In this document: piece after piece, positions 1 through 64,000 of the stretch
How positions within the stretch are numbered: the stretch's first letter is position 1
Layout of the letters: each line of letters opens with the position of its first letter
DNA from: Squalus acanthias
Taxonomy: Eukaryota
NCBI GenBank assembly: GCA_030390025.1
Contig: CM059431.1
Coordinates: 103,480,001 to 103,544,000, forward strand
DNA length: 64,000 nucleotides
Reading direction: 5' to 3'
Position numbers and translations under genes: made by a program
Notes under the pieces: model-generated
What the model was told of the DNA's origin: nothing
Databases searched by the model: none
What the model saw: only the letters and a program-made list of their open reading frames with translations

Positions 1-466
1 GGTGTTGTCTTATGAAGAAAGGTTGAGAAGGTTGGGCCTATACTCATTGGAGTTTAGAAGAATGAGAGGGGATCTTATTGAAACATATAAGATTCTGAAG
101 GGGCTTGACAGGGTAGATGCAGAGAGGATGTTTCCCCTCATGGGGGAATCTAGAACTGGGGGGCATAATTTCAGAATAAGGGGTCGCCCTTTTAAATTGG
201 AAATGAGGAGGAATTTCTTCTCTCAGAGGGTCGTGAATCTTTGGAATTCTCTACCCCAGAGAGCTGTGGAGGCTGAGTCATTGAATATATTTAAGGTGGA
301 GATAGACAGATTTTTGAATGATAAGGGAGTGATGGGTTATGGGGAGCGGGCAGGGAAGTGGAGTTGAGGCCAAGATCAGATCAGCCATGATCTTATTGAA
401 TGGCGGAGCAGGCTCGAGGGGCCAAATGACCTATTCCTGCTCCTACGTCTTATGTTCTTATGTCTT
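1..466 (+). mobile_element. CR1-type LINE 3' fragment
   Basis: ORF 2..367 has the CR1 ORF2 C-terminus (LGLYSLEFRRMRGDLIETYKI...FFSQRVVNLWNSLP), followed by the 3' UTR and CTTATGTT tail seen in other copies here. Confidence 0.92.
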
Positions 467-703
467 AAAGGAGGAGAGAGTGGTAGAGGTACCATGAAGG
501 TTAAGTGAGGATCAAATCACCTCCATTTTTACCAGTTTATTCAGTTTGCAACTATAAAATGTGTTGAAAAATCATTGCTTATGCTCTTATCCCCATGATA
601 TTTTTCACATATCTGTTTTTATTCCCAAATGGTGGTCCAATAGTTTATGTTGTTCTGCATTTGACCAGTAGGTCTAGATAGAGGGGAATCCTGTACACTG
701 CAG

Positions 704-1170
704 AAAAAAGAAAGACTTGTATTTCTATAGCGCCTTTCACAACCTCAGGATGTCCCAAAGCGTTTTAGAGCCAATGAAGGACTTTATGAAGTGGAGCCAC
801 TGTTGTATTGTAGGAAACGCGGCAGCCAATTTGTACACAGCAAGCTCCCACAAACAGCAATGTGATAATGACCAGATAATGTTTTTTAGTGATGTTGTTT
901 GAAGGATAAATATTGGCCAGGATACCAGAGAGAACTCCCCTGCTCCTCTTTGAAATAGTGCCCTGGGATCTTTTACGCCCACCTGAGAGAGCAGACGGGG
1001 CCTTGGTTTACCGTCTCAACTGAAAGACGGCACCTCCGACAGTGCAGCACTCCCTCAGTGGAGTGTCAACTGAGATTTTTGTGGTCCAGTCTCTGGAGTG
1101 GGACTTGAATGCACACCCTTCTAACTCACAGAACGAGAGTGCTACCCACTGAGCCATGACTGACACTGCA
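704..1170 (-). mobile_element. tRNA-headed Deu-domain SINE (SacSINE1-like), near full length
   Basis: Reverse complement has an A/B-box head (TGGCTCAGTGG...TTCAAGTCCC), the shared central domain and an L2-like tail (GAAAGGCGCTATAGAAATACAAG). More than 10 copies in the window. Confidence 0.85.
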
Positions 1171-1311
1171 TCGAGGTCTTGTAATGGCCTTTACTGATCA
1201 GCTTTACGAATGACTCAAAGCTAGCATCAAAATGAAAATTTAAGGCCTGCTTGGTACTGGCAACTTTAGTTAGCTTTTTTCTTTCCTTATTGCTAGTTGG
1301 TTGGAAACTAT

Positions 1312-3486
1312 GGGGGGAGAAGTTTGTTTTAGCCGGTAAAGTTGTCACTGGCAACTGGAGTGAACGGCCGCTGAAAATGGCCGCAACGCTAACGGGGCAA
1401 AATTCATCTGGGGGGATGGAGATTGTTGGCGCAGCGCTTACCTGCCATGCAACGCCATCCTGGTGACGTTGTTGGAGGCATCTGAGGCGAAGTTTGTGAG
1501 CAGGTCCGGCGTTGCAGCTTCCCACAGCCCCTGCGAGCGAGCCTGTAGAGCTCGCAAGGAATTGTGGGCAATGAAGAGGCCTGAGAATTAAAGGGGCCAC
1601 GCACACTGAAGCGATACAAATTAAAATGAAACAATGCAGTTTTCGGCCCTTTCTGCCTTTTTAAAAAAGTATTTAACATTACAAAGAAGTCCCAAATGTG
1701 AATATTCAGCTCTTAAAGCTGAATTCCCTTTCCTAACCTCAACAAATGGGAAAAATGCCTCAGCGCTAACACAAATGGCTCAGCAAGCCAGGGAAGGGGC
1801 ATCCAGGGTCTCGCACACAGCACTCCAGCTTTGTGCAGGGGGTCAACACTGCAAGACAGGCCCTCTACCCACAGGAGCCAGGGGGCCATCCAGAAAGAAC
1901 GATGTGGGAATACATCACTGAGAGAGTCACTGCCAGCAGTGTCGCCCCCAACCATCTGACTCCAGTACCCAAAGAAGCTTCATGACCTCAGACCAGTGGT
2001 CAGGGTCAGTGAATGCATCTTCAAAAGCCGTCTCCTACCAACTGCACCACAAGCCTCGCACACTGCTCAATGCACAACTCCCGCCCCCCTAATCACTCAC
2101 CTACCAACAAGCTGCACCAATCACGAGGCACTTCTCCCATTCCTAGCTTCACCTCACTGTGGAGATGGTGTTGGCCATTCTTGGCAGAGGATTGGCTGAG
2201 CCCTTGGCTAGTGGCGGGGCTGAAAGGATACAAGATGCTGGTATCCTCATACGTTATCCTCCTTCTCACATGCACCTCTTCTGTTCCTGCCCTTGCCTCA
2301 CCACAACTCCACCCATGTGCCTTCCTCATTTCACACACCCAAGAAATGCAGCCTGCCCAGCCAGTGGTTGACCAAGAAGAGGGACAGGAGAGTGAAGAAG
2401 AACAAGAAGGCAGAAGATTGATTTGACACTCCTAGCCACCAGCTCCTCAAGGTCAACCAGCAAGGACATTTGCAGTGGCTCCCACTGAAAGTCAGCAGCC
2501 TTCCACCAGCCATGCTGCAGCCACTGGGGTAGCACTATGTGATATCAGTAGGATAGGCAAAGGCACACACAAGACAGTCACTAAGAGAATGCATACGGGT
2601 GATGAGTTGATTTCTTGATGTCACATTGGATGGATAGACGTATATAGGTGGATTGGAAAGTTTGTTTTGTGGTGGCTTTTATTTCAGCATTGTGACCAAG
2701 AGGACGTTGTGATGGTCAGTAACAGATGTAAGGTAAGGTGTGGGACTAGTGTTGAAAGGGGAATTGGCGTTGCGGTCAGTGGGACTGCAGGCGGATGATT
2801 CCATCCTGGATATCCCGGTCAAAAAGAGGCTGTCTGGGATGCATCCTTCCGTCTGATTCCTCCTCTTCTGTGTCTTCCTCTTCCCTTTGCAAGCAGATAT
2901 TGTAAATATGAAATGACAGCATAAAATACTGGAAATACTCAGCTGGCCTGGCAGCATCTCGACCTGAGACATGAACTCTGTTGTTCTCGCCACGGATGTT
3001 AAGTGACCTGCTGAGTATTTGCAACATGTTCTGTCTTCTCAAAGGCCTTCATTTACCATCCAAGCCCTTGCAAGCGTCCAGCAGCACTCCCTACACACAT
3101 AAAAAACTTTTCACATCTATTGCAGCAAGTCAACCACTTCAATAAAATCAAAAAAACCCAGTCCAAAACCTTAAAGCCAAACTTACCTGAATGATGTGTG
3201 TGTCCCTTTAAGAGGTGCAGACTTCGCCACTGTCAGCCTGCTTGCCCGCCTGGTTAACCTGGCGTGCTTAGGACCCAGCGCTGAATTCAGCGCTAGGGTC
3301 GAAGTTCGCACTTGTGACATAAAGTCGGCGTTACATGCCGATTGACGTCACAACGCTGCCATTTTGTCTGGCATGGCGCTGCCAGTTACCAGCAGCGCAA
3401 AGGTAAGGACAAATGAGCGGCGATCGCCGTTTTAGCGCCATTTAATGATGTTATGGAGTGGCGCTAAGGCCACGAGTTTCTAGCTC
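1312..3486. mobile_element. Degenerate, internally deleted Harbinger element
   Basis: Decayed TIR-like ends with TAT/TGT flanks. Frameshifted Myb-like remnant at ~1775-2003 (+) (MAQQAREG...ALYPQ...MWEYITERV...KKLHDLRPVVR). Transposase C-terminal remnant at ~2776-2905 (-) (YNICLQREEEDTEEEE...GIIRL). Same convergent layout as 12149-16310. Confidence 0.7.
2908..3037. mobile_element. Small inverted Penelope-like terminal-repeat fragment
   Basis: CTGGAAATACTCAGC ... GCTGAGTATTTGCA inverted arms, same repeat as 23380-23540 and 36377-36563. Confidence 0.55.
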
Positions 3487-3534
3487 TGTATATTTATAAG
3501 TTTAAGCAGGTAATTTGACACACTCTGAGACTGA

Positions 3535-4180
3535 GGGCTGGATTTTCATTGACCCGCGGAGGCGGGTTTGGAGGCATGTGGGGGGTTAAAATTGCGAAAA
3601 GTGGCGGGCAGGCACAAGTCCGCCTCCATCCTGCCCCCACGCAATTTTGATGAAATCGTGTCTGCTTGTCCCGCCTGCGTCCCACTTTTAAGAGACGGGA
3701 TAGGCTGTTAAGGCCCTTAACAAGCACTAAATTGGCTCTATAATGCCATTTTGAAAGGCCTTTGTGATTTTAACCCTTGTTCTACGTGAAGCACGCCTGT
3801 TCTGAACCACAATTGTGAAACCTGGCGGGAGCACATGTGGATAGCTGAATATCAGTGGCTGCGCTGAGTATCAGTGAGTGGCTGGCTGGGCATCTGGGAG
3901 CAAAAAATTCTTTCTCTCTCTCTCTCTCTCTCTCTCTCCTGCTCATTTTGCTTCCAGGTCCTCTCACAGCAAAGGCCAGGCAGTCTCGGACCTGCAATGC
4001 AGCAGCAATGATGACATCATCAGAGGCGACTTTCAGACTCAAAACACTAATTAGTTCATGGGTTCCCACATGCTGGAACTCAATTGCCCAATTAGGTGAA
4101 AATTGCATCAATCTCCCACATCCAATTGCAGTCGGGTGGATAACACAACCCCAGCCCGCCCCAGTATCAAAATCCAGCCC
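3535..4180. mobile_element. Non-autonomous Harbinger-type MITE (646 bp)
   Basis: TIRs GGGCTGGATTTT / AAAATCCAGCCC with 3-bp TSD TGA on both sides. Second copy at 53744-54505. Confidence 0.9.
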
Positions 4181-4339
4181 TGAATGTGAGTGCGATGTGC
4201 ATATGTTACCATTCAGAAATAGTTATTTGAGAAAAGTCCTTCATTTTAAAAGGTTTCTGCAGGTGTGAATGGATTGCAGGTTTGAAATCTAATTTTGGGG
4301 TGTTTTTGCCTATTTTAAAATTATTAATGTACAGAGCTT

Positions 4340-4460
4340 GATCCCGATGACAGGTCATCGACCTGAAACGTTGACTCTGATTCTCTCTCCACAGTTGCTG
4401 CCTGACACGCTGAGTGTTTCCGGCATTTTCAGCTTGTACATCCGCAGTGTTTTTGCTTTT
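4340..4460 (+). mobile_element. Penelope-like terminal-repeat fragment with mutated hammerhead core
   Basis: CCGATGAC-AGGTC-ATC-GACCT-GAAACGTT followed by the repeat that lies downstream of the GIY-YIG ORF at 50396-50497. Confidence 0.65.
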
Positions 4461-5147
4461 GATATAAAACCATCTTATTGGCTTTCTGAGCACTTGTGCT
4501 AAAGGATGTTTTAATCCTGCGATTCCTCTCAGCTTTTTCTTTTTCCTCACTCGCCTGCTCCTGATCTTCTTCGTGTGATCTTCATTTCGCGTCCCTTCGA
4601 GTACTCCCTGCCCTGACTGCGTCGCGTTATTCTTATTCTGCTTGCACCATTCCCGCGGGTTTAATCTTTTCCCGGGGAGTTACTCACTGCCTCAGCGGAA
4701 ACGGGTTCACCGACCACGCATGCTAATGGCCCAGTGTTCTCACCAGCACGGAGAGGAAATGGATGCGCCTGGCGTTTTTATTCTCCAAGTGCCAGGCGGG
4801 AGACAATGTCGTCAGTCTTGCCTCTGACTCTCGCAACAGTCGCAAGCTTACAAGCTTGATGGTCGCAGCTTGCTGTGCAGCAAATGAGTCAGGAAGCAAG
4901 CGACCAGAGACAGATGACGTGAACAGATGGGGTCTCGTGCAGTGAATATGCTAAACTTGTTGTTTACAGAGTACACCAGAAGGCTATTAATAGGAGCACC
5001 TCGGTTGTGAGTAATATACATTTGCTCCTATTATTCAAACCTCTGCGTGCTTTAGGTTGCCTTAGCAGCAAGAGTTAGATAAGGATTCAGAAACCAGATT
5101 GTTTTTTTCCTTCTCACAATTACACGTTCAGTGATCTATCAGTCTCG

Positions 5148-5525
5148 GCCAGTGCGGTGCTGAGGGAGCGCTGCACTGTGTCGGAGGTGCTGTCTTTCGG
5201 ATGAGACGTTAAACCGAGGCCCCCGTCTGCTCTCTCAAGTGGACATAAAAGGTCCCATGGCACTATTTCGAAGAAGAGCAGGAGAGTTATCCCCGGTGTC
5301 CTGGGGCCAATATTTATCCCTCAATCAACATAACAAAAACAGATGATCTGGTCATTATCACATTGCTGTTTGTGGGAGCTTGCTGTGCGCAATTTTGGCT
5401 GCTGTGTTTCCCACATTACAACAGTGACTACACTCCAAAAAGTACCTCATTGGCTGTAAAGCGCTTTGAGACGTCCGTTGGTCGTGAAAGTCGCCGTATA
5501 AATGCAAGTCTTTCTTTCTTTTCTT
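5148..5525 (+). mobile_element. Deu-domain SINE, 5'-truncated
   Basis: Body and tail match the other copies. Confidence 0.85.
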
Positions 5526-5724
5526 TAGGATTATATAGAGAAGAAATAACTAGAATTAAGATGCATTCCTTGAGGGGGAGGAAATTGGACAACAAAATCA
5601 ACAGCCACTGGCTGCTTCAGAATCAACAACAGCAGGGCCAGGGTTGAACTCAGCTGTTCAGCCAGCTAAGCGAGTGCGTTTCAGGGGGTTACGCAGAATG
5701 TATTAACTTTTTGTTAATACTTCT

Positions 5725-6029
5725 AGTGTCAGCCGTGGCTCAGTGGGTAGCACATTAGCCTCTGAGTCAGAAGGTTGTGGGTTTGAGTCCCACTCCAGGG
5801 ACTTGAGCACAAAATCTAGGCTGACACTCCCAGTGTAGTACTGAGGGAGTGCTGCACTGTCAGAGGTGCCGTCTTTCAGATGAGACGTTAAACTGAGGCC
5901 CCGTCTGCTCTCTCAGGTGGACTTAAAGATCCCATGGCACTATTTCGAAGAAGAGCAGGGGAATTATCCCCAGTGTCCTGGACAATATTTATCCTGTAAC
6001 CAACATAACAAAAACAGATTATCACATTG
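5725..6029 (+). mobile_element. Deu-domain SINE, 3'-truncated
   Basis: tRNA-like head GTGGCTCAGTGGGTAGCAC...GGTTTGAGTCCC plus body. Confidence 0.85.
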
Positions 6030-7073
6030 CAGGCAGTAGCCACAAAGCCTCGTTTGGGGCTGGGGCCTCTGGCCTCCCTAACCAAAGGTCACCATCTTAG
6101 GAGCAGGTGGGGACTCCCAGGCCAAGGGATTCCACTTCCTTGGCCTGGAGGAGCATTAGCGGCCAGTACGTGGGCATGCAAAGGAAGGCACATCTGGGGT
6201 GCTCACTGTCCCTGAAGGTTTCCAAAACACACCCGCCTGTGCCTGCTCTTCAGGAGTGGATGATTGTTGGAGAGACACCAGCATTGGCCCATCACTCCCA
6301 AAAAAATAAAGGAGCCAAGATAAACCAAGGCCATCTTCAGGGATCTGGACCATGACTGAGGGCTGCTAATGGAAGAAAAGGATGCATTTTGTCCATTCTA
6401 CCCATCAAACTCTGCCCGGCTAGTCTTTCAGAAGATCTGTCACCATGGTTACCAGCAGAAATAGAACCATTTCCCGAAATAGCCGAGCACCTTGGGTGAA
6501 AAGTAATTAACGTCCCCTTGAGAGAGAGGCCAGTCCATTGCTGCCCTACCATGCCACCCTTTTATCATTGGCAACCGACACTTAATAGAATCATCTTCAT
6601 AACGCCAAGTTGTCTCAGTTAGTATTCCAAAGTTAGTATTCATTCTAACTTTTCATAGTGCTTAACCTGTGGGAATCCAACTGTCTTTCAACACACAGTA
6701 GGAAATTGTAATCGACAAGGTGAGGGCTATTTCAAAACACTCTGAACTCCAAACATTCTGAAATATATTTCATTCAACTTTAGCATCTACAATTCTTTTT
6801 AAGGCACCATATAATTGTGCACAACTTTAATACATTATTGCGAGCCGATTTACAACACTACAGGTGATTCTGATGAAGGGGGAAAGAAGTAGGAAATAAC
6901 CTTGAAAGGAAACTGGAGGTAATTATTAGAGGAGGAGTCATCTGCCTTGTCTTTGGTTCAGAGATGCAGTCGCCTTTTGAACCTCTTGTAGACAAATAGA
7001 GAGAGATGGCGGAGAATGGATGAGTTGTCAGCGGATATGGAGTATTCAGCCAATAAATGCATGATGAAATCAT

Positions 7074-7483
7074 GGGCCGGATTTTACTCACCGAGACGCG
7101 TTGGGGGTGGGACTGCTGCCTTCTGGGTTCTAATCCCGCCCCCAGCAACGTCTGACGAACAGACACTATTTTGCCCTGATTGGCCTTGTTAAGCCCGCCC
7201 TGCGGGCTTGCCGGCCAATTAAGGGAAAGCCGGTGTCAGATGACGTCAGTTGATGACGCTTCATCTGCCGGTTTTCTTAAAGGCATATGCACCACACCTG
7301 TTTGACAGATGATTTGACAGTGTTTGACAGCATTGAGGTGCTGTCAAACACTGACAATCACTCCCCAAAGGTGAGCCCTTGAACCCAGACTCTCCATTTA
7401 CTCTCTCCTTAGGATAAAACAGATGGCAGCTGCAGCTGAGATTGCAGAAACCATCTGTCACTTCTCCCGATGAGATGAGGCTA
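7074..7483. mobile_element. One-ended Harbinger-type MITE fragment
   Basis: Begins GGGCCGGATTTT and resembles the reverse complement of 57330-57727. No second TIR found. Confidence 0.65.
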
Positions 7484-7537
7484 CAGAAGTTTGGAACTGT
7501 CCGCCCGGTTTCCCTTCTCCGCGAGCTCAGTGACTTT
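7481..7537 (-). pseudogene. Truncated exon of an NLR (NACHT-LRR)-like gene, N-terminal domain
   Basis: Acceptor TTCTTTACAG then KVTELAEKGNRADSSKLL*. Phase 0, matching the exon at 9661-9827. The stop falls at the MITE junction. Family assignment is recalled similarity to shark NLRP3-like predictions. Confidence 0.7.
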
Positions 7538-8204
7538 CTGTAAAGAACAATAATGAATGTATTGAGGAGCGGAGTGAAAGGCACACACTGAGAATGAGAA
7601 GGGAAGGATCTGCTCACTGATAGGATCTCCCAGTTGTTTTGAGCACAGAAAGTAATCACTGGGCCGGGTGCTGATCCATTCTGAACAGGGGCTGAATATT
7701 CTGTAAACATCTTGATTCACTCATTAATGGCAGATAAGTGAAATAAAAGGAAAATAGAAATCAGAAATATTGTTCTAGGAGAACGAGGAATCACTGAGAG
7801 TCAGCAATAGTTTAAATGGGATTAGTTTTCTCTGTCCATCAGTGTCCAACAGGACATCAGATTCCTGATGGACAATATGATACACTTGCTTCTCACACTT
7901 ACTTCCTGCTGTCACACTTTGTGATTTACTTCGAAATAAAACAGCAGCGAATCAGAACTCCAGTGGCAGGGAAGGGATGAATCTGAAGTGAGGGAAGCAG
8001 CTAGAAAACTGTCTGAGAAATTACACCGACTAATCAAAACAACCACTGTTGGTTTATTGGTCAGCAGAATCGACCAATAATAATAATAATGATGAAAAAT
8101 CCAATCACTCCAATCGCTTGTTTCCTCGGTAATTGAAATGACAGACACTCAGTAACCTCGGTGACCGGGAGAACGTGTCCACCAATGGATAGCCAAGACT
8201 TCCA

Positions 8205-8830
8205 CCAACAACTTACATTTATATAGGGCTTTTAAAGTAGAAATTCGTCCCAGGGTGTTTCAGAGAGGCGGAATCAGACAATGGACCCGAGACAAAGAAG
8301 GATAAATTAGCAGAGGTGGCCAGAGGCTAGAGGAAAGGTAAGGTTTAAGGAGTAGAGGGGGACGGAGAGGTTGATGGAGTGAATTCCAGAACGTGGGGCC
8401 CAAGACAACTGAACGCTCAGCCACCAGTGGTGCTGTGAAGGATTGGGTGGACAAGAGGCCAGAGTCAGAGCAACGGAGAATTCCAGTGGCACGGGAGGTT
8501 GTAGGGCTGGAGTGGGTTACAGAGATAGGACGGTTCGAGGTCCTTAAGTTATTTAAAGAGCAGCATGGGAATTTTAAAATGAAGGCATACGAGGAGCGGG
8601 AGCCATGAAAGGTGAGTGAGCACACGAGTGATATCTGAATGACACCTGGGCAGGGGCAGGCAGCAGAATGTTGGAGTTGCTGAAGATTAGAGAGAGTGCA
8701 AGGAGGGAGGCCGGCCAGGGGAGCATTGGAAGAGTCGGGTTTGGAGATGGGACGAGGATGGGGCGGGCAATGTTACGGGGATAGAAGTAGGGGATCTTTG
8801 TGATGGCGAGTGTATGGGGCAGGGAGTTCA
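8205..8830 (-). mobile_element. Old L2-type LINE 3' fragment
   Basis: Degenerate version of the L2 3' end seen at 29310-29900 (…GPTFWNSL…LLLKPYL). Confidence 0.65.
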
Positions 8831-9307
8831 GCTCAAGGGTGGCAGAAACAGAGGACACGGTCTGTGCTTGAAGGAGGGTAAATTCAAAACTAGTCTGTGG
8901 AAAAATATTTCAGTGAGCGAGTGGTCAATCTGGGGAACAGGCTCCCGAGGGAGATGGCGGAAGCAGTTAATATTGATTCAATATACGGCAAATTAGATAG
9001 ATTTATTTCAGAAAATCACATTTTGGGATGCTGTATATGAGTATTTTGAGATATGACGTGGTAATTGCAGCATGCTTGGGAGGAACAGGTGCCTTTATAT
9101 CTGTGGTTCCCAAAGCTCTCCACCTCTGGGGTTTTACTCACCTCATGAGTTTGTTGTAGACTAATTGATAGAAATCGATCAATCAACAACTCCATCATTA
9201 TTGTAGCATTCGACTACCTGGATGTTAGAAGGCGAATCACATGGACCTCGGTCTTTTCTCATTGAGCGATTCCTTTGTTAGGATATTCTGTCAGCGCTGG
9301 GATGTTA

Positions 9308-9625
9308 GAATAATCACAGAATCCCCACAGTGCAGATAGAGGCCATTTTCGGCCCATCGAGCCTGCACCAACACAAACTCCACCCTATCCCCGTAACCCC
9401 ACGTATTTAATCCCCCCAACACTAAGGGTCAATTTATCATAGCCAAATCAACCTAACCCGCACATCTTTGGACTGTGGGAGGAAACCGGAGCACCCGGAG
9501 GAAACCCACGCAGACACGGGGAGAATGTGCAAACTCCACACAGACAGTCACCTGGGGCCGGATTCGAACCCGAGTCCCTGGCGCTGTGAGGCAACAGTGC
9601 TAACCACTATGCCACCGTGCTGCCC
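9308..9625 (-). mobile_element. HE1-like V-SINE
   Basis: tRNA head GGTGGCATAGTGGTTAGC...GGTTCGAATCC, V-domain GTGGAGTTTGCACATTCTCCCCGTGTCTGCGTGGGTTTCCTCCGGGTGCTCCGGTTTCCTCCCAC and a CR1-like tail. Confidence 0.88.
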
Positions 9626-9660
9626 TAAATCTAAACTCACTCTCTGTCCCTCCCACTCAC

Positions 9661-9827
9661 GTGATAACCTTGCCCACTGAAATGGTCCTCGCCTGTTAAA
9701 CAGAGACCGAGTCCCTCCACACCCTCTTCAATCGCCTGTTCCAGTCTGTCCCGGTAGAATTTCGTCAACTGGGACAGCCGGTCATCGTCGCACTTGGTCA
9801 AGAACTCAGTGATTGTCGAGTTCGGAT
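9661..9827 (-). pseudogene. Exon of an NLR-like gene (N-terminal death-fold-like domain)
   Basis: 167-bp open exon between ATCACAG| and |GTGAGT (phase 1 to 0): xPNSTITEFLTKCDDDRLSQLTKFYRDRLEQAIEEGVEGLGLCLTGEDHFSGQGYH. Splices in frame to 7537. Confidence 0.75.
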
Positions 9828-10457
9828 CTGTGATCACAAAGAACCACATTAACAGACACTTTCTGAAAACCTACATACATCGCATGTGCTACATTCCACC
9901 AATCTATATCGTGAATTGTGTACGCAAATTTGTCAAACACGACTTGTCGACAGCTTATCGGTTCCAACAACCCCGATCATCCCCTGTATCTGTAAAGGTT
10001 CATTAATTCGACCTTCAAATATAGATCCAGGAGTTTGCTCATAACACAGTCTCCCCCTCTATCTCACGGTAGTCTCGAACTTATGGGTGTACTGCTTTCA
10101 AATTTAGGTTCATCACATTGTGTAATCCAAGTAGGCTATAGCCCTGAATTTGTGATCCCGACACAATCAGTGCCTGGACTATTGCAAGCACAGGTGGCCT
10201 CAGACCAGGAGCAGAGTGAGCTGGCCTCACCACATCTTGCAAGGTGAGTCCACCGACAAGATTAAAGCACAGGGAGGTTTGCGATTGGTGGGGTGGGGGG
10301 GAGGGGCAGGAATTCTGGAGAGGCAGCAGCTCTTAAAGTGCCGCTGCTCACCTTTTAAAACAGAGAAACAATCAATAGCAGTCAAAAGAAATAAAGGAAA
10401 AAATTCCCTCCTTTCGTGGTTGGCTCCTTGGAGGTTCTGCTGCAGGAGGCACAGCAA

Positions 10458-12148
10458 ACATAAGAACATAAGAAATAGGAGCAGGAGTAGGCCATTCGGC
10501 CCTTCGAGCCTGCTCCACCATTCAATGAGATCTTCTGCCTCAATTCCATTCACCGGCTCTATCGTCATATCCCTTGATGCCCTTACAAGTCAGAAATCTA
10601 TCGACTTCTGTTTTGAATATACCCAATGACTGAGCCTCCACAGCCCTCTGGGGTAGAGAATTCCAAAGATTCACCACCCTCTGTGTGAAGAAATTTCTTC
10701 TCATCTCAGTCCTGAATGGCCTACCCTTTATCCTGAGGCTGTGGCCCCTGGTTCTAGACTCCCCAGCCAAGGGAAACATTCTCCCAGCATCCACCCTATC
10801 AAGCCCTGTAATAATTTTGTATGCTTCAATGAGATCCCCTCTCATTCTTCTGAATTCAAGAGAATACAGGCCTAGTTTACTCAATCTCTTCTCATACGAC
10901 AGTCCTGCCATCCCAGGAATCAATCTCGTGAACCTTCGTTGCACTCCCTCTATGGCAAGTATATCCTTCCTTAAGTAAGGAGACCAAAATTGTACACAGT
11001 ACTCCAGGTATGGTCTCACCAAGGCCCTATATAACTGGAGTAAGACTTCTTTACTCCTGTACTCAAATCCACTTGTAATGAAGGCCAGCATACCATTTGC
11101 CTTCCTAATGGCTTGCTGCACCTACACATTCACTTTCAGTGACTCATGTACAAGGACACCCAGGTCCCTTTGAGCATCTGCATTCCCCAATCTTTCACCA
11201 TTTAGGAAATACTCTGCATTTCTGTTTTTTCTACCAAAGTGGATAACTTCACATTTATCCACATTATAATCCATCTGCAATGTTCTCGCCCACTCACTGA
11301 GCCTGTCGAGATCGCCTTGAAGCCTCTTCACATCCTCTTCACAACTGACACTGCCACCTAGCTTTGTGTCATCAGCAAATTTGGAAATGTTACATTTAGT
11401 CCCCTCATCCAAATCATTAATATAGATTGTGCAAGCACCGATCCTTGCGGTACCCCACTAGTCACAGCCTGCCATCCTGAAAAAGACCCGTTTATCCCTA
11501 CTCTTTGTTTTCTGTCTGTTAACCAATTCTCAATCCATGCTAGCATATTACCCCCAATTCCATGTGCCCTAATTTTGTTCACCAACCTCTTGTGTGGAAC
11601 CTGATCGAAGGCCTTCTGAAAATCCAAATACACCATATCTACCGGTTCCCCTTTGTCTACACTAGTTACATCCTCAAAGAACTCCAATAGGTTTGTCAAA
11701 CAGGATTTCCCTTTCATAAATCCATGTTGACTCTGCCCAATCTTACTATTAGTTTCTAAGTGCCCAGTTATTGCATCCTTTTTAATAGATTCCAGCAGTT
11801 TCCCAACTACTGATGTGAGGCTAACAGGTCTGTAGTTCCCCATTTTCTCTCTCCCTCCTTTCTTAAATAGCAGGGTTACATTTGCTATCCTCCAATCTGC
11901 AGGAACCATTCCAGAATCTATAGAATTTTGGAAGATGACAACCAATGCGTCCATTATCCCAATGGCCACCTCTTTCAAAACCCTAGGATGTAGGTCATCC
12001 AGTCCTTGAGATTTATCGACTTATAGTCCCATTAATTTTGCTAGTACTGTTTTTTTACTAATAATAATTCCTCATTCTCGCCACACCCTTGGTTTTCTCG
12101 TATTTCTGAGAGGTTTTTTGTGTCTTCCTCCATGAATACAGAAACAAA
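10458..12148 (-). mobile_element. CR1 LINE, RT and 3' part (interrupted by Harbinger)
   Basis: RT motifs NYRPVSLTS, QHGF, YLDFQKAFD, GVPQGSVL, KFADDTK, with stops and frameshifts; 3' tail at ~10458. Confidence 0.95.
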
Positions 12149-12659
12149 GGGGTAAAAATTCAGTTGGTTGCGCCTCCCGTTAGCGCCTTAAGAGGGCGCT
12201 AATGGGGCGCAAAGCCGCTAACGCCCGGGCGCAGCGATGTTTGCGCCGCTCGGGAACTTAACTAGAGATTGTGCGGCGGCGGTAAACCTTACCGCTGCGA
12301 CCACCTGCGCGCGCAGATTGTGACGTCATTCCATGGTGCAACGCCCTTGTGGCGCCCCGGAGCGGAAATTGAGTGGCGCCCCCTGCCTTACCGCCTGGCG
12401 CATCCAACGACCGGAAGACTGGAACGCTATCAATCGCTGTGGGGCTGGGTGGGGCGCTATTTAAAGGGGGCCTCTTCCTGTCTTTTTCTGTGGTGGACAT
12501 TTTTGCACCACTCGTTCTGAGAGAGAGAGAGAGATTCGGAGAGAGAGAAAGAGAGACTTCTGCATTGAGTCAACGCTTTGTGAGGTAGTTTTGCCTACTG
12601 ATCCTAACTTCGCTAGTACTTTAGTTGCTGTCCTTCATTACTTTGCTTGCAAAGAGAAT

Positions 12660-13819
12660 ATGGGGGCTGCACTGATTGGGGGCGTCGTCCTGCTCCAGCT
12701 GAATCGGAGGACACAGAGACGCAGAGAGAGAGTGGCAATGATGGCCAGACGGAGGAGGGCCAACAGGCGTATGTACAGGAGAGCTTACCCTCCCAGGGTA
12801 TATCGTGAACAGCTCTCCTACATTCATATCTCTGAGGAGCTGTGTTTGCGAAGGCTGCGATTCAGCAAGGAGGTGGTCACTGAGCTCTGCCACCTGCTGC
12901 AGCCAGATCTGCAGCCTCAACTGAGGTCCAGGACGTCTCTGTCGGTGGCAGTGAAAGTCACAGTGGCTCTCAACTTCTACGCTACTGGCTCATTTCAAGC
13001 TGCTGCTGGGGACCTCGCCAATATCTCCCAGTTCGCGGTGCATTGCTGCATCCGGCAGGTCACAAATGCCCTCTTTAAAAGGAGACGAGAGTTCATCTCT
13101 TTCCCCATGACCCCAGACAAGCAGCGTGACCGCGCTCTGGGCTTTGCGAGGATAGCGGGCTTCCCCATGGTGCAGGGCGCCATTGACTGCACGCAGTGGC
13201 TTTGCGTGCTCCGCATGAGAATGCCGAGGAATTCCGGAACAGAAAGGGGTTCCATTCCTTGAATGTTCAGTTGGTCTGTGAGCACAGACAGCTGATACTC
13301 GCTGTCAATGACCACTATCCTGGCAGCTGCCACGATGCTTTTATCCTGCGCCAGACTACTGTGGCAGAACTTTTCGAGGCACCGCATCAGCCAATTGGTT
13401 GGCTTCTTGGGGACAAGGGGTATGCATTGAGCACCTGGCTGATGACACCGCTCCGTACGCCCAACACCCCTGCTGAGCTGCGGTACAATGAGAGCCATCA
13501 AGCTACCAGGAACATAATTGAGCGCACAATCGGCGTGCTGAAGCAACGGTTCCGCTGTCTCGACCATTCTGGAGGAGCCCTGCAGTACTCGCCTGAGCAA
13601 GTATCCAACTTCGTAGTTGTGTGCTGCATGTTGTATAACATGGCAATCCTCAGGACCCAGCCAATGCCACCAGGCCTTGGAGCACCACCAGAGGAGGAGG
13701 AGGAAGAGGAGGAAGAGGACGAGGAGGATGATCATCAGCAGCACCAAGGCGGGAGGGCGGCCCACAATGGTGAAACTGCAAGGGCCGTCCGTCAACGGCT
13801 GATAGCAAGCCGCTTCTAG
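12660..13819 (+). pseudogene. Harbinger DDE transposase (HARBI1-like family), single 1-nt frameshift
   Basis: Motifs CLRRLRF, ALNFYATGS, GAIDCT[H][49 protein letters not shown]. One base is missing at 13195/13196. About 386 aa if repaired. Confidence 0.93.
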
Positions 13820-14131
13820 GGCCCCTGCTGTGGAAATGGCTTCTGCCATTGCTAACAACATCAATGAACCCAGCACGCAACCCCTAAGCCGGCCAAGGCA
13901 CCAATAATTCCAACCACCAACCATGTATATTTTGAATACAAAAACTTATTTATTTTACAAACTCTGTGTGTGTCATTTCCTCATGACAAACTCATAGAAA
14001 TAAACACAAAAAAACAGTCATTAACATAACTGGTTCTCACAACCTGGAGATAATGTCCAAAACACTAAACAAAAGTTGGACCACGAACCTCGGCCTTTAA
14101 TAAAAAAATGACCAGCATTTTGTCACACCTC

Positions 14132-15951
14132 CTACTTTTTGCCCTTCGAGGGTGATCTCCTTCCCTTGCGCACTTCCCCCCTTCTAACCCTACTGCTCCT
14201 CCATAATGGGACCTCAGTGGCTGCAGCAAGGCTGGTGGAAGGCTGCTGCTCGTCAGACCCTGACACTGCAGATGCCCCTGAAGGACAGCCTCGACCAGTT
14301 CTGGGCCTGGAGGGCCCGGCTGCAGACTGCACCAACTCTGCATGGGCGGCAGCAGTCTGTCCTACAGGCGGTGGCAAGTGCAGTGGAGAAGTGACAGTGT
14401 TGGCAGCAGGAATGCTGTCATCGTGAGAGAGGACAGCAACTCCCTGCTCGACCGACACACTGGCACTCCCACGGGGCAGCACTTCAGCATCCGGAGCAAT
14501 CTGCTGGAGAACAGATTGCTGGCCTGCTGCGGCGCGGTGACAGCCCCGGGGACATGTGCACGAACCATCGAGGTTGGCAGCAGTCTGTGCTCGCGTGGCC
14601 TCAATCTGAGTCTGCATGAGAGCAGTCAGAGATGGGATCACGGCAGCCAGTGACTGAATTGCAGCACTAAGCTTTAGTGTGGCATCCACCTGTGCTACAG
14701 CGAAGTGCTCCACACTCCTTGCCAGTGACTCGATGCATTCGGGCACCCTTCCCACTGCACCCATGAGCTCAGTGTGCATGCCCACCGCCTGGGTGTTCAT
14801 TTCTGCGATCAGCCGCTCCTCCTCTGCGTCCATTGCAGTAGGAGTGTCTGGCATACTCTCCCAATGGGGAGAAGGCCCCCGTTCTTCCCTACCCCCATGG
14901 CGTTGCTGCAGCCCGCTGGGTCCTGGAGCTTCACCCTCATCAGACCCTTCCCCCCTGCTCCCCTCCAGGGAAGGCGTGTTCCCAGTGTGGGCATGGGCTT
15001 CCTCGGGAGAGGGTGGCACTGATGCTCCGGCTTCCTCTTCCTCCTCGGCTGCAGCTTCACTCCCAGTGGCAGCTTCAGGGCCCGTCTCCTCAGCTGGTGA
15101 ATCACCATCTGAAAGCAGGGAGGTACAAGAGTGGCTTTAGCGTGAGGACAGGGTGGCAGTAAGGGAGGAATAAGTGCAGCGAGTTAGCAAGTTGGATTGA
15201 AAGTGTCAAAGGCTGGTGTTGTGAGGGACAAGTGGAAGGACAGAGGACAAAAAGGTGATGACCTTACCATTGCTGTCCAGAACGGGGTCGGCGTCTCCAG
15301 TGGCGACGGGACCGATCACCCGGCTTGCCACAATCCTGTGGACGTGCTCCTCCAGATCGCTGAGGGGTTGCAGCTGAGGCCGCCCTCCACCTGTCCGTTG
15401 CTGCTGTCTCCGATTATGCGCCAGCTTGGCCTGTAAGAAAAAGGACAGCATCTGAGTAAATATACAGCCATGGTCTTGCCTGATGTGCCTCCCATAGGTG
15501 AATAGCCCTTACTGTATACAGCCATGGTCTTGCCTGATGTGCCTCCCATAGGTGAATAGCCCTTACTGTATGCAAAGTGTGGAATGTGTGTGTGTGTTTC
15601 ATGAAAGGGCCATAGGTGTTGGATGAGTGTTGTGCATTGGGGTTTTAAGACCCTCTGGCCATAGAGTGAGGTTGAGATGGAGGGATGGAGAGGTATTGAG
15701 AAAAAGCCACTCACCCTGACGACCCGAGTGAGGTCGTTGAACTTTTTGCAGCATTGAGTATGGGTCCTGGGCACCATGCTCCTGGAGGAGACGCTCTGAG
15801 CCACCTCCCTCCACACTCTTCTGTAGTCGCGTGGCAAAGGCCTCCTGCCACTCTCAGGGAAGAGTATACATCTTCTGCACTCCACCGCGCCAACCAGAGC
15901 ATCCAAGGCCCGCTCGGTGAAGCGATGAGCTCGTTCTCTCACCCTCTCCAT
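14132..15951 (-). CDS. Harbinger Myb/SANT-like DNA-binding protein, 3 exons, 458 aa
   Basis: Exons 15951-15715, 15430-15268 and 15108-14132 with GT/AG sites and matching phases (0, 1), totalling 1,377 nt without internal stop. N-terminal trihelix motif (RF...L...V...ILF...WREVA..VS...RT..QC.KKFNDL), TGGG motif, coiled-coil-like middle and basic C-terminus. Confidence 0.85.
15461..15568. repeat. Perfect 54-bp tandem duplication in intron 1 of the Myb-like gene
   Basis: TATACAGCCATGGTC...CCCTTACTG x2, identical. Confidence 0.95.
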
Positions 15952-16310
15952 CCTTGGCAGCAAAATGGATTCACAGGTCTCTCCAGGCCGAGATTCAAGG
16001 CTGCAATGAGCAGGGTGTGGCTGGGGAGCAAGTTGGCCCCCCCCGCTTTAAGAAGTGGCCGGCGCCAGTGTGTCTGTGTTCCCTCGCTAACTGGCAGCAG
16101 CTGCGCTGCGCTCGCGCGCTGAGTTAGCGCCTCACTGCTCGGCCTTTGCGCCTTAAGACAGGTGTGCAGCGCCTGATTTAGCGCTCCACTCACCTCCCGG
16201 GGCGGTAAAAGTGAAGTTTCCAGTCAGTGGCGATAATTAGCGCCAGGCGCTAATATTTGCGTCCAGATGATATTTGCGCCCCAAATGGGGCGCGACCTAA
16301 TTTTTCCCCC

Positions 16311-17490
16311 AAAGTATTTATTTAATTTCTCGGCCATTTCCTCATTCCCCATTATAAATTCTCCCGTCTCTGACTGTAAAGGACCTACATTTACCTTCAC
16401 CAGTCTTTTCCTTTTCACATACCTATAGAAACTTTTACAATCCGTTTATATATTTTTCGCTAGTTTGTGCTCATATTACGTTTTCCCTTTCTTTATCAAT
16501 TTCTTGGTCCCCCTTTGCTGATTTCTAAAAAGATCCCAATCCTCAGGCTGACCGCTTTTCCCGGCAACTTTATAAGCTTCCTCCTTTGACTTAATACTAG
16601 CTTTAATTTCTTTTGTTAGCCATGGTTGGATCACTTTTCCTTTTGGGTTTTTATGCCCTAGAGGAATATGTTTGTTGCAAATTATGCATTATTTCCTTGA
16701 ATGTTAGCCATTGTATGATCACCTTCATATCTAGTCTCCCAATCTACCATGGCCAACTTGTCCCTCATACCCTTGTAGTATCCTCTGTTTAGATGGAAGA
16801 CCTTAGTTTCAGATTGGACTACATCACTCTCAAACTTAATATAAAATTCAATCATATTATGGTCACTTGTCCCTAAAGGCCCCTTTCCCACAAGATTATT
16901 GACTAGCCCTTTCTCATTACACAGTACCAGATCCAGAATAGCCTGTTCCCTGGTTGGTTCCTCCACATACTAATCCAGGAAACCATCTCCCATGCATTCC
17001 AAGAATTCGTCCTCCACACCATTAGTGGTAATTTGATTTGCCCAGTCAATATGTAGATTAAAGTCCCCCATGATTACCATATTGCCCTTGCTACATGCAC
17101 TTCTAATCTCTTGATTGATACTGTGCCCTATATTACCACGACTGTTTGGTGGCCTATACACAACTCCCACCAATGTTTTTCGCCCTTTGCTGTTTCTTAG
17201 CTCCACCCAAACTGATTCCAGTTCTACATCACGATCTGCCAAGCCAAGATCTTTTATCTCTACCGTACCAATCTCATCCCTTATTCACAGTGCTACACCA
17301 CCTCCTTTTCCTTTTTGTTTGTCCTTCCTAAATGTTGAGTACCCTGGAACATTCAGTTCCCAGCTTTGGTTACCCTGCAACCATGTCTCTGTAATGGCAA
17401 CTACATCATACCCATTTACTTCTATTAGTGCCATTAATTCATCCACCTTGTTGCGAATGCTATGTGCATTTAGATAAAGTGCCTTCAACT
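16311..17490 (-). mobile_element. CR1 LINE, APE-endonuclease part (5' side of the interrupted copy)
   Basis: YLNAHSIRNK, AITETWL, GGGVAL, YRPPN, MGDFN, LDLVL, SDHNMI motifs. Confidence 0.93.
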
Positions 17491-17734
17491 TTGCCTGTTA
17501 AATATTTTTCTGCACTTTGACCCTCTTTACTGTTGGCCTTTGTTTCTGCTCCCTACTAGTTTTGCTGACTACTTTTCTAACTTGCACTTCCAGCTTTGTT
17601 TCTCTCTGTTCTGGGCCCACACTTAGGTTCCCTAGGGTGTCCGCCTTTGGAGCTGAAGGGCGCCCTCCTGTGAAAGTGCAAGCTGTGTGGATGGAGGTCC
17701 CCAGAAAAAAAACACACTCCCAGGTCCATAAAAG

Positions 17735-17897
17735 GAAGAAAGAAAGACTTGCATTTATACAGCGCCCTCCACAACCTCAGGACATCCCAAAGCGCTTTAC
17801 AGCCAATTAAGTACTTTTGAAGTGTGGTCACGGTTGGAAACGCGGCAGCCAATTTGCGCACAGCAAGCTGCCACAAACAGCAATGTGATAATGACCA
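17735..17897 (-). mobile_element. Deu-domain SINE 3' fragment
   Basis: Tail and 3' body only. Confidence 0.8.
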
Positions 17898-18302
17898 GGT
17901 AGCTATTTTAAGGTTGGATCAAGTGCACCAAATGGACAAGAAGCCTTCAGTTATCAAGAGGAATGCTGTGGAAAGTGTATCCAGCACAATCAACACTTTA
18001 AACACCCACAGGGAAGCCGCATGCAAAGTACAGAGCCAACTTTTGGATATTGCACACAAGCGTTCATGGCAATGAAGGTGCATAATACACTTGCTGCGTG
18101 GCACTGAAAAATATTGCACTCTTACTTAAAGAATTCCACTGTTGAGATGTAGATTGGCCACAAGAATGGCTACATAGCTGTTTCATATTCTGATATGATG
18201 CGTAATGTGTGATTTCATGAGAAAACAGCACATAACCTTCAGGAGAAAATCTGGACTGGTGTTGGTGGGAGGGGGGCGGGGGGGTTGGGGGGGGGGTGGT
18301 TA

Positions 18303-18688
18303 CCACTCCAGAAACTTGAGCACAAAATCTAGGCTGAAGCTCCCAGTGCAGTGCTGAGGGAGAGCTGCACTGTCAGTGGTACCATCTTTTGGATGAGACG
18401 TCCGCTCTCAGGTGGACTTTACAGATCCCACGGCCGCTATTTCGAAGAAGAGCAGGGGTGTTCTCCCCGGTGTCTTGGCCAATATCGATCCCTCAAGCAA
18501 CATCACTAAAACAGATTATTTGGCCATTATAACATTGCTGTGTGTGGAAGCTTGCTGTGTGCAAATTGGCTGCCGCGTTTCCCACATTACAACAGTGACT
18601 CCACTTCAAAACGTACTTCATTGGCTGTAAAGCTCTGGGACATCCTGAGGTCATGAAAGGCGCTATATAAATGCACATTCTTTCTTTT
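18303..18688 (+). mobile_element. Deu-domain SINE, head truncated
   Basis: Body and tail match the other copies. Confidence 0.85.
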
Positions 18689-18848
18689 ATCTACACTGTT
18701 TATATTAGCAATGTTGTTTCTTTTTTCTTCCCAAGATTCTCTGTTAAATTAACCCAACACGAAGTGACAGGACAACTTACTCAGTCAGCTCTTCAGCGAC
18801 ACAGCTCAAACCATTCCAGGTCCCTCTCTCTGGAATGCAAGAGGGGAC

Positions 18849-18883
18849 TTTATAGACTTTAACGCGACGGAGAAACGAAACCT
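18849..18883 (-). promoter_or_regulatory. Candidate ISRE plus TATA box
   Basis: Minus strand reads AGGTTTCGTTTCT (18883-18871), then TATAAA (18854-18849), then a GTAAGT donor (18780-18775). Overlaps what may be an ancient CR1 remnant. Confidence 0.35.
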
Positions 18884-19267
18884 GAAGTAAAATGCTCAGA
18901 CACAACGTGCAGGAGGTAAAACCGCACAGGTTCATGGGTACGGTGGGCAAATTTAGGACAGAGGTCAGGAAGTATTCCTTTACGAAGAAGGTGGCCAATA
19001 GCTGAAAGAGTTACCAGGAATGGTGTTGAAGGCAAAGACATTGAAGGAAGCGTCAGATACTATGATGGGAAGTTGGTAGTATTGGTATTCCTGAAGGATA
19101 AAATCAAATGGCTAAAAGTGCCTCTTTCATCTCAACCTAACTTGTGATGTTGTGACCTTGAGCTGTGATGTTCAGGAACTATCTCAGTGTGCTTCCTTTG
19201 CCTGTAGCATCTTTTTGGTTCTCATTTAATGCTTCACAACATCAGCAACCAACAATTGTATCTGTTT

Positions 19268-19722
19268 AAAAAAAGACTTGCATTTATATAGCGCCTTTCT
19301 CGACCACCGGGTGTCCCAAAGCGCCTTACAGCCAATGAAGTACTTTTTGAAGTGTAGTCACTGTTGCAATCTTGGAAACACGGCAGCCAATCGCGCACAG
19401 CAAGGTCCCACAAACAGCAATGTGATAATGACCAGATGATCTGTATTTTTTTAGTGATGTTGATTGAGGGATAAATATTGGCCCCAGGACACCGGGGAGA
19501 ACTCCCCCTGCTCTTCTTTGAAATAGAGCCACGGGACCTTTTACATCCACCTGAGAGAGCAGGCGGAGCCTCGGTTTAACGTCTCATCCGAAAGGCAACA
19601 CCTCCAACACTGCATTGGAGTGTCGGCATGGATTTTTGTGCTCAAGTCTCTGGAGCGGGACTTGAACCCACAACCTTTTGATTCAGAGGCGAGAGGGTGA
19701 CCCACTGAGCCACGGATGACAC
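19268..19722 (-). mobile_element. Deu-domain SINE, near full length
   Basis: Head, body and tail all present. Confidence 0.87.
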
Positions 19723-20098
19723 TAAATCAATAAAGTGGGTTGCTTTCCCACCACAGCTGCCTTGCCTTCTCAGTGTTGTCCACTGTTTTCTCCTTTTCAC
19801 ACCCGGGTACACAACAGCGCATATTTGCACATCACATTCTGCTATTGTTTGGATCTCAATTCCGATTGGTCGATGCCCCTAACTTGTACAGATGCCTGTA
19901 GTAAAATAGCAGCTGCACGCCTGGGTTGGGGGGGGAGGAGCGTGCAACTCTAATATCTGGTGATTGTATAAAATGGCACAGCACAGAAGGAGGCCATTCG
20001 GCCCATCGTGCCTGTGCCGGCTCTCTGAAAGAGTTCTCCAATTAATCCCACTCTCCTGCACTTTCCCCATAGCCCTGCAATTTATTTTTCCTTTTCAA

Positions 20099-20949
20099 GT
20101 TGAGTGAGTGGGCAAACACATGGCAGATGCAGTATAACGTGGATAACTGTAAAGTTATCCACTTTGGTAGGAAAAACAGAAAGGCAGAGTATTATTTAAA
20201 TGGTGATAGATTGGGAAATGTTGATGAGCAGAGGGACCTGGATTTCCTTGTACACCAGTCACTGAAAGCAAACATGCAGGTGCAGCAAACAATTAGGAAG
20301 GCAAATGATATGTTGGCCTTCATTGCAAGAGGATTTGAGTACAGGAGCAAGGATGTCTTACTACAGTTATACAGGGCCTCGGTGAGGCCACACCTGGAGT
20401 ACTGTGTGCAGTTTTGGTCTCCTCACCTAAGAAAGGGTGTACTTGCCATAGAGGGAGTGCAGCGAAGGTTCACCAGCCTGATTCCTGGGATGGCAGGACT
20501 GTCATATGAGGAGAGATTGGGTCGACTGTGCCTGTATTCACTAGACTTTAGAAGAATGAGAGGGGATTTCATTGAAACGTATAAAATTCTGACAGGGCTA
20601 GACAGACTGGATGCAGGGAGGATGTTTCCCCTGGCTGGGGGGTCTAGAACGAGGGGTCACAGTCTCAGGATACGGGGTAGGATATTTAGGACTGAGATGA
20701 GGAGAAATTTCTTCACTCAGAGGGTGTGAACCTGTGGAATTCTCTACCACAGAAGGCTGTGGAGGCCAAGTCACTGAATATATTTAAGAAGGAGATAGAT
20801 AGATTTCTAGACACAAAAGGCATCAAGGGGTATGGAGAGAGAGCGGGAATATGGTATTGAGATAGAGGATCAGCCATGATCATATTGAATGGCAGAGCAG
20901 GCTCGAAGGGCCGAATGGCCGACTCCTGCTCCTATTTTTCTGTTTCTAT
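20099..20949 (+). mobile_element. CR1 LINE 3' fragment
   Basis: ORF 20100..20729 (WQMQYNVD...[13 protein letters not shown]...RRMRGD) plus 3' UTR. The tail is interrupted by a MITE. Confidence 0.93.
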
Positions 20950-21843
20950 GGGGGAAAAGTTCAGTATCGCCCCGTTTGGGGCGCAATTATTGGCCGGGCG
21001 CAAAGATTAGCGCCTGACGCTAATTATCGCCTCCGACTGCAAACTTGACTTTTATCGCCCCTGGAGGTGATTGAGCGCTAAATCAGGTGCTACACATCTG
21101 TCTTAAGGCGCAAAAGCCAAGGAGCGAGGTGCTAACTCAGAGCGCTGGCGAAGCTCATGTGATGTCAGTCAGCAATGGAACACAGACACAATGGCCCCGG
21201 CCAGTTCTTAAAGGGGAGGGTTAATCTTGCTTTCCATCCAAATCCTGCTCATTGCAGCCTTGAATCTCGGCCTGGAGAGACCTGTACATCAAATCTGCTG
21301 GAAATAACAATGGAGAGGCCCAGGGAAAGAGCTCAGAGTGCAGCCCCAACAGTCTCTTCTAAATCGATACAAGGAAGGGCAAATCAAAATGAACCTGCAA
21401 AGTGCTGCTCAGTACCCAAAACTCCTTCACACAGCGTTGAATCTCTCCAGAAGTCTCTCTCTCTCTCTCTCTCAGAATGCGTGGTTCAAAAATGTCGCCA
21501 ACAAAAAAAGGCAGGAAGCGGTCGCCTTTAAATAGCGCTCCCCCAGTCCCTTCCTGACTGCAAAACGTTCCCCTCAACCTGTCGTTGCTAGTGGCAGGCG
21601 GTAAGGCAGGGGGCGCCACTCAATATCCGCTCAGGGGTGCTACCGGGGCGTTGCACACTCGACTGACGTCACGATCTGCCGGCGCAGGAGATCGTGGCGG
21701 TAGTGTTTAGCGCCGCCGCAAAATGTCTAGTTAATTTCGCGAGCGGCGCAAACATCTCCGTGCCCGGGCGCTAGTTGCCTTGCGCCCCATTAGCGCCCTC
21801 TTAAGGAGCTAATGGGAGGCGCAACCAACTGAATTTTTCCCCC
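20950..21843. mobile_element. 894-bp non-autonomous derivative of the 12149-16310 Harbinger family, inverted orientation
   Basis: TIRs GGGGGAAAAGTT / AATTTTTCCCCC with TSD TAT. Both ends align to the full-length element, including the Myb start (MERPRERAQ at ~21310). Confidence 0.93.
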
Positions 21844-22204
21844 TATGTTTCTAAGTATTTATCCAATTTCCTTTTGAAAGTTACTATCGAATCTTCTTTC
21901 AGGCAGCGCATTCCAGATCATAATTCACTGAGTAAAAAAATTCTCTTCATCTCCCGGGTTTGCCGACCGCCTCGGAACCACCCCGCCCTCCGCCAACCCG
22001 CCTTCCCCATTAAAATTCAGCCCTATGCCTCTATTTATAAAATCAAGGATCCCGTGTGCTTTTTTAACAGCTTTATCAACTTGTCCAGCCACCTTCAAAG
22101 ATTTGTGCATGTGTATCAGATCAGCTGCTCAGTATGCAGGCACCTGATTATCCTTTCTATTGACGTCATCCATTTTACACCATCATCGAAAATTAATACT
22201 ATTA

Positions 22205-22540
22205 ATAACAACAACATCTTGTATTTATACAGCGCCCTTAATGCAGTAAAACATCCCAAGGCGCTTCACAGGAGTGTTACCAGACAAAATTTGACACCGA
22301 GCCACATAAGGAGATATTAGGACAGGTGACCAAAAGCTTGGTCAAAGAGGGAGGTTTTAAGGAGCGTCTTAAAGGCGGAGAGGATTAGGGAGGGAATTCC
22401 AGAGCTTAGGGCCTCAGCAGCTGAAGGCATGGCCGCCAATGGTGGAGCGATGGAAATCAGGGATGCACAAGGGGCCAGAATTGGAAGGAGCGCAGAGATC
22501 TTAGAGGGTTGTGGGGCTGTAAGAGATTACAGAGATAGGG
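22205..22540 (-). mobile_element. L2-type LINE 3' fragment
   Basis: L2 3' end with (TTG)n tail. Confidence 0.8.
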
Positions 22541-23379
22541 TTAATTAACAGTAGCTGACCACACATAACTTTTTGCATACAACAGCAAGCATTAGAATCC
22601 ATCTAGTATAAACAGGATACAACATTATTTATGTGTTTGATATGATTTGTACTCTGTTTAGTAACTCGCCAGTTATGCAATCACTTCATATGTGAAATAT
22701 GATCATTCCCACAGCTACAAATGATTAACACCAATGAAACTGAACAGTCTTGCTCCATTACTGACTCCCAGTCTATATTTGAGCAGCTGATTGCCATGAT
22801 GAGACACTCTTGGCACTTTGTACGAACAATCCTATTTCTAGAAATCAGTTATGGCTTCATTTTCTGAAAGTGCAGCTGTCAAGTGCAATATTACCAATGT
22901 AATTTGAACAATTTTGCTCTGTTCAAGTACTCTGTACAACATAAGCTCAAAGGAGGAGAGCTATTACCTCTCTTATAGCAAACTGCAACTTCTTATTTCC
23001 CTTTTTCAAACACTTTCAGAGGTTCTTTTTCTCTCTCTTGTTTACATCTAAAATTTGGGTCACGACAACTTGATTTTCAGATCCTCAAGTTGGAGCTGAC
23101 ACCAATATATTGTTCGACCTGCTCTATGCCTGTGTGTATCCTGAAGATGTGTCGAATATTATTGTAATTCTCAGTATTGGAGCTCGCTCTACAGAACAGT
23201 TTGTCTGTACTCCATCATGCCTTTTAAAGGTCCTGCATGACATAGGTATGTCTAAAGGGAGATCCAATGATTGTTACTTGCTGCTATTTTCATTGTTAAA
23301 TGGCCATTCTTTGCCTCGGACTTCACTGTACTTCGCTTGCGGTAACTTCCATCACTATGTTTCTGATGATTCAAAGTAA

Positions 23380-23545
23380 CTGAAATAAAAACAGAAAATG
23401 CTGGAAATACTCAGCAGGTCAGGCAGCTTCTGTGGAGAGAGAAACAGAGTTAACGTTTCTGGTCGATGACCTGACCTACTGAGTGTTTCCAGCATTTTCT
23501 GTTTTTATTTCAGATTTCCAGCATCTGCAGTTTTTTGCTTTTCAA
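23380..23545. mobile_element. Inverted Penelope-like mini-element
   Basis: Inverted arms flanked by the direct repeat TTCAAAGTAACTGA (23370-23383 and 23541-23554). Confidence 0.75.
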
Positions 23546-23559
23546 AGTAACTGACCTTT

Positions 23560-23800
23560 TTCACATTCTCCTCATCTCCCCCTCTGGTTCTTTTGCCAAT
23601 TACCTTAAATCTGTGTCCTCTGGTTACCGACCCTCCTGCCACTGGAAACAGTTTCTCCTTATTTACTCCATTAAAACCCCTCATAATTTTGAACCCCTCC
23701 ATTAAATCTTCCCCTTAACCTTCTCTGCTCCAAGGAGAACAACCCCAGCTTCTCTAATCTCTCCAAATAACTGAAGTCCCGCATCCCTGGTACCATTTTG
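23560..23800 (-). mobile_element. CR1 fragment
   Basis: FKIMRGF...LFPVAGGSVTRGHRFKVIGKR. Confidence 0.8.
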
Positions 23801-24047
23801 GTAGATCTAGTCATGTGATTAGTTTTATTTGAAATTTGGCAATCTCTATAAGAAACAACCTAAAGCTCTTTTGTCATTCCTAGTGTGTTATGAAAATCTC
23901 AACTTGATGCCTGAAGGACTGAGTTGTTGACAGCAACAATTAGCCTTCACAGTCAGCAGAGACAAGCATCAAAAATCATTATTTTCACATTGTGAACACT
24001 GTGTTATACTCCATTATACAGAGTCACAATCACATTGAATGGCGTAC

Positions 24048-24647
24048 GTAAGAACATAAGAACATAAGGAATAGGAGCAGGAGAAGGCCATTCGGCCCCT
24101 CGAGCCTGCTCCGCCATTCAATAAGGTCATGGCTGATCTGAACTTGGCCTCAACGCCACTTTCCCGCCCGCTCTCCATAACCCTTGATTCCCCTGTAGCT
24201 CAAATATATGTCTATCTCTGCCTTGAATATATTCAATGACTCAGCCTTCACAGCTCTCTGGGGTAGAGAATGCCAAAGATTCACGACCCTCTGAGAGAAG
24301 AAATTCCTCCTCATCTCCGTTTTAAATGGGTGACCCCTTATCCTGAAACTGTGCCCCCGAGTTCTAGATTCCCCCATGAGGGGAAACATCCTCCCTGCAT
24401 CTACCCTGTCAAACCCCCTCAGAATCTTAAATGTTTCAATGAGATCACCTCTCATTCTTCTAAACTCCAATGAGTATAAGCTCAACCTGCTCAACCTTTC
24501 TCCATAAGACAACACCTTCTTCTCAGGAATTAACCTAGTGAACCTTCTCTGAACTGCCTCCAATGCAAGTATATCCCTCCTTAAATAAGGAGACCAAAAC
24601 TGCACACAGTACTCTAGGTGTGGTCTCACCAACGCCCTGTACAGCAT
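24048..24647 (-). mobile_element. CR1 LINE 3' fragment
   Basis: ORF 24150..24647 plus 3' UTR and (CTTATGTT)n tail. Confidence 0.92.
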
Positions 24648-24754
24648 GTACTCTTAGCCTCAGACCCAACCTCATAACTCTTTGAACACTGCAGAGGCAC
24701 CTTGGCATTGAAGTACAACAATATTCTGTTAGTCATTTACACTAGTATGAATGG

Positions 24755-25197
24755 CTGCTGTGGCTCAGTTGGTTTCTGAGTCTAGAAGATTGTGGGTTCA
24801 AGTCCCCACTCCAGAGATTTGAGCACAGAATCTAGGCTGCCACTCCCAGTGCAGTACTGAGGGAGTGCTGCACTGTCGGAGGTGCCGTCTTTTGGATGAG
24901 ACGTTAAACCGAGGCCCATCTGCTCTCTCAGGTGGACGTAAAAGATCCCACGGCCACTATTTTGAAGAAGAGCAGGTGAGTTCTCCCCGATGTTCTGCCC
25001 AAAATGTAACCCTCAACCAACATCATTAAAACAGATTATCTGGTCATTATCACATTGCTGTTTGCGGGAGCTTGCTGTGCGTAAATTGTGGCTGCCGCGT
25101 TTCCTACATTACAACAGCGCCTACACTTCAAAAAGTACTTCACTGGCTGTAAAGCGCTTTGGGATGTCCTGAGGTTGTGAAAGGCGCTGTATAAATG
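24755..25197 (+). mobile_element. Deu-domain SINE
   Basis: Head, body and tail present. Confidence 0.87.
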
Positions 25198-25569
25198 AAT
25201 AGTTCAGTCGAGTTTTCCAAATGGTAGAAAAAGAGAAACGTTTTTCGGTTCTCAAATGGTTGGAAGCCAAGAGCAGCTTTATTCTGAAGCAAAGTTTCTA
25301 AAGAATGTACAATGAAGTGGAAATCAATGACTCCGGCATTGTGTTACCAGCAGCAAGATTAAAAATAAATCAGAGCGTGCCTGGTCCATTAAGTAACAGC
25401 ATAGATAAGATAAAGTAAAGAACACAGAAATAAAGAAGCACTCATATCTTTCTGATATATTTTCCAAGCTATGTAAAAATAAAACTGCTAGGGCCCATTG
25501 TTATTGCCATGGATGTCAGCTCAAAATTGTGACTATTGCAACTGCTCATTATTTTACTTGTAAACATCA

Positions 25570-26198
25570 AAAACAACAACAACAACTTGTATTTATATAG
25601 CGCCTTTAATGTAGTAAAACGTCCCAAGGCGCTGCACAGGTGTATTTTAAGACAAAAAATTGGACACCGATCCACATAAGGATAAATTAGGGCAGGTGAC
25701 CAAAAGCTTGGTCAAAGAGGTAGGTCTTAAGGAGCGTCTTAAAGGAGGAGAGAGAGGTAGCGAGGCGGAGAGGTTTAGGCAGGGAGTTCCAGAGCTTAGG
25801 GCCCAGGCAACAGAAGGCACAGCCACCGATGGTTGAGCGATTATAATCAGGGATTCTCAAGAGGCCAGAATTAGAGGAGCGCAGTTATCTCGGGGGGGTT
25901 GTGGATCTGGAGGAGATTACAGAGATAGGAAGGGGCGAGGACATGGAGGAATTTGAAAACAAGGATGAGAATTTTGAAATCGAGGCGCTGCTTAACCGGG
26001 AGCCAATGTAGGTCAGCGAGCACAGGGGAGATGGGCGAACGGGACTTGGTGCGAGTTAGGACACGGACAGCCGAGTTTTGGATGACCTCAAGTTTACGTA
26101 GGGTGGAATGTGGGAGGCCAGCCAGGAGTGCGTTGGAATAGTCAAGTCTAGAGGTAACAAAGGCATGGATGAGGGTTTCAGCAGCGGATGAGCTGAGG
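25570..26198 (-). mobile_element. L2-type LINE 3' fragment
   Basis: [24 protein letters not shown]...LHWLPV...FKIL, with (TTG)n tail. Confidence 0.9.
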
Positions 26199-26942
26199 CA
26201 TTTATGACAGTACAAAATGGCACTGAGCAACTGCTGATCCTTGATTATTTTAACGCACGCCTTAATTTCTCATGCCCCTTTACCGTCTGACTTCCCTGTA
26301 CCCCAGTCCTCATTTAGCCTCACCCTACATGTCAACTTTGCCACCCGGAGTGATGGCACTCCCATCCCTCCTGGCTCCACGATAAGGTACTCTGCTTACG
26401 AACCCAACCCCAGTCCGAGCTGTCCGATCTTGGTTGCCTGTCGGGACTAGCGAGCTGCCTCTTGGGATCGCTGGTAAACAAACATGGCTTCCGGACCACT
26501 TTCCCCGCGGTCCTGCCTCCAGCCTCATTGGGCGCGTGCAGCGAGGGCACGGCACAGGGATTGCGCCCCGAAGCTGGGGGGGGGGGGGCGGCACCATCCA
26601 ATGTCTAGGCAATGAAGTTCGCCCTGGGAACTTTGAGCAGCGATATCACTCCTGTGCCACCTTATTAACGTGAAAAGAAATTGCAGCCACGTGGTAAAGA
26701 GGTGGCTGGAACCTGCATTTATGGAGTTTCCGCTTTGGGCGCAGACGGGAAATTGGGTGCAAATTGCGCTTGTAATTGCTCTGATTTTCCAAAGTGAAGT
26801 TATGGTTCAATTTTGCATAGTCACAAATGTAACACCTTCCATGAACCAGCACAATTGGGCTGTGTGTTAGAACGGAGTCTTTGCATTGAAGAGTATTCCT
26901 TGATGTGCTTAAGAGCGGTAACCTGGTGCAGTTTTATTAATA

Positions 26943-27680
26943 TAAAAAAAAGACTTGCATTTATATAGCGCCTTTCACGACCACCGGACGTCTCAAAGCG
27001 CTTTACAGCCAATGAAGTACTTTTGAAGTGTAGTCACTGTTGTAATGTGAGAAACACAGCAGCCAATTTGCGTACAGCAAGCTCCCACAAACAGCAATGT
27101 GATAATGACCAGATCATCTGGTTTTTGTGATGTTGGTTGAGGGATAAATATTGGCCCAGGACACCGGGGAGAACTCCCCTGCCCTTCTTCAAAATAGTGC
27201 CCATGGGATCTTTTCCATCCACCTGTGAGGGCAGCTGGGGCCTCGGTTTAATGTCTCATCCGAAAGACGGCACCTCCAGCAGTGCAGCGCTCCCTCAGTA
27301 CTGCTCCTCCGACAGTGCGGCGCTCCCTCAGTACTGCCCCTCCGACAGTGCGGCACTCCCTCAGTACTGCCCCCTCCGACAGTGCAGCGCTCCCTCAGTA
27401 CTGCCCCCTCCGACAGTGCAGCACTCCCTCAGTACCGCCCCTCCGACAGTGCAGCACTCCCTCAGTACTGCCCCTCCGACAGTGCAGCACTCCCTCAGCA
27501 CTGCCCCTCCGACAGTGCAGCACTCCCTCAGTACTGCCCCCTCCGACAGTGCAGCACTCCCTCAGCACTGCAGTGTCAGCCTAGATTTTATGTGCACAAG
27601 TCCCATGGAGTGGGATTTGAACCCACAGCCTTCATGACTCAGTAGGCGAGAGTGCTACCCACTGAGCACAGCTGACAGCT
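26943..27680 (-). mobile_element. Deu-domain SINE with internal tandem expansion
   Basis: Complete SINE with a 33-34-bp array in its body. Confidence 0.88.
27276..27572. repeat. Minisatellite, ~9 x 33-34 bp (CCGACAGTGCAGCACTCCCTCAGTACTGCCCCT)
   Basis: Head-to-tail units with no unique spacers. Confidence 0.95.
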
Positions 27681-28142
27681 GAAAATGGGATTATCACAAA
27701 AAATAAGCATTTTTAATCAGAGTGTCTAGTCCACCACCTGTGAGTAATCTGATTTAAAATAATTGAAAATGACTGAAAAACACTATACAGATCCATTTAC
27801 CAGTTTCATTGGTGTACACTTGGCAGTCTCTTAGTAAATTAAATCTTTTTTTAATATTTAAAAACTTTTTAAAGCGTGCCGACTGGTGCCCGTGCGCCTG
27901 AGAAAACCGGCTTAATTTGAAGAGCCTTCCCCAACCAGCGCGATTGGCGGAAACTCGCCGTGCTCGTTACTTCGATCTGGGGGCTCAGCCAGTTTTTACA
28001 CGGCGGGACGGTCTTCGGGCGAAACGGTTTTTAAACCAGCGTTAAAGATCGCGGCAACTCGATTGACGCCGGGCGTAGCTTACGTTTAAAATGCCCCGCT
28101 CTTTTGCGCTGGTTCGGCAGATTCTGCCTCTTTTGCGCCGAG

Positions 28143-28437
28143 TGCTCTCTCAGGTGGGCGTAATAGATCCCACGGCCACTATTTTGAAGAAGAGCAGGGG
28201 GAGTTCTCCCGGTGTCCTGGGCCAATATTTATCCCTCAATCAACATCACTAAAAAACAGATTATCTGGTCATTAACACATTGCTGTTTGTGGGAGCTTGC
28301 TGTGCGCAAAATGGCTGCCGCATTTCCCACATTACAACAGTGACTACACTCAAAAGTACTTCATTGGCTGTAAAGCGCTTTGACACGTCCGGTGGCCGTG
28401 AAAGGCGCTATAGAAATGCAAGTCTTCCTTTTTCTTT
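28143..28437 (+). mobile_element. Deu-domain SINE, 5'-truncated
   Basis: 3' body and tail. Confidence 0.85.
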
Positions 28438-29309
28438 ATAAGACCGGTACAAACTAACGGAAACTCTACCCCTCTGTATTTTTCTCATAATTGTATTTCA
28501 GAATGGTGACAATTTCGACATCCAATGCACTCGGTTTTGTTGCCAGGAGTGATTAGGGAGCGATTCCGGCCCAATAGATATCTTACTGCATGTAACTGAT
28601 CATTCTAAATTAAATGGCCTGTTAATTACTACACCAGGTTTATATTTAAATACATTTCCTCAGCCTTCCATTAGAGTTCAAATCTTTCTTTTTGTTTGTT
28701 ACCTTAATTTAATACTTTATTTTCTCTAGCTTTATCTTCAGCAAATGAAATCCAGTGGCAGATTTAAAAGCCCTCCATTGGGATGGTGGTTGGGGATGCT
28801 TTGATTTCACGCCAGTGGCAAAAGGTTAATTAAGACTAATGTCTGTTGAGGGATAGATCGTTAAAATTATCACTGAAAACTCACAGACTTGATTTCGGGT
28901 TTAAATAGTATTCCTTGATGCCGGATAAGCAATGTCGTTGCTCTCGTGTACTGTCTATTTTTTTTTTTAACTCTTCACAACTTTACTGAGAATTATTACA
29001 CACTTTGCCTTAAAATTGCTTTAAGCAATAATATTAATTTGTTGGGAGTGTATGAGCCAATAAGTGGCTCAGGTGGGTGACTGGATGCTGAGACCACAGG
29101 CCAAGGTAATTCATTGAAGAGGAGATGCCATTTATTACCAAAGACCAAGAAAAGGAGGTTATTGTTATTTTCTGATATTTTCGGCATTAACTTTATTGGG
29201 TTGATTTTGCAATGGTGGAGAGATCGCTTTCTGCGGAGGGAGGGGGAGCTTGTAGTAATCTCAGGAGATTGCTGATTCAAGGCACTCAACCAGGCTGACA
29301 CTTCAATGA

Positions 29310-29900
29310 CACTTCTAGACTTGACTATTCCAATGCACTCCTGGCCGGCCTCCCACGTTCTACCCTACGTAAACTTGAGTTCATCCAAAACTCGGCTGTC
29401 CGTGTCCTAACTCGCACCAAGTCCCGTTCGCCCATCACCCCCTGTGCTCGCTGACCTACATTGGCTCCCGGTGAAGCAGCGCCTCGATTTCAAAATTCTC
29501 ATCCTTGTTTTCAAATCCCTCCATGGCCTCGCCCCTCCCTATCTCTGTAATCTCCTTCAGCCCCACAAACCCTTCTGAGATATCTGCGCTCCTCTAATTC
29601 TGCCCTCTTGAGGATCCCTGATTATAATCGCTCAACCAATGGTGGCCATGCCTTCTGTTGCCTAGGCCCCAAGCTCTGGAATTCCCTGCCTAAACCTCTC
29701 CGCCTCGCTACCTCTCTCTCCTCCTTTAAAACGCTCCTTAAAACCTACCTCTTTGACCAAGCTTTTGGTCACCTGCCCTAATTTATCCTTATGTGAATCG
29801 GTGTCAAATTTTTTGTCTTAAAATACTCCTGTGAAGCGCCTTGGGATGTTTTACTACGTTAAAGACGCTATATCAATACAAGTTGTTGTTGTTGTTGTTG
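29310..29900 (+). mobile_element. L2-type LINE 3' fragment
   Basis: Near reverse complement of 25570-26160, with (GTT)n tail. Confidence 0.9.
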
Positions 29901-30051
29901 ACATCCGACTGCAGGGTCAGAACCCCTACCCCCTTCAGAAAGACCCTGTTGTCTGCTCTAGAGGGTCAGGTGGGTGTTAAACATATCTGAATAAAAAGAA
30001 AGAGCAGGACGTCCTGCTGGTGACCTGGCCAAAACTCTCCCCTCAACCCCT

Positions 30052-30476
30052 TAGGCTGGGGTTGTTTTCCTCAGAGCAGAGAAGGCTGAGGGGGGGGGGA
30101 CCTGATTGAGGTGTACAAAATTATGAGGGGCATAGATAGGGTAGATAGAAAGGAACTTTTTCCCTTAGTAGAGGGGTCAATAACATGGGGACATAGTTTC
30201 AAGGTAAGGGGCAGGAGGTTTAGAGGGGGTTTGAGGAAAAACTTTTTCACCCAGAGGGTGGTTGGAATCTGGAACTCACTGCCTGAAAGGGTGGTAGAGG
30301 CAGGAACCCTCACAACATTCAAGAAGCATTTAGACGAGCACTTGAAACGCCATAGCATACAAGGCTATGGACCAAGTGCTGGAAAATGGGATTAGAATAG
30401 ACAGGGCTTGATGGCCGGCGCGGACACGATGGGCCGAAGGGCCACTTTCTGTGCTGTATAACTCTATGACTCTATA
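30052..30476 (+). mobile_element. CR1 3' fragment
   Basis: ORF 30111..30395 plus (ACTCTATG)n tail. Confidence 0.88.
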
Positions 30477-30887
30477 GGACCACCAAGAACAGATTAGAAG
30501 GCCATTGCTATTTGTGGGGTCTTGGTGTGTGCAAAGTAGCCGTCACATTTCCTTACATCCCTGTACATCAAAGTAATGTGAAGTGCTTTGAGACATTTCC
30601 AAGATAAATGGCGAGACAATATATAAATGCACGGCTTTCTTTTGTCCATTCAAACGTATAAATTTTCTGTCAGCGGTATTATGGAGTTTTTCTGTCAAAA
30701 ATAAAGAATGTCATTAGTGGAAGCAGAAAGGAATGACATGTAGCCCCGGAGTGAAGGGCAGGCTTGAAAATAGGAGCCAGAGCTATGCCATTGTGACCAA
30801 AGTGGCTCCAGCCACGTTTTGCAAGGTGAAGCATTTCTTTCAAAAGAAAAACCTGTTGTGATGTAAACGGCTGCTTGTTTTTTCTTG

Positions 30888-31697
30888 ATGCGGAGATGCC
30901 GGTGTTGGACTGGGGTGGACAAAAATGAGAAGTCGCACAACACCAGGTTATAGTCCAAAACAGTTTTATTTAAAATTACGAGCTGCTGCCCCTTCATCAG
31001 GTAGAGGTACAGTGAGGGAATCTATTACACAGAATATAAACACAGAGAGCAATTTGTCTGCAGAGATACAATCTGTTAGGGAGGCATTACATCAAAGACA
31101 CATCAGAGTACAGCTAAGACAATGAGGTGGGTCACAGGGGGTCCAACGTGTCAAATGCTGCTGTCTGCAGTTCAGCTTTTAACTTTTTTTTTTGTGGTTT
31201 TTTTTGGGGTTTTTTTTGGTGTTTTTTTTTTAAAAACTGGAAAGACAGACAACGATGTCGAGTCACGTTCTGTAGCGTGACATGAACCCGAGATCCCTAT
31301 TGAGGCCGTCCTCATGGGTGCGGAACTTGGCTATCAGTTTCTGTCTTTCGTCAACAGCGTTGTCTGTCTTTCCAGTTTTAAAAAAAAACCAAAAAACCCC
31401 CCCCCCAAAAAAACACAAAAAAAAAGTTAAAAGCTTAACTGCAGACGGCAGCATTTGACACGTTGGACCCCCTGTGACCCACCTCATTGTCTTAGCTGTA
31501 CTCTGATGTGTCTTTGATGTAATGCCTCCCTAACAGATTGTATCTCTGCAGACAAATTGCTCTCTGTGTTTATATTCTGTGTAATAGATTCCCTCACTGT
31601 ACCTCTACCTGACGAAGGTGCAGCAGCTCCGAAAGCTCGTAATTTTAAATAAAACTGTTGGACTATAACCTGGTGTTGTGCGACTTCTCATTTTTGT
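30888..31697 (-). mobile_element. Penelope-like element, 5'-truncated with inverted terminal repeat
   Basis: ~340-bp inverted arms around a GIY-YIG C-terminal remnant (QKLIAKFRTHEDGLNRDLGFMSRY). Flanking direct repeat TTGTTTTTTCTTG. Confidence 0.85.
31606..31641 (+). ncRNA. Minimal type I hammerhead ribozyme motif (one stem II mismatch)
   Basis: UAC-CUGACGA-A-GGUGC-AGCA-GCUCC-GAAA-GC-UC-GUA. Confidence 0.55.
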
Positions 31698-32639
31698 TTT
31701 TTCTTGTACATGTCCTTTTTCTCTCCGTCTACCCTATCAAATCCTTTCATTATCGTAAAGACCTCCATCAGGTCACCCCTCAGCCTTCTCTTTTCAAGAG
31801 AAAAGAGCCCCAGCCTGTTCAGCCTTTCCTGATAGCTATAATGTTTGTGGCTAATAAGCACTTATTTAGATAGTCAGAACAATCTTTTGCCTCTTATTGC
31901 TGTAGTCAAAGTAGAACATCATTCAGTGCAATGTGGCAATATTTCTGCAGTTCATATCGCAAAGGACGATCCGAACAAGAGTAGTGTTTTAGAATAACAA
32001 ATGAAATGTCCTGAGAAAGACATTCATAACATTGTGCAGATTCTGTAACCGTGGATTCTTTGGAAATGCGCTGGCTGGTGCTTCCTCAGATGTGCTAGAA
32101 AGATGACCTCAGAACAGTAGATATGTTAATGTGAACTTTCAAAAGGACTAATAAACTGCACGAAAGCTGGTGAGAATTTTTCACAGCACAATATATGTTT
32201 TAGTGGACATTCCATTTTGGCATCTATAACTCCCGAATGTTCCCTTCCTATGATTCCAGCCTTCCGTGCACTCCTTCTCCCTTCTCCTCATCATTGGTGG
32301 CAAAATGTTAAGCCACCTCAGTCCAATTCTTTGGAACTCTCTTTCTAAAGCTGTCTGCCTCTCCACCTTTAAGAACCTCCTCTAGACTCATCTCTCTGAC
32401 CCAACTCGTGGTCACCCCCTGCAAATCTCTCCTTTCCAGCTTGGCGTCCAGATTGGTGAAGCAATGTCGGACATTAACGGTGCTTTATAAGCGCAAGTTG
32501 TTGCTGATCATAATGTACAAAACGTACGTTACTGTGCGGATAATGCTGCTCATCTAGTCCTAAATGTACCTGCACCCAAATGAGTGACCTCACATGCTAT
32601 TGTGAGCTCGGCTCATGTGAGATTTTCCACTGAAGGTAC

Positions 32640-33010
32640 TCCAGTGCAGCGCTGAGGGAGTGCCGCTGTGTCGGAGGTGACGTCTCTCAGGTGAGACACT
32701 CAACCGAGGCCCCGCTTTCCCTCTCAGGTGGACGTAAAAGATCCCACGGCACTATTTCGAAGAAGAGCAGGGCAGTTATCCCCGCTGTCCTGGTCAATAT
32801 TTATCCCTCAACCTACATCACTACAAAGACAGATTATCTGGTCATTATCACGTTGCTGTTTGTGGGACCTTGCTGTGCGCACATTGGCCGCCGCGTTCCC
32901 TTACGTTACAGCAGCGACTGCACTTCAAAAGTACTTCATTGGCTGTAAAGCGCTTTGGGACGTCCTGAGGTTGTGACAGGCGCTATAGAAATGCAAGTTC
33001 TTCTTCTTGC
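32640..33010 (+). mobile_element. Deu-domain SINE, 5'-truncated
   Basis: Body and tail. Confidence 0.83.
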
Positions 33011-33677
33011 ATTGCTCCTGAGGCACTGGGGCCCCACTGATGTTGAGGGGCGCATGACTTCCAGTGCCAGCATTGTCAACCATGGCTGAGAAGAGCAGGA
33101 ACGGGAATCCCGTGGGACTCAATTTTGAGATGGGGATTGCGGGAGAGTCTGCCCGAGTCTAACGGAGCGGCAATGAACTTAATGTTCAGTTTGGCTAGAT
33201 TCGTGATTGTGCCAAGAAGGAATGCTCTGTTTTATGTGGGGAGGAGAGTAAACCTAAAAGGGTATTTTTAATATAAGCTAAAAGATCATTCTAAGACTCT
33301 GGGGATGTTCTATTCAGAAAGGAATTTAAAGATGGTATTTTATGATCAATTTTTAAAGTACAACAGGTTAGTGTGTGTCACTGGAGACAAATTAAACTTC
33401 AGTTACTGATGATAAGTGGTGGAGGAATGATAGAATGCAGAGTGGCAGAATGGATTTGTATGATACACTGGCATAATCATAATGTTGTAAATGTTTTTAA
33501 TGTTGAATAAATCCAAATTTTTTTAAAAAGTGAGTAGCACCCCCCACATCTCAGTCAGAAGGTTGTGGATTCAAGTCCCACTCCAGGTACTTGAGCACAA
33601 AAATCTAGGCTGACACCCTGGTGCCGCACTGAGGGAGTGCCACACTGTCACAAGTAATGTATTTTAGATGAGAGCCT

Positions 33678-34120
33678 AGAATCATAGAAATTTACAGCAC
33701 CAGAGGGAGGCCATTCGACCCATCTTGTCCGTGCCAGCCAACAAAGAGCTCTCCACCCTAATCCCACTTTCCAGCACTTGGTCCGTAGCCCTGCAGGTTA
33801 CAGCATCCCAAGTGCATATCCAAGTACTTTTTAAATGTGATGAGGGTCTCTGCCTCTACCACCCTTTCAGACAGCGAGTTCCAGACCCCTCCCCACCCTC
33901 CGGGTGAAAAAGTTTCTCCTCAAATCCCCCTCTAAACCTCCAACCAATTACTTTAAATCTATGTTCCCTGGTTATTGACCTCTCTGCGAAGGGAAATAGG
34001 CCCTTCCTATCCACTCTATCGAGGCCCCTCTGCCTCCTCTGTTCCAAAGAAAAGAACCCCAGCCTATCCAATCTTTCCTCATAGCTAAAATTCTCTAGCC
34101 CAGGCAACATCCTCGTAAAT
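33678..34120 (-). mobile_element. CR1 3' fragment (SINE head fragment adjacent at ~33530-33675)
   Basis: FTRMLPGLENFSYEERLDRLGFFSLEQRR... Confidence 0.85.
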
Positions 34121-34279
34121 TTCTTCAATAGAAATTGGAACGTGTTCGAAAAGGGGGCGCGATCCCGCTGCCGCGCACATTGCACGCGCCTCAAGAAAAT
34201 GGTGGCAGAAATGCGGGAAATTGGTCTGCCGGCCTCATTTGTTTATTATCGACGACACTTCAAAAAGTACTTCAACAAA

Positions 34280-34410
34280 TACGAAAGGAAAACACTGCGG
34301 ATGCTGGAAATCTGAAATAAAAACAGAAGATGCTGGAAACACTCAGCAGGTCAGGCAGCATCGGTGGAGAGAGAAACAGAGTCAACGTTTCAGGTCGATG
34401 ACCTTTCGTT
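34280..34410 (-). mobile_element. Penelope-like terminal-repeat fragment inserted in a SINE tail
   Basis: SINE tail CTTCAAAAAGTACTTCA resumes after the insert (…TTGTCTGTAAAGCG). Confidence 0.7.
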
Positions 34411-34876
34411 ACTTTATTGTCTGTAAAGCGTTTTGGGACGTCCTGAGGTGGTGAAAGGTGCTGTAGAAATGCATTACGTGCATTAATATAAATATATCCA
34501 CCTTTCATGTGGAAAAGTCTCAAAATACTTCGAAAAATATCAACTGGTAAGGAAGCTTAAAAAATTCCCAGAAAGTGAAAGATACCATTTCTGGTTTGTG
34601 CATCCAAGTATTAACCAGGCCTGACTCTACTTAGTTTCATGAGATCAGGCATGTCCATATTAGTGTGGCTGCAGGCATAAGCTCACTTTGGTTTCCTTTA
34701 GTTAAAGGCTTCCTGTTTTTTTCTGTTTGTTACTAGCTTAATTTCTTGTTCTGTTTTGTCGCACTCTGTCTTGACCCCTTCTCTTCATTTGCCAACAAGG
34801 CCCAGCTCCATTCGACACCACTCAAACACTGTGCGTGCCGCTCACTGTATCATCTACTGCCAGCCTACTCTGAGGA

Positions 34877-35248
34877 GTGAGCCTTTGGCACAGTGGTAGA
34901 GTTCCCGCCGCTGGGCCAATGAGTGCAGGGTTTGAACCCCGTTCCAGACAGTCCGGGCGAGTGGAGTCTGAGCTCCGGCTTTTGAATTCTGGGTTGAGAC
35001 CCAGCGGGATACTCGAGTCCGGTGGGTGTGGGTGGCCTCCCCCTCATTGTATGGGCTGTGGGAGCCCATAAAACCCTCCCGCCGTATAGGATCTAACCAC
35101 CCTATCGGCTGACATAAAGATGGCTATGGCCGTGGAAGGAGTGTTAGCGTGGCCAGTCAGACTGTTAACCGGCCTGTGACTCCTTCCACTACTTCACACT
35201 GTTCCCCAACAGGAACAGTGTGAGAAGATATGAAAGTGATGATGATCC
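34877..35248 (+). mobile_element. tRNA-derived SINE of a third family
   Basis: A box TGGCACAGTGG, B box GGTTTGAACCC, two strong 3' hairpins and a (GAT)n tail. Confidence 0.65.
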
Positions 35249-35388
35249 TCCTCTGATCTTCCTCACTTCCCCAACCTGATGGTCTCCGTAACAAACCATA
35301 GAATGGAATGTACTAAACCTAATGGAATGGAAAAATGGCCAAATCTAACTGCACTGCATTGGTGAATAGTTTCAAAGCTTTTCAAAGC

Positions 35389-35851
35389 AGTGTCAGCTGT
35401 GGCTCAGTTGGTAGCACACTCGCCTCTGAGTCAGAAGGTTGTGGGTTCAAGTTCCACTCCACAGGACTTGAGCATATAAAGCTAGGCTGACGCTCCCAGT
35501 ACAGTGCTGAGGGAGTGCCGCACTGTCGGAGGTGCCGTCTTTCGGATGAGACCTTAAACCGAGGCCCCGTCTGCTCTCTCAGTTGGACGTAAAAGATCCC
35601 CATGGCAACTATTTCAAAGAAGAACAAGGGAGTTATCCCCTGTGTCCTGGCCAATATTTATCCCTCAACCAACATAACAAAAACAGATTATCGGATCATT
35701 ATCACATTGCTGTGGGAGCTTGCTGTGCGCAAATTGGCTTCCTACATTACAACAGTGACTCCACTTCAAAAAGTACTTCATTGGCTGTAAAGCGCTTTGA
35801 GACATCCAGTGGTCGTGAAAGGCGCTATATAAATACAAGTCTTTCTTTCTT
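35389..35851 (+). mobile_element. Deu-domain SINE, full length
   Basis: Head GTGGCTCAGTTGGTAGCAC...GGTTCAAG, body and tail. Confidence 0.9.
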
Positions 35852-36376
35852 TTATAGTTTTAAAAAAAAACTTTTAAAGAAGGCAAATTTTCAATTGAAC
35901 ATAGACATCCATTAGACCAGTCTGAAAATGTCACTCGATAGTGGAAAACTTCTGTTTGTTTCATAAGCTCCTAATGAGCACTTCCTGTGACATCAGCAGC
36001 AAGGTTCAAGACTGAATGCAACAATGGGCAAAGGGAAAGGATATCAACCTACAATCAAAGGAATTCCCAAACTCGCCGGTTGTATTGCACTTGGAGTAGA
36101 ATTTACTGTCGTACTTTATAGAAATATCGGTTCACTAAAATAGCAAAGGGGATTTCGGAGCTTGAAGATCACAAATGACAGAGGCACTCATTTGGTTTCA
36201 AGGTATATCAATATTTCTGTGGGCAAGCTATTTCTCTAGCCCAGCATCTTGACAATGATATTCAGAGCAGGTCCTCTAAAAGAGGATGAAGAGATGATTT
36301 AAAACACCAAGCATTGCAGGCTGGATGCAGTAAGAGCCTCAGAAACGCATTAATGGACTAGAGATGGTGGTACAAT

Positions 36377-36563
36377 AGCAAAATACTGCGGATGCTGGAA
36401 ATCTGAAATAACAACAGCAAGTGCTGGAAACACTCAGCAGGTCAGGCAGCATCGAGGAGAGAGAGAAACAGAACCCTGAAGGGTTCGACCCAAAATGTTG
36501 ACTCTGTTTCTCTCTCCTCGATGCTGCCTGACCTGCTGAGTGTCTCCAGCACTTGCTGTTATT
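36377..36563. mobile_element. Inverted Penelope-like mini-element
   Basis: ~60-bp near-perfect inverted arms around a degenerate hammerhead-like core. Confidence 0.72.
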
Positions 36564-37584
36564 GGAGACCTTGTGTGTATTCAAGGCACTGTGCAATGAT
36601 GTGTGCAAAACATGTATACCATTAAGATTGGATAGTATGCTAACAGGATCTTATGTGATTAACACAAGAAGGATTATCTTCAGAAAATGCAATGCAATAA
36701 TGAGAGAAATATGGCTATGGTGCATGAAAAGAAAAGGTACTTACTTTAATGTGTTCTGCAGTTTTTTTCAGCTTGATTAATCACCATTCACTGCAAATTG
36801 AGGAAGATCAAATGGAGAGATTGATCATAATAACTATTTGGACAACCCTGTCACAGTCTCCTTGTCTATTAACTATTCACTGTCTGACAGCATCCCACAA
36901 GAAGTCATCTTCTAGTGCTTTGCCATTACAGAAAGGCTTGTTTACTGAGAGAAAATAAAAGTATTGTATTGACGTTATGCAAACTCCCCAAGTTTCACAA
37001 AGAGGTCAAGCTGCTACTCAGAGAGATCACACCAACGCAGCACGCAATGTATCTTAATTAGTGGACAGTTTTCTGTCATGCACGGGTCACTGATCCAATT
37101 GAAATCTCTGCAGAAATGTTTAGAGTTATTAAATGACCTTTATGAGCGTGGGCCATAATAAAGTGTGATCAATACAGTAACTGTTCCTCCTGGCCTCAAT
37201 CACACTACAAAGAGGGGAGACCGCAGACCTTCAATAATTGGATTTCTCATAAAGATATTTTCTTCAGTAGGCAGACTGAATAACATTTCTGATGCATTAA
37301 TATTGTTCTCGGTTATTTATGAATTTGAAGTGTTAACAGGTGGGGTCAATCGAGAGCACCTGGCGCCGGGATTTCTGATGCATGCCTTTGGTGGGTGAGA
37401 TATCTTGTCAGCGGCATGGAGTTAGAATATTATCCACACTGCTCTCTCTGAAAGACACGTTCAAATCAGTAACATTACAGGATCTTGTAACTCCGCCCCG
37501 GCTCAGCTCATCTGCGCCTTTGTTACCTCTAGGCTTGACGTTTCCAACGCACACCCCTGCCCAGCCTCCCATCTTCCGCCCTAC

Positions 37585-38090
37585 ACAAACTAGAGCCCCT
37601 CCAAAACTGCCCATATCCTAACTCGCAACAATTCCCGTTCACCAATCACCCCCCCCCCCGGTGCTCGCTGACCTGCATTGGCTCCCGGGCCAGCAACACC
37701 TCGATTAAAAAAATTCTCATCCTTGTTTTCAAATCCCTCCTTATCTCTGTAACCTCCTCCAGCCTTACAACCCTCCGAGATCTCTGCGCTCCTCCAATTC
37801 TGGCCTCTTGCGCATCTCCGATTCCCATCGCTCCACCATTGGCGGCCGTGCCTTCAGCTACCTGGGCCCTGAGCTCTGAAATTCCCTCCCTAAACCTCTC
37901 CGCCTCTCTACCTCTCTTTCCTCCATTCAGGCACTCCTTAAAACCTACCTCTTTGACCAAGCTTTTGGTCACCTGTCCTAATATCTCCTTGTGTGGCTCG
38001 GTGTGAAATTCTGTCTGATAACGCTCCTGTGAAGCACCTTGGGAACGTTTTACTACATTAAAGGCGCTGTATAACTGCAAGCTGTTCTTA
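37585..38090 (+). mobile_element. L2-type LINE 3' fragment
   Basis: Matches 29380-29885. Confidence 0.87.
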
Positions 38091-40607
38091 CTAAAAGTCT
38101 GTTAGTAGAATTGAACATGGCATTTACTGTCAGGAATGTTATTGCACGAATGCTTAATGCACTCATGTACAATTCCCCTCTGTGCTATTTTAATGTATGT
38201 GTTAATCCTGCTATTTTAAGTGGATTAACATCTCTGTTAAATAGCTTAGAGAACAACATGATGTGAGCACATTAAGCATTTGTGTGATAACTTTGCCAAC
38301 AGTAAATACAAAGTTAATGTTAGTAAAATATTACTTATATTCCTGGATAGGACCAGAAATCAGAGACACAGGAGTCCAGCTCCTCTTCAGTCATTTGAAA
38401 ACATATCAGACAACTTTTATAAGCACAAAGAATATTCCATAATAACACCATAGCCAATAATACTCTTTTGTATGGTATTTGAAGAAAAATTGTGAATAAA
38501 TCATATTTGGAATATTTTGATATTCAATTGGCATCATAAGAAATACAATCTTCATGCCATTTCTGACACTAGGCACTGAAATATGACTCCTGGACTATAG
38601 CTTTAAGCAAAACAGTTCTAGAGCCACAAGTGTTGGCAACGGATGATTATATTTACTGATTACAATTCAGGTCTTGTGTGACGTTCTACACAAACAGTTA
38701 TAAATTATTATCTCTCGAAATGAATTTTGACAGAAAGTATTCATTTATAAACATTGAAATCACAGGACACATCCAAAATCTGTGATTAGAAAGTGCTTGC
38801 ATTGGATACTCGGTTCATAATCGGAAGAGTAATCCCACCGTGCGATGACAAACCAGGACAAAGGTTTACACAAGAGTTAATTTGACTCCATGTTTACGTA
38901 GGATTTGGATTCCTCTATTCACTGAAGTCCTTTATTTTCTTATCATATATCTACTGCAAATAGATATTTACTTGAGTTTGAAGAGTGGCGACTTGGGAGC
39001 TTCAACACAATCTCACATTATCCTCCAGTCAATAGATGACTGATCAAGCATCAACTCAAATTACCACTTCAAGGACGTTGGTCGGACATACTATACACTG
39101 CAAGGAAATATGGGTTTAGGAGGTATTTGGGGAAGCTGGTTCGAAAGAATTAAAGTTGCAGTGATCCAGGAACCTTAAACTCTTACAATTGATAGTCGGC
39201 TTTTCCAGATTAATGAGCATTCTGTCACTAAGAAAAACAAAGGAGGAACCTTGAGATGTGAAACTTGCTATCTTGGTATTTACCTTCCCCATCGCAGCCA
39301 TGTGCACTATAGAATTCTTCATCCTTTCTCCAATTTACAACCTCTTTAATTAGTTTAGAATATTGGGCCTTGGTAGACTACATTTAATTTCTTAGCTTTG
39401 AGAGGCCACAGTTACATTCATTCCTCTCATTAAGTTAGGAACGAGAACAATGTTTTGAGACTTGATTGCAGTCAGTAAGGCCGTTAGTTTTAAGATCTGC
39501 AGGATGGGCCATTAACCCGGAGAGAGTAGAAGCTTGTGATGAGACTGAAGACAGAGGTAAGAGGGGCCCAGGCACCGTCTGTGCCTGGACATGTACGTAT
39601 CATCAATATGATTGGGTAGGTTGGGGCGGGTGGGGAGCGGGGTATGGGAGAAAACGCAATTGGATGAATTCTGCTTCAAGTTTCGGCTTGTGGGGTATAA
39701 CCAGGTGGCTTGCGAGCATTCTCAGTGTAGAAGATTCAACAGCGGGCACCTGGAAGGTGAACGAGGATGGACTCTAGAGGGAACGTATGTGGAACAAAGT
39801 CACAGCTTCTACCCAAGCAACACCGGGGTAATATAATTCTCAACTGTACCTTGTAAACTGCTGCTCAAATACTGTAATGTATTAAGTCATACTTATATCA
39901 AATAAAAGCCACCACTGTTACCGTGTCAGCTTTGAAAAATTGGAAAGAGTCCAAACGGGCTACAAATACACGTGATCTTACAGTTTTCTTTTCAGAATTA
40001 TCAGTGCTTCCAGATCATGGCAAGACTCTTCCTACTTAATATTCCTATATTTTCCTCAATGCTTTACTCAAAATAACCACTGGAGAGATACCATGAACAG
40101 CATGGCAGCAGTGAACATGCTGTGATGCGTGAGGTGAGGCTTTATGAGTTTGCACTCAAGAATGTTGGCCCAGGGAGAACTCCCCTGCTCTTCTTCAAAA
40201 AAGTGCTGTGGGATCTTTTACATCCACCTGAGAGGACAGACGCCTAACATCCCATCCGAAAGATGGCACGTCCCTCAGTATTGCATGAAGTGTCACTAAA
40301 CTTAGCAACTTACTCCTTTTTGTTCCAAATCTTTAATTCTAATCAGTTGGTCATTTGGATGCCGAGGCCAGCACGCTCAAAAGGAGCAAAAGTTCATGAA
40401 ATCTAGATTCTAAAACAGCAATGAAATACAATTTGTTAAATATACACCAGTGAGGTCCAAATGTTTGGCTTACCCATGGACAATGAAGGTGAAGATCCAC
40501 AGGGGTAAGTTTGACACAAGAACTGCAGAAACCCCAGGAAAGAAAGAACAGAAAGAACTTGCATTTCTATAGCGCCTTCCATGAATGGAGTTTACGAATG
40601 AAACTTT

Positions 40608-41010
40608 AAAAGAAAGACTTATATTTATATCGCGCCTTTCATGACCACCGGACGTCTCAAAGCGCTTTACAGTCAATGAAGTGCTTTTTGAAGTGCAGTC
40701 ACTGTTGTAATGTAGGAAACGCAGCAGCCAATTTGCGCACAGCAAGCTCCCACAAACAGCAATGTGGTAATATAAAGTGATGTTGGCAATGTGATCATGA
40801 CCAGACAATCTGTTTCAGTGATGTCGGTTGAGGGATAAATATTGGCCCCAGGACACCAGGGACAACTTCCTTGCTCTTCTTCAAAATAGTGCCATGGGAT
40901 CTTTTATGTCCACCTGAGAGAGCAGACGTGCCCTCGGTTTAACGTCTCATCCGAAAGCCAGCACCTCCGACAGTGCGGCACTCCCCCAGCACTGCACTGG
41001 GAGTGTCACT
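40608..41010 (-). mobile_element. Deu-domain SINE, head truncated
   Basis: Body and tail. A partial copy with the same flank lies at ~40160-40347. Confidence 0.83.
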
Positions 41011-42559
41011 AAACTTTTGTAACTTGATTCTTTTTGTTCTATATCTTTAATTCTAATCAAGTATGAAAGATGACGGTGAGATTAAAGACGTTCAGTATTG
41101 CTTCGTTTGCTGTCTAATTGCTACTCACAAGTTACTCCAAGGTAAACTATTCACCATGTCACAGAGTTAGTATTGGATTGCTGTGGCATGTTTTGAGTGC
41201 ATTGTTAGTCATACTACAGCAAATAATTGATCCTAAATAGTCTTTTCAGTGCATTGACTGTTTTATCATTGTGCCGATTTGAATTCTCGTCAAGTCATTA
41301 AAACATCTCCAGTGTAGATCCAACAGATCTGACATTTGCATAGACCCGAAGCACATTTCTGACATTTTTGTACCTACTGCTCTGCCTGACACTGAAGACA
41401 AAGCAATTAATACTGGGGAGTTCTTGTCTGCAGACAAAAACAATATTGATTACATGGTATTTTTATATAATAGTTTAACTTTGCAGAACCAGCAGCCTTG
41501 GATAATTATTTATGATTGATTTCTCATCCTACTACAGTTTGGAAATCTAGAGAAATTTGCTTCAGATCAGTATTACATGACCTGATGAAGCTTCAGCGAT
41601 CAATAAGGACAAGTAAGGAATATAAAGTAAATCTAACACTTACAAGTTAGAAGTCCATTTAGTTATTGCTTTAAAGTTCGGCTTCTGTAAAAAAAATGTT
41701 AGTGGTTAGTTTCTTAGGAAGGGCTTGGCTGAGGACAGCAACAGGAGACCTATTCAAACCCAATATTGGAAAGAATGGTGGGACCATGGCAGAAGCTGAA
41801 ATTGGAAAGGTGTTAGGCTGGACGTTTCGATGGTTCTGCGGGATTAGCTTAACAAGGGTGCGTGAGCATTTGGGGCAGGCAATGCCTCAGTCATACCTGT
41901 GGAAGGGACAAAAAGCAGAGGAAATCTGGCAAACAATAATGCAATGTTTGGGACAGGTGCCTCTCCTAAAAGCCCTTCAGAATCCCAACCCTGAAGCAGA
42001 CCGAAGGGTTAACTGAGAACACCAGGACTAGTGCAAACCATCCCTTCCTCATGTGCAATAATTCATCATCGAACATCCTGCATGCAAATATTTGAACCGA
42101 AAAAGACTACTTTATTCACTCTGATGAAGCCACACATTATATTTCTATACTCATTCCAAACTAAGCAAAATGGCATCGCCTCCTGTCTCCATAAAACTAC
42201 ATGTCAATGGTTTGCTGCTATCAGCAGACGATCAATTGGATGTCTCATTCCGTATTTCTGTCGGACTTTTATAGGAAGACGCAAAATTCAAAGCACGGAG
42301 TTGTGTGTGATAGGGATACTTGTGACTGAGTTCACATTTTGCAGCATCATAGTACAATATGACTGGAGTAAGGCACAAATTCCAGGAGATGTATGAATGA
42401 GTGGGAGACAATCCCTTCATGTGCTATTCTCAAAACAGTTCTGTGATTTCTGGCGATGAGTGATGCCACTATACCGGTATGCAATAGGTATGAAGAAGAA
42501 TTTTCAGTCCCGCCATGGATGGGAACAGAAAATGGCCAGTCTGGTCAGGCAGTACAAGA

Positions 42560-42856
42560 GGCATATGGCCTTTGACCACTGGTGCTCACACACCAAATTA
42601 TCGAGAATGGAATGCTCCTACCTTCACATAAGACAAGAACAGGGCTATGTGGAGGCTGCGCTTCACAAAGGAAGCCATCAAAGATCTATGTTACATTTCA
42701 AAGTGGCCCACAGCTCAGCTCCACCACCTGCACTATACTATCAGTGCTTGTGAAGGTGACAACTGCCTTGGAAGTTCTACGCTGTGGGGTCATGGAAGGA
42801 TGCCACTGGGGCCATCAGCAACATTAGCCAGTCAGCTGTGCATAGATGCATAAAGA
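42560..42856 (+). pseudogene. Degenerate Harbinger transposase N-terminal fragment
   Basis: Across frames: SYLHI, RLRFTKEAIKDLC, LSVLVKVTTAL, FYAVGS...NISQSAVHRCIK, parallel to the transposase at 12660. Confidence 0.75.
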
Positions 42857-42952
42857 TACATTATTCTATGAAGCTCTTTTTTTAGCCATCAAGCATTATT
42901 AAAATGAGAAGTCGCACAACACCAGGTTATAGTCCAACAGATTTATTTAATT

Positions 42953-42991
42953 TTACAAGCTTTCGGAGCTATTCGCTCCTTCCTCAGGTAA
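42953..42991 (-). ncRNA. Minimal type I hammerhead ribozyme motif
   Basis: UUAC-CUGAGGA-A-GGAGC-GAAUA-GCUCC-GAAA-GC-UU-GUAA. Confidence 0.65.
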
Positions 42992-43492
42992 GTTAGCAGT
43001 GAGAGAATCTCCCAGAATTCACAATTTAAACACAGACAAAATCTATTCAAATCTTTCCCTACATCAAAGACACACTAAGAGTACAGCCAAGACAATGAGA
43101 TGTATCCCAGGGGGTCCAACGTATCAAACCACCTGCTGGCTGTATATCCTGTCAATTTGTGTTGGTTCTTGTGTTAGTCTTTTAAAAAAAAAACACCTGG
43201 GAAGACCGGCCATGATGTCAAGTCACGTTCTGTTACGTGACATGAACCCGATATCGCGATTGAGGCCATCCTCATGAGTGCGGAACTTGGCTATCAGTTT
43301 CTGCTCTATGATTTTGCGCTGTTGTGTATCCCGAAGGCCGCCTTGGAGAACGCTTACCCGCAGATCCGAGGCTGAATGCCCCTGGCTGCTGAAGTGTTCC
43401 CTGTACTAGAGTGTCTTTGATGTAGGGAAAGATTTGAATAGATTTTGTCTGTGTTTAAATTGTGAATTCTGGGAGATTCTCTCACTGCTAAC

Positions 43493-43531
43493 TTACCTGA
43501 GGAAGGAGCGAATAGCTCCGAAAGCTTGTAA
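43493..43531 (+). ncRNA. Minimal type I hammerhead ribozyme motif
   Basis: Identical to the minus-strand copy at 42953-42991. Confidence 0.65.
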
Positions 43532-43748
43532 AATTAAATAAATCTGTTGGACTATAACCTGGTGTTGTGCGACTTCTCATTTTTGTCCACCCCAGTCCAA
43601 CGCCGGCATCTCCACATCAGAAGCATTATTAACTCATGTGTGTAGTGGGTTATGCCCCGTGACAATAATGCGAACCCAAAATAGTTCCTGATGTTAAAAT
43701 GTCATTTGTTTCCCGTGTTCCGGTGGTTTAACTGTGTACCGAGCACAA

Positions 43749-46102
43749 ATGGAGCCATTCCAGGGCAAAAGACCTACAAAGGTAGGAGGAGGAGGAGGAG
43801 GAGGGGACCGAGTGTAACATATCAAAGTTTGCAGATGATACAAAGATGGGAGGGAAAGTAGAAAGTGAGGAGGACATAAAAAACCTACAAGGGGATATAG
43901 ACAGGCTGGGTGAGTGGGCGGAGATTTGGCAGATGCAATACAATATTGGAAAATGTGAGGTTATGCACTTTGGCAGGAAAAATCAGAGAGCAAGTTATTA
44001 TCTTAATGGCGAGAAACTGGAAAGTACTGCAGTACAAAGGGATCTGGGGGTCCTAGTGCAAGAAAATCAAAAAGTTAGTATGCAGGTGCAGCAGGTGATC
44101 AAGAAGGCCAACGGAATATTGGCTTTTATTGCTAGGGGGATAGATTATAAAAACAGGGAGGTATTGCTGCAGTTATATTAGGTATTGGTGAGACCGCACC
44201 TGGAATATTGCATACAGTTTTGGTGTCCATACTTAAGAAAAGACATACTTGCTCTCGAGGCAGTACAAAGAAGGTTCACTCGGTTAATCCCCGGGATGAG
44301 GGGGTGGACATATGAGGAGAGGTTGGGTAGATTGGGACTCTACTCATTGGAGTTCAGAAGAGTGAGAGGCGATCTTATTGAAACATATAAGATTGTGAAG
44401 GGGCTTGATCGGGTGGATGCGGTAAGGATGTTTCCAAGGATGGGTGAAACTAGAACTAGGGGGCATAATCTTAGAATAAGGGGCTGCTCTTTCAAAACTG
44501 AGATGAGGAGAAACTTCTTCACTCAGAGGGTAGTAGGTCTGTGGAATTTGCTGCCCCAGGAAGCTGTGGAAGCTACATCATTAAATAAATTTAAAACAGA
44601 AATAGACAGTTTCCTAGAAGTAAAGGGAATTAGGGGTTATGGGGAGCGGGCAGGAAATTGGACATGAGGCTGAGTTCGGAACGGTCGAGGCCCTGTGGGT
44701 GGCGTAGCGGGCCCAGGGGTTGAGTGGCCAGGTCCTGCTCCTACTTCTTGTGTTCTTTAGATTTGAGGTGAGGATCAGATCAGCCATGATCTTATTAAAT
44801 GGCGGAGCAGGCTCGAAGGGTCGATTGGCCTACTCCTGCTCCTATTTCTTATGTTCTTATAAATACTGCAGTCGAACTGCTGTTGGGGGCAAGGAGGGTT
44901 GTCTTGTTTGATATTCCAGCACTCCAGAAGCATTGGCAGCAAACTTCTAAAAGACTTTTCAGCCTGAAGGCAAAAAGCCAAGGTAAGGCACCCAACAAAT
45001 ACCTTATCTCATGTAGATGGGCAAAGTATGGATGTTACATCGCAATTCCTTTCTGTTACGCATTGACTGCTGTCTCATCCAAAGCATCTTAACTCCTTAC
45101 AGCCCTCTGCATGCTTAACATCCATGCTTAAACTGCAGCAAGGCACCAATTTCGGTTGCAAATTATTAATGTAACTGTTGGCCCATGGACATCTTCAAAC
45201 AGCTCCATACAAAAAAATCCTTCTTAAAATACCTTGCTGCATCATGTACATTTACATACTCACACAAATGATGGGCTACAGTATGGTTCTTGGGTGGCAA
45301 TGTGTATTTTCCTACTTGACCCATCGAACTCCACCCATCTCATATGACCGGAAATGTACCAGAAAGTGAGCAGTAACAGGCAGCCAATGCAACAGTGGAC
45401 ATCACAGAAACAGCAGCAGGGCCATCTCATGATCCTACCACAAGAAGGTGAAGGGTCACCTCAATCCCAGGAGACTCCCGTGCTTACTCATTGGCTGCAC
45501 TTTATTTAAACTTTGTCCAGAGAGTTTCTGTCTGCTGGGCAGAGTGTCAGCAAATCCAAGGATGGGCCTCTATAGTAGTCTAGCCAGTGCAGAGGACAAT
45601 ACCTCGGATGGGGTTTATGGCCCCAATGCATTGGTCAATTTCAGCAGGTCTGTTGGCAAAATGGTCAGATCAGGCACTTAGCTGAATGTCTTCTCTAGGA
45701 GGGCATGTTCGTCCTAGCTGGAAAGCCATTTGGTCAATGATATCTTTAGGATTGTTGCCACTTTTGCCCTCTGGTGCTGACTGCAGTTGGGCCACTTCCT
45801 CCATGGATAAGCCTCTTCAGAGGCAAAGCTGTGGACTATGCAGCAAACGCTTGTTTCTCCACCGGGAAAGTAATGAAGGTGCTTGTTCTGGTAAACAAAG
45901 CATTATAGATGGAGACCATTTAGCCCATGGTATCTCTGCCACTGCTAACTCTTCATCCCATTTAAATCCCCGATTTATTATCTAGATGGTGAACCTTAGG
46001 CTGTGAATATAGATCTCTTCTTAGAGTCCTGGATAGCTGCACCTGGGTCTGTAAACACCCTGGTGTGAAACTCTTATCTGGAGTAGCATTCTAAACATAT
46101 TA
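43749..46102. mobile_element. Old Harbinger relic interrupted by a CR1
   Basis: Myb-like start MEPFQGKRPTK (43749) continues after the CR1 as AVELLLGARRVVLF...WQQTSKRLFSLK|gtaag. Convergent transposase remnant (-) at ~46090-45800 (VYRPRCSY..L*EE...LRFT; NALFTRTSTFITFP). Confidence 0.55.
43800..44858 (+). mobile_element. CR1 LINE 3' fragment with two tandem 3' UTRs
   Basis: KFADDTK onward (ORFs 43846..44181 and 44185..44667). Confidence 0.93.
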
Positions 46103-46105
46103 ATT

Positions 46106-46813
46106 GGCCCAGAAATTAGGCTCCCTGGCTTCCTGCGGGTACAAGGATCCGCGCGCACCTACCTACCGCGCCTGCCGTTGACCTCTGGGCCCACGGGGAC
46201 TTCAGCTCCTGGGCTTCCCCCAACTGCCGGCGCGCAGTGATTGCGTATCCCAATGGCAGCAGACCATCTTTCATTCATAGATTTGACAGGAAGACCTGTC
46301 AAATCGATGAATTGAAATTGGCCCCAAAACAACACTTAAACTTCAAATAAATTTTTAAAAAACCATCACATTTTTAAAATAACTATAAGTTAAATAAATT
46401 AACTACTTCAAACAAGAATTTAAATTTTTGAAAAAATTAAAATACTTTTCAACAGTGCTAAAAATAAACTTACCTTTCTTTAAAGTATCTAAAAAAGATA
46501 AACCTGTTGAAAAATTTTTAAATTGTAATTAATTAACCATTTACCTTGTTGAAAACGGGTCCTGCGCCTCCTTTTTAAAAGTGCAGGTTCTTCAATACTT
46601 ACCCTCCCGGAGAAACCTGAAAAAAAACCTAAGTTTGCTGCGTGCGCGCAGCCTCTACCGCGCACGCGGTTCACCTCTGAACCGCTCCCTTCACCAGACC
46701 GAAGTTACGGTTTCCCGCGCATGCGCAGTGCATGAAGAAAACCGGCACTTCAGGAGGCCTTACGGGTGAGTACACGGCGCGTACTGACCCGACAACAGCC
46801 GAATTTCTGGCCC
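46106..46813. mobile_element. Harbinger-type MITE (708 bp)
   Basis: TIRs GGCCCAGAAATT / AATTTCTGGCCC, TSD ATT, CpG-rich ends and AT-rich core. Confidence 0.88.
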
Positions 46814-47656
46814 ATTAGAAAGAGATGTATTTCTTCTTATCATACTTCAACCGTTAACTGAGTGCAAACGTTTCCAGTGGTATTTTCTTTCAGTTCCCAA
46901 ACATCAGATGGTACTTTTCTAGCTGCTCCTGAAAGTACTGTCACTTTGGAGACTTGAGGCACTAAGGTTATGGATTTTGCAGGCACACATCCATCACTAG
47001 AGAGAAGCCATCTGCAGCTAAAGTTTCACATGACTCGTGTCATCCACACTACAATTAGTGTGATGAAGACTTAGACTGTTCTGATATCCCTTTGGTCCTT
47101 TCCTGTGACTCTAAATGCTTTTGTCTCTGCCATGAAGGATGTTATTATCAACACTCTTGGCAAATTAATCCACCAGAGGTTAGTGAGTGACAGTAATCTG
47201 CCAAAAGGGTCAAGGACACTGGTTTTTTTTTTCTGTGACTGGCTTTCAACGTGTTACTTTATTTTTTTGAAAGGAAGGAACAGAGTTTAGCTGTTGCCCA
47301 CACGGTGCTCACAACAACTCTCAAGGGTAACACGATCGTCTGTTTCTATCCATGAAACATGTAAACAAAGACAGCAATGTTGGATCCAGGCTCTCTGAGG
47401 CAATCACTAAATGGACGAAGCTCCCGGCCATGCATTGACAAAAGATTCTTGACCAGGTGCCATGTCCCCAGCTGTCCGTGTAACAGCTGGCAGCAGATAT
47501 CTTTAGCATTCAGGCTTTTGTTCTTAAAAGAGGATAATGTCTCATCATGTGCTGTTTGAAGCACATTTTTCATCCAACTACAGTTAAATAATAAACATTT
47601 TATATGGTGCCTTTGATGCTGCTGGTCATCTTAACTTCAACACAGATCAATGTGAG

Positions 47657-48152
47657 AACATCAGAACATAAGAAATAGGAGCAGGAGTCGGCCATTCGGC
47701 CCCTCGAGCCTGCTCCGCCATTCAATTAGATCATGGTTGATCTTCTACCTCATCTCCACTTTCCCGCACTATCCCCATATCCCTTGATTCCCTTAATGTT
47801 CAAAAATCTATTGATCTCTGTCTTGAATATACTCAACGACTGAGCATCCACAGCCCTCTGGGGTAGAGAATTCCAAAGATTCACCACCCTCTGAGTGAAG
47901 AAATTTCTCTTCATCTCAGTCCGAAATGGTCGACTCCTTATTCTGAGACTATGACCCCTGGTTCTAGACTCCCCAGCCAGGGGAAACATTCTCCCTGTAT
48001 GTTTCAATGAGATCACCTCTCATTCTTCGAAACTCTAAAGAATATAGGCCTAGTCCACTCAATCTGTCCTCATAGGACAATCCCCCCATCCCAGGAACCA
48101 GTCTGGTGAACCTTTGCTGCACTCCCTCTATGGCAAATATATCCTTCCTTCG
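47657..48152 (-). mobile_element. CR1 3' fragment
   Basis: ORF 47750..48016 plus tail. Confidence 0.88.
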
Positions 48153-48156
48153 GAAA

Positions 48157-48950
48157 GATATTACATTTTGGTAGGAAGAATAGGGAGGTCACTTATTATT
48201 TGGAGGGTGCGAGTCTAGGTGGGGTAGAGGAGCAAAGGGATCTCGGAGTACAAATACACAAATCACTATAAGTAGCGACACAGGTTAACAAGGCCATAAA
48301 AAAAGTAAACCAGGCAGTAGGGTTTATTTGTAGAGGGATAGAATTGGAAAGTAGTGAAGTTATGCTAAACTTGTGTCGAACCTTGGTTAGACTGTGGAGT
48401 ACTGTGTACAGTTCTGGTCGCCATATTATAAAAGGGATATAGAGGCACTGGAGAGGAGGCAGAGAAGATTTACAAGGATGATACCAGAAATGCTAAGGTA
48501 TACATATCAGGAAAGGATGAACATGCTGGGTCTCTTTTCTCTTGAAAAGAGAAGGTTGAGGGGTGACCTAATAGAGGTCTTTAAAATTATGAAAGGTTTT
48601 GATAGAGTAGATACAGAGAGAGTGTTTCCACTTGTGGGGAAGAGCATAACTAGAGGCCATCAATATGAGATAGTCACCAAGAAATCCAATAGGGAATTCA
48701 GAGAAACTTTTTTAACCAGAGGTGAGAATGTGAACTCGCTACCACAGGGAGTGGTTGAGGCAAATAGTATAGATGCATTTAAGGGGCAGCTGGACAAGCA
48801 TATGAGGGAAAAGGGAATAGAGGGTTATGCTGATAGATTTAGATGAGGAAAGACGGGAGGAGACTCGAGTGGTGCATAAACACCAGGCATGGACTGGTTG
48901 GGCCGAATGGCCTGTTTCTGTGCCGTATATCCTATGTAATCCTGTGTAAC
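48157..48950 (+). mobile_element. CR1 3' fragment of another subfamily
   Basis: ORF 48394..48846 plus (TCCTATGTAA) tail. Confidence 0.88.
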
Positions 48951-49546
48951 TTTGTTTAATACAGCCCTGCATAGGCATGACTTTTAAACCAAGTGAGGCT
49001 TGTGCTGGAAAAAACACAAATAAGCAGTTTAAAAAAAAATATACTGTGAAGCTTTGCAAAGTATTGATAACATTTTCAAATCTGCATTTTCAAAGCTCAT
49101 CGTGTTATTGCTAAAACATGAAATGAGTTTCAACTCTTACAGTGATCACCAGTCTGAACTGTCCTTTCTACAGGTGACCTGAAAATAGCTCGATTGTGAC
49201 ATATACTAATCCCAGCAGTACTTGTAACAAAAAGCCACCTTTAGATTGGACAATAACTGCTTTGTAAATAAGCACTGCTATCTGCCATCTTATAGCACAC
49301 GCACAGTAGGTAGAGAAGTTAAGAGTCACCTGAGAGTAGAATTTGAGCAGATCCACATTTATTGATGCCGGTGTCCCTGAAACTTACTGATCTTGGGCTT
49401 GTATGTTCTAAAATGGTCCATTGCTCCTTCTGTGACCAGAAACTTTCTTCCCACTTGGAGGAAACAGCAGAACAGAAGCTATTGTGTCCCCGGAGAATAT
49501 TTGATCCTCTCCAACTATATTTATTTCTATAATCTTCCTAATGCAG

Positions 49547-49585
49547 ATTTAGAAGTTGCTCATAATGAAAGAGCTGCTGTCCATG
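49547..49585 (+). other. Candidate 39-bp exon (phase 1-1, xLEVAHNERAAVH)
   Basis: Pyrimidine-rich tract, CTAAT branch-like motif, GCAG| acceptor and ATG|GTAAGT donor. No partner exon identified. Confidence 0.35.
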
Positions 49586-50680
49586 GTAAGTGTTTCAGTC
49601 CATGGTAAGATTTGCTGTCCATGGTGAGATTGCTGTTTATGGTTAGAGATGTTGATCATGGTAAGTGTTGCTGTCCATGGTAAGAGATATTCTTCATGGT
49701 AAGTGTTGCTGTCCATGGTAAGAGATATTCTTCATGGTAAGTGTTGCTGTCCATGGTAAGAGATATTCTTCATGGTAAGTGTTGCTGTCCATGGTAAGAG
49801 ATATTCTTCATGGTAAGTGTCGCTGTCCATGGTAAGAGATATTCTTCATGGTAAGTGTTGCTGTCCATGGTAAGAGATATTCTTCATGGTAAGATTGGGT
49901 GACCGCTTTGCGGAACACCTCCGTTCAGTCCGTAAGGGGGACCCCGAGCTCCCGGTCACCTGTCACTTTAATTCACCGCTTCACTCCCACTCTGACCTCA
50001 CCGTCCTCGGCCTATTACACTCTTCCACGGAAGCGCAGCGTAAGCTCGAGGAACAGCACCTCATCTTTCGTTTAGGCACGCTACAGCCCTCTGGACTCAA
50101 TATCGAGTTCAACAATTTTAGATCATAACCTCAGCCCCAATCACATTTATATTTTATTTTTTCATCCACCCTTTTGTTTGCCCCCCCCCTTTTTTTCCCT
50201 CCTAGAAGCTGGCAGCTGTCCTTCATTCTGCCAGTGCATTTCACACTTCTTTCAGCCTTAACCTGTCACATTAACACCACCTCTTGCCTTGAATATCTCT
50301 TAATGTCTCTTAATGTCTCCTTTTGTTCTTTCATCCCCTCCCCCTTTTCCCAGCTTTATCCTTGCCTTAAATCTATTCCATTTCCTGCTATTTCCAGTTC
50401 TGACGAAAGGTCTTCGACCTGAAATGTTAACTCTGTTTCTCTCTCCACGGATGCTGCCTCGCCTGCTGAGTTTTTCCAGCGTTTTCTGTTGTTATTTCTT
50501 CATGGTAAGTGTTGCTGTCCATGGTAGGAGATATTCTTCATGGTAAGTGTTGCTGTCCATGTTAGGAGATATTCTTCATGGTAAGTGTTGCTTTCCATGG
50601 TAAGGGATATTCTTCATGGTAAGACCACTGTCAATGGTAAGATTTACTGTCTATGATAAATGTTGCTGTCCATGGTAAGA
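49576..50680. repeat. 19/38-bp dimeric minisatellite interrupted by a Penelope-like element
   Basis: (CATGGTAAGTGTTGCTGTC CATGGTAAGAGATATTCTT) x6 at 49657-49884, with degenerate units on both sides. Confidence 0.93.
49894..50497 (+). mobile_element. Penelope-like element 3' fragment (second family)
   Basis: GIY-YIG C-terminus RLGDRFAEHLRSV...PVTCHFNS...RKLEEQHLIFRLGTLQPSGLN, followed by a terminal repeat with a hammerhead-like core at 50396-50432. Confidence 0.88.
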
Positions 50681-50691
50681 TCGGAGGAATA

Positions 50692-50826
50692 GGTTCTGAT
50701 GAAAGGTCATCGCCCTGAAATGCTAACTCTGCTTCTCTCTCCACAGATGCTGCCTGACCTGCTGAGTATCTCTAGGATTCTCTATTTTTATTTCAGATTT
50801 CCAGCCTCCGCAGTATTCGACTTTTG
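50692..50826 (+). mobile_element. Penelope-like terminal-repeat fragment
   Basis: CTGATGAAAGGTCATCGCCCTGAAA plus downstream repeat. Confidence 0.72.
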
Positions 50827-51628
50827 GAAGAAATCCATATCCAAGATAGAAATCTATACTGATTGAACAGTATCAGTATGGGGTAAGCTAGATATGAGAT
50901 TCAGAACACAAGAATAGGAACAGGGAAAGATCATTTAGCCCATCTTGCTTGCCAAAACATTCGGGCTTAAAAAGCACAGATTTATTCATTAAGAAAACAC
51001 ACCTGAAAAAGTAGATATGATCCAAATAGTGGAGTAATGGTGCAGGGGGTTGGAAACGCAGTAAGTGTAACTTGTTGCACTTTCTGGTGGAAAATTCGGT
51101 GAAGAGGTTTTTAACTTGCAGAATCTACCTCATGCCAAAGTACACAGTTGTTCTTGAACCGATTGGTTGTAGCAGCATTCCCCAAGCACCAGATTTTTGC
51201 TGACTACTGATTTTGACATTAATTTGGAGGCATGCCACCACAAATTATAACGCACTTGCCATTCAATAAACTTAGCCCCTCTGCAAATTGCCACTTAGTG
51301 GTGAATTGAATTACATGGGCCTCCAATTGCAGTTAATTCCCTGTGAGTGGTATAAACTCTACACTGTGTTTCCCACTGAATTTCTCTGTGACAATATCGC
51401 TCTGTATTGTTAACTGCAAAGAAAACCGTGGACTGGAAGATGCAGGCAAGCCCGGCCGAAAATGGTCCAGCTGGAATAAAATGACATGGCATTTATTCAA
51501 CGCAATTAATTAAATAAACAGAGAATTGTGCGATTCGACAATAAATTAAATTAAAATATGATTTGAATCTGACCTGAGAAGAGGGAACGATGGCACTGAG
51601 ATCTTATATCGGGCTTCAAATATTCATA

Positions 51629-51790
51629 CAAAAGCAAAATACGGCGGATGCTGGAAATATGAAATAAAAACAGAAAATGCTGGAAACGCTCGGCAGGTCA
51701 GGCAGCATCTGTGGAGAGAGAGAGAACAGAGTTAAACGTTTCAGGTCGGTGACCTATCGTCAGAACTGGAAAAGGTTAGCGATGTATTCA
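51629..51790 (-). mobile_element. Penelope-like terminal-repeat fragment with intact hammerhead core (51730-51767)
   Basis: AGUU-CUGACGA-U-AGGUC-ACC-GACCU-GAAA-CG-UU-U-AACU. Flanking repeat CAAATATTCATAC. Confidence 0.75.
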
Positions 51791-52687
51791 TACCAGTCAA
51801 ATATTCATACCAGTTCTGTCTCCATCATGATTTAAGGTAAACCCCCTTTGCACATTCCTGCCATGTGACCACCTCCACAACCAAGGTCCTTCCCCATGAA
51901 AACCAAGGCAGTCCAACGTCTTCAAATATTCACAACCGTCTGACTAATTTAATTTAAAGTGTACAGGACTGGATGATGTCTTCCACCAGAAATCCCACCA
52001 GGCTTGTCCCCACTTCTGTTGACCTCATCCACACCCTTCACCACCTTGAGGATGGACCTCTGAAATGCTCTCTTCGCTGCCCCCTTCCACCCCCCGCAGC
52101 CCCACCGCCCTCCACCCTTGTGATGAGGTTGCAGTTTCATTTTAAGAGAATTAGTTAAGAGTCAGATACGTATACTCCAAACAACTGTTAGATTCTTTGT
52201 AAGCCTGTCGGTTGCAAGACGTAGTGAAATAGCATTTAGGTTCTGCTTACCACAAAATGACGAGCCTTCCGCAGCCATATAACAAACCTTTAAAACTCCA
52301 ACTAATCCACAACCCTATAGCCGGAGAGTTTTCCCACACAAGCTCCTCACAACCATCATGCTCCTCCTCGGCCACTTCCACTGGCTCCCTACATAATTCC
52401 CCAGCAAATCGATTTCAAGATCCTAGTCCTTGTTTTCCAACCTGCGAAATCCTTTTCAATGGTACATTCCACCCTGCAGCCTCCATTCCTCTGTGTCTGG
52501 ACTACCGCCCCCTCTATTTTACTCACTACACCCCTACTTTCTGGAACTCTTTCTCTTAACTACTTAACTGCCCCCCATTGTGTCTTTTTTTAATCACTTT
52601 AACTGACCAATTTTATTTTAAATGTTACGCGCTTGTAGACCTAATCCTGTGCCTGGCATCTGCTGCAAAATGTGCTTTACCTGGCGA

Positions 52688-53093
52688 GACTAGAGAAGCT
52701 GGGATTGTTCTCCTTAGAGCAGAGAAGGTTAAAGGGAGATTTAATAGAGGCATTCAAAATTACGAGGGGCTTTGAAAGGGAGAAACTTTCCACTAGCAGG
52801 CGGGCCAGTAACCAAAGGACACGGATGAAAAATAATTGGCCAGAAAAGGAGAAATGTTTTAACGCAGCGAGTTGTTGTGATCGGGAATGCGCTGCCTGAA
52901 ATGGCGGTGGAAGCAGATTCAATAGTAACTTTCAAAAGGGAATTGTGGCTCTACTTAAAACGGAAAAATTTGCAGGGCTACGGGGAAAGAGCAGGGGGGA
53001 GTGGGGCTAATTGGAGAGCTCTTTCAAAGAGCCGGCACAGGCACGATGGGCCGAATGGCCTCCTTCTGCGATGTATGATTCTATATCTCTATT
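52688..53093 (+). mobile_element. CR1 3' fragment
   Basis: RLEKLGLFSLEQRRLKGDLIE plus tail. Confidence 0.85.
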
Positions 53094-53647
53094 GATAAAA
53101 GAATATATTTGAAACATAGTCTTAAATTGGCATTGGACAAGTACCTTGGATACAAATATGTTTTCACCAATGCAAGCAAATTGTTTTTTTTTAGATATTC
53201 CTTTAACTGTCAGGCCATGAAATTACTCAGGAAGTTAGGATAACGTATGAGAAGAGAACTAACACCCAATCAACGCTACCTCCAGTAGAATTTCTACATT
53301 ACTTTTCCACGCATGTTTGTTTACATGTTCTCACTGTTCCATATATGGTTGCTTACACGTCGAACCACGCAAAAGTTCAGAGCAAAAACGATCCAAAAAA
53401 AGAATAAGGCCTGGAAATTACTCTGCGGGACTCTCGTCCTGTTGCCCCGTGATCAGCTCGCAATTTTGCGGTGCACAAAGATTCCGAGCGGAGGGATGAC
53501 GGAAAGAAATCTTACAAACGGGGGGGGGGGGGGGGGGGGGCCGCGAGATGCCTCGCTCCTGCAAATTCTGGGCAATGTTTGTTACATGACATATAATATC
53601 ATATCCTGCGGTTAACCACCAGCAATGCCACAGAGGACCTGCCAGTG

Positions 53648-55020
53648 TCTTCTTCTTAGGCAGTCCCTCGGAACCGAGGATGACTTGCTTCCACACTAAA
53701 TATGAGTTCTCAGGTGACTGATGAGTCCAATGCAGGACCTACAGGGCTGGATTTTCATAGGGCCGTGGAGGCGGGTTTGGAGGCATGTGGGGGGTTAAAA
53801 TTGCAAAAAGTGGCGGGCGGACCTGATCCCGCCTCCATTCCGCCTCCACGCAATTTTGATGAAATCGTGTGCGGTGTTCCCGACTCCGTCCCGCCTCCAA
53901 GAGGCGGGAGAGGCCATTAAAGCCCTTAACAAGCCCTAAATTGGCTCTGTAATGCCATTTTGAAACGTTTTAGCTAGTTTAACCCTTTTCCGACGTGAAG
54001 CACGCCTGATGTGAAACACGCCAGTGAAACCTGGCGGGAGCACAAGTGGATAGCTGACTATCAGCTGCAGGTCCACTATTACAACAGAGATGAGATGAAG
54101 GTAGTAGTAGTATTAGGTCTGAAGTATTAGGTCTGAAAGTCGCCTCTGATGCTGCTGCATTGAATGTCTTCAGAGACTGCCTGACCTTTGCTGTGAGAGG
54201 ATCTGGATGCAAAAAAAATTCTCTCTCTCTCTCTCTCTGAGCTGCTGCTCATTTTGCATCCAGGTCCTCTCACAGCAAAGGCCAGGCAGTCTTTGCAGAC
54301 CTTCAATGCAGCAGCAATGATGACATCATCAGAGGCGACTTTCAGACTGAAAACACTAATTGGTTCATGGGTTCCCACATGCTGGAACTCAATTGCCCAA
54401 TTAGGTGAAAATTGCATCAATCTCCCACATCCAATTGCAGTCGGGTGGATAACACGAAATGCGGATGACACGACCTCAACCCGCCCCAGTATCAAAATCC
54501 AGCCCACAGTCTCTGTCACAGGTGGGGCAGACGGTGGTTGAAGGGGCGGGTGGATGGGGTGCTTGGGTTGACGTGCGCTCCTTGCGCTGTTTGCACTTGG
54601 CTTCCGCTTGCTCCCGGCGAAGAGACTCGAGGTGTTTGGCGCCTTCCCGGATGCTTCTCCTCCACTTTGTGCGGTCTTGGTCCAGGGATTCCCAGGTGTC
54701 AGTGGGGATGTTGCACTTTTTCAAGGAGGCTTTGAGGGTGTCCTTGAAGCGTTTCCTCTGCTCACCTGGGGCTCTCTTGCCGTGTCGGAGCTCCGAGTAG
54801 AGCGCTTGTTTTGGGAGTCTCGTATCGGGCATACGGACGATGCGGCCCGTCCATCGGAGCGATCGAGCGTGGTCAAAGCTTCGATGCTGGGGATGTTGGC
54901 CTGAGCGAGAACACTGACGTTGGTGCGCCTATCCTGCCAATGGATTTGCAGGATCTTGCGGAGGCAGCGTTGGCGGTACCTCTCCAGTGCTTTGAGGTGC
55001 CTGCTGTACATGGTCTGCCA
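53648..55020 (-). mobile_element. RTE-clade LINE 3' fragment interrupted by a MITE
   Basis: RCLRKILQIHWQDRRTNVSVL, MPDTRLPKQALYSEL, CPTCDRDC|RSCIGLISHLRTH zinc finger and (GAA)n tail. Confidence 0.9.
53744..54505. mobile_element. Harbinger-type MITE (762 bp), same family as 3535-4180
   Basis: TIRs GGGCTGGATTTT / AAAATCCAGCCC with TSD ACA. Confidence 0.92.
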
Positions 55021-55749
55021 GTGATCTGCCAGTGTATACATACGTGCACAACCCGTGCTGAAAGAGTGTACAAAGAAATTCCACGCGCATTCGTTAAGCA
55101 TTTGTATGCTAACATTCCCACACCACAGCTTGTAGGCTGCAGTTTCTTTTTTCATTAGGAACTGAATTTAACTTCTCAAGTGACGCAAATTTGGGGTTAA
55201 TTTTAAAATGCTGTGAAGTTGGAATAAAGGAAAGGAAGAGAATCCATTACCAATACACCTGGGGAAAGAAAAGAATAATTGCACCTGCATACTTCTCACT
55301 GCTGTGCGTATCCATTTAGTAATTTGCCAGCATTATTGGGTGATGGGTAAGTGGTCTATTGACTGCCAAAGGCGCCAGGTTTAAAAACAATGCTGTTTAC
55401 TTACCCTGGGGCTCAGTGACACCATTACTGTGATGTGTATTCCATCCCCATACATCATTTTAACCTTCAGCAGGTTTTGTGGCCTGAAGGGACTGTTGAG
55501 GGAATATATAATAAATTGATCTTCTGAAGTATTCGGCTGAACACTCTAATGTAGTGTTGGTGAAGGACACTTAATCTATGGTGCTGTAATAGTTAACACT
55601 CACATAATACATTATGATAAACACATTTTCACTAATTCAATTACCATACATCAGTGGCCCTGATAATATATTGCATGTTGTTTAATGTAGAGCAGAATGT
55701 CCTGCAACTCACAGTGAGCAATTCTACATTAGATCTGCCATATGCATAA

Positions 55750-56440
55750 GTCATAGAGTCATAACGGCACAGAAGGAGGCCATTCGGCCCATCAAGTCCG
55801 TGCCGGCTCTCTGTAGAGCAATCCAGTCAGTTCCATTCCCCCTGCTCTATCCCCGTAGCCCTGCAAGTTTATTTCCCTCAAGTGCCTATCCAGTCTCCCC
55901 TTGAAAACATTGAGTGTCTCCGCTTCCACCACTTCCGTCGGCAGCGAGTTCCAGGTCCTCATCACTCACTGCATAAAAAAGTTATTACTCACACCCCCCT
56001 GTATCTCTTGCCCAAAACCTTAAATCTGTGTCCCCTAGTCCTTGTACCATCAACTAGTGGGAACAGCCTTTCCCCGTCTAGCCTATCCAAACCCGTCATA
56101 ATCTTGTCCACCTCTATCAAATCACCCCTCAACCTCCTTTGCTCTAATGAAAACAAATCCAGCTTGTCCAACCTGTCCTTGTAGCCAAGATTCCCCATCC
56201 CCGGAATCATTCTGGTAAATCTCCTCTGCACCCTCTCAAGGGCCTTCACATCCTTCCTAAAGTGTGGTGACCAGAACTGGACACAATACTCCAGTTGTGG
56301 CCTAACCAATGCTTTATAAAGGTTCAGCATAACTTCTCTACTTTTGTACTCAATACCTCTATTTATGAAGCCCAAGATCCCATATGCTTTGCTAATCACT
56401 CTCTCAATATGTCCTGCCATCTTCAGGGACCTATGCACAT
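55750..56440 (-). mobile_element. CR1 3' fragment
   Basis: ORF 55989..56492 ([13 protein letters not shown]). Confidence 0.9.
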
Positions 56441-56883
56441 TAAGTGTACGTGTAGACAAGACTCTTGTAGTGTTGCAACAGGAATCTGTCAAATATAATC
56501 AAAATATAAAAGGACTACGCGAATTATCTTAAAACAAAAGAAAGTGACTGAATAAGGTGACAGCCAAGCTACATTGTGGACAGGCAGCCAATTATTCTAT
56601 CTACTTCAGGATTTTACATAAGAACATAAGAAATAGGAGCAGGAGTTGGCCATTCGGCCCCTCGAGCCTGCTCCGCCATTTCATGAGATCATGGCTGATC
56701 TGATTTTGGCCTCAACTCCACTTTTCCTACCCGCTCCCCACAACCCTCGACTCCCCTGTTGCTCAACCAGTACAATTTTGCAACCAGAATGGAACTCGTT
56801 TTAAGATCTGTTTCCTGACGCACTTGGTGAAGATCACACAGTAACCAAAGGAGCTAACATTTACGCCACAGTGCAAGTACGAA

Positions 56884-57727
56884 GGGCTCGAATTTCCAAG
56901 CCCCGTGGAGGCGGGTTTGGAGGTGGGAGTGGTGGGAAAATTGCAGATTCGGGGGGCACATACCCATCCCGCCCCCAACCCGCCTTTATGCCAATGTCCC
57001 AGGAGGCGGGTACCCGACCTGTGCTGGGAGCCGCCTCCCCGAGGCGGGAAGGGGATTAGTGCCGATTAACTGCCTGTTAACAGGTAGTTAACAGGCAGTT
57101 TTTTGGCTAATCCCTATTTTTAGCCCTGAAGTGTGGGCTGCCCGACAGCTCCAAACCACGCCAAGTTAGCGAGGCGGACCGTCGGTCTGCAGGGCTTGGA
57201 GGGGTCGAGATGTCCGGTGTACAGGTGAGTGATGGGTGCATGAGTGCAGAGGTAAGTGTGTTTGGTGTGTGTAAAGTGTTTTAATAAGTTTTACTTACCT
57301 TTACTTTCTCCTCCAGGCTTCCTCCCTTCAGGTCTCGGGAGTCCCTCAGCTCACCGGCACAGAAAGCAGAATGGCCGCTGAACTGTCAAAAGCTGCAGCC
57401 TCTGCTTTCTGGTCTGGAGAGCTCTCTAACTGAGTCTGAGTAGAAGGACTCAAGTTAGAAGACAGATTGTCAGTGTTTGATAGCTTCACGGAGCTGTCAA
57501 ACGCTGATATTTCATCTGTCAAAAGCTCTTGACAGATGAAATGTCAATCGCTGACGTCACCAGTATCCAGGTGTCCCTTAATTGGCCTGCTGAGCCCGCT
57601 GGGCGGGCTCAACAAGGTCAATCAAGGGAAAGTAGCGTGGGTTGGCCACAAATTGATGGAGGCGGGACTACAACCCAAAAAGTGGGAGTCCCGCCTCCAT
57701 CACGTCCCCATTGACAAAATCCAGCCC
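56884..57727. mobile_element. Harbinger-type MITE (844 bp)
   Basis: GGGCTCGAATTT ... AAAATCCAGCCC with GAA/AAA flanks. Left end resembles 3535; right end resembles 7074. Confidence 0.75.
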
Positions 57728-58239
57728 AAAGTCCATAGTGCTGGGCCAGCGAATTGCAACAAAGCTTGTGGCCTTTTTTTTTGTCCTAGTACAAACTTTT
57801 TATCAAATGTAGGTCAACAGCTTTACTGCAGCATTCTTTCTCCTGTCAGTTATTATCCATTTGGCCGTGTGCCTATTGTGGCAGATTTCAGGTCTGGTGA
57901 TGGACAGTGTTACTGAGTCTCCAGGGTTCACAAAGAATGACTCCATTTCTCCTGAAAAACAAACCTTCTTAGTACCAGGCATTTGCCAATTCTTGACGAA
58001 ATGGAATGACAGAGCTATCCAACAAACACGCCTTAGTCCTGTCAAGGACGACATTAGCCCTACCTCCATCAGACTAAAAGGTTATTTTGACTGTTCTGTA
58101 AAGGAAAACCTTGTCCAGTAGTAAACAATGACACACCTGGGACTGTGTTACAGAATAGGTTTAACCAACTTTCCAAATCTTTGACACAATTTGAAGGTCA
58201 CTGGGAGAGCAACATCTCCAGATTCAAATATTTTACAAA

Positions 58240-58531
58240 TGATAGATTTAAGGTAATTGGCAAAAGAACCAGAGGGGGAGATGAGAATACATTTTTTTAC
58301 GCAGCGAGTTGTTGTGATCTGGAATGCGCTGCCTGAAAGGGTGGTGGAAGCAGATTCAATAGTAACTTTCAAAAGGGCATCGGATAAATACTTGAAACGG
58401 AAACATTTTCAGGGCTATGGGGGAAGAGCAGGGGGAGTGGGACTAATTGGAGAGCTCTCTCAAAGAACCGGCACAGACACGATGGACTGAACAGCCTCCT
58501 CCTGTGCTGTATCATTCTAGGATTCTATGAG
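58240..58531 (+). mobile_element. CR1 3' fragment
   Basis: FFTQRVVVIWNALPERVVEADS plus tail. Confidence 0.85.
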
Positions 58532-59274
58532 ATATAACATTGTGATTATTGAAAGGTTGATATGCATTATACAGCTTGTAATGTGTTATTTTAAAAGTTG
58601 ACAATGGTCCTTGCATTGAATAACTAAAACACTTTGCCCGCTGAGACGTCCACTTACCTGATAACAATGTTAGTCAACGTCAATGTAAATAACAGAGCAT
58701 AGGGGTCCCGAAACTGCTCCGAATAGATCGCAGAACCCTGGCATCATTGGGTAAGTCGGGTCTCCGCTGCCTTTTGCAGGGTGGGGTTTCTGGCAGTCTC
58801 CTGCTGGAGTTTCAGAGATGTGTCCAGCAGAATCCCTGTTGAATTTCAAGAGCAAAAAAAAAACAATTTGATCAAACAAGCTCACTTCCCCTTTGGACTC
58901 ATCTCAGCTCTCACCTTATTGTCCTCTCACCTACGAAAGTCAGGGAGTACGGAATGAGAAAAGGCCCATCATGAACAACAACTTGACAAAGATTATCTTA
59001 CAATTGGAAGAGGTGGAGACCAAGCAGAAAAGAAAGAGCAGCTGGTTGAAGATTGAAGTTTTTAGAAGTCTTTTGAAAGCAAGGACAAAGGCAAAATAGT
59101 TTGAAACCAGAATTCCAGAGGGCAGGCGCATAGTGATTGAAAGATCAGCCTCTAACGAGGCCACTCCTTCTATAGATTGTGTACAACCTACCCTAATTTA
59201 GTTTCTGATCTAACCATTTAATTTATTGACGGAAAGTTCGGCATAAATATTTCCTGATTCCCAAAAGTAATTGT

Positions 59275-60490
59275 TATAGAATCATAATCATACAGCATAA
59301 AAGGAAGCCATTCGGCCCATCGAGTCTACACCGGCTCTTTCGAAGAGCAATCCAGTTAGTCCCACTCCCCCGCTCTTTCCCCGTAGCCCTGCAATTTTTT
59401 CTCCTTCAAGTATTTATCCAAATCCCTTTTGAAGGCTATTATTGAATCTGTATCCACCACCCTATCAGGCAGCGCATTCCAAATCCTAACCACTCGTTGC
59501 GTAAAAGAGTTTTTCCTCATGTCGCCTCTGGTTCTTTTGCCAATCACCTTAAATCTGTGCCCTCTGGTTATTGACCCTTCAGCCATTGGATACAGTTACT
59601 CTTTATTTACTCTATCTAAACCCTTCATGATTTTAAGCACCTCTATCAAATCTCCTCTTAGCCTCCTCTGCTCTAAGGAGAACAACCCCAGCTTCACCAG
59701 TCTATCCACGTAACTCTAATCCCTCATCCCTGGAACCATTCCAGTAAATCTCTTCTGCACCCTCTCCAAAGCCTTCATGTCTTTCCTAAAGTGCGGTGCC
59801 CAGAATTGGACACAATACTCCAGCTGGGGCCGAACTAGTATTTTATAAAGGTTTAGATAACTTCCTGCCTCTATTTATAAAGCCCAGGATCCCATATACT
59901 TTATTAATTGCTTTGTTAACCTGTCCTGCCACCTTCAAAGATTTATGCACAAGCACCCCCTGGTCTCTCTGTTCTTGCACCCCCTTTAAAATTGTACCAG
60001 TTAGTGTGTATGGTCTCTCCTCATTCTTCCTACCAAAATATATAACCTCACACTTCTCTGTGTTGAACTTCAACTGCCATGTGTCCGCCCATTCCACCAA
60101 CCTGTCTATGTCTTCTTGAAGTCTATTACTATCTTCTGGGGTTTTCAGCTTCATTAGATTGATTTCTGGGATGAGAGGGTTGTCCTATGAGGAGAGATTG
60201 AGTAGATTGGGCCTATACTCTCTGGAGTTTAGAAGAATGAGAGGTGATCTCATTGAAACATATAAGATTCTGAGAGGGCTTGACAGGGTAGATGCTGAGA
60301 GGCTGTTTCCCCCGGCTGGAGAGTCTAGAACTAGGGGGCACAGTCTCAGGATAAGGGGTCGGCCATTTAGGATTGAGATGAGGAGAAATCTCATCAGTCA
60401 CAGGATTCTTTACCCCAGAGGGCTGTGGATGCTCAGTCGTTGAGCATATTCAAGGCTGAGATTGATAGATTTTTGGACTGTAAGGGAATC
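59275..60490. mobile_element. Two back-to-back CR1 3' fragments (59275-60145 minus, 60155-60490 plus)
   Basis: ORFs 59356..59586, 59843..60154 and 60159..60443. Confidence 0.88.
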
Positions 60491-60511
60491 ATAAGAACAT
60501 AAGAAATACAA

Positions 60512-60775
60512 AGCAGGCGCATGGGAACACCACCACCTGCAAGTTCCCCTCCAAGTCGCACACCATCCTGACTTGGAAATATATCGGCCATTCATTCATC
60601 ATCGCTGGGTCAAAATCCTGGAACTCCCTCCCTAACAGCACTGTGGGAGCACCTTCACCACACGGACTGCAGCGGTTCAAGAAGGTGGCTCACCGCCACC
60701 TTCTCAAGGGCAACTAGGGACGGGCAATAAATGCTGGCCTTGCCAGCGACGCCCACATCCCAGGAACGAATATAA
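60512..60775 (+). mobile_element. 3' end of another non-LTR element (CR1/L2-group, distinct tail)
   Basis: SWNSLPNSTV...LQRFKKVAHRHLLKGN* followed by AATAAA. Confidence 0.6.
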
Positions 60776-61286
60776 AGATCTTTGAATTTAGCAACCTCAG
60801 GAAGCAGGGATTATTTTGCTTGCTTAGACACTAGAATCGATGCCTGTTATTTCCTTATTGCTCTATCAGGACTCGGTTCGACAGTGCAAATTAACTGTCT
60901 TACTCCTAGGAGACACTTTTGTCTTCCAATTAAATTCAGTGAAGCATCAGTTAAAGTGATTCAGACGTAATTCAAAAGCAAGTTTTTAGTGGTGAAAGGT
61001 CAATTCTGGCCCAAATTACATTTTAATCACAGAAAACACAGAGACAGCAAAGTTACAGCTGAAGTAGGGCTTTGTTAGTATTGTAACAATGCCATGTTAA
61101 CGACAATGCTCCAATTTAGTTGGATTATCATGGGACTCGATCAGACCATTTATTCAGAGTCTAACATTGTTTCTGTGCTGTGGCAGAGAGTAAATGCCAA
61201 CAAGGCATGGTAGGGTGAGGGGACATTGTACTTTTGAGGCACCATTGTTTGGATGAGATACTAAACGCGGGTCATAGTTACATAAG

Positions 61287-62025
61287 GTAAGAACGTAAGA
61301 AATGGAAGCAGGAGTAGGCCATATGGCCACTCGAGCCTGCTGCGCCATTCAATCATGGCTGATCTTTTACCTCAACCCCACTTTCCTGCCCAAATGCCTT
61401 GATTTCCTTAGAGTCCAAAAATCTATCGATCTCAGTCTTGAATATACTCAACGACTGAGCATCCACAGCCCTCTGGGGTAGAGAATTCCAATGATTCACA
61501 ACCCTCTGAGTGAAGATATTTCTCCCCAAGTCCTAAATGGCCGACCCCCTTCTCCTGAGACTATGCCCCCTAGTTCTTGACTTTCCGGCCAGGGGAAACA
61601 TCCTCCCAGCATCTACGCTGTGAAGCCCTCTAAGAATTTTAGACGTTTCAATGAGATTCTGGCCTCTTGCACATCCCCAATTTTAATCGCTCCACCATTG
61701 ACGGCCGTGCCTTCTGTTGCCTGGGCCCTAAGCTCTGGAATTCCCTCCCTAAACCTCTCCGCCTCTCTCTCCTCCTTTAAGATGCTCCTTAAAACCTACC
61801 TCTTTGACCAAGCTTTCGGTCACCTGTCCTAATATCCTCTTACGTGGCTTGGTGTCAAATTTTGTGTCAAATTTTGTCCGATAACGCTCCTGTGAAGCGG
61901 CTTGGGATGTTTTACTACGTTAAAGATACTGTATAAATGCAAGTTGTTGTTGTTGTTGTAGTTCACCTCTCATGCTTCTAAACTCCAGAGAATAAAGGCC
62001 CATTCTACTCAATCCCTCCTCATAT
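61287..62025. mobile_element. CR1 (-) fragment with nested L2 3' end (+, ~61657-61958)
   Basis: CR1 ...TCAATGAGAT resumes as TCACCTCTCATGCTTCT after the L2 (GTT)n tail. Confidence 0.8.
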
Positions 62026-62149
62026 CTCTTTCCTTTGCAGAGCAAAGAGCATTAGCGTTTATCAAGTAGCAATGGGCTAGCCTTGTGCCAGGTGCAACAA
62101 TCCTCGAGCACCAGTAAGTGAAACGTATCTCATAGGATCATGAAGCTTC

Positions 62150-62940
62150 AACAGTTTGTCATACTCTTTCCACTTGGTTAGACCCCACATGGAGTTACTG
62201 CGAGCAGTTCCGCTCTCCATAGTATAAAAAGGAAATGGAGGCACTGGAAAAGGTGCAAACAAGATTTACAAGGAAAGGCTGAAGAGGCTGGGGCTCTTTT
62301 CCATAGAAAAGAGAGGGCTGAGGGGGGTCACCTGATTGAGGTCTTTAAGATTATGAAGGGGTTCGATAGGGTAGACATAGAGAAGATGTTTCCACTTGTG
62401 AGGGAGCTCAAAACTAGACCAGTTGGGCCAAATGGCCTGTTTCTGGGCTGTACATCCTATGTAATTCTATGTTTGTGCCAATTTATTTCAAATACTTCAC
62501 AGCGGAATGAGGCAAAGTAAATAGAAATCTGAAACGTTTAACTCTGTTTCTCTCTCCACAGATGCTGCCTGACCTGCTGAGTGTTTCCAGCATTTTCTGT
62601 TTTTACTTCAGATTTACAGCATCCGCAGTATTTTGCGTCTGCCATAACTATAAGATATTCATTAATAAATCCAAGAGGGAATTCAGGAGAAACCTCTTTA
62701 CTCAGCGAGTGGTGAGAATGTGGAACTCGCTCCCACAGGGAGTGGTTGAGGTGACCAGCATAGATGCCTTTAAGGGGAAGCTAGATAAACACATGAGGGA
62801 GAAAGGAATAGACGGGTTTGCTAATGGGGTTAGACGAAGAGGGGTGGGAGGGGGCTCATGTGGAGCATAAACACCGGCAGAGACCAGTTGGGCCGAATGG
62901 CCTGTTTCTGGGCTGTACCTCCTATGTAATTCTATGTTTA
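62150..62940 (+). mobile_element. CR1 3' fragment interrupted by a 110-bp duplication and a Penelope-like fragment (62527-62640)
   Basis: CR1 breaks after AAAACTAG (62417) and resumes at GCCATAACTATAAG (62641). Confidence 0.8.
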
Positions 62941-63424
62941 TGCCAATTTATTTCAAATACTTCATAGTGGAACGAGGCAAAGTAAATAGAATAATTTGTC
63001 AATTGATTATTTATGATGTCATTATAAAATTCAGCCCGCCAGCAAAACAAATTCTTCTCCCAATAAGGAAAAATCTTTCTATTGCTATGAGGGGCAGAGG
63101 ACTCAGCTACTTGAAAATTAATATTAACCACGATGTATAGACTGAATTCCTGAAGACTCGATGATCACTTGTCAAAGATTTCCAAGATATAAACTTAATC
63201 CCCCATTACAAACAATTTCTTAATGCCTTTCCTGGTGTGATTTGAATGCTTTGCTTTATGTACCAGTATGAAAATCCTGAAACACTGAGAGGATCACATC
63301 GATATTATGTAAATTTCACCATTATAGCCAAGCAACCCTGTCTTTAAAAGGGCATAAACTTTGTAATTCCATGGATCAAATATATAAAAAGTGTTTTATT
63401 CCTATAAAACTGCGCGAAAGAAAG

Positions 63425-63757
63425 AAGGAAAGAAAAACTTGCATTTCTATAGCGCCTTTCATGACCTCAAGACATCCCAAAGTGCTTTTCAGATAATGAA
63501 TTACTTTTTTGAAGTGTGGTCACTGCTGCAATGTATGAAACACGGCAGCTCAATATGCGCACAGCAAGGTTCCACAAGCAGCAATGTGATAACCACCAGA
63601 TCATCTATTTTAGGTGCTGGCTGTGGGATAAATATCGGCCCAGGACACCGGGGTGAACTCCCCCGCGCTCTACCTCCAATAGTGGCCGTGGGATCTTTTA
63701 CATCTGCCCGAGAGGGGCAGACGGGGCCTGGGTTTAACCGTCTCAGCCGCAAGACGG
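63425..63757 (-). mobile_element. Deu-domain SINE, diverged and head-truncated
   Basis: Tail and body. Confidence 0.8.
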
Positions 63758-64000
63758 ATATGAAGCTCTGATGTCGTGAATGCAGACATGGTAACTGAGC
63801 ATCTCCTGATGAAGGAATAATAGGGGGGCTTAAACTTAGGTCGGGATATGAATTTGATGAGATCTTGCACAGCAAGAAACTGAAAAAAGGCAGTGGCTAC
63901 TTAATTATGTAGCCGGCTTTGAAGGGAGCTGTGTTTGACATTGGTAATGTGCAAGTCGCTTATTCAATAATTTCACAGAGACATAAGTATGAAAGCAAAA

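Follow-up and report, generated by a model that had tools for sequence, protein, structure and literature searches.

A frameshifted and probably dead member of a highly abundant two-gene PIF/Harbinger family in the shark Squalus acanthias

The element at 12149..16310 of the window (the whole 64,000-nucleotide stretch of DNA that was analysed; Table 1) is best explained, with a probability of about 0.85, as a copy that carries a frameshift and is likely dead, from a two-gene PIF/Harbinger family of very high abundance whose sibling copies are often coding-open and likely moved recently by cut-and-paste. The family belongs to PIF/Harbinger in the broad sense (the PHIS superfamily), with a DDE_Tnp_4 transposase, a Myb/SANT-like second gene, terminal inverted repeats (TIRs) starting with G, a target-site duplication (TSD) of 3 bp and a palindromic target. 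An earlier reading of the sequence only had inferred a young shark family; the two-gene element is genuine and its family of low divergence, most likely in a shark, since the nearest named homologues all come from sharks and rays.

Table 1. Features of the element, its host repeat and a non-coding derivative in the window.
Feature	Position	Strand	Basis or remark
Host: decayed CR1-type LINE ORF2	10540..17497	-	ORF pieces; frame restored at empty site
TSD, left, AAA	12146..12148	.	sequence
PIF/Harbinger copy	12149..16310		ends mapped by TIRs and TSD
TIR, left, 12 bp, 11/12 against right TIR	12149..12160	+	alignment with sibling copies
Left subterminal region, CpG-rich, repeated GGCGCTAA/GGCGCAAA-type motifs	12165..12460	.	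CpG o/e 0.99
Harbinger DDE transposase gene, frameshifted	12660..13819	+	Pfam, alignments, homologues
One-base deletion, private, His codon of GAIDCTH	13195..13196	+	alignment and genome-wide counts
Spacer separating two convergent stops	13820..14131	.	poly(A)-like hexamers at 13999 and 14099 (+), 13949 (-)
Myb-like exon 3, 977 nt; acidic, low-complexity, basic C-terminal part	14132..15108	-	
Predicted intron 2, 159 nt, GT-AG	15109..15267	-	splice model
Myb-like exon 2, 163 nt	15268..15430	-	splice model; sibling alignment
Predicted intron 1, 284 nt, GT-AG	15431..15714	-	splice model
54-bp tandem duplication within predicted intron 1	15461-15568		
Myb-like exon 1, Myb/SANT-like domain	15715..15951	-	Pfam PF13873; 26-nt match count
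Right subterminal region, motifs as in left one	16120..16298	.	motif count
TIR, right	16299..16310	-	alignment with sibling copies
TSD, right, AAA	16311..16313	.	sequence
Non-coding derivative (MITE) of 894 bp, related to both element ends, own ATA duplication	20950..21843	-	

The element interrupts a LINE that we take, from its motifs, to be CR1-type. Once the element and one AAA are taken out, the reading frame of this LINE is open across the insertion site (...EKLNKYFVSVFMEEDTKNL...), and further stops and frame shifts lie close to the restored empty site. The TIRs, AAA duplication and clean empty site described in the sequence-only reading are thus all confirmed. Within the subterminal regions, the motifs GCGCTAA and GGCGCTA have 7 occurrences each across both 330-bp ends together and 0 in the interior (counted on copy L002), and these repeats are candidate binding sites for the Myb-like protein. 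The poly(A)-like hexamers in the spacer may also be functional.

From its ATG at 12660 to its stop at 13819 the transposase gene (Pfam DDE_Tnp_4, E 5e-35) measures 1160 nt, one nt short; sibling copies encode 386 aa. The catalytic residues D176, D252 and E288 are all present, as had been noted from the sequence, and are kept in 98/117, 93/114 and 78/118 homologues, respectively. The proposed loss of one base from the His codon of GAIDCTH is also correct: of the 30 aligned copies, 29 have a T following 13195; genome-wide, the catalytic motif has 6,787 exact matches with the missing base and 1 without it, the copy at 12149..16310 itself. The deletion is thus unique in the assembly, and the 30 nearest copies show no other coding frameshift, as might be the case if it were an assembly error in an intact autonomous element. 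We consider this improbable, since the deletion site is not a homopolymer, frameshifts are present in other copies of a sample chosen by position, and an alignment of 30 copies shows 37 substitutions relative to their majority, the highest number of the 30. Even with the base restored, the transposase retains D208E, A218D and H326Y at residues kept in 97/117, 99/116 and 95/100 homologues. The earlier description of the transposase as one base from intact therefore holds for the reading frame but not for the protein, which has 8 amino-acid changes from the majority, and the copy does not appear near-functional. Judged by conservation, these three changes, and R68C in the Myb domain, may affect protein function. 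On account of its substitution load, the heaviest of the 30, and of the three altered transposase residues that are otherwise conserved, we regard the copy as a decaying passenger, and its repair or a supply of protein from it in trans is therefore beside the point.

The second gene had been described as a 458-aa, three-exon Myb/SANT-like gene, and our splice model reproduces it: the three exons join through GT-AG introns into a predicted 458-aa frame without a stop, and exon 1 matches Myb_DNA-bind_5 (PF13873) above the cut-off (E 2.8e-7). Predicted intron 1 spans 230-446 nt among copies, the lengths of exons 1 and 2 being fixed, and two annotated shark/ray proteins align ungapped over its junction; predicted intron 2 is of identical length in all 27 aligned copies. 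In two sequencing runs guessed to be RNA, the junctions 15715/15430 and 15268/15108 were absent among the 15 joints listed (there were 58 more); these runs may be DNA, because their contigs cross the exon-intron borders unspliced.

An open Myb frame beside a broken transposase could indicate a domesticated or semi-domesticated Myb gene kept for the host (NAIF1/MSANTD-like), and such events exist in jawed vertebrates, according to the available text of PMC9392472. HARBI1, NAIF1 and MSANTD1-4 go back, in that account, to the same pair of protein types; they are syntenic host genes present in single copy, whereas the shark family is multicopy with ends and duplications. We find domestication hardly credible here: the copy retains its TIRs and TSD, lies in a dead CR1 and is one of thousands, and an open Myb frame is normal at this divergence (28 of the 30 nearest copies), and the 13 Myb amino-acid differences between the present copy and the majority are the highest number among these 28.

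The size of the family is evident from exact genome matches to a 24-nt left-end sequence (7,873), the transposase motif (6,787) and a 26-nt stretch of Myb exon 1 (5,713), for all of which controls gave 0. With so many Myb exon 1 matches, and its own R68C, the copy's suggested role as a source of DNA-binding protein in trans carries little weight. If motif-bearing copies are mostly near full length, the family occupies some 0.8% of the genome. Two open frames are kept by 26 of the 30 nearest copies, by 23 of 29 from sublineage B1, and by 8 of 30 chosen by position. Extrapolation gives roughly 1,800 copies with both frames open genome-wide (Wilson 960-3,000), a rough estimate because the copies sampled by position all lie in the first 20 Mb of a single chromosome, some of them in a tandemly duplicated cluster. 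Contrary to the idea that the family might be rebuilt by a 1-nt repair, sibling copies often already keep both frames, and the family is therefore assayable without repair. An open frame is not equivalent to activity, and sibling copies also carry private amino-acid changes.

Subfamilies differ by up to about 6%, with intermediates, and between them the frames have been under purifying selection. For subfamily A versus B, pN/pS is 0.15-0.22 in the transposase core and 0.15-0.17 in the first 110 Myb codons; among singleton changes the corresponding values are 0.93 and 0.68. Over the whole Myb gene pN/pS is 0.59-0.76 for A versus B, exceeds 1 in some close pairs and reaches 1.54 for variants shared within subfamily A, and Myb constraint is therefore clear in the DNA-binding part only.

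Among dispersed copies, the two most similar are separated by 6 substitutions over 4,322 bases (0.14%), the same order as the allelic difference seen in single-copy sequence when another sample is compared with the assembly (2/1,546). The family has therefore likely been mobile recently on the shark clock, by cut-and-paste. This similarity, together with the open frames of B1, would also fit present-day germ-line transposition of the family, with a young lineage such as B1 as its driver and the window copy as an older passenger. We think present transposition doubtful. In the two lineages probed, no two dispersed copies proved identical; 217 of 687 subfamily A differences are transitions at CpG, the pattern that methylation of the copies would be expected to leave; and a divergence of 0.07% per copy corresponds to about a million generations at the epaulette-shark mutation rate, 7e-10 per generation (PMC10587355). 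At one young locus sought in four runs, the repeat beside the junction broke the contigs.

Runs of six coded organisms contain 0.54-0.84 of the element's words, raising the question of whether the family was acquired by recent horizontal transfer and is common to unrelated organisms. This is very unlikely, as a family this numerous would assemble from trace shark DNA, and the subfamilies are up to about 6% apart with intermediates present. In organisms D and F the single-copy flank is uncovered and there is little depth on the element end, and a second D run contains 0.00 of the words; trace shark DNA is a simple explanation. The transposase also lies within a clade with support of 99 in which every named member comes from a shark or ray, in a quick tree of database homologues only (112 of 124 rows kept, 12 being too gapped). 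Its nearest named homologues are likewise all from sharks and rays; shark/ray gene models called 'putative nuclease HARBI1' share this clade, and the best protein match is 67%. The protein search returned no member of this family at 90% or above, and a search of solved structures by sequence found no related chain.

Perfect 3-bp duplications with distinct flanks accompany 84 of 103 insertions (copy L030, scored as a mismatch with its left boundary at a neighbouring MITE, actually has the duplication ATA/ATA). The target consensus is a 15-bp palindrome, A(A/G)A(C/G)(A/T)C-WWW-G(A/T)(C/G)T(C/T)T, with information at positions -7 to +7 (66 non-redundant sites). A C precedes the duplication in 57/84 cases and a G follows it in 61/84, and the triplets themselves are WWW in 55, TNA in 22, TWA in 21 and CWG in 1. 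The same base in host repeats has been used repeatedly by insertions of the family.

An extended 15-bp palindromic target is described for vertebrate Harbingers in the available text of PMC2836001, and the shark flanks resemble those of zebrafish Harbinger3_DR: against the hexamers given in the accessible part of PMC3016246, they match at 7.5/12 positions versus 3.4 in controls, and 35 of 66 non-redundant sites match at 8 or more positions versus 0.7% of controls. Harbinger3_DR/Harbinger3N_DR was reconstructed (Sinzelle et al. 2008, as cited in the available parts of PMC3016246, PMC2836001 and PMC9392472) and, on that description, likewise has a transposase, a Myb-like protein and a 3-bp duplication inside a 15-bp palindrome, flanked by sequences close to AAACAC...GTCTTT. 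The shark family differs in its A/T-rich target centre, with CWG nearly absent, and needs no reconstruction, because natural copies have both frames open.

Measured against the categories in the available text of Han et al. 2015 (PMC4482050), the family falls outside strict-sense PIF/Harbinger by its few TWA duplications and outside NuwaI by its single CWG. It resembles NuwaII, as described there, in the C and G around the duplication (NuwaII target C|TNA|G), the GG-starting ends, the two genes and the length (4.2-4.3 kb against about 4.7 kb), but has TIRs of 12 bp rather than 13-46, and shows TNA in just 22/84. The NuwaII species list, in the part of that paper available, contains no cartilaginous fish. 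On comparison with protein homologues and the open-access literature, this appears to be a new family of a known superfamily; no described shark Harbinger family was found in that literature, although supplements may list such families. According to the accessible text of PMC12498223, Harbinger (the Tourist/Harbinger fraction) is the commonest DNA transposon type in the grey reef shark, and a 2022 survey found no Harbinger in the elephant shark and called for checking other cartilaginous fishes (PMC9179366); the single shark family described here has at least 6,787 transposase-motif copies.

Intact vertebrate Harbingers have already been published in sea kraits, where Harbinger-Snek has 269 naturally intact two-gene copies in L. 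colubrina, acquired by horizontal transfer and with RNA support (available parts of PMC8437027). The shark family shares with it a recent vertebrate expansion, many intact two-gene copies and short non-autonomous derivatives; unlike Harbinger-Snek, it groups by its transposase with sharks and rays, and its open copies are likely more numerous.

PIF/Harbinger elements require both proteins, with the Myb protein binding the ends and the transposase (PMC2836001 and PMC9392472, in their accessible text). By analogy with Harbinger3_DR and Ping/Pong, the spliced Myb-like protein would bind the repeated subterminal motifs and recruit the DDE transposase to the element ends, and the transposase would excise the element and insert it into the 15-bp palindrome with duplication of the central 3 bp. 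After insertion into the dead CR1, the window copy would have decayed neutrally through its one deletion and 37 substitutions, and it would be movable at most as a passenger, as the MITEs of roughly 893 bp with related ends likely are. Flank-swapped, mosaic copies suggest that a family of this kind is a rearrangement substrate in a slowly mutating genome. The copy itself is ordinary debris and the family of modest importance, although its naturally open copies permit a direct transposition assay with no consensus building, and its conserved flank reading with an altered centre makes it testable, against Harbinger3_DR, which protein sets Harbinger target choice.

A more far-reaching proposal, which we offer tentatively and think unlikely as a whole, is that this is a natively active vertebrate Harbinger family that reads the Harbinger3_DR hexamers but has replaced CWG at the centre by a loose A/T triplet, that it homes repeatedly to the same CR1 bases, and that recombination among its copies yields chimeric elements by which the host genome is rearranged. 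If so, it would be a two-component transposon that is semi-targeted and needs no reconstruction, and with Harbinger3_DR it would form a natural pair for mapping what sets the target centre versus the flanks.

The sequence-only reading had described inverted ends, an AAA duplication, a clean site in the CR1 frame, a transposase one base short and a 458-aa three-exon Myb-like frame, and this anatomy is confirmed in the sequence, with splicing as a model. The surrounding LINE, putatively CR1-type by its motifs, is otherwise decayed and regains an open frame once the element is removed. The downstream part of the transposase gene matches DDE_Tnp_4 (Pfam, E 5e-35), and the three exons of the minus-strand gene are joined via GT-AG in the splice model, exon 1 scoring above the Pfam Myb/SANT-like cut-off. 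Among 27 aligned family copies the lengths of exon 1 (26/27) and exon 2 (27/27) are constant and intron 1 ranges between 230 and 446 nt; the exon 1-2 junction aligns without gaps with two annotated shark or ray proteins. Indirect support is thus available for the model at exons 1-2 and intron 1, and intron 2 is a prediction.

Features of the Harbinger family located in the window
Feature	Position	Strand	Description
Harbinger element	12149-16310		12-bp inverted ends, 11/12 matching; AAA on either side
Transposase gene	12660-13819	+	one base short
MITE related to both element ends	20950-21843 (894 bp)	-	78-81% identity to family copy L002; own ATA duplication

The transposase had been considered one base from intact, which is true of the reading frame but not of the copy as a whole, because further residues of both proteins are changed. 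The window copy has 37 substitutions relative to the majority, the highest number among the 30 best-scoring copies. Read with an X at the frame break, its transposase also carries D208E, A218D and H326Y, at positions where 97/117, 99/116 and 95/100 homologues respectively keep the residue, and 13 residues of its Myb protein are altered, one of them (R68C) at an Arg retained by both homologues compared. The apparent one-base deletion lies outside any homopolymer, and the missing base fits a decaying copy. The window copy is probably dead and belongs to a new, very large family within a known superfamily. The earlier observation stands and its interpretation is supported in part.

Genome-wide pattern counts in the 3.7 Gb host genome gave 7,873 exact matches to the 24-nt left end, 5,713 to a Myb exon 1 stretch, and 6,787 to the catalytic motif including the base absent from the window copy; without that base the motif matches only the window copy itself, and the controls for all of these counts were 0. 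The 30 best-scoring copies have a mean pairwise distance of 1.0%, with the transposase open in 28, Myb in 28 and both in 26. Because these copies were selected by likeness, a second sample was drawn by position, as the first 30 motif matches on one contig (C1). A full-length transposase frame is present in 19/30 of these, and both genes are open with canonical splice sites in 8/30; 21 were scored as full length, the other nine being unscorable or without a complete Myb gene. Scaled to 6,787, both-open copies would number ~1,800 (Wilson 960-3,000); this is approximate, since the sample was not random and contains a tandem cluster. At C1:19.91-19.96 Mb, copies (L111, L119-L121) follow one another at intervals of 10-12 kb and two of these copies are 3 bases apart, a pattern that points to tandem segmental duplication and not transposition. 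At the family level, what is worth retaining is that many copies are naturally open, that the reading of the flanks is conserved with the centre changed, and that there are flank-swapped mosaics.

A perfect 3-bp duplication borders 84/103 insertions (L030 is counted there as imperfect, though actually perfect), and the overlapping classes among the 84 are WWW (55), TNA (22), TWA (21) and CWG (1). The flanks are palindromic, with the consensus A(A/G)A(C/G)(A/T)C-nnn-G(A/T)(C/G)T(C/T)T. A 15-bp target preference is described as a trait of vertebrate Harbingers (PMC2836001), and the target reported for Harbinger3_DR is AAACAC-CWG-GTCTTT (PMC3016246). At 66 non-redundant sites outside microsatellites, the flanks match the Harbinger3_DR hexamers at 7.5/12 positions compared with 3.4 in controls, and at least 8 matches are found at 35/66 sites, as against 0.7% of controls. 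The centre differs, however, being CWG in Harbinger3_DR (PMC3016246) and A/T-rich in the shark family, with CWG in 1/84; this loose centre has no clean fit to the duplication classes as outlined by Han et al. (PMC4482050), NuwaII being nearest. The same base in the same host repeats has been hit independently by different subfamilies and by MITEs (short non-coding derivatives). One such site, close to where a CR1-type ORF2 begins, received independent insertions (L014, L016, L119, L134) of subfamily A, which contains the window copy, and of B1, a young sublineage of subfamily B; at a second (L005, L149, L060, L061), A, B1 and also MITEs inserted independently. Seven of the 84 sites lie within a ATAGAGTC-type tandem repeat, which resembles the target consensus.

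With L030 removed, the duplication is imperfect in 14/81 long copies, seven differing at 2-3 of the three bases, a rate far above what point mutation at ~1% would yield. Excision in this superfamily is described as usually precise (PMC2836001). In several of these copies the two flanks come from different repeats, and crossing-over between copies is the likely cause of the mismatched duplications. One copy (L109, G000:C1:18922100-18929300) has an A-like transposase half, a B-like Myb half, a mismatched CAA/TAT duplication and both frames open, and is probably a recombinant of two copies, although mis-assembly is a possible explanation for this and the other mosaic or flank-swapped copies. Five full-length or near-full-length copies (L004, L100, L120, L130, L133) have flanks without a common duplication, several with different repeats.

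Subfamilies A and B are about 5-6% apart. In the transposase core pN/pS between them is 0.15-0.22, and over the first 110 Myb codons it is 0.15-0.17, the corresponding values for singleton changes being 0.93 and 0.68. This is the pattern that functional source lineages would leave in shedding copies that then drift. Over the whole Myb gene the A-B value is 0.59-0.76, and it exceeds 1 in some close pairs, which shows little constraint beyond the first 110 codons and counts against that pattern. Both frames are open in 23/29 B1 copies (one truncated match dropped). In the closest dispersed pair there are 6 substitutions over 4,322 bases; a repeat search recovered the same set, and near-identical copies sought in subfamily A were not found. 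Since the closest-pair difference is comparable with that of a single-copy flank between another sample and the assembly (2/1,546 bases), the youngest insertions would roughly match present alleles in age, and subfamily A would be several times older. Non-CpG divergence in A is 0.40%, which at the shark rate given as 7e-10 per generation (PMC10587355) would be millions of generations; the family can be called young, as had been proposed, only on a slow clock, and we regard present-day activity as unlikely. Between L002 (A) and L094 (B1), the predicted introns (window-equivalent 15109-15267 and 15431-15714) differ at 1/159 and 4/257 bases and the transposase at more, 73/1161, which would reflect either a patchwork history or constrained introns.

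Of the 120 best-matching proteins, most are models from sharks and rays annotated as 'putative nuclease HARBI1' (top match 67%). Long residence in sharks seems favoured, because a quick tree places the family as a single clade inside a group of 72 homologues with support 99, whose named members are all from sharks or rays (one is unnamed). Element sequence is also present in runs labelled with six coded organisms; a cross-species check on two of these (D and F) gave no coverage of the single-copy flank and little depth at the element end. A sawshark gene model (P0007) has a Myb-like N-terminus and a Harbinger transposase fused in the same orientation, whereas the two genes of the window element converge; the annotation may have joined them, or the element may be laid out differently. 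Two-gene Harbingers, their mechanism and domesticated derivatives are described as established (PMC2836001, PMC9392472). Published accounts report 269 naturally intact copies in a sea krait (PMC8437027), ongoing accumulation in coelacanth (PMC5381603), no Harbinger found in elephant shark (PMC9179366), and Harbinger as the commonest DNA transposon type in grey reef shark (PMC12498223). No description of the present family was found in literature searches of open-access article text.

Short non-coding derivatives own 22/30 positional left ends, 20 of them ~893 bp and two 726-740 bp long. In contigs of one sequencing run (X1), right and left element ends are joined, separated by 1 to 7 letters, and these joins would be tandem insertions or excised circles. 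In the copies scored from lineage B1 (L094 / L122-L150), Myb exon 3 is expanded in frame by 177 nt, with a 29-30-codon unit that occurs three times, and the protein is 517 aa long.
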